From the NCBI GenBank assembly GCA_038087875.1, contig CM075992.1, forward strand, positions 3,164,001 through 3,228,000: a stretch of 64,000 bases of DNA. Reading direction: 5' to 3'. Position numbers and translations under genes: made by a program. Position 1 is the first letter of the stretch, and each line of letters opens with the position of its first letter. The notes under the pieces are model-generated. The model was not told the origin of the DNA. It did no database searches and saw nothing but the letters and a program-made list of their open reading frames with translations. This document shows positions 1-64,000 of the stretch, in pieces. This stretch comes from Malacoraja senta. Lineage: Eukaryota.

Positions 1-15
1 AGAGGGTGGTGGGTG

Positions 16-617
<602 letters not shown>

Positions 618-937
618 TAAATAATAATAAATCCTTTATTTCGAACAGACTAAAAAATATAAAGCAAGTATGAAACAGCATACAAAAAAAACACACAAAA
701 ACCTAAGAATATTTATAAAGTGTCATAAACAATATTTATAAATATATGTCTGAAAAGGAGCAGGAAGAAGCCAAAGCTTATTAATTCCCACCCCTTATTT
801 AACTGCGTATAATTATCTTATACAAATTTAAATGCATGAACGTAAAGGATATTGGGTGACAAGTGGGACAATGTCAGAAGTGGGTGCACAGGGTGACAAT
901 TCTGTCCCTTGAGAACAGTGGGTATTCCCTGCCGAGT

Positions 938-1234
938 GGGCGGCAGGGTGGCGCAGCGGTAGAGTTGCTGCCTCACAGCGCCAGAGACCCGGGTTCCATC
1001 CTGACTACGGGCGCTGTCTGTACGGAGTTTGTACGTTCTCCCCGTGACCTGCGTGGGTTTTCTCCAGGAACTCCAGCTTCCTCCCACATCCCAAGACGTA
1101 CAGGTTTGTAGGTTAATTGGCTTGGTATAAATGTAAAGATGTAGGATAGTGCTTGTCAGCCTAGATCGCTGGTCGGTGCGGACTGGGTGGGCCAAAGGGC
1201 TTGTTTCCAAGCCGTATCAACCTAAACTAAACTA
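938..1234 (+). mobile_element. HE1-like tRNA-derived V-SINE (representative; others at about 5421-5710+, 8397-8706-, 10335-10610-, 24306-25015+ interrupted, 25414-25658+, 27061-27356+, 47505-47787-, 54120-54357-, 56221-56531-, 59272-59560+)
   Basis: A box GTGGCGCAGCGGTAG, B box GGTTCCATCC, conserved core GGAGTTTGTACGTTCTCCCCGTG, LINE-like tail GGGCCAAAGGGC...(CTAAA)n. Confidence 0.85.
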
Positions 1235-1492
1235 ATTGTACTTGGTTAATGCAGTGCTGTTAGTAACTGAGCTTTTTTCTTTTTTAACATAATTCATCTA
1301 TAACTATCTTCACCATATATAGCATTCATAACGCATTTCGGCAACTCGACTATTTAAATTCTCCTGAATGAACAGGTTATTTTTACTAATTTAAACAAAG
1401 TTATTTTGTTTAACAGAGGTATTACTTCCCACGGTACTTCATTGAAGTGTCCACAATGGAGATATCAGGCCAAGTCCTGAAAGGTTTAGCGT

Positions 1493-1728
1493 GTAGGAAG
1501 GAACTGCAGATGCTGGTTTAAACCGAAGATAGACACAAAACGCAGGAGTCACTCAGCAGGTCAGGCAGCATCTCTGGAGAAAAGGAATAGGTGACATTTC
1601 AGGTGAAGAAGGGACTCGACCAGAAACGTCACCTATTCCTTCTCTCCAGAGATGCTGCCTGACCCGCTGAGTTACTCCAGCTTTTTGTGTCTATCTTCGC
1701 TATAAACCAACATCTGCGGTTCCTTCCT
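1493..1728. mobile_element. Penelope-derived fold-back (inverted terminal repeat) element (representative; others at about 6391-6665, 8084-8327, 8745-8953, 12660-12857, 14709-14930, 17106-17263, 23302-23626, 29365-29515, 29928-30078, 30344-30540, 37313-37540, 44256-44388, 47101-47287, 55672-55870)
   Basis: GGAACTGCAGATGCTGG...ACTCAGC..GCAGCATCTCTGGAGA arm followed by its reverse complement. The same sequence follows a GIY-YIG-like ORF end at 48560-49530. Confidence 0.75.
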
Positions 1729-1746
1729 TCACCTACATGGGGTTAG

Positions 1747-2019
<273 letters not shown>

Positions 2020-2371
2020 TAGCTCAGGGGCTTTGCAAGCTCGGGCACTGAGTACATCCAAGGCTGTGTGGAAACTGGCCCTTCGGCCCATCTTCCCCAC
2101 ACCGGCCAACTACACTAGTCCCACCTGCCTGCATTTGGTCCATATCCCACCAAACCTATCCTAACCATGTACCAGTCTAATTGTTTTTTAAACGTTGGGA
2201 TAGTCCCAGCTTCAATTACCTCCTCTGGCAGCTGGTTCCATCCACCCACCACACCACCCTTTGTGTGAAAAAGCTACTCCTCAGATTCCTATTAAATCTT
2301 TTCCCCTTCATCTTAAACCCACGTCCTCTGGTCCTCAACAATTCGGGGATCTATAGACCTTTGGACAGTAA

Positions 2372-2590
2372 AGGGCTTGTCCCATTTGGCGATTTTTTTT
2401 CGGCGACTGCCGGCATCATTGACCGCCATCAGGTCACCAAACACTTCGCAGCGTGACGCGGCGTGATGACGCATTGACGCGCGGTGTTTTTTCAAGTGTC
2501 GCAAGATTTTTTTTGTCGCCGCTGGAATTTGAAAAGTTCAAAATCTTTTGGCGACCCTGATATGACGCGGGCAATCGCCGAAAAAAATCA
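2372..2590. mobile_element. Truncated PIF/Harbinger-like MITE (one terminus only)
   Basis: AGGGCTTGTCCCATTT start and CpG-rich internally palindromic body; right TIR not found. Confidence 0.55.
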
Positions 2591-3727
2591 CCAGGGAATT
2601 AAGGGAATTCAGAAGGTCCAGGAATTGGTGGGAAAGTGGATGGGGTACGGGATCACCTGTGATCTTATGGAATGGCGGAGCAGGTACAATTGGCCCACTT
2701 CTGCTTCAGTTTCTTGGGTTCTTACCGTTTGCCACAAGCAGATACTCGAGCAGAGATCATCGCCTTCCATTCAGAAAAGAGTGGACAATATTTGACACCA
2801 AGGCAGTTCCAGTGTTTTGGGCAAAGCTAAGTTCTATTAGATTGCAAAATTGTCTCTTCCTATTTTCTTAGAACCAATGTATATGATTCTCTAGTGAGCA
2901 TCCTCCTGAAGTGAGACCAGGCAGGTTAAGCGAAATAGTTTTTATTCACAAACACAAGACCAAAACTCGTAAAAACCGCGTGCCTAGCTGAGCTTACGAA
3001 ACACAGCTCCTGTCGCTGGGAAGGAGCGCTGATAACTGACTAAAAGCCCGCGAACGAATCCCCTACGGTCGCGTGACCGTGCCGACCAATGACGAGGGTT
3101 CTGACTTCCCGATGTCCCGATGATGGGGAAGTCCAGAACAAGGGGTCACAGTTTAAGGATAAGGGGGAAGTCTTTTAGGACTGAGATGAGAAGAAAGAAA
3201 ATTCACACACAGAGTGGTGAATCTGTGGAATTTTCTGCCACAGAAGGTAGTTGAGGCCAGTTCATTGGCTATATTTAAGATGGAGTTAGATGCGGCCCTT
3301 GTGGCTAAAGGGATCAGGGGGTATGGAGAGAAGGCAGGTACGGGATACTGAGTTGGATGATCAGCCATGATCATATTGAATGGCGGTGCAGGCTCGAAGG
3401 GTCGAAGGGCCTACTCCTGCACCTATTTTCTATGTTTCTATGTTTCCCAGCCCCACCACTAGGTGCCGCTACATTCCCTTCTTTATCACGGCCATTGTGG
3501 GCTCCACCCTTCCTTGGCCATCTGTTGCCGGCCTTCTCCTACCTCCAGTTCTCACCCCTCTACTTTCAGTCTGATGTTGTGTTCTGACCTGAAATGTCAC
3601 CCACCCTTTTACTCCAGAGATGCTGCCTGACCCGCTGAGTTACTCCAGCACTTTGTGTCTGTCTCCAGTTAGCGTCTTGACAGGTGGAATGTGAGTAACC
3701 AGACTCTCTTTTTCTTATTTTCTTTAG

Positions 3728-3838
3728 TTTTCCGATCAACCACAGTCTTACGACGATGTTCTGAAGTATCTCAATATGGTGTTCACCATTTTGTTTTCAT
3801 GTGAATGTATTCTGAAGATTGTTGCCTTTGGAATTCTG
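3728..3838 (+). CDS. CACNA1A: CACNA1A exon 30 equivalent (IVS2), 111 bp
   Basis: Long pyrimidine tract, tttag|TTT TCC GAT ... ATT CTG|gtgagt; FSDQPQSYDDVLKYLNMVFTILFSCECILKIVAFGIL. Translated by hand; not in the ORF track. Confidence 0.93.
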
Positions 3839-4009
3839 GTGAGTACATGCCACGAGTCTGATATCATTGGCATTGGTCCCTGATGTTCTGTTCTCCTGAT
3901 AAGGGTGAAGCAGCCCTCTATCTCCGCTGGTAACTATCTTCACGAATGCACTATTTGCCAAAGGCAGCATTGAATCCAGGCGCCATCTTGCCTGATCTCA
4001 ACATCTAGG

Positions 4010-4513
4010 TACTATTGAGGGAGTGCAGCGTAGGTTTACAAGGTTAATTCCAGGGATGGCGGAACTGTCATAGGCTGAGAGAATGGAGCGGCTGGTCTTG
4101 TACACTCTGGAGTTTAGAAGGATGAGAGGGTATCTCATTGAAACATATATGATTGTTAAGGGTTTGGACATGCTAGAGGCAGGATACATGTTCCCGATGT
4201 TGGGGGAGTCCAGAACCAGGGGCCACAGTTTAAGAATAAGGAATAAGCCATTTAGAACGGAGACGAGGAAACACTTTTTCTCACAGAGAGTTGTGAGTCT
4301 GTGGAATTCTCTGCCTCAGAGGGCGGTGGAGGCCAGTTCTCTGGATACTTTCAAGAGAGAGCTAGATAGGGCTCTTAAAGATAGCGGAGTCAGGGGATAT
4401 GGGGAGAAGGCAGGAACGGGGTACTGATTGGGGATGATCAGCCATGATCACATTGAATGGCTCAAAGGACCGAATGGCCTACTCCTGCACCAATTGTCTA
4501 TTGTCTATTGTCT
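4010..4513 (+). mobile_element. CR1-type LINE 3' fragment (representative; others at about 3105-3445+, 7105-7338+, 9645-10088+, 18230-18423+, 20158-20385+, 21350-21737+, 22213-22455-, 24575-24880-, 35610-35885+, 40205-40490-, 44590-44988-, 49965-50316-, 52865-53232-)
   Basis: ORF2 C-terminus ...LEFRRMRGYLIETYMIVKGLD...RTRGHSLRI...FFSQRVVSLWNSLP..., 3' UTR ending in (CTATTGT)n. Confidence 0.9.
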
Positions 4514-5837
4514 ACACGCGTTTCCCCAATCAACATCAATATTGTTTAGTAGTAAAGCAATTGATTAGAGTCATAGAGTGATACAGCATGGATATAGGCC
4601 CTTCAGCCCTACATGCCCATGCCGACCAAGATCAACACTAGCCCCACTTGCCTGCATTTGGCCCAAATCCCACTAAGACTTTCCTAAGCATTTACTTGTC
4701 CCAACGTCTCCAAAGTACTTTGTCAGCTCAATAACATGGCAGTCAGTTGTACCATTCTACTGAATGCTTCCCTGTTTCGACCAATGCAATCAACCCGACG
4801 TGCACAAACAAATAGATCAAATAGAACAAGTTGGCCTACAACTTTAGGCTGTGCACGCCATAGGCAAGAAGAAGACTGAATGGTTTGAACCGAACCCTGG
4901 ATAGTACTTGATGTACACCACCAACAAAAGTGATCTCTGTCGATACAGCATATTTGACCCAACAGAAATATCCCAGGCAGTTCCCCAGGCCCACCATCCA
5001 TCTAAAATAGTTGCTGGGCCACATATTGGCGCAGGTGGGCCAAAGTCTGGACAAGAAGGTGGAGGAAGGGAGAGATGTAAGGAGGGTGGTCCAGAGCTGT
5101 AGATTTGTTCGCCAATATTGGAGCAACTGAACGCCAGATATTTGACAGAAGAGTGGACAGCTCGTGATTGGGGCGATGGAGGGGTTCGAAAACCAGGATG
5201 AGAACTTTAGGATGCAGCACTGTTGAATCAGGAGTCGGTGTACGTCAGGAGATAAGGCTAAGGAGGGGAGGAGGGAAGAGTCATTCAAAATTGGCACCTC
5301 CTGATTGCCATCCAATGCCAAAGGGCATGCGCGGGAACTTTGGTTTGAAGTCAACTTTGAACCAATCCTCAATGGCGCTCGTCCACTCAATGAATGAGGT
5401 CACGTGTAAGGAGCATCTCAGGGCGGCACAGTGACGCAGCGGTAGAGCTTTTGCCCCACAGCATCAGAGACCCAGGTTAGACCCTGACCTCAGGTGCTGC
5501 CCATGCGGAGTTTGCACGTTCTCCCTCTGACTGCATCGTTGCCCTCCGGGTGCTCCAGCTTCCACCCACATTCCAAAAGGCTTGGTGGGTTGATAGGTCC
5601 TCTGTAAATTGCCCCAAGGATGCGAAAGTGGAAAACACATCGAACGGGTGAATGATGGTCGGCGCGGACTCGGTGGGCCGAAGGGCCTGCTTCCGTGCTG
5701 TACCTCTGAACAAAACTACATGCGTGTGCTTGGTCGCGCAGCGGGGGGGGAGGGGGGGAGGGGGGCGGAGGAGGAATCGTTGCTTGAAAACTAACCATTG
5801 CTGAACTAACTCGTTGCTTTCTGTTGTTGCCCCACAG

Positions 5838-5921
5838 AACTATTTTCAGGATGCTTGGAATGTATTTGATTTTGTGACGGTCTTGGGCAGTGTCACTGAT
5901 ATATTAGTGACAGAGTTTTGG
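5838..5921 (+). CDS. CACNA1A: CACNA1A exon 31 equivalent (IVS3), 84 bp
   Basis: ccacag|AAC TAT TTT ... TTT TGG|gtaagt; [28 protein letters not shown]. Confidence 0.94.
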
Positions 5922-6158
5922 GTAAGTGTGCTCCAAAAGCATTTAAACTGATCTACAATGCTCGCATCTCTGCAGGAGGGGTGTACGGAGGGTTGGGGGG
6001 GGGGGGGGGGGGGGCAGCAAGGAGATGATCTTTCTTGCCTCGCATCGCCCAAGTGCGTGTTGCCTAACGTGATTAAGATGCCCGCCCCAGATGTAGTGAG
6101 ATTTAAGCCTCTTTGATGTTACAAAGTCAGGTTATTGGTGATTCATAGATCCCAGAAC

Positions 6159-6358
6159 NNNNNNNNNNNNNNNNNNNNNNNNNNNNNNNNNNNNNNNNNN
6201 NNNNNNNNNNNNNNNNNNNNNNNNNNNNNNNNNNNNNNNNNNNNNNNNNNNNNNNNNNNNNNNNNNNNNNNNNNNNNNNNNNNNNNNNNNNNNNNNNNNN
6301 NNNNNNNNNNNNNNNNNNNNNNNNNNNNNNNNNNNNNNNNNNNNNNNNNNNNNNNNNN
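6159..6358. other. Assembly gap (200 N)
   Basis: Run of N. Confidence 0.99.
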
Positions 6359-7919
6359 AAAGGGACCTGTAACTTAATGATTAAATGTTCAAGAAGGAAC
6401 TGCAGATGCTGGAAAATCGAAGGTAGACATAAATGCTGGAGAAACTCAGCGGGTTGCCAGCAGCATCTATGGAGCGAAGGAAATGGCCGTCGTTTCGGGC
6501 CGAAACCCTTCTTCAGACTTTTTTCTGGAGGGAAAACCTCTTCAAAGTAGGCATACCTTGAGAGATTTCGCAGTGGAGTCTGAGAAGGGTTTCGGCCCGA
6601 AACGTTGCCTAATTTCCTTCGCTCGCTGCCTCACTCGCTGAGTTTCTCCATCATTTTTGTCTACCCATAACTTAATGACAATGTGTTACGGGGAGGAAAG
6701 GGTGAATGTTTATTGTTGAGGATGATGTGTGCGTAAATGGAGTTGGCTCTGTAAACATGAAGGGGGGTGTTTGCTAATTGTCTATTTCAGGTTTACCCCT
6801 TGGAAAGGTACGTGTGAAAGTGTGTGAACGGGAGCATATTCAGTGTTTCTGGACTTTTTTTTTCGCTGCATGCCTGATTGATCCATGATCACAGTGATGG
6901 ATTGGTTCGACTCCAGTACCTGGCAACATGCGGGAACTGGACACATCGTGGGGATTAGTTCTTGCTGTGTCCAGGCCCGGTTAGAATCAAAGTTGTGCCA
7001 TTGAACATTAGCCCCCTGTACTATCGACCTCGAAGATTAATGGAAGCAGGCCAAGTGTGCCCACCCTCTTGTGTGGGAGTCTTGCTCACTTAACCCACAG
7101 TCTTTTCTCACAGAGAGTGGTGAGTCTGTGGAATTCTCTGCCTCAGAGGGGCGTGGAGTGCCGGTTCTCTGGATGCTTTCAAGAGAGAGCTAGATAGAGC
7201 TCTTAAAGATGGGGATATGGGGAGAAGGCAGGAACGGGGGTACTGATTGGGGATGACCAGCCATGATCACATTGAATGGCGGTGCTGGCTCGAAGGGCAC
7301 GAATGGCCTACTCCTGCACCTATTGTCTATTGTCTATTCACCCCGATGCTCAAATTTGGGATCCTGCAAGTTTAATGACCACAATTTGCATTATGTTGCC
7401 TGTAGTTAGCTCTCTCTGTACAAATGGCAGCACCTTGCTCGAGGGTAAAGTTCAAAGCCATGTACAAGGATGAGTGTCCCTCCCCAATCCACACTGTGAA
7501 CCATTCCTGTGTGTACCAGTGTGTCGTTATTGTATTAAAGAAGGAACTGCAGATGCTGGAAAATCGAAGGTACACAAAAATGCTGGAGAAACTCAGCTGA
7601 GTTTCTCCAGCATTTTTGTGTACCTGTCGTTATTGTATGTTGATGTAGATCATCAGCAGAGAAAGAAAGAAAGCCAGGTGCTGTTAATGATTGACTTTTT
7701 ATCTTGTTTTATCTTTTCACATGCTGTCTTTAATCTGTGCTTAAATGGCTCAACGCCCGTCTGAAATAACTCATCCAATCAAAATGCACTATGAAATTCA
7801 TGTGTCCATCCATGTATGCGTGCGTCTCTGTCTCCATGCCAACTAATTTTATAAACGGGTTGCAAACCAATCCCAATGCAATCCAATTCCAATCATCCAT
7901 CAACAACATCTACATATAG

Positions 7920-7925
7920 ACCACG
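7920..7925 (+). CDS. CACNA1A: Candidate 6-nt microexon (exon 31a/31* equivalent) encoding Thr-Thr in the IVS3-S4 loop
   Basis: tatag|ACCACG|gttggt, phase 0. About 240 nt AG-free upstream (7678-7917), a YCAY cluster and AACTAAT at 7841. It sits in the intron where mammalian Cav2.1 NP and Cav2.2 ET microexons lie. Confidence 0.7.
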
Positions 7926-8249
7926 GTTGGTTTGTAACTTTTTGAGCCTAATGCATTCACGATCTAAGTACCCTTGGCATGGCACGCACTGCTGAACTGT
8001 GAACTGCTGTTGCTACCTTGCATTGTGTTATTTGGCATGGCTTGCAGACTCCCCCAAATCATTTCCGAATCATAGACATGTTTCAGAAGGAACTGCAGAT
8101 GCTGGGAAAATCGAAGGCAGATAAAAAAATGCTGGAGAAACTCAGCGGGTGAGGCAGCATCCATCTATGAGAGTGAAGGAATAGCTGACGTTTCAGGTCG
8201 AGACCCTTCTTCAGACTGCCCCCCCCCCTCCCCCACCTTCCACATCAGT

Positions 8250-8277
8250 CTGAAGAAGGGTCTCGACCCGAAACGTC
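8250..8277 (+). ncRNA. Minimal hammerhead-ribozyme-like motif in Penelope-derived repeat (identical cores at 12761-12788+, 14770-14797-, 39896-39923-)
   Basis: CTGAAGA-A-GGGTC.TC.GACCC-GAAAC-GTC: CUGANGA and GAAA core boxes flank a stem II hairpin, with palindromic ACGT helix III and a GUC site. Helix I is weak. Confidence 0.55.
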
Positions 8278-11200
8278 ACCTATTTCCTTCGCTCCATAGA
8301 TGCTGCCTCACCCGCTGAGCATTTTTATCAACCTTCCAAATCATAGAGAGTTAGTTTTACCAACGCATTACCATAGGCCTGCACAAAGCAGAAGCTTAGT
8401 TTAGTTGTAGTCTCGAGACACAGCGCGGAAACAGGCCCTTCGGCCCACCGAGTCCGCACCAACCAGCGATCCCCGTACACTAACACTGTTCCACACGCAC
8501 TGGGGGACAATTTATATTTAAGCCAAGCCTATTAACCTACAAACCTGTACGTCTTTGGAGTGTGGGAGGAAAAAGAAGATCTCGGAGAAAAGCCACGCAG
8601 GTCACGGGTGAGAAGGTACAAACTCCGTACGGACAAGCACCCGTAGTCGGGATGGAACCCAAGTCTCTGCCGCTGTATAGGCAGCAACTCTTCCTCTGCG
8701 ACACTGTGCATGTACTGCACGCCCCGCGTGTAGTATCCACATGCGTAGGAAGGAACTGCAGATGCTGGTTTACACCAAAGCCAGACACAAAATGCTGGAT
8801 TAACTCAGCGGGACAGGCAGCATCTCTGGAGAGAAGGAAATGGGTGACGTTTCGGGTCGAGAAGACTGGAGAAGGGTCTCGACCCGAAATGTCACCCATT
8901 CCCTCTCTCCAGAGATGCTGCCTGTCCTGCTGAGCTACTCCAGCATTTTGTGCCTAACAATAGGCCCTAGTTTGTGTTTTAGTTTAGTTGAGAGATACAC
9001 CGTGGAAAGAGGCCCTTCGGCCCACCGAGTCCATGCCGGGCTCCACCGCTCTCTAACAGGCACTAACACTCCACCGAATCCGCAGCGGACCCGAAACGTC
9101 ACCCATTACATCTCTCCAGAGAAGCTGCGCTGTCCGCTGAGTTACTCCAGCATTTTGTGTCTATCTTGAATATTAATTCGTCCATTCTAAAAGATCCCCA
9201 GTATGTCAAAGACTGCTGTACTAAAGTCTTCTGACCACAGTTTTATTTTCCCAATCACTCAATTCATAAATTATAGGAGCAGAACGAGGCTATTCGGCCC
9301 CTCAAGTCGACTCCGCCATTCAATCATGGCTGATCTATCTTTCCCTCTGAAACCCATTCTCCTGCCTTCTCCCCCATAACCCCAGCCCCCCCTCCCACAC
9401 CCCCTCCCCAATAGTCAAGAATCCAGCAATGTCCACCTTAAAAATATCCATTAACTTGGCCTCCACAGCAATCAATTCCACAAATTCACCACCCTCTGTC
9501 TGAAGAAATTCTTCCTCAATCCATTAGTATCTAGGTAATTTGATTATTCTGTGCAGACAGATTCCACTACCACCTGTATTAGTGCCTTAGACCCACTTCG
9601 ACAAGAGATTTTATGCCCCATTAATGCAAATATGCGACTGGGCTTATATTTACTGGAATTTAAATCTTATAGAAATATATAAAATTCTTATGGGATTGGA
9701 CAGGCTAGAGGGGACTGGGCAATGCAGTCTGCCTTTAATCTCGGATCCTCATCTTGCCTTTTGCAGGAAAATTGTTCCCCATGTTGGGGGAGTCCAGAAC
9801 CAGGGGGTCACAGTTTAAGAATAAGGGGTCGGCCATTTAGGACTGAGATTAGGAAGAACTTTTTCACCCAAAGTGTTGTGAATCTGTGGAATTCTCTGCC
9901 ACAGAAGGCAGTAGAGGCCAATCCACTAGATGTTTTCAAGACAGTTAGATGTAGCTTATGGAATCAAGGGATATGGGGAGAAAGCAGGAACGGGGTACTG
10001 ATTTTGGATGATCAGCCGCGATTATATTGAATGGCAGTGCTGGCTCGAAGGGCCGAATGGCCTCTTCCTGCACCTGTTTTCTATGTTTCAAAATCCAACA
10101 TTAATCCCACGAATCTCACCTGTGAACCTGTCCACCAAACCTTTGCCTCTGGTTACTGCTCACCTAATCTCCTGACCCAGATCAAAAGATTTGCTTTAGT
10201 CAGTAAAGGGATTTGGCGGCTGGCAGTGAGAAAAACCGCAAGGAATAAATAGGATTACAACAAAGCCAACAGATGATCAGCAAAGTCAGTGATGAAACCA
10301 TAACCCAAGGAACAGAAGCTGACACTAGTATCTTTAGACTTTAGAGACGCAGGGCAGAAACAGGCCCTTCGGTCCACACCGACCAGCGATCACCCCGTAC
10401 ACTAGCACTATCCTACACACTAGGAACAATTTACAAATTTACCGAAGCCAATTAACCTACAAACCTGTACGTCTTTGGACTGTGAGAAGAAACCCAAGCA
10501 CCCTGGGAAAATCCGTGCAGGTCACGGGAGAATGTACAAACTCTGTATGGACAGCACCTGTAGTCAGGATCAAAGCCAGGTCCCTGGCACAGTACGGCAG
10601 CAACTGCCCTCAAATGGAGTGTCTTACATTCATTCACATGTTTGAGATGGATGGCTGTTTAAATCTTTAGAATCAAAAGCTCCTTCGGATTGCGTTTCAG
10701 CCTCTAGTCATCGGGCTTCACTTCCTGCTTTGGACTCTTCCACCGCGACTGTGTGTGCATGTGCCTGACTGTGCTAATGCTGCCAATTTACCCTGTGAAA
10801 TATCCATGGACAATGGATAAGAATCCTTCATTACGAACAGCAATATCCCAGAACAGACTAGCACGGGTGTCAGGGGCTATGGGGAGTAGGCAGGAGAATG
10901 GGGTTGAGAGGGAGAGAGTAGATCATCCACGATTGAATGGCGGAGTAGACTTGATGGGCCGAATGGCCTCATTCTGCTCCTATAACGTATGAACATGAGA
11001 GATTAATAGCTCTGACAATTTATGTGCAATTATTTTACAAGTTAAAACTGATAAATTGTCAGATAACAAAATCCTTCTTTGAATGAGTAAGTAAATAACC
11101 CTGTTGAATAATGGGTTAGTACCAACTTTTAGCCTCCACGTTTAGTTTTGTTTAGAGATGCAGCATGGAAACAGGCCCTTCAGCCCACCTTGTCCACACC

Positions 11201-11305
11201 GCCCATTCATCACCCGCACACTAGTCCAATGTTAAGCATCCTACACACAAGGGGCAATTTACGAGGGGCTGATGTAACTCACAGAGTTGCACCTCTTTGG
11301 GATGT

Positions 11306-11336
<31 letters not shown>

Positions 11337-12030
11337 ACGCGGTCACAGGGTGAACTCCATCCTCACCCCTTGACAACTGTTACTAAGCCAGGTCTAGAGT
11401 TTAGATCCAGCTTGCCTTGGATCTCACTGGGTCTAAACCTTGCGGACCTGACTTCCGTAAGTGACCTTGTGGGAAGTCCAGAGACAGGACCAGAGCAAGC
11501 ATTGAAAGGATATTGTAAATCTAACGTTGGGGGGAGAGGCAACAGCAAGATGAAGGATTCATTGGTTTTATTTTGATTATTTATTGCTCTTTGCCCTTTC
11601 TGTGTGCGGGGATAGTGAGAGTTGGGTCATCGGGATTGATGGACAACGGCATGAGCGGAAATGTTAATTAGCTGCATGCATTTCAAAAGAGCTGCTGATT
11701 TATCCAAGCCCCAACCACCCCAACCCCCCCACCCCCCACCCTCCCCCCACCCACCCTCCCAGCTCTATACAAAGACAGATTCTAGGTTGCTGCATTTTTC
11801 TCTTGCACGACAGACAAGGGAGTCTACACTTAATGATAAGAGTTGCGCTTTGATATCTACAGTGTGCTTGCCTATCGTGCTTACGGTGCATCTTTGCTGC
11901 GTGGTAGACGCCACATTATGCCTTGCTTGTGTCAAAGAACAGTGCATTTGGTAGTGTTAAAAATATATAGATATGCAAATATTTATATATCTTTTAACAC
12001 CTTAACGAGGAAACCCGTTCCTTCCCATGA

Positions 12031-12991
<961 letters not shown>

Positions 12992-13138
12992 TCAAGATGC
13001 CCACCCCTGTTAACAATACAGTGTACCTGTCGATGGTGCAGGTTTTGCAGTGGTAATTCAGTTTAGTTTTGTCTATTATTGTCACGTGCACCAAGCTACA
13101 GTGAAAATCTTTTCTTTGTTGCAGCGGAAAGACTATAC

Positions 13139-13500
13139 TTTTTTAAAATGTCAAAATGTACTTTATTCGAGAGATAAATATATAACAATACATGATCCTT
13201 ACATTCTCGGAGGCTATACATACATTCCAATACTGCTTACACAAATTATACAATCTACTTTTTCCCCCCAATCATGTGGCCCATTGGCGTGGAATCCCTT
13301 CCCTTTATTTTGAGGGGCGTCTCCACCACACCCTGCCCCCCATGTCCAGCAGCGGAAGGACCCTAGACTGTGGTCCTCCCCCACTGAGCCTTGGTGTTGG
13401 CTGCACCGAGCTTCAGTGCGTCCCTCAGCACGTACTCCTGCAGTCTGCAGCGGGCCAGTCGGCAACATTCCCCGACGGACATCTCGCTCCGCTGGGAGGT
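13139..13500 (-). mobile_element. Tx1-like LINE 3' end inserted in a Rex1-type tail
   Basis: Minus strand TSQRSEMSVGECCRLARCRLQEYVLRDALKLGAANTKAQWGRTTV*, AATAAA and an A tail, TSD CTATAC (13133-13138, 13501-13506). Confidence 0.75.
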
Positions 13501-14157
13501 CTATACATGATTACAATCAAGCCGTCCAGATACAGGATCAAGGGAATAATGTTTAGTGCAGGATAAGGTCCAGTAAAGATCGGGTGAAGATACACCGAGG
13601 GTCTCCAATGAGGTAGATGAAAGGTCAGGACCGCTCCCTCGTAGGTTATAGGTCCATGAGGGGAGTTAAAACTCGATTCGAGTTCTAAACTTGGACTGAG
13701 AGGGTCTGTGTGTAGGCCAGGTGTTGCAGTGGGACTTCAGTTTAGTTCAGTTTATATTGACTCCATTTGTTTGACCATGAGCAGATCTTGTTCACCATCT
13801 CATGGACCTTACCTCAGTCCTCTTTACTCGAAGGAAATCGACCTCCAGCTTCTCCAGTCTGAGCCTCTCCCTGTAATCCCTTCATCCAAATCGTTTCTGA
13901 GTCAGCACTTTTTAGGAGCCAGCACAGGCTTCCTCAAGCCTAGTAACCTCAACTGGACTGCTGATTCCTCATTTGGATCAGCCAGTGGTTGAGAAATATT
14001 CCACAATGTGTCCCTGTTTTTGTATTAATTGTCTCTTATTAATGAATCCAAGGATCTCACACGCTGTATTGATCACCCTCTCAACCTACCCAACCACCCT
14101 CAGACAATAATGGACTCACCCTTCTGTCCAACACGCCCTTTGCTATCAAACCATAAA

Positions 14158-14654
<497 letters not shown>

Positions 14655-15140
14655 TAATCCGAGGGTTTGGGTAGATGGGGGAGGGATTGTACACAATTTT
14701 GACCTTAAGACGCAAAATGTTGGAGTAACTCAGCGGGACAGGCAGCATCTCTGGAGAGAAGGAATGGGTGACGTTTCGGGTCGAGACCCTTCTTCAGGCT
14801 GAAGGAGGACTTATTCAGTCTGAAGAAAGGTCACCCATTCCTTCTCTCCAGAGATGCTGCCTGTCCCGCTGAGTTACTCCAGCATTTTGAGTCGGTCTTC
14901 GATTTAAACCAGCATCTGCAGTTCTTTCCTACACCACTGACAACTTTGTTGTGTTAGGTTACCGGAGTTTAACCTGTGAATAGGGTGTTGTAATATTTTT
15001 TAACAAAAAAACTGAAAATTGCATTTAATACATAATATCAATTACCTAAACTGGAGATAAGCTGCTACTTTCATCCAGTGTTTGCGAAGGACATTTTAGC
15101 TAGCGCTGTGTTGTATTGGCATGGACACAGTGGGCTGAAG

Positions 15141-16016
15141 CATTGGCGGAAATCCTGGGAGGGACGTGGGGCATATTCCCCCCCCCCCCCTGTGTTTTGA
15201 GAGGTGGGGGACAATCCCCCCCCCCCCCATGTTTGTGAAACATGTTGCAGCAAAACCGCCCAGTAATGGCTGTAACGCCCAGGTGTTCTCGCCTGCCCTG
15301 GGACTGGCTGCCGTTCCCAGGTGTTCTCGCCTGCCCTGGGGCTGGCTGCCGTTCCCAGGTTGGCTCCCTTGCCCCGGGTCTGGCTGTAGCGCCCAGGTGG
15401 TCCCACCTGCTCCGGGACTGGCTGCAGTTCCCAGGTGGTCCCACCTGCTCCGGGACTGGCTGCAGTTCCCAGGTTGGCTCGCTTGCCCCGGGACTGGCTG
15501 CAGTTCCCAGGTGGTCTCACCTGCTCCGGGACTGGCTGCAGTTCCCAGGTGGTCCCACCTGCTCCGGGACTGGCTGCAGTTCCCAGGTTGGCTCGCTTGC
15601 CCCGGGACTGGCTGCAGTTCCCTGGTGGTCTCACCTGCTCCGGGACTGGCTGCAGTTCCCAGGTGGTCTCACCTGCTCCGGGACTGGCTGCAGTTCCCAG
15701 GTGGTCTTGCCTGCCCTGGGTCTGGCTGCAGTTCCCAGGTCACCTGCCTGCCCCGGGTCTGGCTGTAGTTCCCAGGTGGTCTTGCCTGCCCTGGGTCTGG
15801 CTGCAGTTCCCAGGTCACCTGCCTGCCCCGGGTCTGGCTGCAGTTCCCAGGTCGCGAAAACGAATTGAAAAAGAATACGCCTGCGGGCTGGATGATTTCG
15901 AGTTAAGGGCCAGATCCGGCCCGTGGGCCGTTGGTTGCCAACCCCTGTCCTAGATGTCAGGCCTCATTGTGTCCCCCTCCCCCCCCCCCATGTTTTAAAA
16001 GCGATTTCCGCCCATG
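15141..16016. mobile_element. hAT-like non-autonomous element carrying a minisatellite
   Basis: CATTGGCGGAAATC ... GATTTCCGCCCATG termini; flanks GGCTGAAG / GGTTGAAC (6/8). Confidence 0.65.
15265..15852. repeat. GC-rich minisatellite, about 38-bp unit, about 15 copies
   Basis: CCGGGACTGGCTGCAGTTCCCAGGTGGTCCCACCTGCT and variants in tandem. Confidence 0.95.
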
Positions 16017-16322
16017 GGTTGAACAGCCTGTTTCCTTGCTGCATCTCTAAACTAAAGCTGCCAGTTAAATTGTTTGTGGATAACAACACCAGCCAACCTC
16101 TTGCAAGCTGGCACGGGCAACGTTGTCCAATGATGGGGCATGGTTCTGTGGTCACCCAGAGCTGATATGGTAAAGCTAACCATCTAACAGCAGACTCCAA
16201 CCTCACCCACTCCCCCCACCTGACCCGCTGAGTTACTCCAGCACTTTGTGTCCTTATTTAATATAAACCAGCATCTGCAGTTCTTTGTTTCTACGATCTC
16301 AGGCTGGTGTTTGGTTTTGCAG

Positions 16323-16420
16323 GTGTTTGGGAACATTGCCGTTGATGATGATGAAGACAGTGAGATCAACCATCACAACAACTTCAGGACATTCTTCCAA
16401 GCCCTCACCCTACTTTTTCG
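16323..16420 (+). CDS. CACNA1A: CACNA1A exon 34 equivalent (domain IV turret), 98 bp
   Basis: ttgcag|GTG TTT GGG ... TTT CG|gtgcgt; [32 protein letters not shown](R). Confidence 0.94.
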
Positions 16421-17412
16421 GTGCGTACCAATTACCTTACTCATCGTTTCATGTTCCTCTCGCCTTCTGACAGCTGCTTGGGTGAAGGTCCATTAGACAT
16501 AGGAGCAGAATTAGGCCATTCAGCCCATCGACTCCACCATTCGATCATGGCTGATCTATTTTTCCCTCCCAACCCCATTCTCCTCCCTTCACTCAGTAAC
16601 CTTTGAGACCCTTACTAATCAAAATCATGTTAATCTCCGCCTTCTTCTTGCGTATGGCATGCACAGCCTAAAGTTGTAGGTCAACTTGTTCCATTTGGTC
16701 TTGTGAGTGCATGTCAGGTTGATTGCATTAGTCGAAACAGGGCGGACCACGTGAAGGTTGCAATCTTCCACCTCATCTCCGCCATAATGATACCCAATGA
16801 CATGGCATGAATTCCACAGCTTATTTATCCTCTGGCCAAAGAAATTACTCTACATCCCCATTCTAAAGTTTCTTCCTTTAATTGTAAGGCTGTGCCCTCT
16901 GATTGTAGACTCTCCCACTAGTGATTGTGGATGATCAGCCATGATCACATTGAATGGCGGTGCTGACTCGAAGTGCCGAATGGCCTACTCCTGCACCTAT
17001 TGTCTATTGTGGAAACATCCTCTCCGCATTCACTCTGTCCAGGCCTTTCCTTACCCTGTAGGTTTCAATGGGGTCCTCCCTCATCCTTCTAAACTTGAGC
17101 GTGGGTAGACACAAAATGCTGGAGTAACTCATCAGGTGAGGCAGCATCTCTGGAGAGGAATGGGTGACGTCCATTCCTTCTCTCCAGAGATGCTGCCTCA
17201 CCCGCTGAGTTATTGCAGCATTTTGTGTCTCCCTTCGATGTCACCAGCATCTGCAGTTCCTTCTGAAGCTCTAGCGTGTACATGCCCATGTATGTTTACC
17301 CAATCATTGCCAGGACCATTGTCGTGCTTCATATTCCACGCGCTCCCAGCCACCAGCTTTATCTCTGGCACCAACCCCTCCCTTCCAGTGACTGAGACCT
17401 CATAGAATATAA

Positions 17413-17838
17413 TGGGCCTGTCCCACTGGCATGCGGTTGCATGCGAAGCGGAGTTCGTGCTAAGTTCGCGCGTGACGTAATTCGCATCATACTTACCAAT
17501 CAGCTGGGCAGGAGGCGGGCCGACTGAATTTGGGCGTCGCACGGTGCCGGGCGGTGACGTCATCACGCAACGCCACGCCGGGCGGTGACGTCATTGCGCA
17601 ACGCCACGCGCTAGGCATACGCTCTCAACGCGCCTGCGGGCCGACAGGCCGTTGGCGAGCGAAATTTTTGGACAGTGCGGGATTTTCGGAGCCCCGCACG
17701 ATCTCGGGACCAGCCCCGCACAACTCCATACGCCTCCGCGCTTCAAAGTGGGACCGGCCCCGCGCGGCCTGTAAGCCTCAAACGACCACGTTTGGTCGCG
17801 CCAGACGCATGCAATCGCATGCAAGTGGGACAGGCCCT
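17413..17838. mobile_element. PIF/Harbinger-like MITE
   Basis: TGGGCCTGTCCCACTGGCATGCG ... CGCATGCAAGTGGGACAGGCCCT, TSD TAA. Confidence 0.8.
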
Positions 17839-19811
17839 TAAGGCATCCTAGCAGCCTGAACCCTGCCCACCTTTGTCGCATAGTCTCACGGTGGAATGGA
17901 GCCCTTGTGATGGAGGTTTATACAAGGGGGGAGAGACTGATGGAGTTGGTGACTGTGCGGGTGGTGACCTCATATTTTTCCATGGTATAGAAGGAGGCCA
18001 TTTGGCTCATCGGATCTAAACTGGCTCTTAGAGCAATCCCTCCAGCCGCATTCCCCCCACTCATCTGTCCTCTCTCTCGCCCCGTCAAGTCAAGTGTGTT
18101 TTATTGTCATGTGTCCCAGATAGGACAATGAAATTCTTGCTTGCTGCAGTACAACAGAATATGTAAACATAATACAAAACGGAAGATAAAAGTTCAGTGT
18201 GTCTATAGACCATAGACCACATATATGCCTCAGTGGAGGCAGGTTCTCTGGATGCTTTCAAGAGAGAGCTAGATAGGGCTTTTAAAAATAGCGGAGTCAG
18301 GGGATATGGGGAGAAGGCAGGAACGGGGTACTGATTGGGGATGATCAGCCATGATCACATTGAATGGCGGTGCTGGCTCAAAGGGCCGAATGGCCTACTC
18401 CTGCACCTATTGTCTATTGTCTATATACACAATAAATAAACAGATATAGTGCAATAATAATAATAGACCGTTATTGTTCAGAGTTTATTTGATGTCGTGT
18501 TTAATAGCCTGATGGCTGTGGGGAAGTAGCTATTCCTGAACCTGGATGTTACAGATTTCAGGCTCCTGTACCTTCTACCCGATGGCATTCTCCGACCACC
18601 CCCTCACATTGCTAACTCATCTTTTGACTTGCTCATCATTGGGAGATGGGGGGGGGAGGTGGACCATCCAAGGGAAATCAACACAGTCACAGGGAGACCG
18701 TGCAAACTCCACACAGACAGCATCTTTGGGCGGCACTGTGGGGCAGTGGATAGAGTTGCTGCATCCCAGCGCCAGATTCCCAGGTTTGATCCCGAGCCCA
18801 GGAATTATTTTACTCGGGGCCAATTAACCTACAAACCCACACACACGTTTTTTGGGATGTGAGAGGAAACAGGGAGGAGAGCCACGCGGTCACGGGGAGA
18901 ACGTGCAAACTCCACACACAGACAGCAGCCGAGGTCTCTGGCGCTGTGAGGCAGCAGCTCTACCCGCTGAGGTACTGCGCTATCCTGAACCTGCTGCTCA
19001 AAGATTCTCCCTGGGCTGGTCCTTTGTTAGGCGTGTGAGTCAGGAACAGCTTCTTCCCCACAGCCATCAGGCTATTATACACAACGAATAAGCTCTGAGC
19101 TCTGAACTGTAAAAGACTATATTATTATTTGTTATTTGTCATTTATTGAACTTTTTCTTTTTTTCTCCCGTTTTATACAATGTTTACATATTCACTTTAT
19201 CTGTTGTGCTGCAGCAAGTAAGAATTTCATTGTCCTATCTGGGACACATGACAATACAACACTTCTTCTTTCGTGTGGCGTGCACAGCCTAAAGTTGTTG
19301 GACAACTTGTTCTATTTGATGGTACACAACAATGCTGGAGAAACTCAGTCTACATCCTGGGGGCATGAACATTGAATTCTCCCAATTTTGCTAGCCCTTG
19401 CTGTCTCCTCCCCTTCCTCAGCCCTCTGGTTGTCTCCTCCCATCCCTCAGCCCTCGGGCTCCTCCTCCGCCTTTTTCCTTTCTTCTCCCCACCCCCTATC
19501 AGTCTGAAGAAGGATTTCGGCCCGAAACGTTGCCTATTTCCTTCGCTCCATAGATGCTGCTGCACCCGCTGAGTTTCTCCAGCATTTTTGTCTACCTTCG
19601 ATTTCCCAGCATCTGCAGTTCCTTCTTTAACACGTGTTCTATTTGATCTTCCGTTTCTGCACGTCGAGTTGATTGCATTAGTCGAAACAGGGCGGACCAC
19701 GTGAAGGTTGCAATCTCCCACCCCCACAATAAAACACTCTTTGACTCTTGACTTGAGCTGCTGACTGGCAAGGAAGGGCCGGAGCTGACCTTGTGTCTGT
19801 GTGTGTTTCAG

Positions 19812-19962
19812 GAGTGCCACAGGAGAGGCCTGGCACAGCATCATGTTGTCATGCTTGGGCGGCAAACTGTGTGACCCTCGCTCGGGCATCGCGGGCCACG
19901 AGTGCGGCAACGAGTTTGCCTATTTCTACTTTGTCTCCTTTATCTTCCTCTGCTCCTTCCTG
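19812..19962 (+). CDS. CACNA1A: CACNA1A exon 35 equivalent (domain IV pore loop with selectivity-filter Glu, IVS6), 151 bp
   Basis: tttcag|G AGT GCC ACA GGA GAG ... TTC CTG|gtaagt; [50 protein letters not shown]. Confidence 0.96.
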
Positions 19963-22028
19963 GTAAGTGACACACCCAACGAATGCAGCGAAACGTGACC
20001 TTCTTATATGTGTGAAGCAATACGATACGGTCAAACGTTATTCATCCGCGCGCAGTGAAAATGGCCAGCCGACAGTCACAACACACAACAAGGTGTACGG
20101 AAAACTTGAAATTATAAGTGAAAACGAAAAGAAAAAGACAAGCGACTGTTGGCTGGCAGAGAGTGGCGAGTCTGTGGAATTCTCTGCCTCAGAGGGCGGT
20201 GGAGGCAGGTTCTCTGGATGCTTTCAAGAGAGAGCTAGACAGGGCTCTTAAAGATAGCGGAGTCAGGGGATATGGGGAGAAGGCAGGAACGGGGTACTGA
20301 TTGGGGATGATCAGCCATGATCACATTGAATGGCGGTGCTGGCTCGAAGGGCCGAATGGCCTACTCCTGCACCTATTGTCTATTGGCTGCCGTGTGCACA
20401 GCCCCTTCACTGGAACAAACTAACAAACACAGACTTATCCCCTGGGCAGAAGATTCTAAACTAGCGTGCCCCCCCACCCCCACACCGGGTACCCCTTTGT
20501 TATCCCACCGCCATTGTCTTCCCCTTCCCCCCCCCCTCACGCTCATCGACCACGAGGCCCCACCGCCACCAAGGCCCACGTTGCTGCCGCCTAGTCTCTG
20601 AAATAAGTTCATGTTTATAAGTTGTAGGAGCTCTATATGGATAAAATCTCTGCACCTCATTCCTTCATAAGTGATGGGAGTAGAAGTAACCATTCTGCTC
20701 ATCAAGTCTACTCTGCCATTCGATTATGGCTGATCTATCTCTCCCTCCTAACCCCATTCTCCTGCCTTCTCCCCATAACCCCTGACACCCGTACTAATCA
20801 AGAATCTATCTATCGTTGCCTTAAAAATATCCATTGATTTGGCCTCCACAGCCGTCTGTGGTAATGAATTCCATAGATTGCACTAAATGTTGCACCCTTT
20901 ATACTTTATCTGCTCACTGTGGACAGCTTGCTTGTATTCATGGGTAATCTTTTCTTGGGACTAGACAGCAAGCTGACAAAAGCTTTTCACTGAAGGTAGA
21001 CACAAAAAGCTGGGTAACTCAGCGGGACAGGCAGCATCTCTGGAGAGAAAGAATGGGTGACGTTTCGCGTCGAGACCCTTCTTCTGAGTCGGAGGAAAGG
21101 GAAACGAGAGATATAGACGGCGATATAGAGAGATATAGAACAAAGAAATTAAAGATATGCAAATGATGATCAAGGAAACAGTCCATTGTTAGCTGGGGGG
21201 TAGGTGAAAATGAGTTACTCACCAGGACGACAGTGAAACTAGTACTACGTCTTGGGTGGGGGAGGGACGGGGAGAGAGGGGATGCAAGGGTTACTTGAAG
21301 CTCATTTTTTCTTGATTTCCTGATTAGTGCGGGTGTCTGAAATATAGAAAAGGTTATAGAAACTTACAAAATTCTTAAGGGATTGGACAGGCTAGATGCA
21401 AGAAGATTGTTCCCGATGTTGGGGAAGTCCAGGACAAGGGGTCACAGTTTAAGGATAAGGGGGAAGTCTTTCAGGACCGAGATGAGAATTTTTTTTTTCA
21501 CACAGAGAGTGGTGAATCTGTGGATTTCTCTGCCACAGAAGGTAGTTGAGGCCAGTCATTGGCTATATTTAAGAGGGAGTTAGATGTGGCCCTTGTGGAT
21601 AAAGGGATCAGGGGGTATGGAGAGAAGGCAGGTACAGGATACTGAGTTGGATGATCAGCCATGATCATATTGAATGGCGGTGCAGGCTCAAAGGGCCGAA
21701 TGGCCTACTCCTGCACCTATTTTCTATGTTTCTATGTCAGGGGTTATGGGGAGAAGGCAGGAGAATGGGGTTAGGAGGGAGAGATAGATCAGCCAGGATT
21801 TAATGGCGGAGTAGACTCGATGGGCCGAATGGCCTAATTCTGCTCCTATCACTTATGAACGTATGAAATCAATATTCATGCCACAGGGTTGTAAGCTGCC
21901 CACACAAAATAGGAGGCGCTGTTCCCCCAATTTGCGTTTTGTACCCCGGTACATGTGGTAATAATAAACTGAGCTGAACCAGACTAAAGTGGTTCATAAA
22001 ACTTGCGAGCTTTGTGTTTCTCCATTAG

Positions 22029-22157
<129 letters not shown>

Positions 22158-25100
22158 TAAGTCTGTGTCTGCCGCAAGTCTCCTTCCCCGTGCAGAATTC
22201 CGGGAGATGGGAAAAACATAGAAAAATAGGTGCGGGAGTAGGCCATTCGGCCCTTTGAGCCAGCACCGCCATTCAATATAATCATGGCTGATCATCCAAA
22301 ATCAGTACCCCGTTCCTGATTTCTCCCCATATCCCTTGATTCCGTTAGCCCTCACAGCTAAGTCTAACTCTCTCTTGAATACATCCGGTGAATTGGCCTC
22401 CACTGCCTTCTGTGGCAGAGAATTCCACAGATTCACAACTCTCTGGGTGAAAAAGTCTACAGGTTCAAAACTTTCCTGGTAAAGGCAGAATAGCAAGCCA
22501 CATCCACACTGGTGTTGGAAGCAATATACCTTAACACCCACTGGACGGCGATAAGGTGCTCACTGTTTGATCTGGGAGGCGGGGACAGTCGGCAACATCT
22601 CCCAGCTCGGACCCAAACATCACAGTTGCGGGAGGACGGGGGTGGGAGGGGGCCTTAGTTCCTGCATCCTTCTGGAAGACCTGACATAGACATCTTCTTT
22701 CAGGAGGGTGGAACCTCCCTGCTTAACCTTTCTTGATTAGTACGGGTGTCCGAGATTATGGGGAGAAGGCAGGAGAATGTGGTTAGGAGGGAGAGATAGA
22801 TCACCCATGATTGAATGGCGGAGTAGACTTGATGGGCGGGATGTCCTAATTCTACTCCTATTCCTTATGATATAACCTCAGCTTAAAACATGATCAATTT
22901 CCAACTTTTCTGAGCTCCGATGTGCGGCCATTGTGCTGAAACATTAATTCTATTCCTCTCTCTGCAGATACTGTCTGGCCCGCTGAATCCTTCCCTTATT
23001 TCCCATTCTTATTTCCCATTTCCAGCCTCGGCAGTATTTTGATTTCCGAGCCTTGAGAATCCCCTCTGCAACCTCCATAGTTCTGTTGCTTCCTCTCCAT
23101 ACAATGATTGTGGTTACAAATTACCAGCTGATCTGGCGATGAACCTTGGTGTCTTCATAAAACATTGCCTGCTGTAGGAACGGGCGCCCAGATAGAGATT
23201 TGATTCGAGTCCAACCGACCTCCCCCTGCAAATGCTCCAGAAAGTGAGAGACCGTTTAATGAATCATCCCTCTGGAGTAAAACAATTCTCATTATATTGG
23301 CGATAGACACAAAATGCTGGAGTTACTCAGCGGGACAGGCAGCATCTCTGGAGAGAAGGAACGGGTGACGTTTCTGGTCGAGGTCCTTCTTCTTCAGAAG
23401 ATGGGTCTGAAGAAGGGTGTCGACCCATTCATAGAAACATAGAAAATAGGTGCAGGAGGAAGCCATTCGGCCCTTCGAGCCAGCACCGCCATTCATTGTG
23501 ATCATGGCTGATCATCCCCAATCAATAACCCGTGCCTGCCTTCTCTCCAGAGATGCTGCCTGTCCCGCTGAGTTACTCCAGCATTTTGTGTCTATCTTCG
23601 GTGTAAACCAGCATCTGCAGTTCCTTCCTCCACCATTATATTGGCAATGGGACAGGGACAAGATTCAAAGGCAGTCTGTCTCTGGATACATGTCAAGAGA
23701 ATGCAAACCTTCCCCATTTGCTTGAGGTAAATGTACGCAAGAGCAAATTGCTGCTAATCTCCTCCATTTCAGTCATCTTTGGAGTCTTTGACCCCACACT
23801 GTGGAAGCTGAGTAGCTACACAAATGTCCCTCATCTGCCCTCTTGTGTGAAGTGAAAATAAGTTGCCCACTGAAAATAATAGCAGAGAAAATAAGTTGAT
23901 CAGGGGTAGAATCGTGGAGGGCAACTTGAATACATGAGGTCCTTCCTTGCCAGGACATGTTCCTTCCTGCCTTCCCCTATCTGTCACCAGACCGAAGTAA
24001 AAGGTTCTATAAACTCCCCTCCTTTCGTGATTTGTATTGCACCAGCCTTGTCCACAATGTTGTGTGTCGACCCTGCTGTGATTTCTTCGTCAAATGTCTT
24101 CTGGGACACCGTGTTATTTTAACAAAAACAAAAAATGATGTTTACTGCAAGTTCTGTGCTGGAAATGTGTGGCTAATCTTAAATTCATCCTGCATCAGTT
24201 TAAAGTTGCATTGCGTTGTCAAGGCGTATCCTGGCTTTGAGATGCTACCAAAAACCATATTGGTTTCTCACTGGAGTCTTCACAGCTCGTCCCAGAAATT
24301 GCCCTGGGGCAGCACGGTGGCGCAGCGGTAGAGTTGCTGCCTTACAGCGCCAGAGACCCGGGTTGGATCCTGTCTCTGGGTGCTGTCTGTGCGGAGTTTG
24401 CACGTTCTCCCCTCTGGTTTCCTCCCCACACTCTTTTTCCTCAGAAGAAGAAGGGTCTCAACCCGAAACGTCACCCATCCCTTCTCTCCAGAGATGATGC
24501 ATGTCCTGCTGAGTTATTCCAGCAGTTTGTGTCTGTCTATCTCAGGTTTGTAGGTTCATTGGCTTGATGTAATTAGACAATAGACAATAGGTGCAGGAGT
24601 AGGTCATTTGGCCCTTCGAGCCAGCACCGCCATTCAATGTGATCATGGCTGATCATCCCCAATCAGTACCCCGTTCCTGCCTTCTCCCCATATCCCCTGA
24701 CTTCGCTATTTTTAAGAGCCCTATCTAGCTCTCTCTTGAAAGCATCCAGAGAACCTGCCTCCACCGCCCTCTGAGGCAGAGAATTCCACAGACTCACCAC
24801 TCTCTGGGAGAAAAAGTGTTTCCTCATCTCCGTTCTAAATGGCTTACTCCTTATTCTTAAACTGTGGCCCCTGGTTCTGGTTCTAATTGTAAATTGTAAA
24901 TTGTCCCTGGTGTGGGTAGGACTAGTGTTAGTGTGCGTGGATCGCTGGTCGGCGAGGCCACGGTGGGCCGAAAAGCCTGTTGCCGCTCTGTATCTCTAAA
25001 CGAAACTAAATTAAAACTTAATCTTCCCCAAATTCCTTGCAATTTACTTATGAAAATATTATTGGCATTAAATGTTCAAGAAACTCTCCCTCTTTAGACC

Positions 25101-27060
25101 CAAGCAATTAAAACATTTACTTTAATCTGCCATACCCACGATGGAAAGGGAAATGTTGGAATAGAGTTTTCTGCCACAATAGCTGGTCAGCTCAAGACCC
25201 GAGTACAGAGGAGTGTGAAATTATTCTGGAGTTTGAGTCATTGACTTCCAGAGATTTACAACACAAACTGAGGCCCTTCGGCCCATCATATCCATGCTGG
25301 GAAAATACCAAACGTATAGACAGGAAAATAGGAAATAACGGGATAAATTATTGGGGATATTATGTGAACCAGGGGCCTGATGTATAAAATACAAGTAGAG
25401 CTAATCTGATTCGGGGCGGCACAGTGACCCTGGTTCGATCCTGACCTCGGGTGCTGGTGTTTGCGTGCAATTTGCCTGTGACCGTGTGGGTTTTATCCAG
25501 GTGCTCTGGTTTCCTCCCACCTCCCAAAGATGTGCATGTCTGTAGGTTAATTGGCTTCTGTAAATTGACCAGGATGAAACTAGCGCTGATCGCTGGTCGG
25601 CGTGGACTCGGTGGGCCGAAGGGCCTGTTTCCGCGCTGCACCTCTTAACTAAACTAAAGAAGATAATTGGGTGATCTGTACTGTTATGTCGACTGTATGA
25701 AACACACTGAATAAAGCTTTGTCAAAAGTAAAATAGGCAAATTAAATCTTTGCCATCCTCTGCAACTTTAAACATCTGATTGTCTGGTTTGTTGGTGATT
25801 TTTGTTCTGAAAGTTACTCTTCCCAGCATGTGTCGAGGGCAATACCCTGGTTGTATTCTGTTACAGTAATGGGGTCATCTAGCTGTTGTCTGCCCTGCAG
25901 CTTAGGGTTTGCTACCATTAAGTGTGTTGATACCATAGGTTGTTGCCTACAGGACTGTCCATAGATGTGGCAACCCATAGCTGATACACAAAATGAGGCC
26001 CGTTTCTTCCCACGTCCCAAAGACGTGCGGGTTTGTGGGTTTGTAAGTGATAGGAATAGAATTAGACCTTTCGGCCCATCAAGTCTACTCTGCCATTCAA
26101 TCATGGCTGATCTATCTCTCCCTCCTAACCCCATTCTCCTGCCTTCTCACCATAACCTCTGACACCCGCACTAACCAAGAATCTATCTGTCTCTGCCTTA
26201 AAAATATTCACTTACTTTGCCTCCACAGCCTTTTGTGGCAAAGAATTCCACAGATTCACCACCTTCGGACTAAAGAAATTCCTCCTCATCTCCTTCCTAA
26301 AGGAACGTCCTATAATGCTGTGGCTATGACCTCTAGTCCTAGCCATTCACATTGAGCAAATCATAACACCTACCAAGCCTAATCTCCAGGCTCATTGCAT
26401 TTTAAAATCATTTTAATGAACGCCCCTTAGGTTGGGTTTCTCAATCATAGTCATAGTTATACAGGCCCTTCAGCCCCTTGTCCATGTTGACCAAGATCCA
26501 AACTAGCCCCACCAGCCTGCATGTGGCCCATATCCATGCAAACCTTTCCTATCCATGTACTTGTTCAAGTGTATGTTAAATATTGTGACTCTACCTGCTT
26601 TAACCACTTCCTGAGTTTTGAAAAAGGATCCTGACCTGAAATATTGTTTGCCCATTCCCACCACCGCTGCCCGACCCACTGAGTTCCTCCAGCAGTTTGA
26701 TTTCTGCTCAGCATACTGGCGAATGGTCCGTGCACCCTGTCCGAGCTTGTTCGCTCATTCTTGGGCTGTAGGCACTGCTGGTGACAGCGTTCGATTCCCA
26801 TGAGAAGGCAGTGGCGAAGTATCACTGTAGCCCATGCGATGACCATCCTCCTCACCCATGCAGTGAGCGAGAGAGGTTCCACAATCCATACCCAAAGAAT
26901 AATGGCGATCCATTGAGATGATTAGGACGTGGAATGGAAGCTGCAGGCACTGGTGTTCCTAAGTATCTGCTGCCCCTTGACATCATGGGTTTGTAGGTGA
27001 TGTCGCCTTATTGTAGATTAATTTCAAATTACATTACAACCAGGTTCAATTCCACCTTGT

Positions 27061-27356
27061 GCGGCACGGTGGCGCAGCGGTAGAGTTGCTGCCATATGGC
27101 GCCAGAGACCCGGGTTCCATCCTGACTACGGGTGCTGTCTGTACGGAGTTTGCACGTTCTCCCCGTGACCTGCGTGGGTTTTCTCCGGGTGCTCCGGTTT
27201 CCTCCCACATTCCAAAGTCGTACAGGTTTGTAGGTTAATTGGCTTCGGTGAAATTGTAAATTCCAGTGTGTGTGTGTAGGATGGTGTTAGGTGTGCGGGG
27301 ATATCTGCTCGGCACGGACTCGATGGGCCGATGGGCCAGTTTCCATGCTGTATCTC
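27061..27356 (+). mobile_element. HE1-like SINE, near full length
   Basis: Same A/B boxes, core and tail as 938-1234. Confidence 0.85.
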
Positions 27357-27881
27357 ATTATTCCACATTCATTCCACCAGCTCAGATGTTCATTCTGGCA
27401 TCTTACCCCCTATCCAGGCAATCGGAGATGCAGTTAAGGCTTTAATTATGATGGTAGCTTTTTACTACCAATGAGAACCTTCACAAACTAACTCCACATG
27501 AATGACGTGCAGGTTTGTAGGTTAATTGGCTTGGTATAAATGTAAATTGTCCCTAGTGTGTGTGTGTGTGTGTAGGATAGTGTAGGATCAGTGCAGACTC
27601 GGTGGGCCGAAGGGCCTCTTTCCACGCTGTATCTTGAAACTAAACTTGGGCTGAAGGGAAATTAGAGGGATGGAGAGTTTGGGTTGCTGATCAGGCCATT
27701 GGCTCAGGGAATGGCACCTTGTGTAGTGTGGGATCGGTGTGACTGTGGAACTGCTGCAAACCAGCCAATTGGATTCTCAGATGTGCTGTGCTTTACGATG
27801 ATGTTTTATACCTTACGCTGCTCGATGTTAATCTGTGAAAGTTCTCTGTTTGAACCTCGCAGCCATGTTTTCACTAACTGA

Positions 27882-27998
<117 letters not shown>

Positions 27999-28472
27999 TG
28001 ACTTCCACTAAGCTACCAACTTCGGCATCAATGAATGAGTGTGCTTCCTCCTTGTTTTTTGCATTTCTTGGAGTAGAATGTACAGGAAAATGCAGTCGGC
28101 TAGACAAACCAGCATGGAATATGCACATCTACCTCAGCCTCAGACATTGCTGCTTGTATGAACCAAAACCACCTGGCATCTTGGGTTCAGTAGTGTTCAT
28201 TGCTGTCGGGGACAGAAACTGCATTGACATAGACCGCATCTCCTCACAACAGGCTTCTCATCAAAGATTTCTCTTTCTGTGCGTCTCTATGCAATAGTTA
28301 AGACAATTGCATAGTAATTGGGTGAATTTCTGTGGTTGACAGACCCGTAAAGAATAACCTTGTAATTTTTTTTTTGTGTTTTTTTTTTGTTTGTTCCCTT
28401 CCGTTTTTTTTTTTTAACCCTTTACGTTCGTCACGGACGCATCCTCTTTATTGCCTCATTTCCGCTACGCAG

Positions 28473-28569
28473 TGGCCGCATCAGTTACACTGATATGTAT
28501 GAGATGTTGAGACACATGTCTCCACCTTTAGGCCTGGGAAAGAAATGTCCTACGCAAGTTGCTTATAAG
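28473..28569 (+). CDS. CACNA1A: CACNA1A mutually exclusive exon 37b (EFb), 97 bp
   Basis: T-rich tract upstream, acgcag|T GGC CGC ... TAT AAG|gtagaa; [32 protein letters not shown]. Confidence 0.93.
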
Positions 28570-31500
28570 GTAGAAACGTGTCCTTAGTGTTCAGTGTGTC
28601 GGGGAAGCTCTGTGACCTTTGAACTGTTAGGGTCAGGGTTCGTGCAGTCCAAATGAAGTGGGAGGAGTCGGGAGAGGGTTACTGATAAATGTGATCGGCC
28701 TATTAGGTTGACGGGAACCATTACCTAAAATCAAACCCAGTTTCTACCTTTTGGAGCCAATAATATAGGAGCTCCTTTAGGAGCCAATAATCTCCTAAAA
28801 TTACCGAGTTAATTTTACCAATTTCCTAAAATTACCAAGTTAATTGAAAACACAAAGTTTCATGCCTAATTCACATCCTCACAGTATTTTGACCCTTGAT
28901 TTTCAAATATCGATTGAATAAATTGGCCCTAGGTGCGTGATAGCAGGGGAAAATAAACCTCCATCTTTGCCATTAGAATTTAACAAACAGAGGTCTCAGA
29001 GAGCCTAGAAGTAAGATCTTGCTGCATCTCACAGAAGCGAGCCACTCCTGTGTTCTTCCCCCACCCCACTTCCCTTTAATATGTTCCTATCTCTCCCTCC
29101 CTTTCGAACAGTTTTCAATGGCTCACTGCCATGCTAGCAGCACGGACAAGCAATCTGCCACCTTCTGCTGAGACAGAGTTAGTCGTCAAGGACTATCTTG
29201 TGAGAAATGGTGTGAGGTTCCAAATCCTTCGAAGATTTGGCGCTCATTGTCTTATTAGCTCAGCTTACACTCACTAGCGGTCCCACTAAATTAGGTTTAG
29301 ACATAGGTCTCTTCATTCTTGGAACGTGGATCTCAGTGCAATGCCAGAATTAGTTGTTCACCAAAGATAGACACAAAATGCTGGAGTAACTCAGCGTCTC
29401 TGGAGAGAAGGAATGGGTGATGTTTTTGTGTCGAGTTTCGACGTCTCGGGTCCGCGGAGTTACTCCAGCATTTTGTGTCTATCTTCGGTGTAAACCAGCA
29501 TCTGCAGTTCCTTCCCTCACTTTAGCTGTTCATCCCTAATTGCCCCTGAATTGAGGCAGTGAAGAACCGACCATGTTATTGAGTCGAGAGTCACGTATTG
29601 GCTAGACCAGGCAACGCAGGCAAAATTTCCGTGGCTGAAGGATATTAATGATCTGGATTGATAATTATGGCAACCCAGCAGTAACTAAAGTTGAGGTGAT
29701 TTAATTATTGGAAGTTAAATATCCCCAGCTTCTGTGGTGGGATTCGAACTGAGTTGCTCCAGAGCTCCGGTCCAGTAACATAATAGATGGGATGCTCTAC
29801 TCATAGAACCTGTTAAAATCCTGTGTTCCCCACAAGCCACTAGTTCCCCACAAGCCACTATAATCACACTGGTCCCTTTAAAAAAATTAATAAAGCACTC
29901 TGAATTTAGCAACAATTAGGAAGAGGTTAGACAAAAATGCTGGAGAAACTCAGTCTGAAGAAGGGTCTCGACCGGAAACGTCACCCATTCCTTCGCTCCA
30001 TAAATGCTGCCTCACCCGCTGAGTTTCTCCAGCACTTTTGTCTACCTTCGATTGTTCCAGCATCTGCAGTTCCTTCTTAAACATTAAGAAGAGTTTAGTG
30101 CTTAATAGTCCACTTTCCCCCCCAGTCTCTCTTGAAAGCTCCAATTCTTCAATACAGGGTCTTAGGTACTTTTTTTCTCATGCATTCCCAGTTTTTTAGG
30201 GCATTGTTGGCAAGGCCAGCGTTTATTGCGCATCCCAAATTGTCCTTGAGAAGGTTTTGGTGGGTCACCGCTAACCTTCTGGGGAAAGAGCTCCCACAGT
30301 ACCGTTGGGAAGGGAGTTCCACCAACAATGAAGGGACCATAAGATGGACACAAAATGCTGGAGCAACTCAGGCAGCATGTCTGGAGAGAAGGAATGAGTG
30401 ACGTTTCGGGTCGATAAAAAGGCTTTCGACCCGAAACGTCACCCATTCCTTCTCCCCAGAGATGCTGCCTGTTCCGCTGAGTTACTCCAGCATTTTGTCT
30501 TTATCATCCGTGTAAACTAGCGTCTGCAGTTCCTTCCTCCACGGACCATAATAACTTGCCCAGTTAGAGTGGTTTGCACTTGGAAGGAAACTTAAAGGTC
30601 ACAATGACAAATATCGGCCTGCTATCCTTAATCATGCCTTTTGGCTATCCATCTGAAGTCAGCCTAGTCTAGAGTATTGGCAGATCACTGGGCTGATGGG
30701 ATGAGCAAGAGGCATCAGACCTGACGCTCGCTGATCCTGCCTTGAGTTGACATGCATGGCCCAATATAGGTCACTGAATGGAAATCCAAGACCAAAATCA
30801 TAGCTTTTTCCATTAGGCATTAACCACAACACAAGGTTAGATCGTGTCCTCGGTGTCATGGTAGTCTGTGCCATTGCTCACTGGTCCTTGATAGAACATT
30901 GTCCCCTTAAACCAATTCCAACCTTTAACGGTGTGAGCGTCCAGAGAGGGTCTTGCTCGAAAGATTCAGAGCCGCCCGCATCCTTCTGTTGGGCGTGGCT
31001 TTCGACCTTTGAATAATATCTGGAGCGCATGCATTTAGGATGTGCTGCAGGACCAGCACAGACCGAGGGAGGACCAAAGTGCAGAGTTCCCTTGTCCTAC
31101 ACAGGAGGATCTCCTCTGGAGATTTAACGAGACCAGAGAGGCTGTGAGACCTGATTGATAGATGGAGATAGTAACATTTACCCCACCCTGCCCTAAAACA
31201 GCCCTGGCACTCTGAATATAATCCAGCCCTCTGTAGCTTTGCCAAATCTAAATTGTGACGGAGGGGCAAGAGATACCATTTATTTAATGGATCCAAACAA
31301 TATATTTGTTAAATACATTTAAATAAATAAAGTTGTTGAACAGAAAGCACACTCCCCTTCCTGCGGGTTGCATGACTTCCGTTGTGTGTTTCAGAGAGGG
31401 CAGTTCAATTTCTCTTCAGGTATTTAGGCTGAAGGAGAGTTACAAATTCCTCTCCCAGTTCACCACCTCTCAACGTTTAGCTGTTACTAACTTTTCCAGC

Positions 31501-31812
31501 TTTGACCTGTTTTTTTTTTCTTTTCTTTTCTGTCAATGCAGTTCTAACCTGTATTGGTCCGTTTTATTCCCTCCACATCACACACCTAGTTTATCATGAA
31601 TGCTTGATCCACATCCTGCATGCTGCGGTGTAGAGATGTGCCAACATTGATAGGCAAGCCGTGTGCCAAGCAACGGGGCAATCCCAAACTCTAGCCGTGG
31701 TAGACAAATTGGTGTTGCACATATTATAACAAATTTAATGTATAATATATTTAATGGTACAACACGTATTCCAAGTATGTGAATACTTGGCCAATAAACT
31801 TACTTACTTACT

Positions 31813-31930
31813 TAACACCAAATAAACTGGTGTGTATGACGGCATATTTAAAACCAAATACAGTTGTGCATATGACGGCATATTTAACACCAGATAAATG
31901 TGTGCATACGACCGCATATTTAACACTAAA
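31813..31930. repeat. Degenerate tandem repeat, about 36-bp unit, about 3 copies
   Basis: TAACACCAAATAAACTGGTGTGTATGACGGCATATT and two variants. Confidence 0.75.
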
Positions 31931-32294
31931 CTCAAGTTAATTTATCACTGGAATCTCTATTGTCCAGTAATTAAATGAGACCAGAATATCTTATTCAAAG
32001 TTTCAATGTTGGCACAACAAGGCACCCAACTGAAGCATGAATTTTTCACTTAAAATCACATGAATTCATGATTTCCCTCTCTTTTCCGGCCCATGGATAA
32101 CCTTTCTTTCCTGTTTCCTCTTCCTTCCCAAAGCTCAATTTTTTTTTTTAATTTGGACACAACGCGCCCAGTTTTTTAAGCAGCAGAGATTAGGTTGTGA
32201 TGGTGGCCTTCATGATCTTGTGGCCATAAGGTCATAAGCGATAGGAGCAGAATTAGGCCATTCGGCCCAACAAGTCTACTCCGCCATTCAATCA

Positions 32295-32494
32295 NNNNNN
32301 NNNNNNNNNNNNNNNNNNNNNNNNNNNNNNNNNNNNNNNNNNNNNNNNNNNNNNNNNNNNNNNNNNNNNNNNNNNNNNNNNNNNNNNNNNNNNNNNNNNN
32401 NNNNNNNNNNNNNNNNNNNNNNNNNNNNNNNNNNNNNNNNNNNNNNNNNNNNNNNNNNNNNNNNNNNNNNNNNNNNNNNNNNNNNNNNNNNNNN
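32295..32494. other. Assembly gap (200 N)
   Basis: Run of N. Confidence 0.99.
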
Positions 32495-35047
32495 GGCTGA
32501 ATTTTCCCAGGTGATATATTGGTGCCTGTGAATTTCCCACCAGCTTATTTGCTGCGGTTAATGCCTTCCGTATCATGTTCCCTCCTATGGTGAACGTGCT
32601 GAGATCTCACACTGGACACATGTACGAGACTGGGCCAGTTACTGCTCTCAGCCTTCAGTCAGTTCACATTGGTGAAGCCATCCATCAATACCCAGTGTTA
32701 CAACCAACCTGTCCAACAACACTAAGCGTTATTTACACATAGAACACATTGAAGCAAATGGCCATAGATAAAAACATGGAAAAATAGGTGCAGGAGTAGG
32801 CCATTCGGCCCTTCAAGCCAGCACCGCCATTCAATATGATCATGGCTGATCATCTAAAATCAGCTATTCTCCCATATTTCGTTAAAGGAGGTTTCACCTA
32901 TTTTAAGCATCTTTCACACCCCTTTCTGGACACCCCAAAGAGCTTTAAAATCATTTAAGTGCTTTAAAATTGTGGTCGCCCTTGGGATGAAGGTAAAACC
33001 AGATCACGCATGGTACACTCCAGTGAACAGCATGGTGCAAGTTGGTGCCTTGAGGAAAACAGCAGAGGAAACTGGGGGAAGAGGGGGACTCAGTCTCAGG
33101 CTCGGAGCAAATGAATCCAGAGGGCTCAGTCTCTCCCAGTTGTGGATGTGGCCTAACATGTAGGGGTGGTGCGAGGGTCCGTGCTGCTATGGATTTTTCC
33201 AAGGCACTCATGATAATGTCTAAGGCAGAGTCTGACCTGAGATGGCAAAGCAAAACACTGTTTGTAAACTATCAAAAGTTTTTTTGAGCTGGCCGTCCAA
33301 TTTCCTGCCAATGGAAATGTTGTTACAATCTGGAATTGTGATTGTAGATTAATTGATCGAATTTGCCCCAGTGTTGCCGCTGGTTTTTAATTTTGTTTTA
33401 TTGCTTCTGGCTGCACCTGCATTCACTTTGGCTCATTGGTTAGGGGGGACTTTGGAGCAGACTTTTATCCCAAGTGATGTTCTCCCACATTGGCGTCAAG
33501 GGGGAAGTTTGTGCGCTCTTTTTGCTTCTCCCGATGTACGTGGTCAATAAAGGACGGCAGCGTCGCGATTTGAAGAAAGTTCCGAAAATGACGGGGAAAG
33601 GTTTACCCCGGACTTCATTGCTGCCTCTTGCCTTCAAAGCACTGAAAAGATGCTCATTGCCGCATGATTTTTTTTTAATGAATGCTTCGGGTTCAGATGA
33701 CATTCATTTACTAAGGGGGTCATTCAACATTGGATCTGTGAGCAGGTTGTGAAATCCTGGGAAGACAGATTTGAGATATTTAAAAAAAAATATATTATTT
33801 CACTGGCAGGCCTCTTCCAATCAATTTATACAGGCATTGGGATTCCAGGAATCCAATTGTATCCCATTTCTACTTGATTTATCCTAAATCCTGAGTCATT
33901 GGGTGAGGGCCCAGCTAGTTGTCCACCACCAATGTGGCTCTGAATTCACCTCTGAGGCAGGCTGTTATGTTGGTGTGAGATGGGTATCTCCCTGGCAGCA
34001 TGGATACCAGTTACTGCAAATGCGAATGGGAATAGCAAGCATGCTATGGCCATGCCCATGGCAACACATCAGGGCAATATATTGAAAGTCAGTCATTGTT
34101 AAACATCCAGTTTGAACCCTATTGGCAATGATAACCTTTCCCCAATGTAATCATGGGCTGCAGGTACCTGTGGCAAGGCCAGCATTTATTGTCCATCCTT
34201 AAATTATCCTCAACCAGATAGTTTGGGTGCTGGAGTCACAATTAGACCAGAGCAGATCAGGCTGGGAGATGCCCCTGCCAGGTGGTTAGTGGGGCAACTG
34301 AACTAGATGGGATTTTACAGCAATCTGCTATTGCTGGCATTCGACGTCTATGTAAGATCTATTGAATTGATATTAAGTTGGAATTGAACTCACGCCCCTG
34401 GGCAGTCAGTCAGAAATGACGTGACCTTTTATGCAACAATGTTCTTCGGGTGGCTATTTTAAAGGACATACCATGGTTAATATTTTTAAGGCGACAAGTT
34501 CTTTGGTATATTTTTCCTTACAACTTCCTGCCCTCTCTCTCTCTTCTATCTTCTCTCATTTCTCCTCTCCTCCCCCTCTCTCCTCTCTCTCTCTTTCTCT
34601 CTCCCTGGCAGTTGAGATCTTCTAAAGTTTGAGGGCACCTTAGTTGAGGTTTGCACGAGTAGCTGTGATTGTCTATTCCTCCCTCCCTGTGGGAAGAGAA
34701 GTCTCCAGCCTTGGACTAACGGCTGCCTGATCCCATTATCCCTCTCCCCAGCCCCCCCCCCCCCCACCCCCCCACACACACACACACACACACACACACA
34801 GTCTGAAAAAGGGTCTCGACCCGAAACGCCACCTATTCCTTCACTCCACTCCACAGATGCTGCCTCACCCGCTGAGTTTCTCCAGCATTTTAATCGACCT
34901 CAGATATCCCATTACCTCAGTTTAAACTCCCCAAAAATGACTAAACTTGAATATTTCAGATTAAAAAATGCAAACATAAAGAATAATCTTTCCCGAAGCA
35001 TTTTAAAAATATTGGGGCAGAAAATATTCATTCCTAACTTTCACTCA

Positions 35048-36621
35048 TCCAGTCTCTGACAGTTATCTCCACTGAGATAATTCTCAGACGTCAAATCTAC
35101 CAAAGCCATCAATTGAGTCCAGCTCTGATAGTTGGGTATAATATTTGTTCTTGTCCTCCAATTTGCTATTGGCATTTTCGATTGCGTTTTATTGGGATAC
35201 TGAATCTCCAATTGGAATTAGATGAGGTTCGTCATTATGCTATAATATTGATAAGCAGTATTACCGGGGTACAACCCACACATGTTTATTGTCATGGAGC
35301 TATGGTGTTAAATGACCTCCTGCTTCCCAACATCTGGAGTGGACGGGGAAGTAAATGAATCTTTCTTCAGCATCACATTCTGAATCTGATTTCTTCATTC
35401 CATAAGTCTGTCTGATGCCAGCACTAGGCCATGTTGTATCTCACACAGAACCGAACGCCATTACTATTTCAGCGCATGGAACCAGCGTCACCTACCCAGG
35501 AGATGGAGCCGGGGCAGAGTGCCTTGCCGGAGCAGCCGCACGTCTCTGGGGACGCCCTGTAAGTTCCCAATGCCAATGAGTTGATGAGTGTGTCAAATCA
35601 CCAGAGGAACGCATCGGGTAGAGTCTCTTGCCCAGAGTAGGGGAATCGAGGACCAGAGGACATAGGTTTACGGTGAAGGGGGAAAAGATTTAATAGGAAT
35701 CTGAGGGGTAACTTTTTCACACCAAGAGTGGTGGGTGTATGGAACGAGCCGCCAGAGGAGGTAGTTGAGGCTGGGACTATCCCAACGTTTAAGAAACAGT
35801 TAGACAGGTACATGGACGGGACAGGTTTGGAGGGATATGGACCAAATGGGACCAGTGTACTTGGGACATGTTGCCCAATGTGGGCAATAGACAATAGGTG
35901 CAGGAGTAGGCCATTTGGCCCTTCGATCCCATTCAATGTGATCATGGCTGATCATCCCCAATCAGTACCCCGTTCCTGCCTTCTCCCCATATCCCCTGAC
36001 TCCGCCATCTTTAAGATCCCTATCTAGCTCTTGTTGGGCCGAAGGGCCTGTTTTCACACTGTATCACTCTATGGACTCTATGAGTTCATTCATAAAGTAT
36101 TGAGTCCTTGGAATTAACAGGCTAAAGGAATTTAATGCTGCAAAATTGAGTGGATCATTAGGTTAGTATATAAAGCGCCAGTAAATCCCTATAGAAATGG
36201 TTATGCAGAAGAATCGCTCGTCAAATGGCACAGTGAAATGTGTAAATTATATGTACTTTTAAAGTTTATGGCTGTAACTTATTTCTTTAGTTTTGCTTTC
36301 ATCTGCCTCAACCCATTGGATTTGTACTCTAGAGTACAGAGACTGAGCCAATTTGCACTAATGTGATTGATATCTCAATTTATCCAACCTTCTGCAGGAT
36401 CCACAGGCTAGATGGTAGAAGGAAATTTACTCCTAACTCCAGTCTGACAATTATCTCCACTGAGATCATTCTCAGACGTCTAAGCTCTTAAGAATCTACC
36501 ATAAATTGAGTCCAGCTCTGATAGTTGGCAATACTATTTGTTATTGTCCTCCAATTTGTTATTGGCATTTTAGATTGAGTTTTACTGGGATACTGAAATC
36601 CCAATTGGATTGGAATTAGAT
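35048..36621 (+). repeat. Diverged direct repeat pair of about 180 bp (35048-35223 and 36438-36621) flanking exon 41
   Basis: Shared TTATCTCCACTGAGA..ATTCTCAGACGTC...AATTGAGTCCAGCTCTGATAGTTGG...TTGTCCTCCAATTTG...GGGATACTGAA...GGAATTAGAT. Confidence 0.85.
35449..35558 (+). CDS. CACNA1A: CACNA1A exon 41 equivalent (C-terminal tail), 110 bp
   Basis: acacag|AAC CGA ACG ... GCC CT|gtaagt; [36 protein letters not shown](L). Confidence 0.92.
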
Positions 36622-37667
36622 TTACATCCCTTCCACGTTTGGGTTTAGGCATAGGTACATAATTGTACCAGGATCTGTACTCAGTTTCGATTCCCAGTTT
36701 GGGATAAATCTCCGAGTTTAGATTGGGATTTGTACTCAGTTGGGTCAAATACCCATTTCAATTTCGGACTGAATATCATTTGATTCCTATTTAAGTCGAA
36801 TTACACATGTTGTTGATGTTGGACTTTGTTTTAATCGACATTTCTCAATGTTCTTGCAGAGTTAGTCGAAATAGTTATTCAGTATCAGTGGAGTCAGATA
36901 TTCAGATAACAATTCCACTCAATTACGATTGACATGAGCTTCTTCCGTACATCACACCCCATCAATATAGCCCACTATTCTTTTCACCCTTCACTGTTTA
37001 CCAAGGTACTCTTTGAATACGTTCTACAATTCACCCCTCGAGCCCTCCGCCCCACTCCCTATAGGAATTAATTCCACCTACCCACCAGTTTATTTCTCTG
37101 AAACAGTGTGATTTTTTGCTTTAATAACATTTAGTGCAAGATAAAGCCAGTAAAGTCCAATCAAAGATAGTCTGAGGGCCACCAATGACGTAGATAGTAG
37201 TTCAGGAAAGCTCTCTGGTTGTGGTAGGATGATTCAGTTGCCTGACCACAGCAGGAAAGAAACTGTCCCTGAATCTGGAGGTGTGCGTTTTCACACTTCT
37301 ATACATTTAATTGAAGATAGACACAAAAAGCTGGAGTAACTCGGCGGGACAAGTAGCATCTCTGGAGAGAAGGAATGGGTGACGTTTCGGGTTGAGACCC
37401 TACTTCAAACTGGTTCGGGATAAGGCAAACAATCTCTCTAACCCTAACCAGTCTGAAGAAGGGTCTCAACTCAAAACGTCACATTCCTTCTGTTCAGAGA
37501 TGCTGCCTGCCCCGCTGAGTTACTCCAGCATTCTGTGTCTATATTCAGGGTTAATACTTCGTAGGCAAGGTGATGTTCTGGTACTGAGATGTTCTGCCAA
37601 CTATTGACTAGTTTCATCGCTGTATGAAATAATATGTTTACTAAATGTGTTATTCCTCTGCCCAAAG

Positions 37668-37803
37668 ACCACAAGATGGGGTTATGAAGGAGAGTCAATC
37701 TTGGGTGACCGATCGAGCTCAAAAAATGTTTCAGCAGACAGGGGCGTGGAGTCCTGAAAGAGGTCGATCAGAGGATATAGAAGACATTCAGCCAAACTCT
37801 CAG
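37668..37803 (+). CDS. CACNA1A: CACNA1A exon 42 equivalent, 136 bp
   Basis: cccaaag|A CCA CAA GAT ... TCT CAG|gtacag; [45 protein letters not shown]. The acceptor was chosen by phase with exon 41. Confidence 0.87.
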
Positions 37804-37874
37804 GTACAGGCTACAAAACATACCTCACTGTTGCATGACTTAATATCACAGTGGCTAACTAGCACACTCTAGTG

Positions 37875-38044
37875 CAGTGGTTCTTAATCTTTTTGGCATA
37901 CGTACGCGCATACGCGGACAAAATACCGTGTGTACCTTTGTTAGGTTCCTAAAAGTGGACTCAACAAATGGATATGCTATTTATGACCCCTTCATGTCCC
38001 CCCGGTAAAGCCCCAAAATGACGCCCCCAGGATAAGAACCACTG
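37875..38044. mobile_element. hAT (Charlie-like) MITE, 170 bp
   Basis: TIR CAGTGGTTCTTA / TAAGAACCACTG, perfect 8-bp TSD CTCTAGTG. Confidence 0.9.
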
Positions 38045-38599
38045 CTCTAGTGTCCGTTGGCTATTTGTTTAGTGTTCAGCAAAGAATGGCCATCCACATT
38101 GAAACCGAGTTTGAGGCCGGCTCATATAGTGTGCCGTTGAATAGACTGTTGCTCAGAATTTGCAGTCAGTAATAAGGAATAGACAATAGACAATAGGTGC
38201 AGGAGTAGGCCCTTTGAGCCAGCACCACCATACAATGTGATCATGGCTGATCAAGGAAACAGGACAACATCTCTGAGCTAAATCGAAAAAACTTGCCCAC
38301 AACTATACCGGAAGTCTTCTGGTATAGATTTTCCTATTCCCAACTCTTTATGTTTTCTGGTGTAAATTGAAGACAATCCCTCGTGCTCAGTGACTGTGAT
38401 GGATCAAGCCCTTTCGTGTAGATTACTGGCACTAAGAATCAAAGGGGTGTTGATGGGCATGTTTGAGAGAAAATATGTCCCAGGAGTACATTAAATAAGG
38501 AGTAAAGTAATGGAGCTTGCAGGTATGGAGCTCGCAATGTTGCTGGTGCTATCACTGTTTAAGAAACATTTGGACAGGTACATGGAAAAGACAGGTTTA

Positions 38600-39192
38600 G
38601 AGGAATATAGGAGCAAAGAGGTCCTTCTGCAGTTGTAGTGGGACCACACCTGGAGTATTGTGTGCAGTTTTGGTCCCTAATTTGAGGAAGGACATTCTTG
38701 CTATTGAGGGAGTGCAGCGTAGGTTTACAAGGTTAATTCCCGGGATGGCGGGACTGACATATGCTGAGAGAATGGAGCGGCTGGGCTTGTACACTCTGGA
38801 GTTTAGAAGGATGAGAGGGAATCTTATTGAAACATATAAGATTGTTAAGGGTTTGGACACGCTAGAGGCAGGAAACATGTTCCCGATGTTGGGGGAGTCC
38901 AGAACCAGGGGCCACACAGTTTAAGAATAAGGAGTAAGCCATTTAGAACGGAGACGAGGAAACACGTTTTCCCACAGAGAGTGGTGAGTCTGTGGAATTC
39001 TCTGCCTCAGAGGGCGGTGGAGGCAGGTTCTCTGGATGCTTTCAAGAGAGAGCTAGATAGGGCTCTTAAAAATAGCGGAGTCAGGGGATATGGGGAGAAG
39101 GCAGGAACGGGGTACTGATTGGGATGATCAGCCATGATCGCATTGAATGGCGGTGCTGGCCTACTCCTGCACCTATTGTCTATTGTCTATTA
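38600..39192 (+). mobile_element. CR1-type LINE 3' fragment
   Basis: PNLRKDILAIEGVQRRFTRLIPGMAGLTYAERMERLGLYTLEFRRMRG..., tandem-repeat tail. Confidence 0.9.
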
Positions 39193-41127
39193 TCTATGGA
39201 TATGGGCCAAATGCAGGCAGGTGGGATTAGTATAGATGGGAGTATTGGGCAAGTTGGGTCGAAGGGCCTGTTTCCACGCTGTGTGATTATGTCTCTAACT
39301 ACATCTCCTAGAATCCCACAAGATGGCTTTAGGATTAGCTGTATGACTGACCATATGACTCCATCACGCTAACTAATATGATACCCTAGGAGCTGCCGTA
39401 GACCTCTCTATGTCATTATAAGTATAAGCTGACTGGCTATCCAATTAAAAAATTCGCACAGACTGCAGTCAACAACAAAAAATCCAATATTTGAAAAACA
39501 AACCAAAATAATGTGCTGGGAATACCTGGCAGATCACGCAGCATCTGTGCGGAGAGAAGAAGATTTCATTCAGTTCAATGATCTTTCATTTGATCTTCTG
39601 AGTGTCCCAACATTTTCTATATTTATAGCAAAATCACAATGTATTTTATTCATCTAAAAATATTTTTCAGAGCACAAGGTAAAGTGTAAAGCGTAGATTG
39701 CAGAAATGCTGAAATATCATCAACAACAATTGTTTGAGTCTTGTACGTAAGGGAATTAAAATCCACATGTTTCAAATTGGATTTTTGGATCTGATGCTTT
39801 GGCTGGCAAGTTTGAGCTCGGTTGTAACATGTTTACCGATGCTAGACACAAAAAGCTGGAGTAACTCAGCGGGTCAGAGGAGAGAAGGCATAGGTGACGT
39901 TTCGGGTCGAGACCCTTCTTCAGACTGAGAGTCAGGGGAAAGGGAAACGAGAGATATAGACGGTGATGTGGAGAGATAGAGAACAAACGAATGAAAGATA
40001 TGCTAAAAAGTAGCGATGATAAAGGAGACAGGGAGTTAGCTAGGGACTAGGTGGAAACGGGTTACTGACAATGAGACTCAACAAGACGCCAGTACGACTT
40101 GGGTGGGGAGGGATGGAGAGAAGGGGGATGGATGCAAGGGTTACTTGATGTTAGAGAAATCAATATTCATATGTCTGGGTTGTAAGCTCTGTGGGTCTTG
40201 TCAATAGATAATAGACAATAGGTGCAGGAGTAGGCCATTCGGCCCTTTGAGCCAGCATCGCCATTCAATGTGATCATGGCTGATCATCCCCAATCAGTAC
40301 CCCGTTCCTGCCTTCTCCCCATATCCCCTGACTCCGCTATTTTTAAGAGCCCTATCTAGCTCTCTCTTGAAAGCATCCAGAGAACCTGCCTCCACCGCCC
40401 TCTGAGGCAGAGAATTCCACAGACTCAGCACTCTCTGTGAGAAAAAAGTGTTTCCTCGTCTCCATTCTAAATGGCTTACTCCTTATTCTTATGTTTGTCA
40501 TTTCATTGTGGGTCTAGTTTGGAAATTCCCAGAGATTTCATTTGATTGCAGAGCAGATGGCTGCTAACAGCACAGCCTGCAAGGAATGCTGAATCACTCA
40601 GAGAAATGCTGGGATTTCTGAATTATTCACCACATGCATATGAAAGCCACAGTCACTGTCAGGGTGATAATGGTAAATGTCGTTATTTAAAATAATGGCA
40701 TCGACTTTGTTGCAGCCATCTTATAACTAAAATAATCCAGGCATGGCTGCTTTCTGCAAGTGTCTTAGTTGTGCATTCAGAATAGGTTCCTGCGCTGTTA
40801 TCCAAGAGTCAAGAGTGTTTCATTGTCATATATCCCTGATAGAACAATTAAATTCTTACTTGCTGCAGCACAACAGAATGTGTCAACACAGTACACTGTA
40901 AACAATATACAAGAAAAAAAAGTTCAGTGTGTGTGTGTATATATAGATATATAGACAATAGACAATAGGTGCAGGAGTAGGCCATTGGGCCCTTCGAGCC
41001 AGCACCGCCATTCAATGTGATCATGGCTGATCATCCCCAATCAGTACCCCGTTCCTGCCTTCTCCCCATATCCCCTGACTCCGCTATCTTTATCCAACTC
41101 TCTATCCAACTTTCTCTTGAAAGCATA

Positions 41128-41226
41128 GACACATCTACACACACACATACACATACTGTATACACACACATACACACACACACACACCTACACACACACA
41201 TACACACACACTGTATATACATACAC

Positions 41227-41275
<49 letters not shown>

Positions 41276-41298
41276 TACACACATACACTGTATACACG

Positions 41299-41331
<33 letters not shown>

Positions 41332-41372
41332 TGTATATACACACACACACACACACACATACACACACACAA

Positions 41373-41441
<69 letters not shown>

Positions 41442-41800
41442 TACACACACATATACACACACACAAACACACACAAACACACACTGTATACACACACACA
41501 TATACAAACACACACTGTATACACACATACACTGTATATACACACACACACACATATACACACTCACTGCATACACACACATACACTGTATATACACACA
41601 CACACTGTATACACACACACGCACAAACACACACACAAACACACACTGTATACACACATACACTGTATATACACACACACACATACACACACATATACAC
41701 ACACTCACTGCATACACACACATACACTGTATATACACACACACATATATATATGCACACACACACACATATGCATATATACACACACACATATACATAG
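41128..41800. repeat. Compound (CA)n / (TACA)n microsatellite, about 670 bp
   Basis: Direct reading; recurring ACTGTATA interruptions. Confidence 0.98.
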
Positions 41801-43016
41801 ATATATAAAATCAAACAACATTAGTGCACTAATAGCAATAATAGAGTATGTACTGTACTTCAGAGCTTATTGGACATTACATTTTTCAGGCTCCTATACC
41901 TTCTTCCAATGGCAGGGGTGAAATGTCAAGCTATATCAAATGCTGAAATGCCAAGTACTGGTTATTGTAGTTAGTTTAGTTCAGTTTAGTTTATTGTCAC
42001 GTGTACCGAGGTACAGTAAAAAGCTTTTGTTGCGTGCTAACCAGTCAGCGAAAAGACAATACATGATTACAGTCGAGCCACTGTAAACAGTGTACAGATA
42101 CATGACAAAGGGTATAAGAAGAGAATAGTTAAAGTAAGCAATGTTGCTGTAGGAGTAAAGGTTTAAGAGAGTGGAGCAATTATGATTGCAGATCCACTTC
42201 TGTGACTAACACACAAAGAGTCCCCTGGGTTGGGCACCATCTTGTTGTTGTCAATGTTTTCCAACACGTTGACTCTCGTGGTATTTTCTTATTTAAAGAC
42301 TTGCATTTATATCGCACCTTGTCGCATTGTTTAGAAACATGCAAAGTGCTGCAGGTGTTATGAATTATTTTGAAATGCACTGAATGTTGTCAAGCAGGCA
42401 AATATGAGATTTGCTTTGTGTACATGTGATAGAAAATGGCTGTTTCCGCTCGTAAAGACCACGAGGAATGTGGTGAGCAGGATACAATTCACATGGAACA
42501 TCTCTGGAGAGAAGGAATAGGCCACGTTTCGGGTCGAGACTGATGTGAGGGGGATGGGGGGGGGGGCGGGACAAAGATAGAATGTAGTCGCAGACAGTGG
42601 GACTGGTGGGAGAACTGGGAAGGGGGAGGGGATGGAGAGAGAAAGCAAGGGCTATCTGAAGTTAGAGAAGTCAACGTTCATACCGCTGGGGTGTAAACTA
42701 CCCAAGCGAAACCCTTCCCTCACATCAGTCTGCAGAAGGGTCCCGACCCAAAACTTCACCCATTCCTCCTCTCCAGAGATGCTGCTTGACCCGCTGAGTT
42801 ACTCCAGCATTTTGTGTCTACCTTCGATTTTACCAGCATCTGCAGTTCTTTCTCACTAAAATTCACATGGTTTCAGATTCGGAACTCTGCCTCGACTGAT
42901 TGATTGATGGATATTTTGTTGTTGCATGTTTCATGCCACAGTGAGGTTTTTAGTTTTGCCCACCGTATACACAAGGTATGCAAAGAATCGCCGCGTCTAG
43001 GACACCGGCAAAGTTA

Positions 43017-43200
43017 AGGGCCTGTCCCACTTGGGCGACATTTGCGCGTCATTTACGCGACATCATTTACGCGTCGTGACGAGCACGTGAAGCGCGCATG
43101 GTGCGTGGTGACGTAGGCAGTCGCGCGCGGCGCCCCAGGATTTTGTGATGTACAAAATCTTTGCGTGACACGCAAATGACACCCAAGTGGGACAGGCCCT
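43017..43200. mobile_element. PIF/Harbinger-like MITE
   Basis: AGGGCCTGTCCCACTTGGG ... CCCAAGTGGGACAGGCCCT, TSD TTA. Confidence 0.85.
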
Positions 43201-45074
43201 TTACAGTGTTCAATGTAGTCCGAATGGTCTCTCTTTGTTCTTAGCAGCTCCCCCATGCCCGGTCTCTCTTTGTTCTTTTGGCGGCCTACCTCCCCCCCCC
43301 CCCCCCATGTCGGGTCCCTCTTTATTCTCAGTGGCCCTTCCACGCCGGGTCCCTCTACACCAATGTCAGCTGGTTGCAGTTCCTAAATAAGTCATTGACA
43401 ATTCAGAACAGAGATGACAAGGAATTTCTACATTTGAGGAATAGGAATCTTTGGAATTGACTACTCAAGACTTGGGTGGATTTAAGACGGCGATTAGAGT
43501 GTTTTTGGATCATACGGGAAACAAGAGATATAGACAATAGACAATAGGTGCAGGAGTAGGCCATTCGGCCCTTCGAGCCAGCACGGCCATTCAATGTGAT
43601 CATGGCTGATATATAGGGTTTAGTACAGGAAACTGACAGCTAGGTACAAGATCATCCATGCTCTTCTTCTTATCGAGTCCCACACACAAGATTAGAAGTT
43701 GTCCAGCCAGAGCTGAACACACATCTCGGCACCTGCACACAATGGTGTCTGTCTTGTTGCTCCTTGTGCTTCTTGTGTGGTGGTGGTGGAAACAGGGCCG
43801 CGACGCGAACGCTCTTTCCTTGACCCCCATCCATTGTCCAAATGAATGGCTACAAGGCTAATCGGTCTCCTCCAGCTTCCTTGAATCACAATGGACAGCA
43901 GATGCTGGAATCTGGAGCATCAAACAATCTGCTGGAAGAACTCAGCTGGTCGGCTCACCGAATCCCTCCCTCCAGCAGATTATTTATGGTGGAGGGTGTG
44001 TGGAACGTGCGGTAAGAAGGAAAGACTGAATTTTCGTAGCAATTTTAACAACCAAAGAATTCGACACCCTCTGAAGTGCTCTTGAAATGCAGTCACTGGT
44101 TTTGTATGACATGCGGCAGGCATTTCATAACTATTCATTTCCCAGGGATGTGTGCGTCTCTGGTGAAGGCAGCACTTATTGTCCATCCCTATCTGCCCTT
44201 CAGAAGGTGATGGTGGCAATTCAGGACAGGGAACTGAAGAACAGATGTAGATGTTAAAGAAGGAACTGCAGATGCTGGAAAATCGAAGGTAGACAAAAAT
44301 GCTGGAGAAACTCAGCGGGTGCAGCAGCATCTATGGAGCGAAGGAAATGCTACTGCATCCGCTGAGTTTCACCAGCATTTTTGTGTACCAACAGATGTAG
44401 ATGGTCAGTTTTCGTAAAGGAATAATCATTGGAGCAAGACAATGTAGAAAGCCCCTTTGGTATTCTCCATACTGGTGCTGTGAGATCTTCTATACAAGAT
44501 GAACACCAGTGAAGAATAGTGGACATGTGGGTGGTAGGACTGGTAATTGGGGTAGATTCATAAAGGAAGGGAGCTTAATTCCAAATTAAAACATAGAAAC
44601 ATAGAAAATAGGTGCAGGAGGAGGCCATTCGGCCCTTCGAGCCAGCACCGCCATTCATTGTGATCATGGCTGATCGTCCCCTATCAATAACCCGTGCCTG
44701 CCTTCTCCCCATATCCCTTGATTCCACTAGCCCCTAGAGCTCTATCTAACTCTCTCTTAAATCCATCCAGTGATTTGGCCTCCACTGCCCTCTGTGGCAG
44801 GGAATTCCACAAATTCACAACTCTCTGGGTGACAACGTTTTTTCTCACCTCAGTCTTAAATGGCCTCCCCTTTATTCTAAGACTGTGGCCTCTGGTTCTG
44901 GACTCACCCAACATTGGGAACATTTTTCCTGCATCTAGCTTGTCCAGTCCTTTTATAATTTTATATGTTTCTATAAGATCCCCCCCATCCTTGTTTTGCC
45001 TCACCTGGAATTGCTTCAGATTCACCGAGAACAGAAGCTGGTGAAATTTCCGCTTCCCAGACCAAACGGCCTTA

Positions 45075-45498
45075 AGGGCCTGTCCCACTTTCACGTGTTA
45101 TTCACGAATTCTCCCGAGTTTTCCCCTTGATTCAAACTCGCAGAATGTTCGTAACGAGTCCGTAGGAGGCCGTAGGAGTCCGTAGATGTTTCGTAGCGGC
45201 TCGTTATGCCAGCCGTAGGTACTCGTGGCATCAGGTAAGTCAGGACGTTTTTTCCAGCCCGATAAAAAAATGTCCACGAGTAAAAAAATGGTCGGGATGA
45301 AAGAAATTGCAACTTTTTTGCTCGTAAGGAGGGCATCGAAATAGTCGTGGGAATTCGTAGACATACTCGTAGGTGTTCGTGAACATAGTCGTGGAAGATC
45401 GTAGGAGTTCGTAGATTACCACCATCTTGATTTTTTTTTTTAGGTCCTTTAAACTCGGCAGAGGTTTTGAATTAGGTCGTGAAAGTGGGACGGGCCCT
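45075..45498. mobile_element. PIF/Harbinger-like MITE
   Basis: AGGGCCTGTCCCACTTTCACG ... CGTGAAAGTGGGACGGGCCCT, TSD TTA. Confidence 0.85.
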
Positions 45499-46728
45499 TT
45501 ACAGAGCCAACGGGTTACAAGTTTATCATCCACTGTAAATATTGAACCCACTTGTAAATACCAAGATCTTAGTGGTGAGAGTGATGGGCAATTGCTACAG
45601 CTCACTATTCAACTGCTCATACACACAAATAAAATGGTGACTGTGAGGATACAAGACGTTGAAAACATTGATTTAGTATCACTGCTTTTGAGAAAGAGTT
45701 CTCTTTCACACTTCCCTATCTCGATTCCAAACGTAACCCTAGAGATACCAGTTTGTGGAATTATCCTCACCCTTTTTTTAAATTATACTTTTATTCAAAA
45801 AATACAAATGAACACAATCCTAGACTGCCTATTGACAGTTTTACAAACAAACGATCATCAAATTAATATAACGCCAACGTTATCAACACCCTGGCATTGC
45901 AATATTTCAAGAAAGCATCTCAACACAGCCTTCTCGACAGAGGGCCACTTCAACCATTCTCTCTGCTCAGTCTTCCTCCAGCAATCTAACCAACCTCAAT
46001 GAAGCAAATCCTGGTGCTTCCAGATTCTCATTCCATGAATTTAACAAATGCTGTCAATTTAACATGAAGAATCAATGGCTTTTCTATAACCAAAAGTATT
46101 AAGGAAATGGGGGGGAAAGGCAGTTTAGATGCCCTCTGAATTTAATGGGGTACAAGGACTTAGGTCACATGTTTTCACAGATAAAGGCTTGAAAGCCCTG
46201 GCAATGGACAGCCATGATTGAATGGCGGGGAAAGCTCAATGGGCTGAGCAGCCTACTGCTCCCATTATTTATGAACGAATGACAATCAATACTGGTCATG
46301 TCAAAAGTGCCATCATTCCATAAATGTTGAAAATAGACAATAGACAATAGGTGCAGGAGTAGGCCATTCGACCCTTTGAGCCAGCACCGCCATTCAATGT
46401 GATCATGGCTGATCATCCCCAATCAGTACCCCGTTCCTGCCTTCCCCCCATATCCCATGACTCCGCTATTTTTAAGAGCCCTATCTAGCTCTCTCTTGAA
46501 AGCAAATTAAACCATCAATGGGCAGGCTAACTATCTGGTGGAAGCCAACCCCACCCCCCCCCCCCCTTCTCCTTAGACATTTGTTTCTGTGAACATATTG
46601 GGTGGGTGTTAGAGCTCACACTGCAGGACCAGCATAGTACGAGGAGCCTGCTAGCTCGCTCGAGTACAGCTGTGGCCGATGCTTCCTTTCTCTTTAATAC
46701 TCCCCCCAAATTTGGCTTTGTCTTGCAG

Positions 46729-46842
46729 GCTGTGGAGATGCAAGAAATGGGGAGGGACGCCTACTCGGACAGCGACCATTACCTCCCGATGGAAGTCCAC
46801 AGTCGAGCATCCTCCATGCCACGGCTGGCAGCAGGCAATCAA
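46729..46842 (+). CDS. CACNA1A: CACNA1A exon 43 equivalent, 114 bp
   Basis: ttgcag|GCT GTG GAG ... AAT CAA|gtgagc; [38 protein letters not shown]. Confidence 0.93.
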
Positions 46843-48559
46843 GTGAGCTCAGTGAGACTTACTCTGCTGCGCCCCGCACCGCGTGCCAGCAACCTAAACA
46901 CTTTCAATGCCATCTGCGAGTCCCAACGAATTTGCACCCATGAAATATTACAGTCAAAGTCATTAGTTTCCAAGTAGGCCCATGCAAATTGGACAAATGG
47001 GAGAAAATTTGCCCCCAAAGACTAGCATTATAGCAGAAGCCTCAAGTTGCAATCCACTGCTGAAATCTGGAGACACGAGAGACTGCAGGTGCAGGAACGC
47101 GTAGGAAGGAACTGCAGACGCTGGTTTACACCGAAGATAGACACAAAATGCTGGAGTAATTCAGCGGGATGGGCGCCATCTCTAGAGAGAAGGAATGGGT
47201 GATGTTTCGGTTACGACCCGAAACGTCACCCATCCCTTCTCTCCAGAGATGCTGCCCGTCCGGCTGAGTTACTCCAGTATTTTGTGTCGATCTGTAGGTG
47301 CTGTAATCTGGAGCAAAACACTATTTGCTGGAAGAACTCAGCAGGTCAAGCAGCATCTGTGGAGGGAAAAGGGTGGTGGAAGTTTCAGGTTGAGATCCGG
47401 CATCGGGTCTCACACGACCCCCATCCCCCCCCCCCCTCCCCGATCCCCAAAATGGTGACTATCCCTTTGTCTCCTTAGATGCTGCTCAACCTGCTGAGTT
47501 TTTTGGTTTTTGAGATACAACGTGGAAACAGGCCCTTCGGCCCATCGGGTACGCGCCGACCAGCGATCCCCACACATTAACACTATCCTACACCCACTAG
47601 CCAGTTAACCCACACACCCGATAGTCTTTGGAGTGTGGGAGGAAACTGGAGCTCCCCGGGGATAAACCCACGCAGGTCACAGGGAGAAAGTACAAACTCC
47701 GTACAGACAGCACCCGTAGTCAGGATCGAACCCGGGTCTCTGGCGCTGTGAGGCAGCAACTCTACCGCTGCGCCACCATGCCGCCCCCTAGTGGGAGTTC
47801 CTCCAGCAGTTTGTTTTTCGCTTCTGAAGTTTCCTGTTTTTGTTTAGAGTGGAACTGAACTCATGAAGCCGAAGACAAATTCAGTGGTACTGATTTATAT
47901 GAAGAGCAGGGGGTAAATTTCGACGGGTATTCGGGCAACTGAAGCCGTGAAGCTGTGGCACTGTGGTCAAATCTGGGGAGTTGATCTTGAACCCATCATT
48001 TTCTGACTCAGTGATGAGACAGTGGCCCAACAAATCACGGCGTTGTTTTGGCATTATCTAAACCTGGGGTTAAACGGAATGTAAATTATGGTGATCTTTT
48101 CTTGTTTGGTGACTGCATTTCACGACATTTTCTGTAAATGTTTTTTTTAGCGAGGGTGGTTATAATGTTGGGTCAAGGATTTGGAATCCAAAGCTGAGAG
48201 ATTGGGCTCTGTGGTGCCGTTTTCCGCAGCGGCATCATCCTAATAGGTTTGCAAATTGCTCCATGAATTCCAAGTGCACATTTTTAGTGGACTCATGTGG
48301 CCTTAGCAATTTGTTTATATGGTATGGTTTGCATCTGGGTTGTACAGAGCAGTTGGATTGTGCCATCATTACTCATTCAACGCAAACGCCAGCCCTGCCA
48401 AACTCTGCCTAGACCCTACGTCACGTGCAAATCGTCTGCACCTTGGTCTACAACAATATGGCTCCCACTTGTTTAAAGTGTTGGGGGGGAGGGGGTGGTA
48501 TCACAAATTATGTGAATCCGCTGCTCTAGGTGTCAGCTGCTCTACATCGGTGAGACCAC

Positions 48560-49530
48560 GCGTAGGCTTCGCCCAACACCTGGGCTCGGTTCGCAATAAC
48601 CAACCTGATCTCCCGGTGGCCCAGCACTTCAACTCCCCCTCCCATTCCGAATCCGACCTTTCTGTCCTGGGCCAGAGTGAGTCCCACCGCAAATTGGAGG
48701 AGCAGCACCTCATATTTCGCTTGGGCAGTTTGTACCCCAGCGGTACGAACATTGACTTCTCCAATTTCAGGTAGTCCCTGCTTTCTCCCTCTTTCCCCTC
48801 CACCTTCCCAGCTCTCCCACAGCCCACTGTCTCCACCTCTTCCTTTCTTCTTCCTGCACCCCCCCCCCCCATCCCCTCATCAATCTGAAGAAGGGTCTCA
48901 TAGAAACATAGATAGAAAATAGGTGCAGGAGGAGGCCATTCGGCCCTTCGAGCCAGCAGCGCCATTCATTATGATCATGGCTGATCGTCCCCTATCAATA
49001 ACCCGTGCCTGCCTTCTCCCCATATCTCTTGACTCCACTAGCCCCTAGAGCTCTATCTAACTCTCTCTTAAACCCATCCAGTGATTTGGCCTCCACTGCC
49101 CTCTGTGGCAGGGAATTCCATAAATTCACAACTTTCTGGGTGAAAACGTTTTTTCTCACCTCAGTCTTAAATGACCTCCGCTTTACTCTAAGACTGTGGC
49201 CCCTGGTTCTGGACTCGCCCAACATTGGGAACATTTTTCCTGCATCTAGCCTGTCCAGTCCTTTTATAATTTTATATGTTTCTATAAGATCCCCCCTCAT
49301 CCTTCTAAACTCCAGTGATTACAAGCCTAGTCTTTCCAATCTTTCCTCATATGACAGTCCCGCCATCCCAGGGATCAATCTCGTGAACCTGCGCTGCACT
49401 GACTCAATCACAAGGATGTCCTTCCTCAAATTAGGAGACCAAAACTGTCTCGACCTGAAACGTCACCCATTCCTTCGCTCCATAGATGCTGCCTCAAACC
49501 GCTGAGTTTCTCCGGCATTTTTGTCTACCT
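48560..49530 (+). mobile_element. Penelope-like element 3' end (GIY-YIG endonuclease C-terminal remnant plus terminal repeat), interrupted by CR1
   Basis: FAQHLGSVRNNQPDLPVAQHFNSPSHSESDLSVLG...RKLEEQHLIFRLGSLYPSGTNIDFSNFR*, then a pyrimidine-rich UTR and CTGAAGAAGGGTCTC//TCTCGACCTGAAACGTC. Confidence 0.8.
48900..49447 (-). mobile_element. CR1-type LINE 3' fragment nested in the Penelope terminal repeat
   Basis: ORF 48995-49300(-) MRGDLIETYKIIKGLDRLDAGKMFP...; (CTATGTTT)n-type tail. Confidence 0.9.
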
Positions 49531-51455
49531 ACAAATTATGTGTAGGTTTGTTGAGAATTAAATGGCAATTGAGATTGAGGAGAGAGGTGGAGACACAAGG
49601 AACTGCAGATGCTGGGTTACAAATATAGACATAGAGTGTTGCAGTAACTCAGTTGGTCAGGCAGCAACTCTGGAGAACATGGGCAGGTGAATTTTCAGCT
49701 TGGAGCCTTCATCGGACTTTAATCGTGGATAGGCGTTGTTTTGGGTTGGGAACCTTCTTGGTCCTGACCCAAAACATCTCCTATTCATGTTCCCCAGAGA
49801 TGCTGTCTGATCGGCTGAATTACTCCAGCAGTTTTAAGGAGAGAAGTATTAAGCCTGAGTAACGAGAAGTCAGCAAAGTGTTGTTTGAAGCCATCAACCA
49901 TACCCAGTGGACAAGCCTTGGGGATTTAGGTGCAAGGTTACAAGAGGCAAGCCAAGCCAAGACAGAAACAATAAACAATAGGTGCAGGAGTAGGCCATTC
50001 GGCCCTTCGAGCCAGCAGCGCAACTCACTGTGATCATGATTGATCATCCACAATCAGTACCCCGTTCCTGCCTTCTCCCCATATCCCCTGACTCCGTTAT
50101 CTTTAAGAGCTCTATCTAACTCTCTCTTGAAAGCATCCGGAGAATTGGCCTCCACCGCCTTCTGAGGCAGAGAATTCCACAGATTCACAACTCTCTGGGT
50201 GAAAACGTTTTTCCTCATCTCCGTTCTAAATGGCCGACCACTTATTCTTATACTGTGGCCCCTGGTTCTGGACTCCCACCAACATGGGGAACATGTTTGC
50301 TGCCTCTAGCGTGTCTAGGCGGAGGAAAACAAGTGCCAAACAGAGGGACCTGCAGGAAGGAGTAGGTGGGGGAACAGGGAAAGCCCTATCATCAGAGGAC
50401 CCTTCAGCTCTGTGAAATGTTTTGTGTTTAATCATACATAGAATACATCTTAATAACAGGGCTTCCAAAGATGCAAATTTATCAATGCAAGTTCTCATCA
50501 ATCCATTACATATATGTATTGCCACAGGTCAAAACACCAGACTTAACATTTTAGTATTTTAGCAGCATGCTTGAAAATATTATAAAATAATTACCTCATT
50601 TAAAACTTGGAAGCATTCATACCCAAAATATATATTGCTAAGTATTGTGGAATTCTGATACAAATTATTTTGAAATTAGTCTTATTCTGAAAGACTGATG
50701 CAAATTATTTTTCCTTCGTTAGTACTTGAGGGTTTTACTTCTTATGTGCGTTCAGTAAATATAAGAGGCCAGTCCAAATGAATTTCTTGCAGGGCACAAT
50801 TCCAAATTGGCTCATTCAAAAGAACATGAGTTAAATATTTGGAAACTTTGGCAGCCACCCTGAAGGCTGTATTAATAAAGTTGAACCCAGAGCTGGAAGT
50901 GACATTGTACCAATGAAGAAGGGTCTCGACCCAAAACATCACCCATTCCTTCTCTCCAGAGATGCTGCCTGTCCTGCTGAGTTACTCCAGCATTTTGGGC
51001 CTGCCCCGGACTTTCTCATTGATTGTTCAACAGCACAGTGCCTGTATCAGTAGGTAAATCATAGTGTAAGGTCAACTAAATGGCAAAGTTCCTTCTAAAA
51101 GTAGGAGACCTTAACCTTAGGCAGTCCAGGGTCTAATAGGGGTGAGGGGTGTGGGGTGACTGTCATGTTTTAGGGAGAGCAGCAAGAGAAAACTTGAGAA
51201 CTTTTTTTCTGGTGGAGAACAATATACCAAACTGTTTGGCCTGGTGAACTGTGATGTCCTCCCCTCCTGTTCTACAAGATGTGGGAGTGTTGAACTCAAA
51301 TAATATTGCCCCTCCCAACTCTCTCCAACTCCCCTATCTGTTCTCTTCGGATGACGTCAATGATTCCATGGATCTAAATCCTAGAACCTCACCTTTTGCC
51401 ACCCTCCCCAGAAAGAGTCATTCTTCCATCGGAAGGAAATCCCGTTATTCTGGAC

Positions 51456-51827
51456 GAGGGGTGGGGAGCCTGCGGCCTTAAGGCCACATGCGGCCTTCTG
51501 GGCCATTAAGTGCGGCCTTCTGAAGGAATCCAAATTTTGTAGAACAAATCCTTTTACTTTTATTAATATGATTTTGTTCGTCTTTTATTATTTTTTTTTT
51601 AATCTTAAAATTAACTTATTTAAAATACCAAAGAGTAAAAGAAGATTCAACGAAATAATCCTCCCGGACTGACGGCCACAATTAAAACATTAGAAAGTCA
51701 TGAGGGCTATTTTAACAAAATAATGTACATTTTGAAGTATATCTAATTGACGTTTCTTGGATGCGGCCTTATTAGACTACAGCTAACTTCATGTGGCATT
51801 CCAACATGGAAAGGTTCCCCACCTCTG
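51456..51827 (-). mobile_element. hAT (Charlie-like) MITE, inverted sister of 60815-62716
   Basis: GAGGGGTGGGGAGCCT ... AGGTTCCCCACCTCTG; flanks TTCTGGAC / GTCTGGGC; body is the reverse complement of the 60815 copy. Confidence 0.8.
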
Positions 51828-52151
51828 GTCTGGGCAATCCACTTCTCTATAGAGACTATGAAATCATCTGGTGTGTTCTGTTCTGCTCTTTCTATCTGCT
51901 TAATGTATAACTGTTCTATCTTTGTGCTTTTTCCTTCTACCACATTTTTTTATTTCTTACAATAAAACCAACTGTGTCCTTACCTGTGGCTTCTTCCCAA
52001 ACCCTGGACATCTCGTTGCCGCCTTTGCGATGTGGGGGTCCTCCTGCGGCCATTTTCTGTCACGTCTGTCCTGTCGCTGCCTTCTCTCCTGTCTTGTGTC
52101 TTTTTACTTCCTGCCCTTTTAATATGCGCTCTCTTGTGTGGCTGATAACAG

Positions 52152-52187
52152 AGGAGAAAAGTGCGCAACCGTGGGATTAACCTTAGT
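52152..52187 (+). CDS. CACNA1A: CACNA1A exon 44 equivalent (36-bp cassette exon)
   Basis: taacag|AGG AGA AAA GTG CGC AAC CGT GGG ATT AAC CTT AGT|gtatgt; RRKVRNRGINLS versus recalled human RRRGRPRGNNLS. About 295 nt AG-free pyrimidine tract upstream. Confidence 0.88.
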
Positions 52188-54916
52188 GTATGTACCCTGT
52201 CTTAGTCTCTCTTTTGTGTTTCAATTACTCTTGTCTGCTCAAGGCTTCATTTAGTCGATTCTGGCATGTGCTGGACATGTTCATTTGTTGAGGGTGCAAC
52301 TATCTGGCAGAAGGGGGAAAATTACCACAATATTTCACCAAATAATTCCATGCAGACATCTAATAGTTGATAACATCTGAGGTGATGCAAAAATTACATA
52401 ATCCTTCCCCAAAGAATAAAAAGGCTGCCACAAAATTTTCCCGGTGAATAGAACGGTCCTTCAATTGACTGTAAAGGGTTTTTTCCTCCTCAAAGTTGTG
52501 TTTAAATATTAATAGTTCATAAGTGATAGGATCACAATTAGGCCATTCGGCCCATTGGGTCTACTCCGCCATTCAATCATGGCTGATCTATCTCTCCCTC
52601 TCAACCCCATTCTCCTGCCTTCTCCCCAATATGTAATGGTACGTATAATTAAGTTATTTAAACAATTTCTGTGACAAGAGTTCTGTTTAGCAGAAAAGTC
52701 AACGGTATTGTGACCTCCATTTACTCATCTCTAATTTTGTCCAAAGAGTCTGTTGTCTCAGTGGGGCCTCATCTGCTCCCTGGCCGTGGGCCCTGAGCAG
52801 TGACTGTGGTCCCAGTCCCGCTGATCAAGATAACATAGCATAGACCAAATGTTCACAAGTTCACAGGTGATAGGAGCAGAATTAGGCCATTTGGCCCATC
52901 AAGTCCACTCCGCCATTCAATCATGGCTGATCTATCTCTCCCTCCTAACCCCATTCTCCTGCCTTTCTCCCCATAACCCCTGCACTAATCAAGAATCTAT
53001 CTATTTCTGCCTTACAATTAACCACTGACTTGGCCTCCACTGCCTTCTGTGGCAATGAATTCCACAGATTCATCACCCTCTGTTTAAAGAAATTCCTCCT
53101 CATCTCCTTCCTTAAGGAACGTCCTTTAATTCTGAGGCTGTGACCTCTGGTCCTAGACTCTCCCACTAGTGGAAACATCCTTTCCACATCCAGGCAATTC
53201 ACCATTCGGTGAGGTTCAATGAGATCCCCCCATCGATGTTGGCACCTTCTTGGCCATAATCACACCAGGTCTGCCAAAATCCTCGTCCGCTGAACTATTG
53301 TGGGATCTGTAGTAAAATGTTTCGAGGCCAGTACTGAGGACAACTGAACATGCCCTTCCAGTAGCATGCGTGCCAAGGGTCTAACTCCCGCTCAGAGGCT
53401 GAAGGATTGCATGTTCCTGGAATGAATCTGCATTGAAAACTCAGCACGAGTAAGCATGTGTTGTAATCATTAACTGCCTGAAGAATTGTTTTGATTTAAG
53501 GGCAAACCCTTGCCACACTGTGAGAGAGAAAACTACATTCAATTTGTATGCTAACCACAGACTGATGCCAGAATGGTTCACCTCGATTGCGATAAAGGGT
53601 GGTGTCCTTAGCCTACAAGTATTTTCTATTATTGAGAAGTCACAGTGAGAATGCCGGCAACTTTCGGCTGGATTGCAGTCAATTGCAACTCTACCGCTGC
53701 ACCACTGTGCCACCCTGATTGGCACTGTTCGAAAATTAGAAAAGGCATTATCCTTCCCAATCAGTGTCTGGAAATAAAGCATAGGCATCATAAGGCGTTA
53801 TACTTTGGGATCTTACTATACTGATAAGGGATTGTTAGTTTGATATCATTGCTGATTATAGGCAACTGACATCTGGGTATTCTGAATGAAGATTATGTTT
53901 GCGCTGGAGGCATCTTCATTGAAAATGTAAGAATGGCAAAAAAAAAAGCAATCCTTCATTGAACAGTGAAAGCAAAATTGCTCTAATAGATTGTGGAGGC
54001 ACACAGACATGGTGGTATTGGCTGGTGGATACTCACCCGCTGTTCGTTGCTTAGACGCAGAGAGGCATTATTGATATTGGGCTGCTCCTGCTGGCTTACT
54101 TTAGTTGCTGTAGACTGTAGAGGTACGGAGCAAAAGCAGTCCTATCATCCACACTGACCAGCAATAACCTCATACACTAGCACTCTCCTACACACTAGGG
54201 ACAATTTGATCAAAGCCAGTTAACCTACAAACATGGAGCGTGGGAGGAAGCCGGTGAACCCAGAGAAGACCCACACGGTCACAGGGAGAGCGGACAAACT
54301 CTGTACAGACAGCACCCACAGTCTCTGAGGCTGTAAGGCTGCACCACCATGCCACCCTTGACTGTGGGAATTCACAAAAAATCCTGTAACTGGACAAGTC
54401 AATACATATCCTGTACATAGAGGGTATCTTTGATTTATTTATATATATATATATAATTTTTTTTCTACTTTGTACACGCACTGCTTATCTGTATTTATAG
54501 AGAGCACATCGACAGATAGTTGATATATGTACACATAATATATTTTCTTTACATATAGAATATGTACATGCCTATAAATAGTGTTAGCAATTTGGTAACT
54601 GCATACTGCATGTTGAGAAAATTTGAATATATAATGCTAAATGTGGGATGTTATAGCAGGTCAGGTGCACAAGAATGTGATGTCTAGGCTTGACAAAGGT
54701 GTGCATTGTATTGAAAAAAACCTAGTTGGTTGGTTTTCCATTCTGCCCAATTCTGCCGCTCATGAACATCAATATTGGGACAACATATTGCCCAACAGTG
54801 GAACAGCTGCCAAGTGTTTAGTTAAAACTAACACCTCATGCTTATGGATTGCATAGATACTGTATATGTAAGTAGTTTGTGGACTTCAATACCCCCTGAA
54901 GTATTGTGTAAGAAGG

Positions 54917-55670
54917 AACATAGAAACATAGAAACATAGAAAATAGGTGCAGGAGTAGGCCATTCGGCCCTTCGAGCCTGCATCGCCATTTGATATGATC
55001 ATGGCTGATCATCCAACTCAGCATCCCATCCCTGCCTTCTCTCCATACCCCCTGATCCCTTTAGCCACAAGGGCCACATCTAACTCCCTCTTAAATATAG
55101 CCAATGAACTGGCCTCAACTACCTTCTGTGGCAGAGAATTCCACAGATTCACCACTCTCTGTGTAAAAAATGATTTCCTCATCTCGGTCCTAAAAGTCTT
55201 CCCTCTTATCCTTAAACTGTGACCCCTAGTTCTGGACTTCCCCAACATCGGGAATAATCTTCCTGCATCTAGCCTGTCCAACCCCTTAATAATTTTGTAC
55301 GTTTCTATAAGATCCCCCCTCAGTCTTCTGAATTCAAACGTGTACAAGCCGAGTCTATCCAGTCTTTCCTCATATGAAAGTCCTGCCATCCCAGGAATCA
55401 GTCTGGTGAACCTTCTCTGTACTCCCTCTATGGCAAGAATGTCTTTCCTCAGATTAGGAGACCAAAACTGTACGCAATACTCCAGGTGTGGTCTCACCAA
55501 GACCCTGTACAACTGCAGTAGAACCTCCCTGCTCTTATACTCAAATCCTTTTGCTATGAATGCTAACATACCATTTGCTTTCTTCACTGCCTGCTGCACC
55601 TGCATTCCTACTTTCAATGACTGGTGTACCATGACACCCAGGTCTCGTTGCATCTCCCCTTTTCCTAATC
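54917..55670 (-). mobile_element. CR1-type LINE 3' fragment (longest in window, open frame)
   Basis: QRDLGVMVHQSLKVGMQVQQAVKKANGMLAFI...LYRVLVRPHLEYCVQFWSP... (211 aa), tail (TTTCTATG)n. Confidence 0.92.
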
Positions 55671-57200
55671 GGCAGATGTTGGTTTAAACCGAAGATGGAC
55701 ACAAACGGCTAGAGTAACTCAGCGGGGCAGGCAGCGTCTCTAGAGAGAAGGAATGGGTGACGTTTCGGCTCGAGACCGTTTGAAGAAGGGTCTCGACCCG
55801 AAACGTCACCCGTTCTTTCTCTCCAGAGATGCTGCCTGTCCCGCTGAGTTACTCCAGCTTTTTATGTCTTCCCCCTGAAGTATTCCCTGTTATTGCTGAA
55901 TCCATTGTTGGCTCTGGCAGGTTGTGGTTTGCCTGATCAAAAGATGAGAAGCTGTTCTTCAAACTTACTTTGAGCTTCGAAGATAGACCCAAAATGCCGG
56001 GGTAGCTCAGCCTGTCCCGCTGAGTTACTCCAGCATTATGTGTCTATCTTCCATGGAAACTAGCGTCTGCTGTTCCTTCCTACACATTACTTTGAGCTTC
56101 ATCGGAATACTTCAGGGAGTCATGAACGGAGACGTCAGAGTGGGAATGTGGAATTGAGGCGGTTGGAATTAGTGAAGAGGAGTTGTGAATGTTCTGTGGG
56201 TAGTACAGATTTTTAGCTACATTTAGTTTAGGGACACTGTGCAGAAACAAGCCCTTCGGCCCACCAAGTCCATGCCGTCCAGCGATCCCCGCACATTAAC
56301 ACTATCCTACACACTGGGGACAATTGATATTTACATCAAGCCAATTAACCTACAAACCTGTACGTCTTTGGAGTGTGGGAGGAAACCGAAGATCTCGGAG
56401 AAAACCCACGCAGGTCACGGGGAGAACGTACAAACTCCGTACGGACAGCACCCGTAGTCAGGATCAAACCCAGGTCTCTGGCGCTTAAAGCGCTGCCAGG
56501 CAGCAACTCTATCGCTGCGCCACCGTACCGCCCTCTAGAAAATACTCTCGAAAGATTCATTAATAATTTTACTAAGTCATGTTTCTTAAATTATTTTGTT
56601 ATTGCTTAGAGATTGTCTGTAAAAAATATTTACAGCTGCAGCATGAGGTACATAAATAACTTATATATATCCACGCTGAGTATCTCTAAACTGCAGTAGG
56701 ATGTTGTTAATAGATTTATGGTTCATATAAACTGGTACCTGCTGTTTTATTACGGACATTAAGAATTTATAATGGAGAATGTGTGAACTAATAACATTGC
56801 CAGTGGAGGAAGGTACAATTTCAGAAACATACTTCCACCGATGAATATCTAGTAATTCAGAATTTATGATCATACAACTGCATAAAATAAGTGACCATGT
56901 TAGGAAGATCAGACATTGACAGATATTTAGTAATCTTCTGTGTGCAAGATGTGCATGCATGTATGTATGGCAACGCATGCATAAATTGTTATTTTATCAC
57001 AAAAATAGTTCTAGTGTTTGAGGACAGAACAGGCCACTTTGATGATGGAAGATTCAGTACAGTTGGGTTCAACAACTGTATAGACATTGTGCCTTTTGTT
57101 TTTCATAAAACCTTTACTTTTCACGCACTCACATTAGCTGTGTAACCATGTTTACAAAAAGAGTGTCTCCTTGAATGATGCACATTTTGTCTCGCATCAG

Positions 57201-57393
57201 ACCATCGAAGACACAAGCCCAATTAAGCGATCTGCATCCACGCTGGGCCATCAGCGCTCCAAGGGCATACGGCTGGATGACTACTCGCTGGAGAGGGTCA
57301 TTCCCGAGGAGTCACAAAGGAGCCATCGCCGCAGGGAGAGAGGTCATAGGACATCAGAGAGGTCGTTGAGTCGATACACGGATGCGGACACAG
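57201..57393 (+). CDS. CACNA1A: CACNA1A exon 45 equivalent, 193 bp
   Basis: catcag|ACC ATC GAA ... GAC ACA G|gtcagc; [64 protein letters not shown](G). Confidence 0.93.
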
Positions 57394-57600
57394 GTCAGCC
57401 CTTTTTATTACTCATCGAGGAATGGCCTTTTGCCTTTAAACTGAGTGTCTTGCTGGCCAATTGATATGACACATAATGTCTTGCTGGCCAGTTGAGATGA
57501 TACATAAGTGACAATCACATCACTAGGAGACTAGATTTATATGCAAGTTTGGCCATGTAAGGATGGTTCAGTTTAGTTTATTGTCACGTGTACCGAGGTA

Positions 57601-57783
57601 AGGGCCTGTCCCACTTGGGTGTCATTTGCGCGTCATTTACGCGACATCATTTACGCATCACGACGCACGACGCGCGCTTCGTGATGTGCACGTGTTGTGC
57701 GGCACCCCAGGATTTTGGGATGTACAAAATCTTCGCGCGCCATCTGCGTGACGCGCAAATGACGCACAAGTGGGACAGGCCCT
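57601..57783. mobile_element. PIF/Harbinger-like MITE inserted into a Rex1-type tail
   Basis: Same subfamily as 43017-43200. TSD GTA is confirmed by the empty site in the paralogous repeat at about 42001-42020 (ACCGAG GTA CAGT). Confidence 0.88.
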
Positions 57784-58463
57784 GTACTGTGAAAGGCTTT
57801 TGTTGCGTGCTAACCAGTCAGCGGAAAGACAATACATGATTATAATCAAGGCAATCGCAGCGTACAGATACACGATATGGGAATAACGTTTAGTGCAAGG
57901 TAAAGCCAGTAAAGTCCGATCAAAGAAAGTCCGAGGGTCACCAATAAGGTAGATAGTAGTTCAGGACTGCTCTCTGGTTGCAGTAGGATGGTTCAGTTGC
58001 CTGGAGGAAACTAGGTAGGTGGGAAACTGGGTAAATTTCCTTCTCAAAAAGTTACGAATGAACCAGATGTTTTTTTAGTTTTATCGTCACCCTAACTGAC
58101 ATAAGCTTTTTGTGCCATATTTATTTAACCAAATTTAAATTCTGCTGCTGCTTTGATGGGATTTGAACTGGTGTGTCCAGATCTTTAGTCCAGATAGGAC
58201 TGAGAAATAGAGTTGATACTTCCGGTCAATGAGTAAGCATCAGATGCTGTTGCTAGAAGCTGATGAAGGGTCATCGGCCTAAAATGCCAACTCTTTCTCT
58301 CCACAGATGCTGCCTGGTCTGTTGCTACCAACATGTCCTTGCTTCATTTCAGGTTTCGATAAGTCTATTTAGTGTTGTGCTTTTGTTATGACACGAGCCC
58401 TCTTGATTACTCACTTACAGGAACACAAAGAGCCATTGAAAGGCTACTGCCAGCCTGTTGAAG

Positions 58464-59120
58464 CATGCAGGTACAGCAGGCAGTGAAGAAAGCTAATGGC
58501 ATGTTGGCCTTCATAACAAGAGGAGTTGAGTATAGGAGCAAAGAGGTCCTTCTGCAGTTGTACAGGGCCCAAGTGAGACCACACCTGGAGTATTGTGTGC
58601 CGTTTTGGTCTTCAATTTTGAGGAAGGACATTCTTGCTATTGAGGGAGTACAGTGTAGGTTCACGATGTTAATTCCCAGGATGGCTGGACTGTCATTTGT
58701 TGAATGAATGGAGCGACTGGGCTTCTATACACTGGAATTTTGAAAGGATGAGAGGGTATCGTATTGAAACATATAAGATTATTAAGGGCTTGGACACGCT
58801 AGAGGCACGAAACATGTTCCCGATGTTGGGGGAGTCCTGAACCAGGGACCACAGTTTAAGAATAAAGGGTTGGCCATTTAGAACGGAGATGAGGAAAAAC
58901 TTTTTCACCCAGAGAGTTGTGAATCTGTGGAATTCTCTACCTCAGAAGGCAGTGGAGGCCAATTCTCTGGATGCTTTCAAGAGAGAGTTAGATAGAGCTC
59001 TTAAAGATAGCGGAGTCAGGGGATATGGGATGAGGCAGGAACGGGGTACTGACAATGGATGATCAGCCATGATCACAGCGAAGGGCCAAATGGCCTACTC
59101 CTGCACCTATTGTCTATTGT
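58464..59120 (+). mobile_element. CR1-type LINE 3' fragment, decayed
   Basis: MQVQQAVKKANGMLAFITRGVEYRSKEVLLQLYR..., with stop/frameshift. Confidence 0.9.
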
Positions 59121-59859
59121 CCGTAATGCAAAAAGACATTCCATGAGGAAGCCAGCCAACATACTCAGCATAGAGTTATGGTTCATGTCTGAGTGCAGTT
59201 CATTTCATATCCCAATAATGTTCAAATATTTAACAGTGGAATTTCCTTTGGGTGATAACCACACCACCTTACGGCAGCACAGTGGCGCAGTGGTAGATTT
59301 GCTGCCTTACCGCGCCAGAGACCCAGGTTCGATCCTGACTATGGGTGCAGTCTGTACGGAATTTGTGCGTTCACCCTGGGACCGCGTGGGCTTTCTCCAG
59401 GTGCTCCAGTTTCCACCCACATTCCAAAGACTTGCGGGTTTGTACGTTAATTGGCTTCTGAAATTGTCCCCAGTGTCTAAGATAGAACTATATACGGGTG
59501 ATTATTGGTTGGTGTGGACTCAGTGGGCCAAAGAGCCTGTTTCCACCCTGTATCTCTAAAATTTTAAATATGCTAAACATTACTGACCCAAACAGTGCAA
59601 GCATGCCTCAGGCTCAGTTTATGATTGAGTCCAAAAATAGATTTAGTTCACCGGAATATTATTATTCAACCTTCTTGAGCAAGGGAGGGTGTAATGGTTC
59701 AAAAATCAACCTGCAATCTCTCCTGATTGCCACACAGTGATTTATTATTTTAAGGTTGAGTGGATTTAACTTTAGGTCAAGAATGAATTTGAGTGAGATG
59801 CACTTCTACTGAAAGTGAATTGGAACTTGGGGAATATGTAGAAGTCATTGCAGCCCCTC

Positions 59860-60272
59860 ATTTCTTAGGCCCCCTTCGGTCATGGCTGACCATGGGTGTC
59901 TCCAGGGTTGGGGGGCACCTGTGCATGACTTTAACGTAGGGAGACTGGTGCACAGACAGCCACCCCACGGTCCTTGACAGATCTGGGTCAGGATCCAGTG
60001 GCATGGAGGCCAAGACGACCGGAGACCCTTTTCTGCTGCAGCCTTCATCCGCCTTCCCAGCCGTTGTGACGCTCCACTAAGGTCAGCCATCGTCCTCCGC
60101 CCGTTCCACCGTTGAGGTCTTGGTTGGATTGGCTCTTTGTCAGAGACCTCCCCCTCGACCTTACCACCATGGGTGGCCCTACCAGGAGTCTAGCTCCAGA
60201 CAGCATCACTCTCAGGATCTCAGGACCACACAAGCTTCTCCACCACGACAAGGTGACAATCCACGGAGAAGA
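59860..60272 (-). mobile_element. RTE/Rex3(Expander)-related non-autonomous element or 5' UTR fragment
   Basis: Minus strand begins CACCTTGTCGTGGTGGAGAAGCTTGTGTG...CCTGGTAGGGCCACCCATGG, resembling recalled RTE-clade 5' ends; GC-rich with a sharp compositional boundary. Confidence 0.5.
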
Positions 60273-60814
60273 TTGTTGCCCTCATGGCTCTTCAGCTTTC
60301 TAGGAGGGCATGGTCAACTTGTGACCAAAAAGGACACAAAGTGTTGGAGCAACACAGTGGGTCAGGCAGCATCTCTGGAGAACATGGATAGGTGTCATTT
60401 TCATTTGGGACCCTTCTTCAGACTGATTATGGGGAAGGGGGGGGGGGTGGAGAAGAAAGCTGGAAGAGTGGAGTGGCAGGACAAAGCATGGCAGGCAGTA
60501 ACTGGAGACAAGAGAGGAGGTTTTTAATATGCAGATAGCTGGAGCAAAAAGGTCAATGTGTGAGACAGGGCTGAAGAGTCACGAATTGTGAAGCCAGAGA
60601 GGAAAGTAGTGGGTAGTGTAGAGGTGAAATAGGTGGGAGACCAGGTGGGGCACAGGGAAGGGAGCGGGGAGAAAGGGGACAGTTTGGGGGCGGGGGGTTA
60701 GTTAGAGGTTACCTAAAATTGGCGAATTCGATGTTTATTCCGTTGAGCTGTTAGCCCTGTTTACATTCACCCCAATTATATATTCTTCCTTAAATGCCTC
60801 TTAACCTTCTAAAC

Positions 60815-62716
60815 CAGGGGTGGGGAACCTTTCCATGTTGGAATGCCAGATTAAGTTAGCTGTAATCTAATAAGGCCGCATCCAAGAAACTTCAATTAGA
60901 TATACTTCACCACATTTATCTTGAAAGTTGTTGAAGAAATCTATTCCTCGTGTTCTACCCGTAAGAGTGCCCAAAGCACTCTTCGTAGCAATAAAATAGC
61001 CCTCATGACTTACTAATGTTTTAATTGTGGCCGTCAGTTGGGGAGGATTATTTTGTTGAATCTTCTTTTACTCTTTGGTATTTTAAATACGTTCATTTTA
61101 AGATTAAAATTAGAATAATAAAAGACGAACAGTGCATATTAAGAACATAATGTACTGGTTGGATAGTTCCACTCACCAGTCGGAGTGGATAAGAATGGAG
61201 AAAGAGGAGTGTTTGCCGTACGATATAGGAACGATCTTGTTCTCACCGATAAAATTGAATAGTATAATATATAAGAAGAACCCAATTATTCACAATACAA
61301 TAAGAATTTGGAAACAAATAAAATTATCCTTGAAATTAAATAATCTATCAGTACTAACCCCAATATTGAACAATCCTGCATTCAAACCATCTTTTATCGA
61401 CAAAACATATAAACAATGGGATAGACTGTGGATTAGGAAAGTAGGAGATATGTATGAATTGGGCAAATTGTTATCATTTCAACAATTAAAATTAAAATTT
61501 AAACTGAATGATAATCAATATTTTAAATATATACAGATATGTGACTTTATGAAGAAATATATACATAGATTTCAAACTATATTTCTAGACCCTTTAGAAG
61601 AAGCAATGAATATTAAGGCTGATTCACAAAAACTAATATCATATTTTTATAATAGTATATTAAATAGAGAATTACCCTCAACAGAGGCACTAAGAGAAGA
61701 TTGGGAACATGAACTAATGATAAAGATCCCGAAAGATAGATGGGAAAAGTATCTGATGAACACACATAATTGTTCCATTAATGCAAGACATAATTTAATT
61801 CAATTTAAATTATTACATAGACTATATTATTCAAAAACGAGGTTGAATAAATTCTACCCAAATGTCTCTCCCAGATGCGATAAATGTTTGTTTCAAAATG
61901 CCAATATAACACATTCATTTGGAGGATGTACAAAGTTGAATAAATTTTGGAGCGATATATTTGATATATTTACAAAGCTCTTCAAATCAAGAATAGAACC
62001 TAATACGGAATGGATTATATTTGGAATAATAGTAGAAGATATCAATTTAAACAAAGACCAAAAAGTATTCTTTAATTATGGGTTAATAATTGGAAAGAAA
62101 TTGATACATTTTGGGAAAAATACAGCTATACCAACTATTGAAATGTGGATTAGGAATATGACGGACATAGCACACCTTGAAGAAATGAGACTCCGCCTAA
62201 TAGATAAATATGACCAATTCTTAAGGAGTTGGTCCCCTTTCATCGACTTTGGAATCATGTGATGCAGCAGTACCGTAAAGATTACTGATTTCAGGTCAGG
62301 TCGTGGATAGATTTACATCTCCGAACAAAGATTTGAACATTTCTTTTTTAAGGGCCTTTTTCTACTATTTCTACTTTTTACTTTTTCTTTTCTTATATAC
62401 ACACTTCACGTTTTTCTATTTTCTACTATCTATTTTTCCTCTTTTTCATCTCTCTATTTTTTGTATTTTTTTACTTCCTTTTCAAAAACTTAAAACTAGA
62501 GGTTGTACATAGAATTTATTACGTTATGACATAGTTGGCACCTAAAATTAGGTACCACTGTATTGTTTTGTATTGTATTAACTTCTAATAATTTTTTTTT
62601 TTTTAAACACGAACAAAAACATATTAATAAAAATAAAAGGATTTGTTCTACAAAATTTGGATTCATTCAAAAGGCCGCACTTAATGGCCTAGAAGGCCGC
62701 AGGTTCCCCACCCCTG
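60815..62716 (+). mobile_element. hAT (Charlie-like) MITE with nested L1-clade insertion
   Basis: TIR CAGGGGTGGGGAACCT / AGGTTCCCCACCCCTG; TSD TTCTAAAC / TTGTAAAC. Confidence 0.88.
61132..62608 (+). mobile_element. 5'-truncated L1-clade LINE (ORF2 C-terminal region with CCHC zinc knuckle)
   Basis: 376-aa AT-rich ORF with QFKLLHRLYYSKTRLNKFYPNVSPRCDKCLFQNANITHSFGGCTKLNKFW (C-x2-C-x8-H-x4-C), T-rich 3' UTR, flanking duplication ACGAACA. Confidence 0.85.
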
Positions 62717-63529
62717 TTGTAAACTGAAGGGAATACAGACCCGATTTGCGTATTGCCTTGTGAATTAACCCTTTCAGCCCAGGTATAATTCTAATAGATT
62801 TGTATTGCACGCAGTCAAAGCACAATACATTCTTCCTGACATATATGACCTTGAATGTGTGACTGTCGTTTAGTAGATTGACCTATGGATAATGACCTCT
62901 AAGGATAAGATGTTATACGGCATCTTACTACCATGGATTTTTTTTTTTCTGCAAGACCATCGTCTATTGCCAATATCTAATTCTCCTTGAGGTGGTGAGG
63001 GTGCCTGTTGAACTGCAACTCTCCCACCGCTGAAAGAGCTTCCAAAGAGCCTTTGGGGAGGGGACTTCCAGGATATCCACCCAGCAACAGTGAAGGAAGG
63101 GTGGTAAACATGTCCAAGTCAGAATGGTGTGTGACTTGAAGAGGAATTTACAGGTGATGACTGAAAAGCAAAAACCAAAGTGCAGATGCTGCAAATGGAA
63201 ATACTGGACACTCAGCTAATCAGGCAGTGTCTGGAAGAGAATGATGGCAGATTCCTTCTCTCCATGGATGCTGCCTCACCCGCTGAGTTTCTCCAGCATT
63301 TTTTTGTCTACTTATGGGGCATGATAGTGGCTGCTGGTGACATGCACAAGGCTTTATTCTGAAAGTGATGCTAACTACCTTTTCATGCAATAACTAGCAG
63401 AATTATCTACTTTACGCCAGGGTTGGTGTTCTGAACCAAATGGGCGACTTACCTTTGCAAATTTTGTGTGAAGCAGGTAGCTTTTCCAAATTCAAAGAAT
63501 GTGATGCCCCCCCTCCACATACACCTGGA

Positions 63530-63955
63530 TCTCCTGCCATCAGGCAAGAGATATCGCAGCATCAAAGCCCGGACTACAAGACTGCTAAACTTCTTCCTGC
63601 CATATGCTGTGAGCTGCTAAACAGCCACTCTGTACTCACAGTCACCTGATTCTGCGTCTTGGCACGGACACTTTAATAACTGGCACTGGCCACTTCAATA
63701 ACTGGCACTGGCCACTCAAATCAGCTGCCCCGGACATGTTTATGATTGGTTTGACTGTATTTTAACGTTGTTTTTACCTACTTTTTAACTATTTATACTG
63801 TTCCATCGGGGACTGGATTGTTTTTGGTGTTATTATCTGTGAAATGTTTTAAATTTCATGTGCGATGCTCCGGTATTCCCTGGGAAACGTCTTTTCATTT
63901 TGCACTGTACAAATGTTGCTTGCAAGATGACAATAAAGGTTGATTGATTGATTGA
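63530..63955 (+). mobile_element. Rex1/Babar-type LINE 3' end (other tails at about 13060-13640-, 18085-18590-, 19040-19760+, 37125-37302-, 40805-40940-, 41975-42110-, 57570-58003-)
   Basis: LLPSGKRYRSIKARTTRLLNFFLP-like ORF end, AATAAA plus (TTGA)n tail. Confidence 0.7.
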
Positions 63956-64000
63956 TGCAAGATTACTGGTCATCAGCTGAAATATGTGTCAGAAGATATG

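Follow-up and report, generated by a model that had tools for sequence, protein, structure and literature searches.

A candidate e31a microexon in the IVS3-S4 intron of skate CACNA1A and its alignable counterpart in CACNA1B

The CACNA1A locus and its IVS3-S4 intron

The stretch of DNA analysed here (the window; 64,000 nt of Malacoraja senta contig CM075992.1, to which all plain coordinates refer) contains the 3′ half of a Cav2 channel gene. In protein comparison, its exons are mostly 80–100% identical to shark and ray Cav2.1 models. The C-terminal exon (57198–57395) has a catshark sequence as its top protein match (97%), and it matches human Cav2.1 (8x90) with an E value of 6e-19, compared with 0.049 for human Cav2.2 (7mix). 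By sequence the gene is elasmobranch CACNA1A, in agreement with a preliminary description of this DNA, which had also placed a candidate microexon in the IVS3-S4 loop. Indeed, the flanking exons are those of IVS3 and IVS4. Exon 31 (5838–5921, + strand; NYFQDAWN...VTEFW) ends at a phase-0 gtaagt donor, and exon 32 (12148–12264, +), also phase 0, starts ag|KNIINLSF and ends in FK. The intron between them spans 6,226 nt, part of which is concealed by a gap of 200 Ns (6160–6359).

Across this junction, the elasmobranch Cav2.1 loop reads EFW-KNII (5919–5921 and 12148–12159), whereas tetrapods have EFG-NNFI. KNII is invariant in 20 of 21 shark and ray models, the remaining one having KSII, and the EFW-KNII loop may change toxin binding at the IVS3-S4 site.

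Other features of the two Cav2 genes of this genome were recorded alongside. Two similar exons of the EF-hand region lie in tandem at 27897–27995 and 28471–28569 (+), each of them matched best by different database isoforms, and the Cav2.2 gene has an equivalent pair (C3024:415086-415178 and 415560-415655); the arrangement fits the mutually exclusive 37a/37b pair. Candidate 12-nt e24a cassettes are present in the domain III S3-S4 introns of Cav2.1 (G000:C16:3154471-3154482, L030) and Cav2.2 (G000:C3024:346917-346928, L025), with predicted peptides NIMG and SFLG, respectively, and one catshark model does carry a 12-nt e24a insert in domain III (SLMG). The window also holds an array of tandem units of ~20–40 nt (15270–15850, in the intron after 14633) and a 382-aa open frame (61114–62262, +), which seems to be the C-terminal portion of an ORF2 from a LINE-type element.

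The candidate microexon and its AG exclusion zone

Within intron 31, the six nucleotides ACCACG at 7920–7925 (+) are preceded by an AG (7918–7919) and followed by the weak 5′ splice site gttggttt (7926–7933; six of 11 U1 matches), so that the ag|ACCACG|gttggt arrangement of the preliminary description is found as described. Lying between two phase-0 exons, the 6-mer would be an in-frame cassette encoding Thr-Thr, which is predicted to extend the outer IVS3-S4 loop when included. An exon of 10 nt (donor at 7930) or of 14 nt (donor at 7934) was considered and rejected, as neither donor scores better (6/11) and the frame is shifted; the 14-nt version, furthermore, has a donor with no counterpart in the paralogue.

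The AG at 7918–7919 is the first past an AG exclusion zone of exactly 240 nt (7678–7917, +; preceding AG at 7676–7677), the length that had been given approximately before. No other AG-free zone in the intron is as long, and among the ~4,055 gaps between successive AGs in the window this zone ranks third. From its composition 8.7 AGs would be expected, and none of 20,000 mononucleotide shuffles was AG-free. Of the two gaps that exceed it, the larger is a CA microsatellite and the other (295 nt) precedes another cassette exon, which acts as an internal control. This 36-nt exon, RRKVRNRGINLS (52152–52187, +), which we take to be exon 44, lies behind a pyrimidine-rich AG-free zone at 51855–52149, and its peptide is present in seven and absent from 13 shark and ray Cav2.1 models. 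Since the 295-nt zone ends at a variably included exon, long AG-free zones mark alternative exons in CACNA1A.

The sequence surrounding the candidate is a repeat-free island, as had been claimed: the island has no self-repeat match inside the window, and 7806–7960 matches the genome once in a search that skips very common words. Taken alone, AG-N6-GT is a common pattern that occurs 24 times in the intron, which would be compatible with a chance ag-N6-gt in AG-poor sequence. The candidate is the sole real case of the 24 to stand behind a zone longer than 200 nt (one N-gap artefact being ignored).

A counterpart in CACNA1B and inserts in other vertebrates

A search of the genome for its own Cav2 genes returned one other, on contig C3024, while no Cav2.3 gene surfaced among the top candidates, which were the ones scored. 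The C-terminal exon of the second gene matches 7mix (Cav2.2) at 5e-16 versus 6e-7 for 8x90 (Cav2.1), and the gene is CACNA1B on this sequence evidence. The longest AG-free zone of its intron 31 measures 214 nt and ends at ag|CAACTG|gttggttt, the single one of the 39 AG-N6-GT sites in that intron to stand behind a zone longer than 200 nt. The candidate 6-mer CAACTG (G000:C3024:384506-384511) would encode Gln-Leu, in the context VTELV-QL-HNFINLS. Two duplications were seen in the assembly of this gene. L033 (G000:C11:11317454-11320603) and L034 (G000:C3024:400857-404006) are 99.7% identical over 3.1 kb, so the assembly has a portion of the Cav2.2 gene in two copies, probably a haplotype duplicate; a near-identical tandem duplicate of ~5.3 kb in a domain III intron (G000:C3024 ~353,500-358,600 / 358,700-364,100; L026-L027) is either genuine or an assembly artefact.

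The two introns share an alignable block. Window positions 7698–7933 align with G000:C3024:~384292-384519 over ~235 nt, with 158 of 213 aligned columns identical (74%) and 34 gap columns. The alignment score of 104 lies ~14 SD above that of 1000 dinucleotide shuffles (30 ± 5, maximum 57), and the best off-target tiles reach 41 (180 tiles) and 37 (526 tiles). Identity peaks at 7761–7820 (45/60), at 7871–7919 (38/49) and in the donor (8/8), where the alignment ends exactly; the downstream flanks score 24, which is the shuffle level. When the window was compared by blastn with 87 kb of the paralogue, 23 of 1,639 matches were left after repeat masking, of which 12 are exons, two are the e31a block and nine are non-collinear. 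Outside the exons, the block is thereby the sole collinear match of the two sequences. A pattern derived from both 3′ ends occurs at only these two sites in 1.94 Gb, a circular result that nevertheless excludes a repeat. The dipeptides differ between the paralogues, with four of the six bases identical. The conservation of the block is the strongest evidence for e31a homology, and the alignment, together with the shared intron, exon length and donor, effectively refutes a chance origin, to which we assign next to no probability.

A conserved block could instead serve another role, such as an intronic enhancer, a small RNA missing from annotation or an RNA element that affects how exons 31/32 are spliced, the 6-mer being never or hardly included. 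The weak donor and the skipping of the 6-mer in every shark and ray model that covers the junction (see below) would both agree with this. However, conservation stops precisely at the donor, AGs are excluded on the sense strand over 214–240 nt, the length of six nucleotides is the same in both genes, and neither the paralogue block nor window 7806–8060 has an Rfam match at E ≤ 1; we therefore consider a role of this kind decidedly unlikely. A further explanation accepts the exon as real and attributes the likeness of the paralogues to later gene conversion in cartilaginous fish rather than to descent from the duplication. Although 74% is a high identity for non-coding columns after a duplication of that age, it resembles that of the neighbouring coding exons (73–86%), the genes reside on different contigs, the alignment has many indels, and both mammalian genes also carry e31a (PMC12149502; ET in human 7mix), all of which makes conversion quite improbable. 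Descent from the duplication is the reading we retain. Because the block is kept in both CACNA1A and CACNA1B, the e31a switch is likely to be older than the split between Cav2.1 and Cav2.2.

We then consider the same junction in other vertebrates, using 307 Cav2.1-type proteins, a biased sample made up of 24 matches, the best 120 of 590 matches and the listed cluster members. Among these database models, 187 have no insert and 74 do not match the junction pattern; the inserts are NP (5), DP (3), SP (1), NL (11), a single Met (25) and VS (1). NP is carried by placental mammals, DP by Tasmanian devil, SP by coelacanth, and NL by bichir and sea bream. The single Met is carried in some isoforms by models from several teleosts (P0185, P0191, P0192, P0197, P0247, P0364-P0416), and this insert is possibly a 3-nt form of e31a. 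The VS insert, from one wombat model, was not counted as support, as it may be donor read-through. Human Cav2.1 (8x90) has no insert, and human Cav2.2 (7mix) carries ET at the junction. These vertebrate inserts would all, we infer, derive from one microexon, e31a. The mammalian NP exon has the same gene, the same junction and the same two-residue in-frame format as the skate candidate, which differs in encoding TT and in its loop (W-KNII versus mammalian G-NNFI). Likewise, ET in human Cav2.2 (VTEIA-ET-NNFINLS) sits at the junction where the M. senta Cav2.2 candidate encodes QL.

In sharks and rays, the junction is covered by 21 of 22 proteins from two clusters (15 of the 26 members being listed for the shark cluster), and all 21 read VTEFW-K(N/S)IINLSF with no insert. 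The expectation that gene models would lack the candidate microexon is thus borne out. The missing insert fits repression in brain or annotation blindness, and also non-use of the exon. The proteins retrieved included no Cav2.2 from a shark or ray, and exon 32, used as a protein query, brought up short genomic ORFs for the most part and not one junction from a shark. Window 7806–8055 gave no match to DNA contigs of four other organisms (four of 24 listed runs, at 80% likeness), a result in which false absence is possible. A search of sequencing runs with the whole intron listed no RNA run, and the shared matches are probably repeats.

Together, these observations suggest that the feature at 7920–7925 is very probably the elasmobranch homologue of e31a, encoding Thr-Thr in Cav2.1, with Gln-Leu in the paralogue. 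Its proposed orthology to the mammalian NP exon, as the preliminary description had it with TT in place of NP, would follow from position and from homology of the paralogue block, and is in keeping with the vertebrate inserts.

Proposed splicing control and possible effect on the channel

Both genes have a branch-like motif and a pyrimidine tract near the 5′ end of a long AG exclusion zone. In CACNA1A, the candidate distant branch points (A at 7687 and 7694, or −233 and −226) are followed by a U-rich tract (7682–7720 in all, +; predicted), and the 30 nt after these motifs are 77–80% pyrimidine; with the CACNA1B motifs at −202 to −190 included, the range is 77–87%. A proximal branch-like AACTAAT is present at 7841–7847 (+; A at −74), as noted previously, and CACNA1B has a branch-like CTCAT at −75, the sequence after these being 50–60% pyrimidine in both genes. 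A branch at −74 would leave a further 140–160 nt of AG exclusion unexplained in both genes, so we lean towards use of the distal site over AACTAAT alone; otherwise the −74 site, or both, would be used. The branch-like role previously given to AACTAAT is thus amended, a distant site fitting the 240-nt zone better than AACTAAT alone. Similarly, the sequence beside the AG is CA-rich, as described, yet the pyrimidine tract is displaced distally (~7697–7720) rather than replaced.

This layout resembles that of the distant-branch-point exons described in PMC1431707, which have regulatory elements between branch and exon. The shared features are an AG-free zone of more than 200 nt, branch motifs and a pyrimidine tract at its 5′ end, and putative motifs in between. 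Unlike a plain case of this type, both Cav2 genes have a second candidate branch at −74/−75, and the branch points here are predicted ones.

Between branch and exon lies a CA-rich block (7771–7900, +) with seven YCAY motifs, at 7771, 7798, 7806, 7810, 7834, 7893 and 7897; further ones occur at 7717 and inside the candidate exon at 7921. The count given earlier is correct, but enrichment is only moderate. The block has seven in 150 nt where the window averages 2.8, yet 17 of 422 tiles have at least as many, and its four in 45 nt are equalled or exceeded in 38 of 262 tiles. The count does not exceed that of dinucleotide shuffles (mean 8.3, P≥obs 0.85), as the region is CA-rich overall. Four of the seven motifs (five of eight with 7717), among them the tandem pair at −27/−23, align with a YCAY of the paralogue, and three of the five conserved ones are kept through a pyrimidine swap. 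Since YCAR is kept about as often (5/9) as YCAY (5/8), conservation does not single out NOVA. Two Rbfox-like GCATG motifs, of the type named in PMC12149502, were seen downstream of the candidate microexon (7977–7981 and 8035–8039, +); the 190 nt that follow the paralogue candidate contain none.

According to reviews, Nova2 promotes the skipping of mammalian e31a, in Cav2.1 as well as in Cav2.2 (PMC12149502, PMC5633781, PMC10676324), and the exon is preferred in sensory and sympathetic ganglia, the domain IV insert altering activation kinetics (PMC10657410). In the skate, the branch point and U-rich tract ~200–230 nt upstream would be used first, and the spliceosome would then scan to the first AG. 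The CA/YCAY-rich stretch between branch and exon would act as a regulatory platform, to which NOVA, by analogy with mammals, could bind and so block inclusion in brain neurons. NOVA repression in brain, with the +2 form found mainly in NOVA-poor peripheral or spinal neurons, is the arrangement we consider probable. Alternatively, a real microexon could be mainly SRRM3/4-activated and hence included in brain. The features given for eMIC targets include extended AG exclusion zones and branch motifs of the CUAAY type (PMC8797185), and the modest YCAY enrichment also agrees with this. On the other side, no UGC is close to the AG (the nearest being ~40 nt upstream in both genes), the acceptor has CA-rich sequence beside it instead of an alternating UC tract, the database models skip the 6-mer, and mammalian e31a is reported to be Nova2-repressed (the papers cited above). 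SRRM3/4 activation is, on balance, unlikely, and NOVA repression is the reading we carry forward.

For the channel, the longer loop could tune VSD-IV and activation kinetics, purely by analogy. The mammalian NP insert specifically gives the Q type. Splicing in general is said to define the P and Q types (PMC11580629), and agatoxin IVA binds near the IVS3-S4 loop in human Cav2.1 (PMC12737659). The agatoxin link of e31a may not be transferable to fish, as zebrafish Cav2.1 is reportedly rather insensitive to ω-agatoxin IVA (PMC7939481). According to PMC12019389, opening of human Cav2.1 is not driven mainly by VSD-IV, and a modest kinetic change is therefore the likelier effect of a Thr-Thr insert. 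CaV1.1 exon 29, an alternative exon in the same loop with a reported activation shift of 30 mV (PMC13661669), is an analogy only, as it encodes 19 residues in an L-type channel of muscle.

More broadly, we propose that, ever since the early-vertebrate duplication, Cav2.1 and Cav2.2 of sharks and rays have each kept an alignable ancestral e31a cis-module, which consists of a distant branch point, a CA/YCAY platform and a weak gttggttt donor. The inserted residues would meanwhile drift (TT, QL, NP, DP, SP, NL, ET or a single M), selection acting on a regulated length of the VSD-IV loop rather than on its inserted residues. We regard this proposal as evenly balanced between true and false. In mammals, the presence of e31a in both genes and its control by Nova2 are already in print, and no new kind of system is put forward. 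The additions are TT and QL as unannotated versions, an ancestral control block that can be aligned between the paralogues, and the interpretation in terms of a distant branch point. Our literature search returned no report of e31a in cartilaginous fish, with the qualification that figures or supplements of the primary papers may already align fish sequences or show the likeness of the introns between paralogues.

The alignment of the paralogues marks bases relevant to branch-point use and NOVA control, and if the proposal is true, the conserved bases would be a ready map of the splicing code to mutate. The variety of dipeptides, furthermore, makes the question of length versus residue testable. 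A neuronal splice switch of presynaptic calcium channels would thus be extended to cartilaginous fish, and its origin would likely date from before the Cav2.1/Cav2.2 split.
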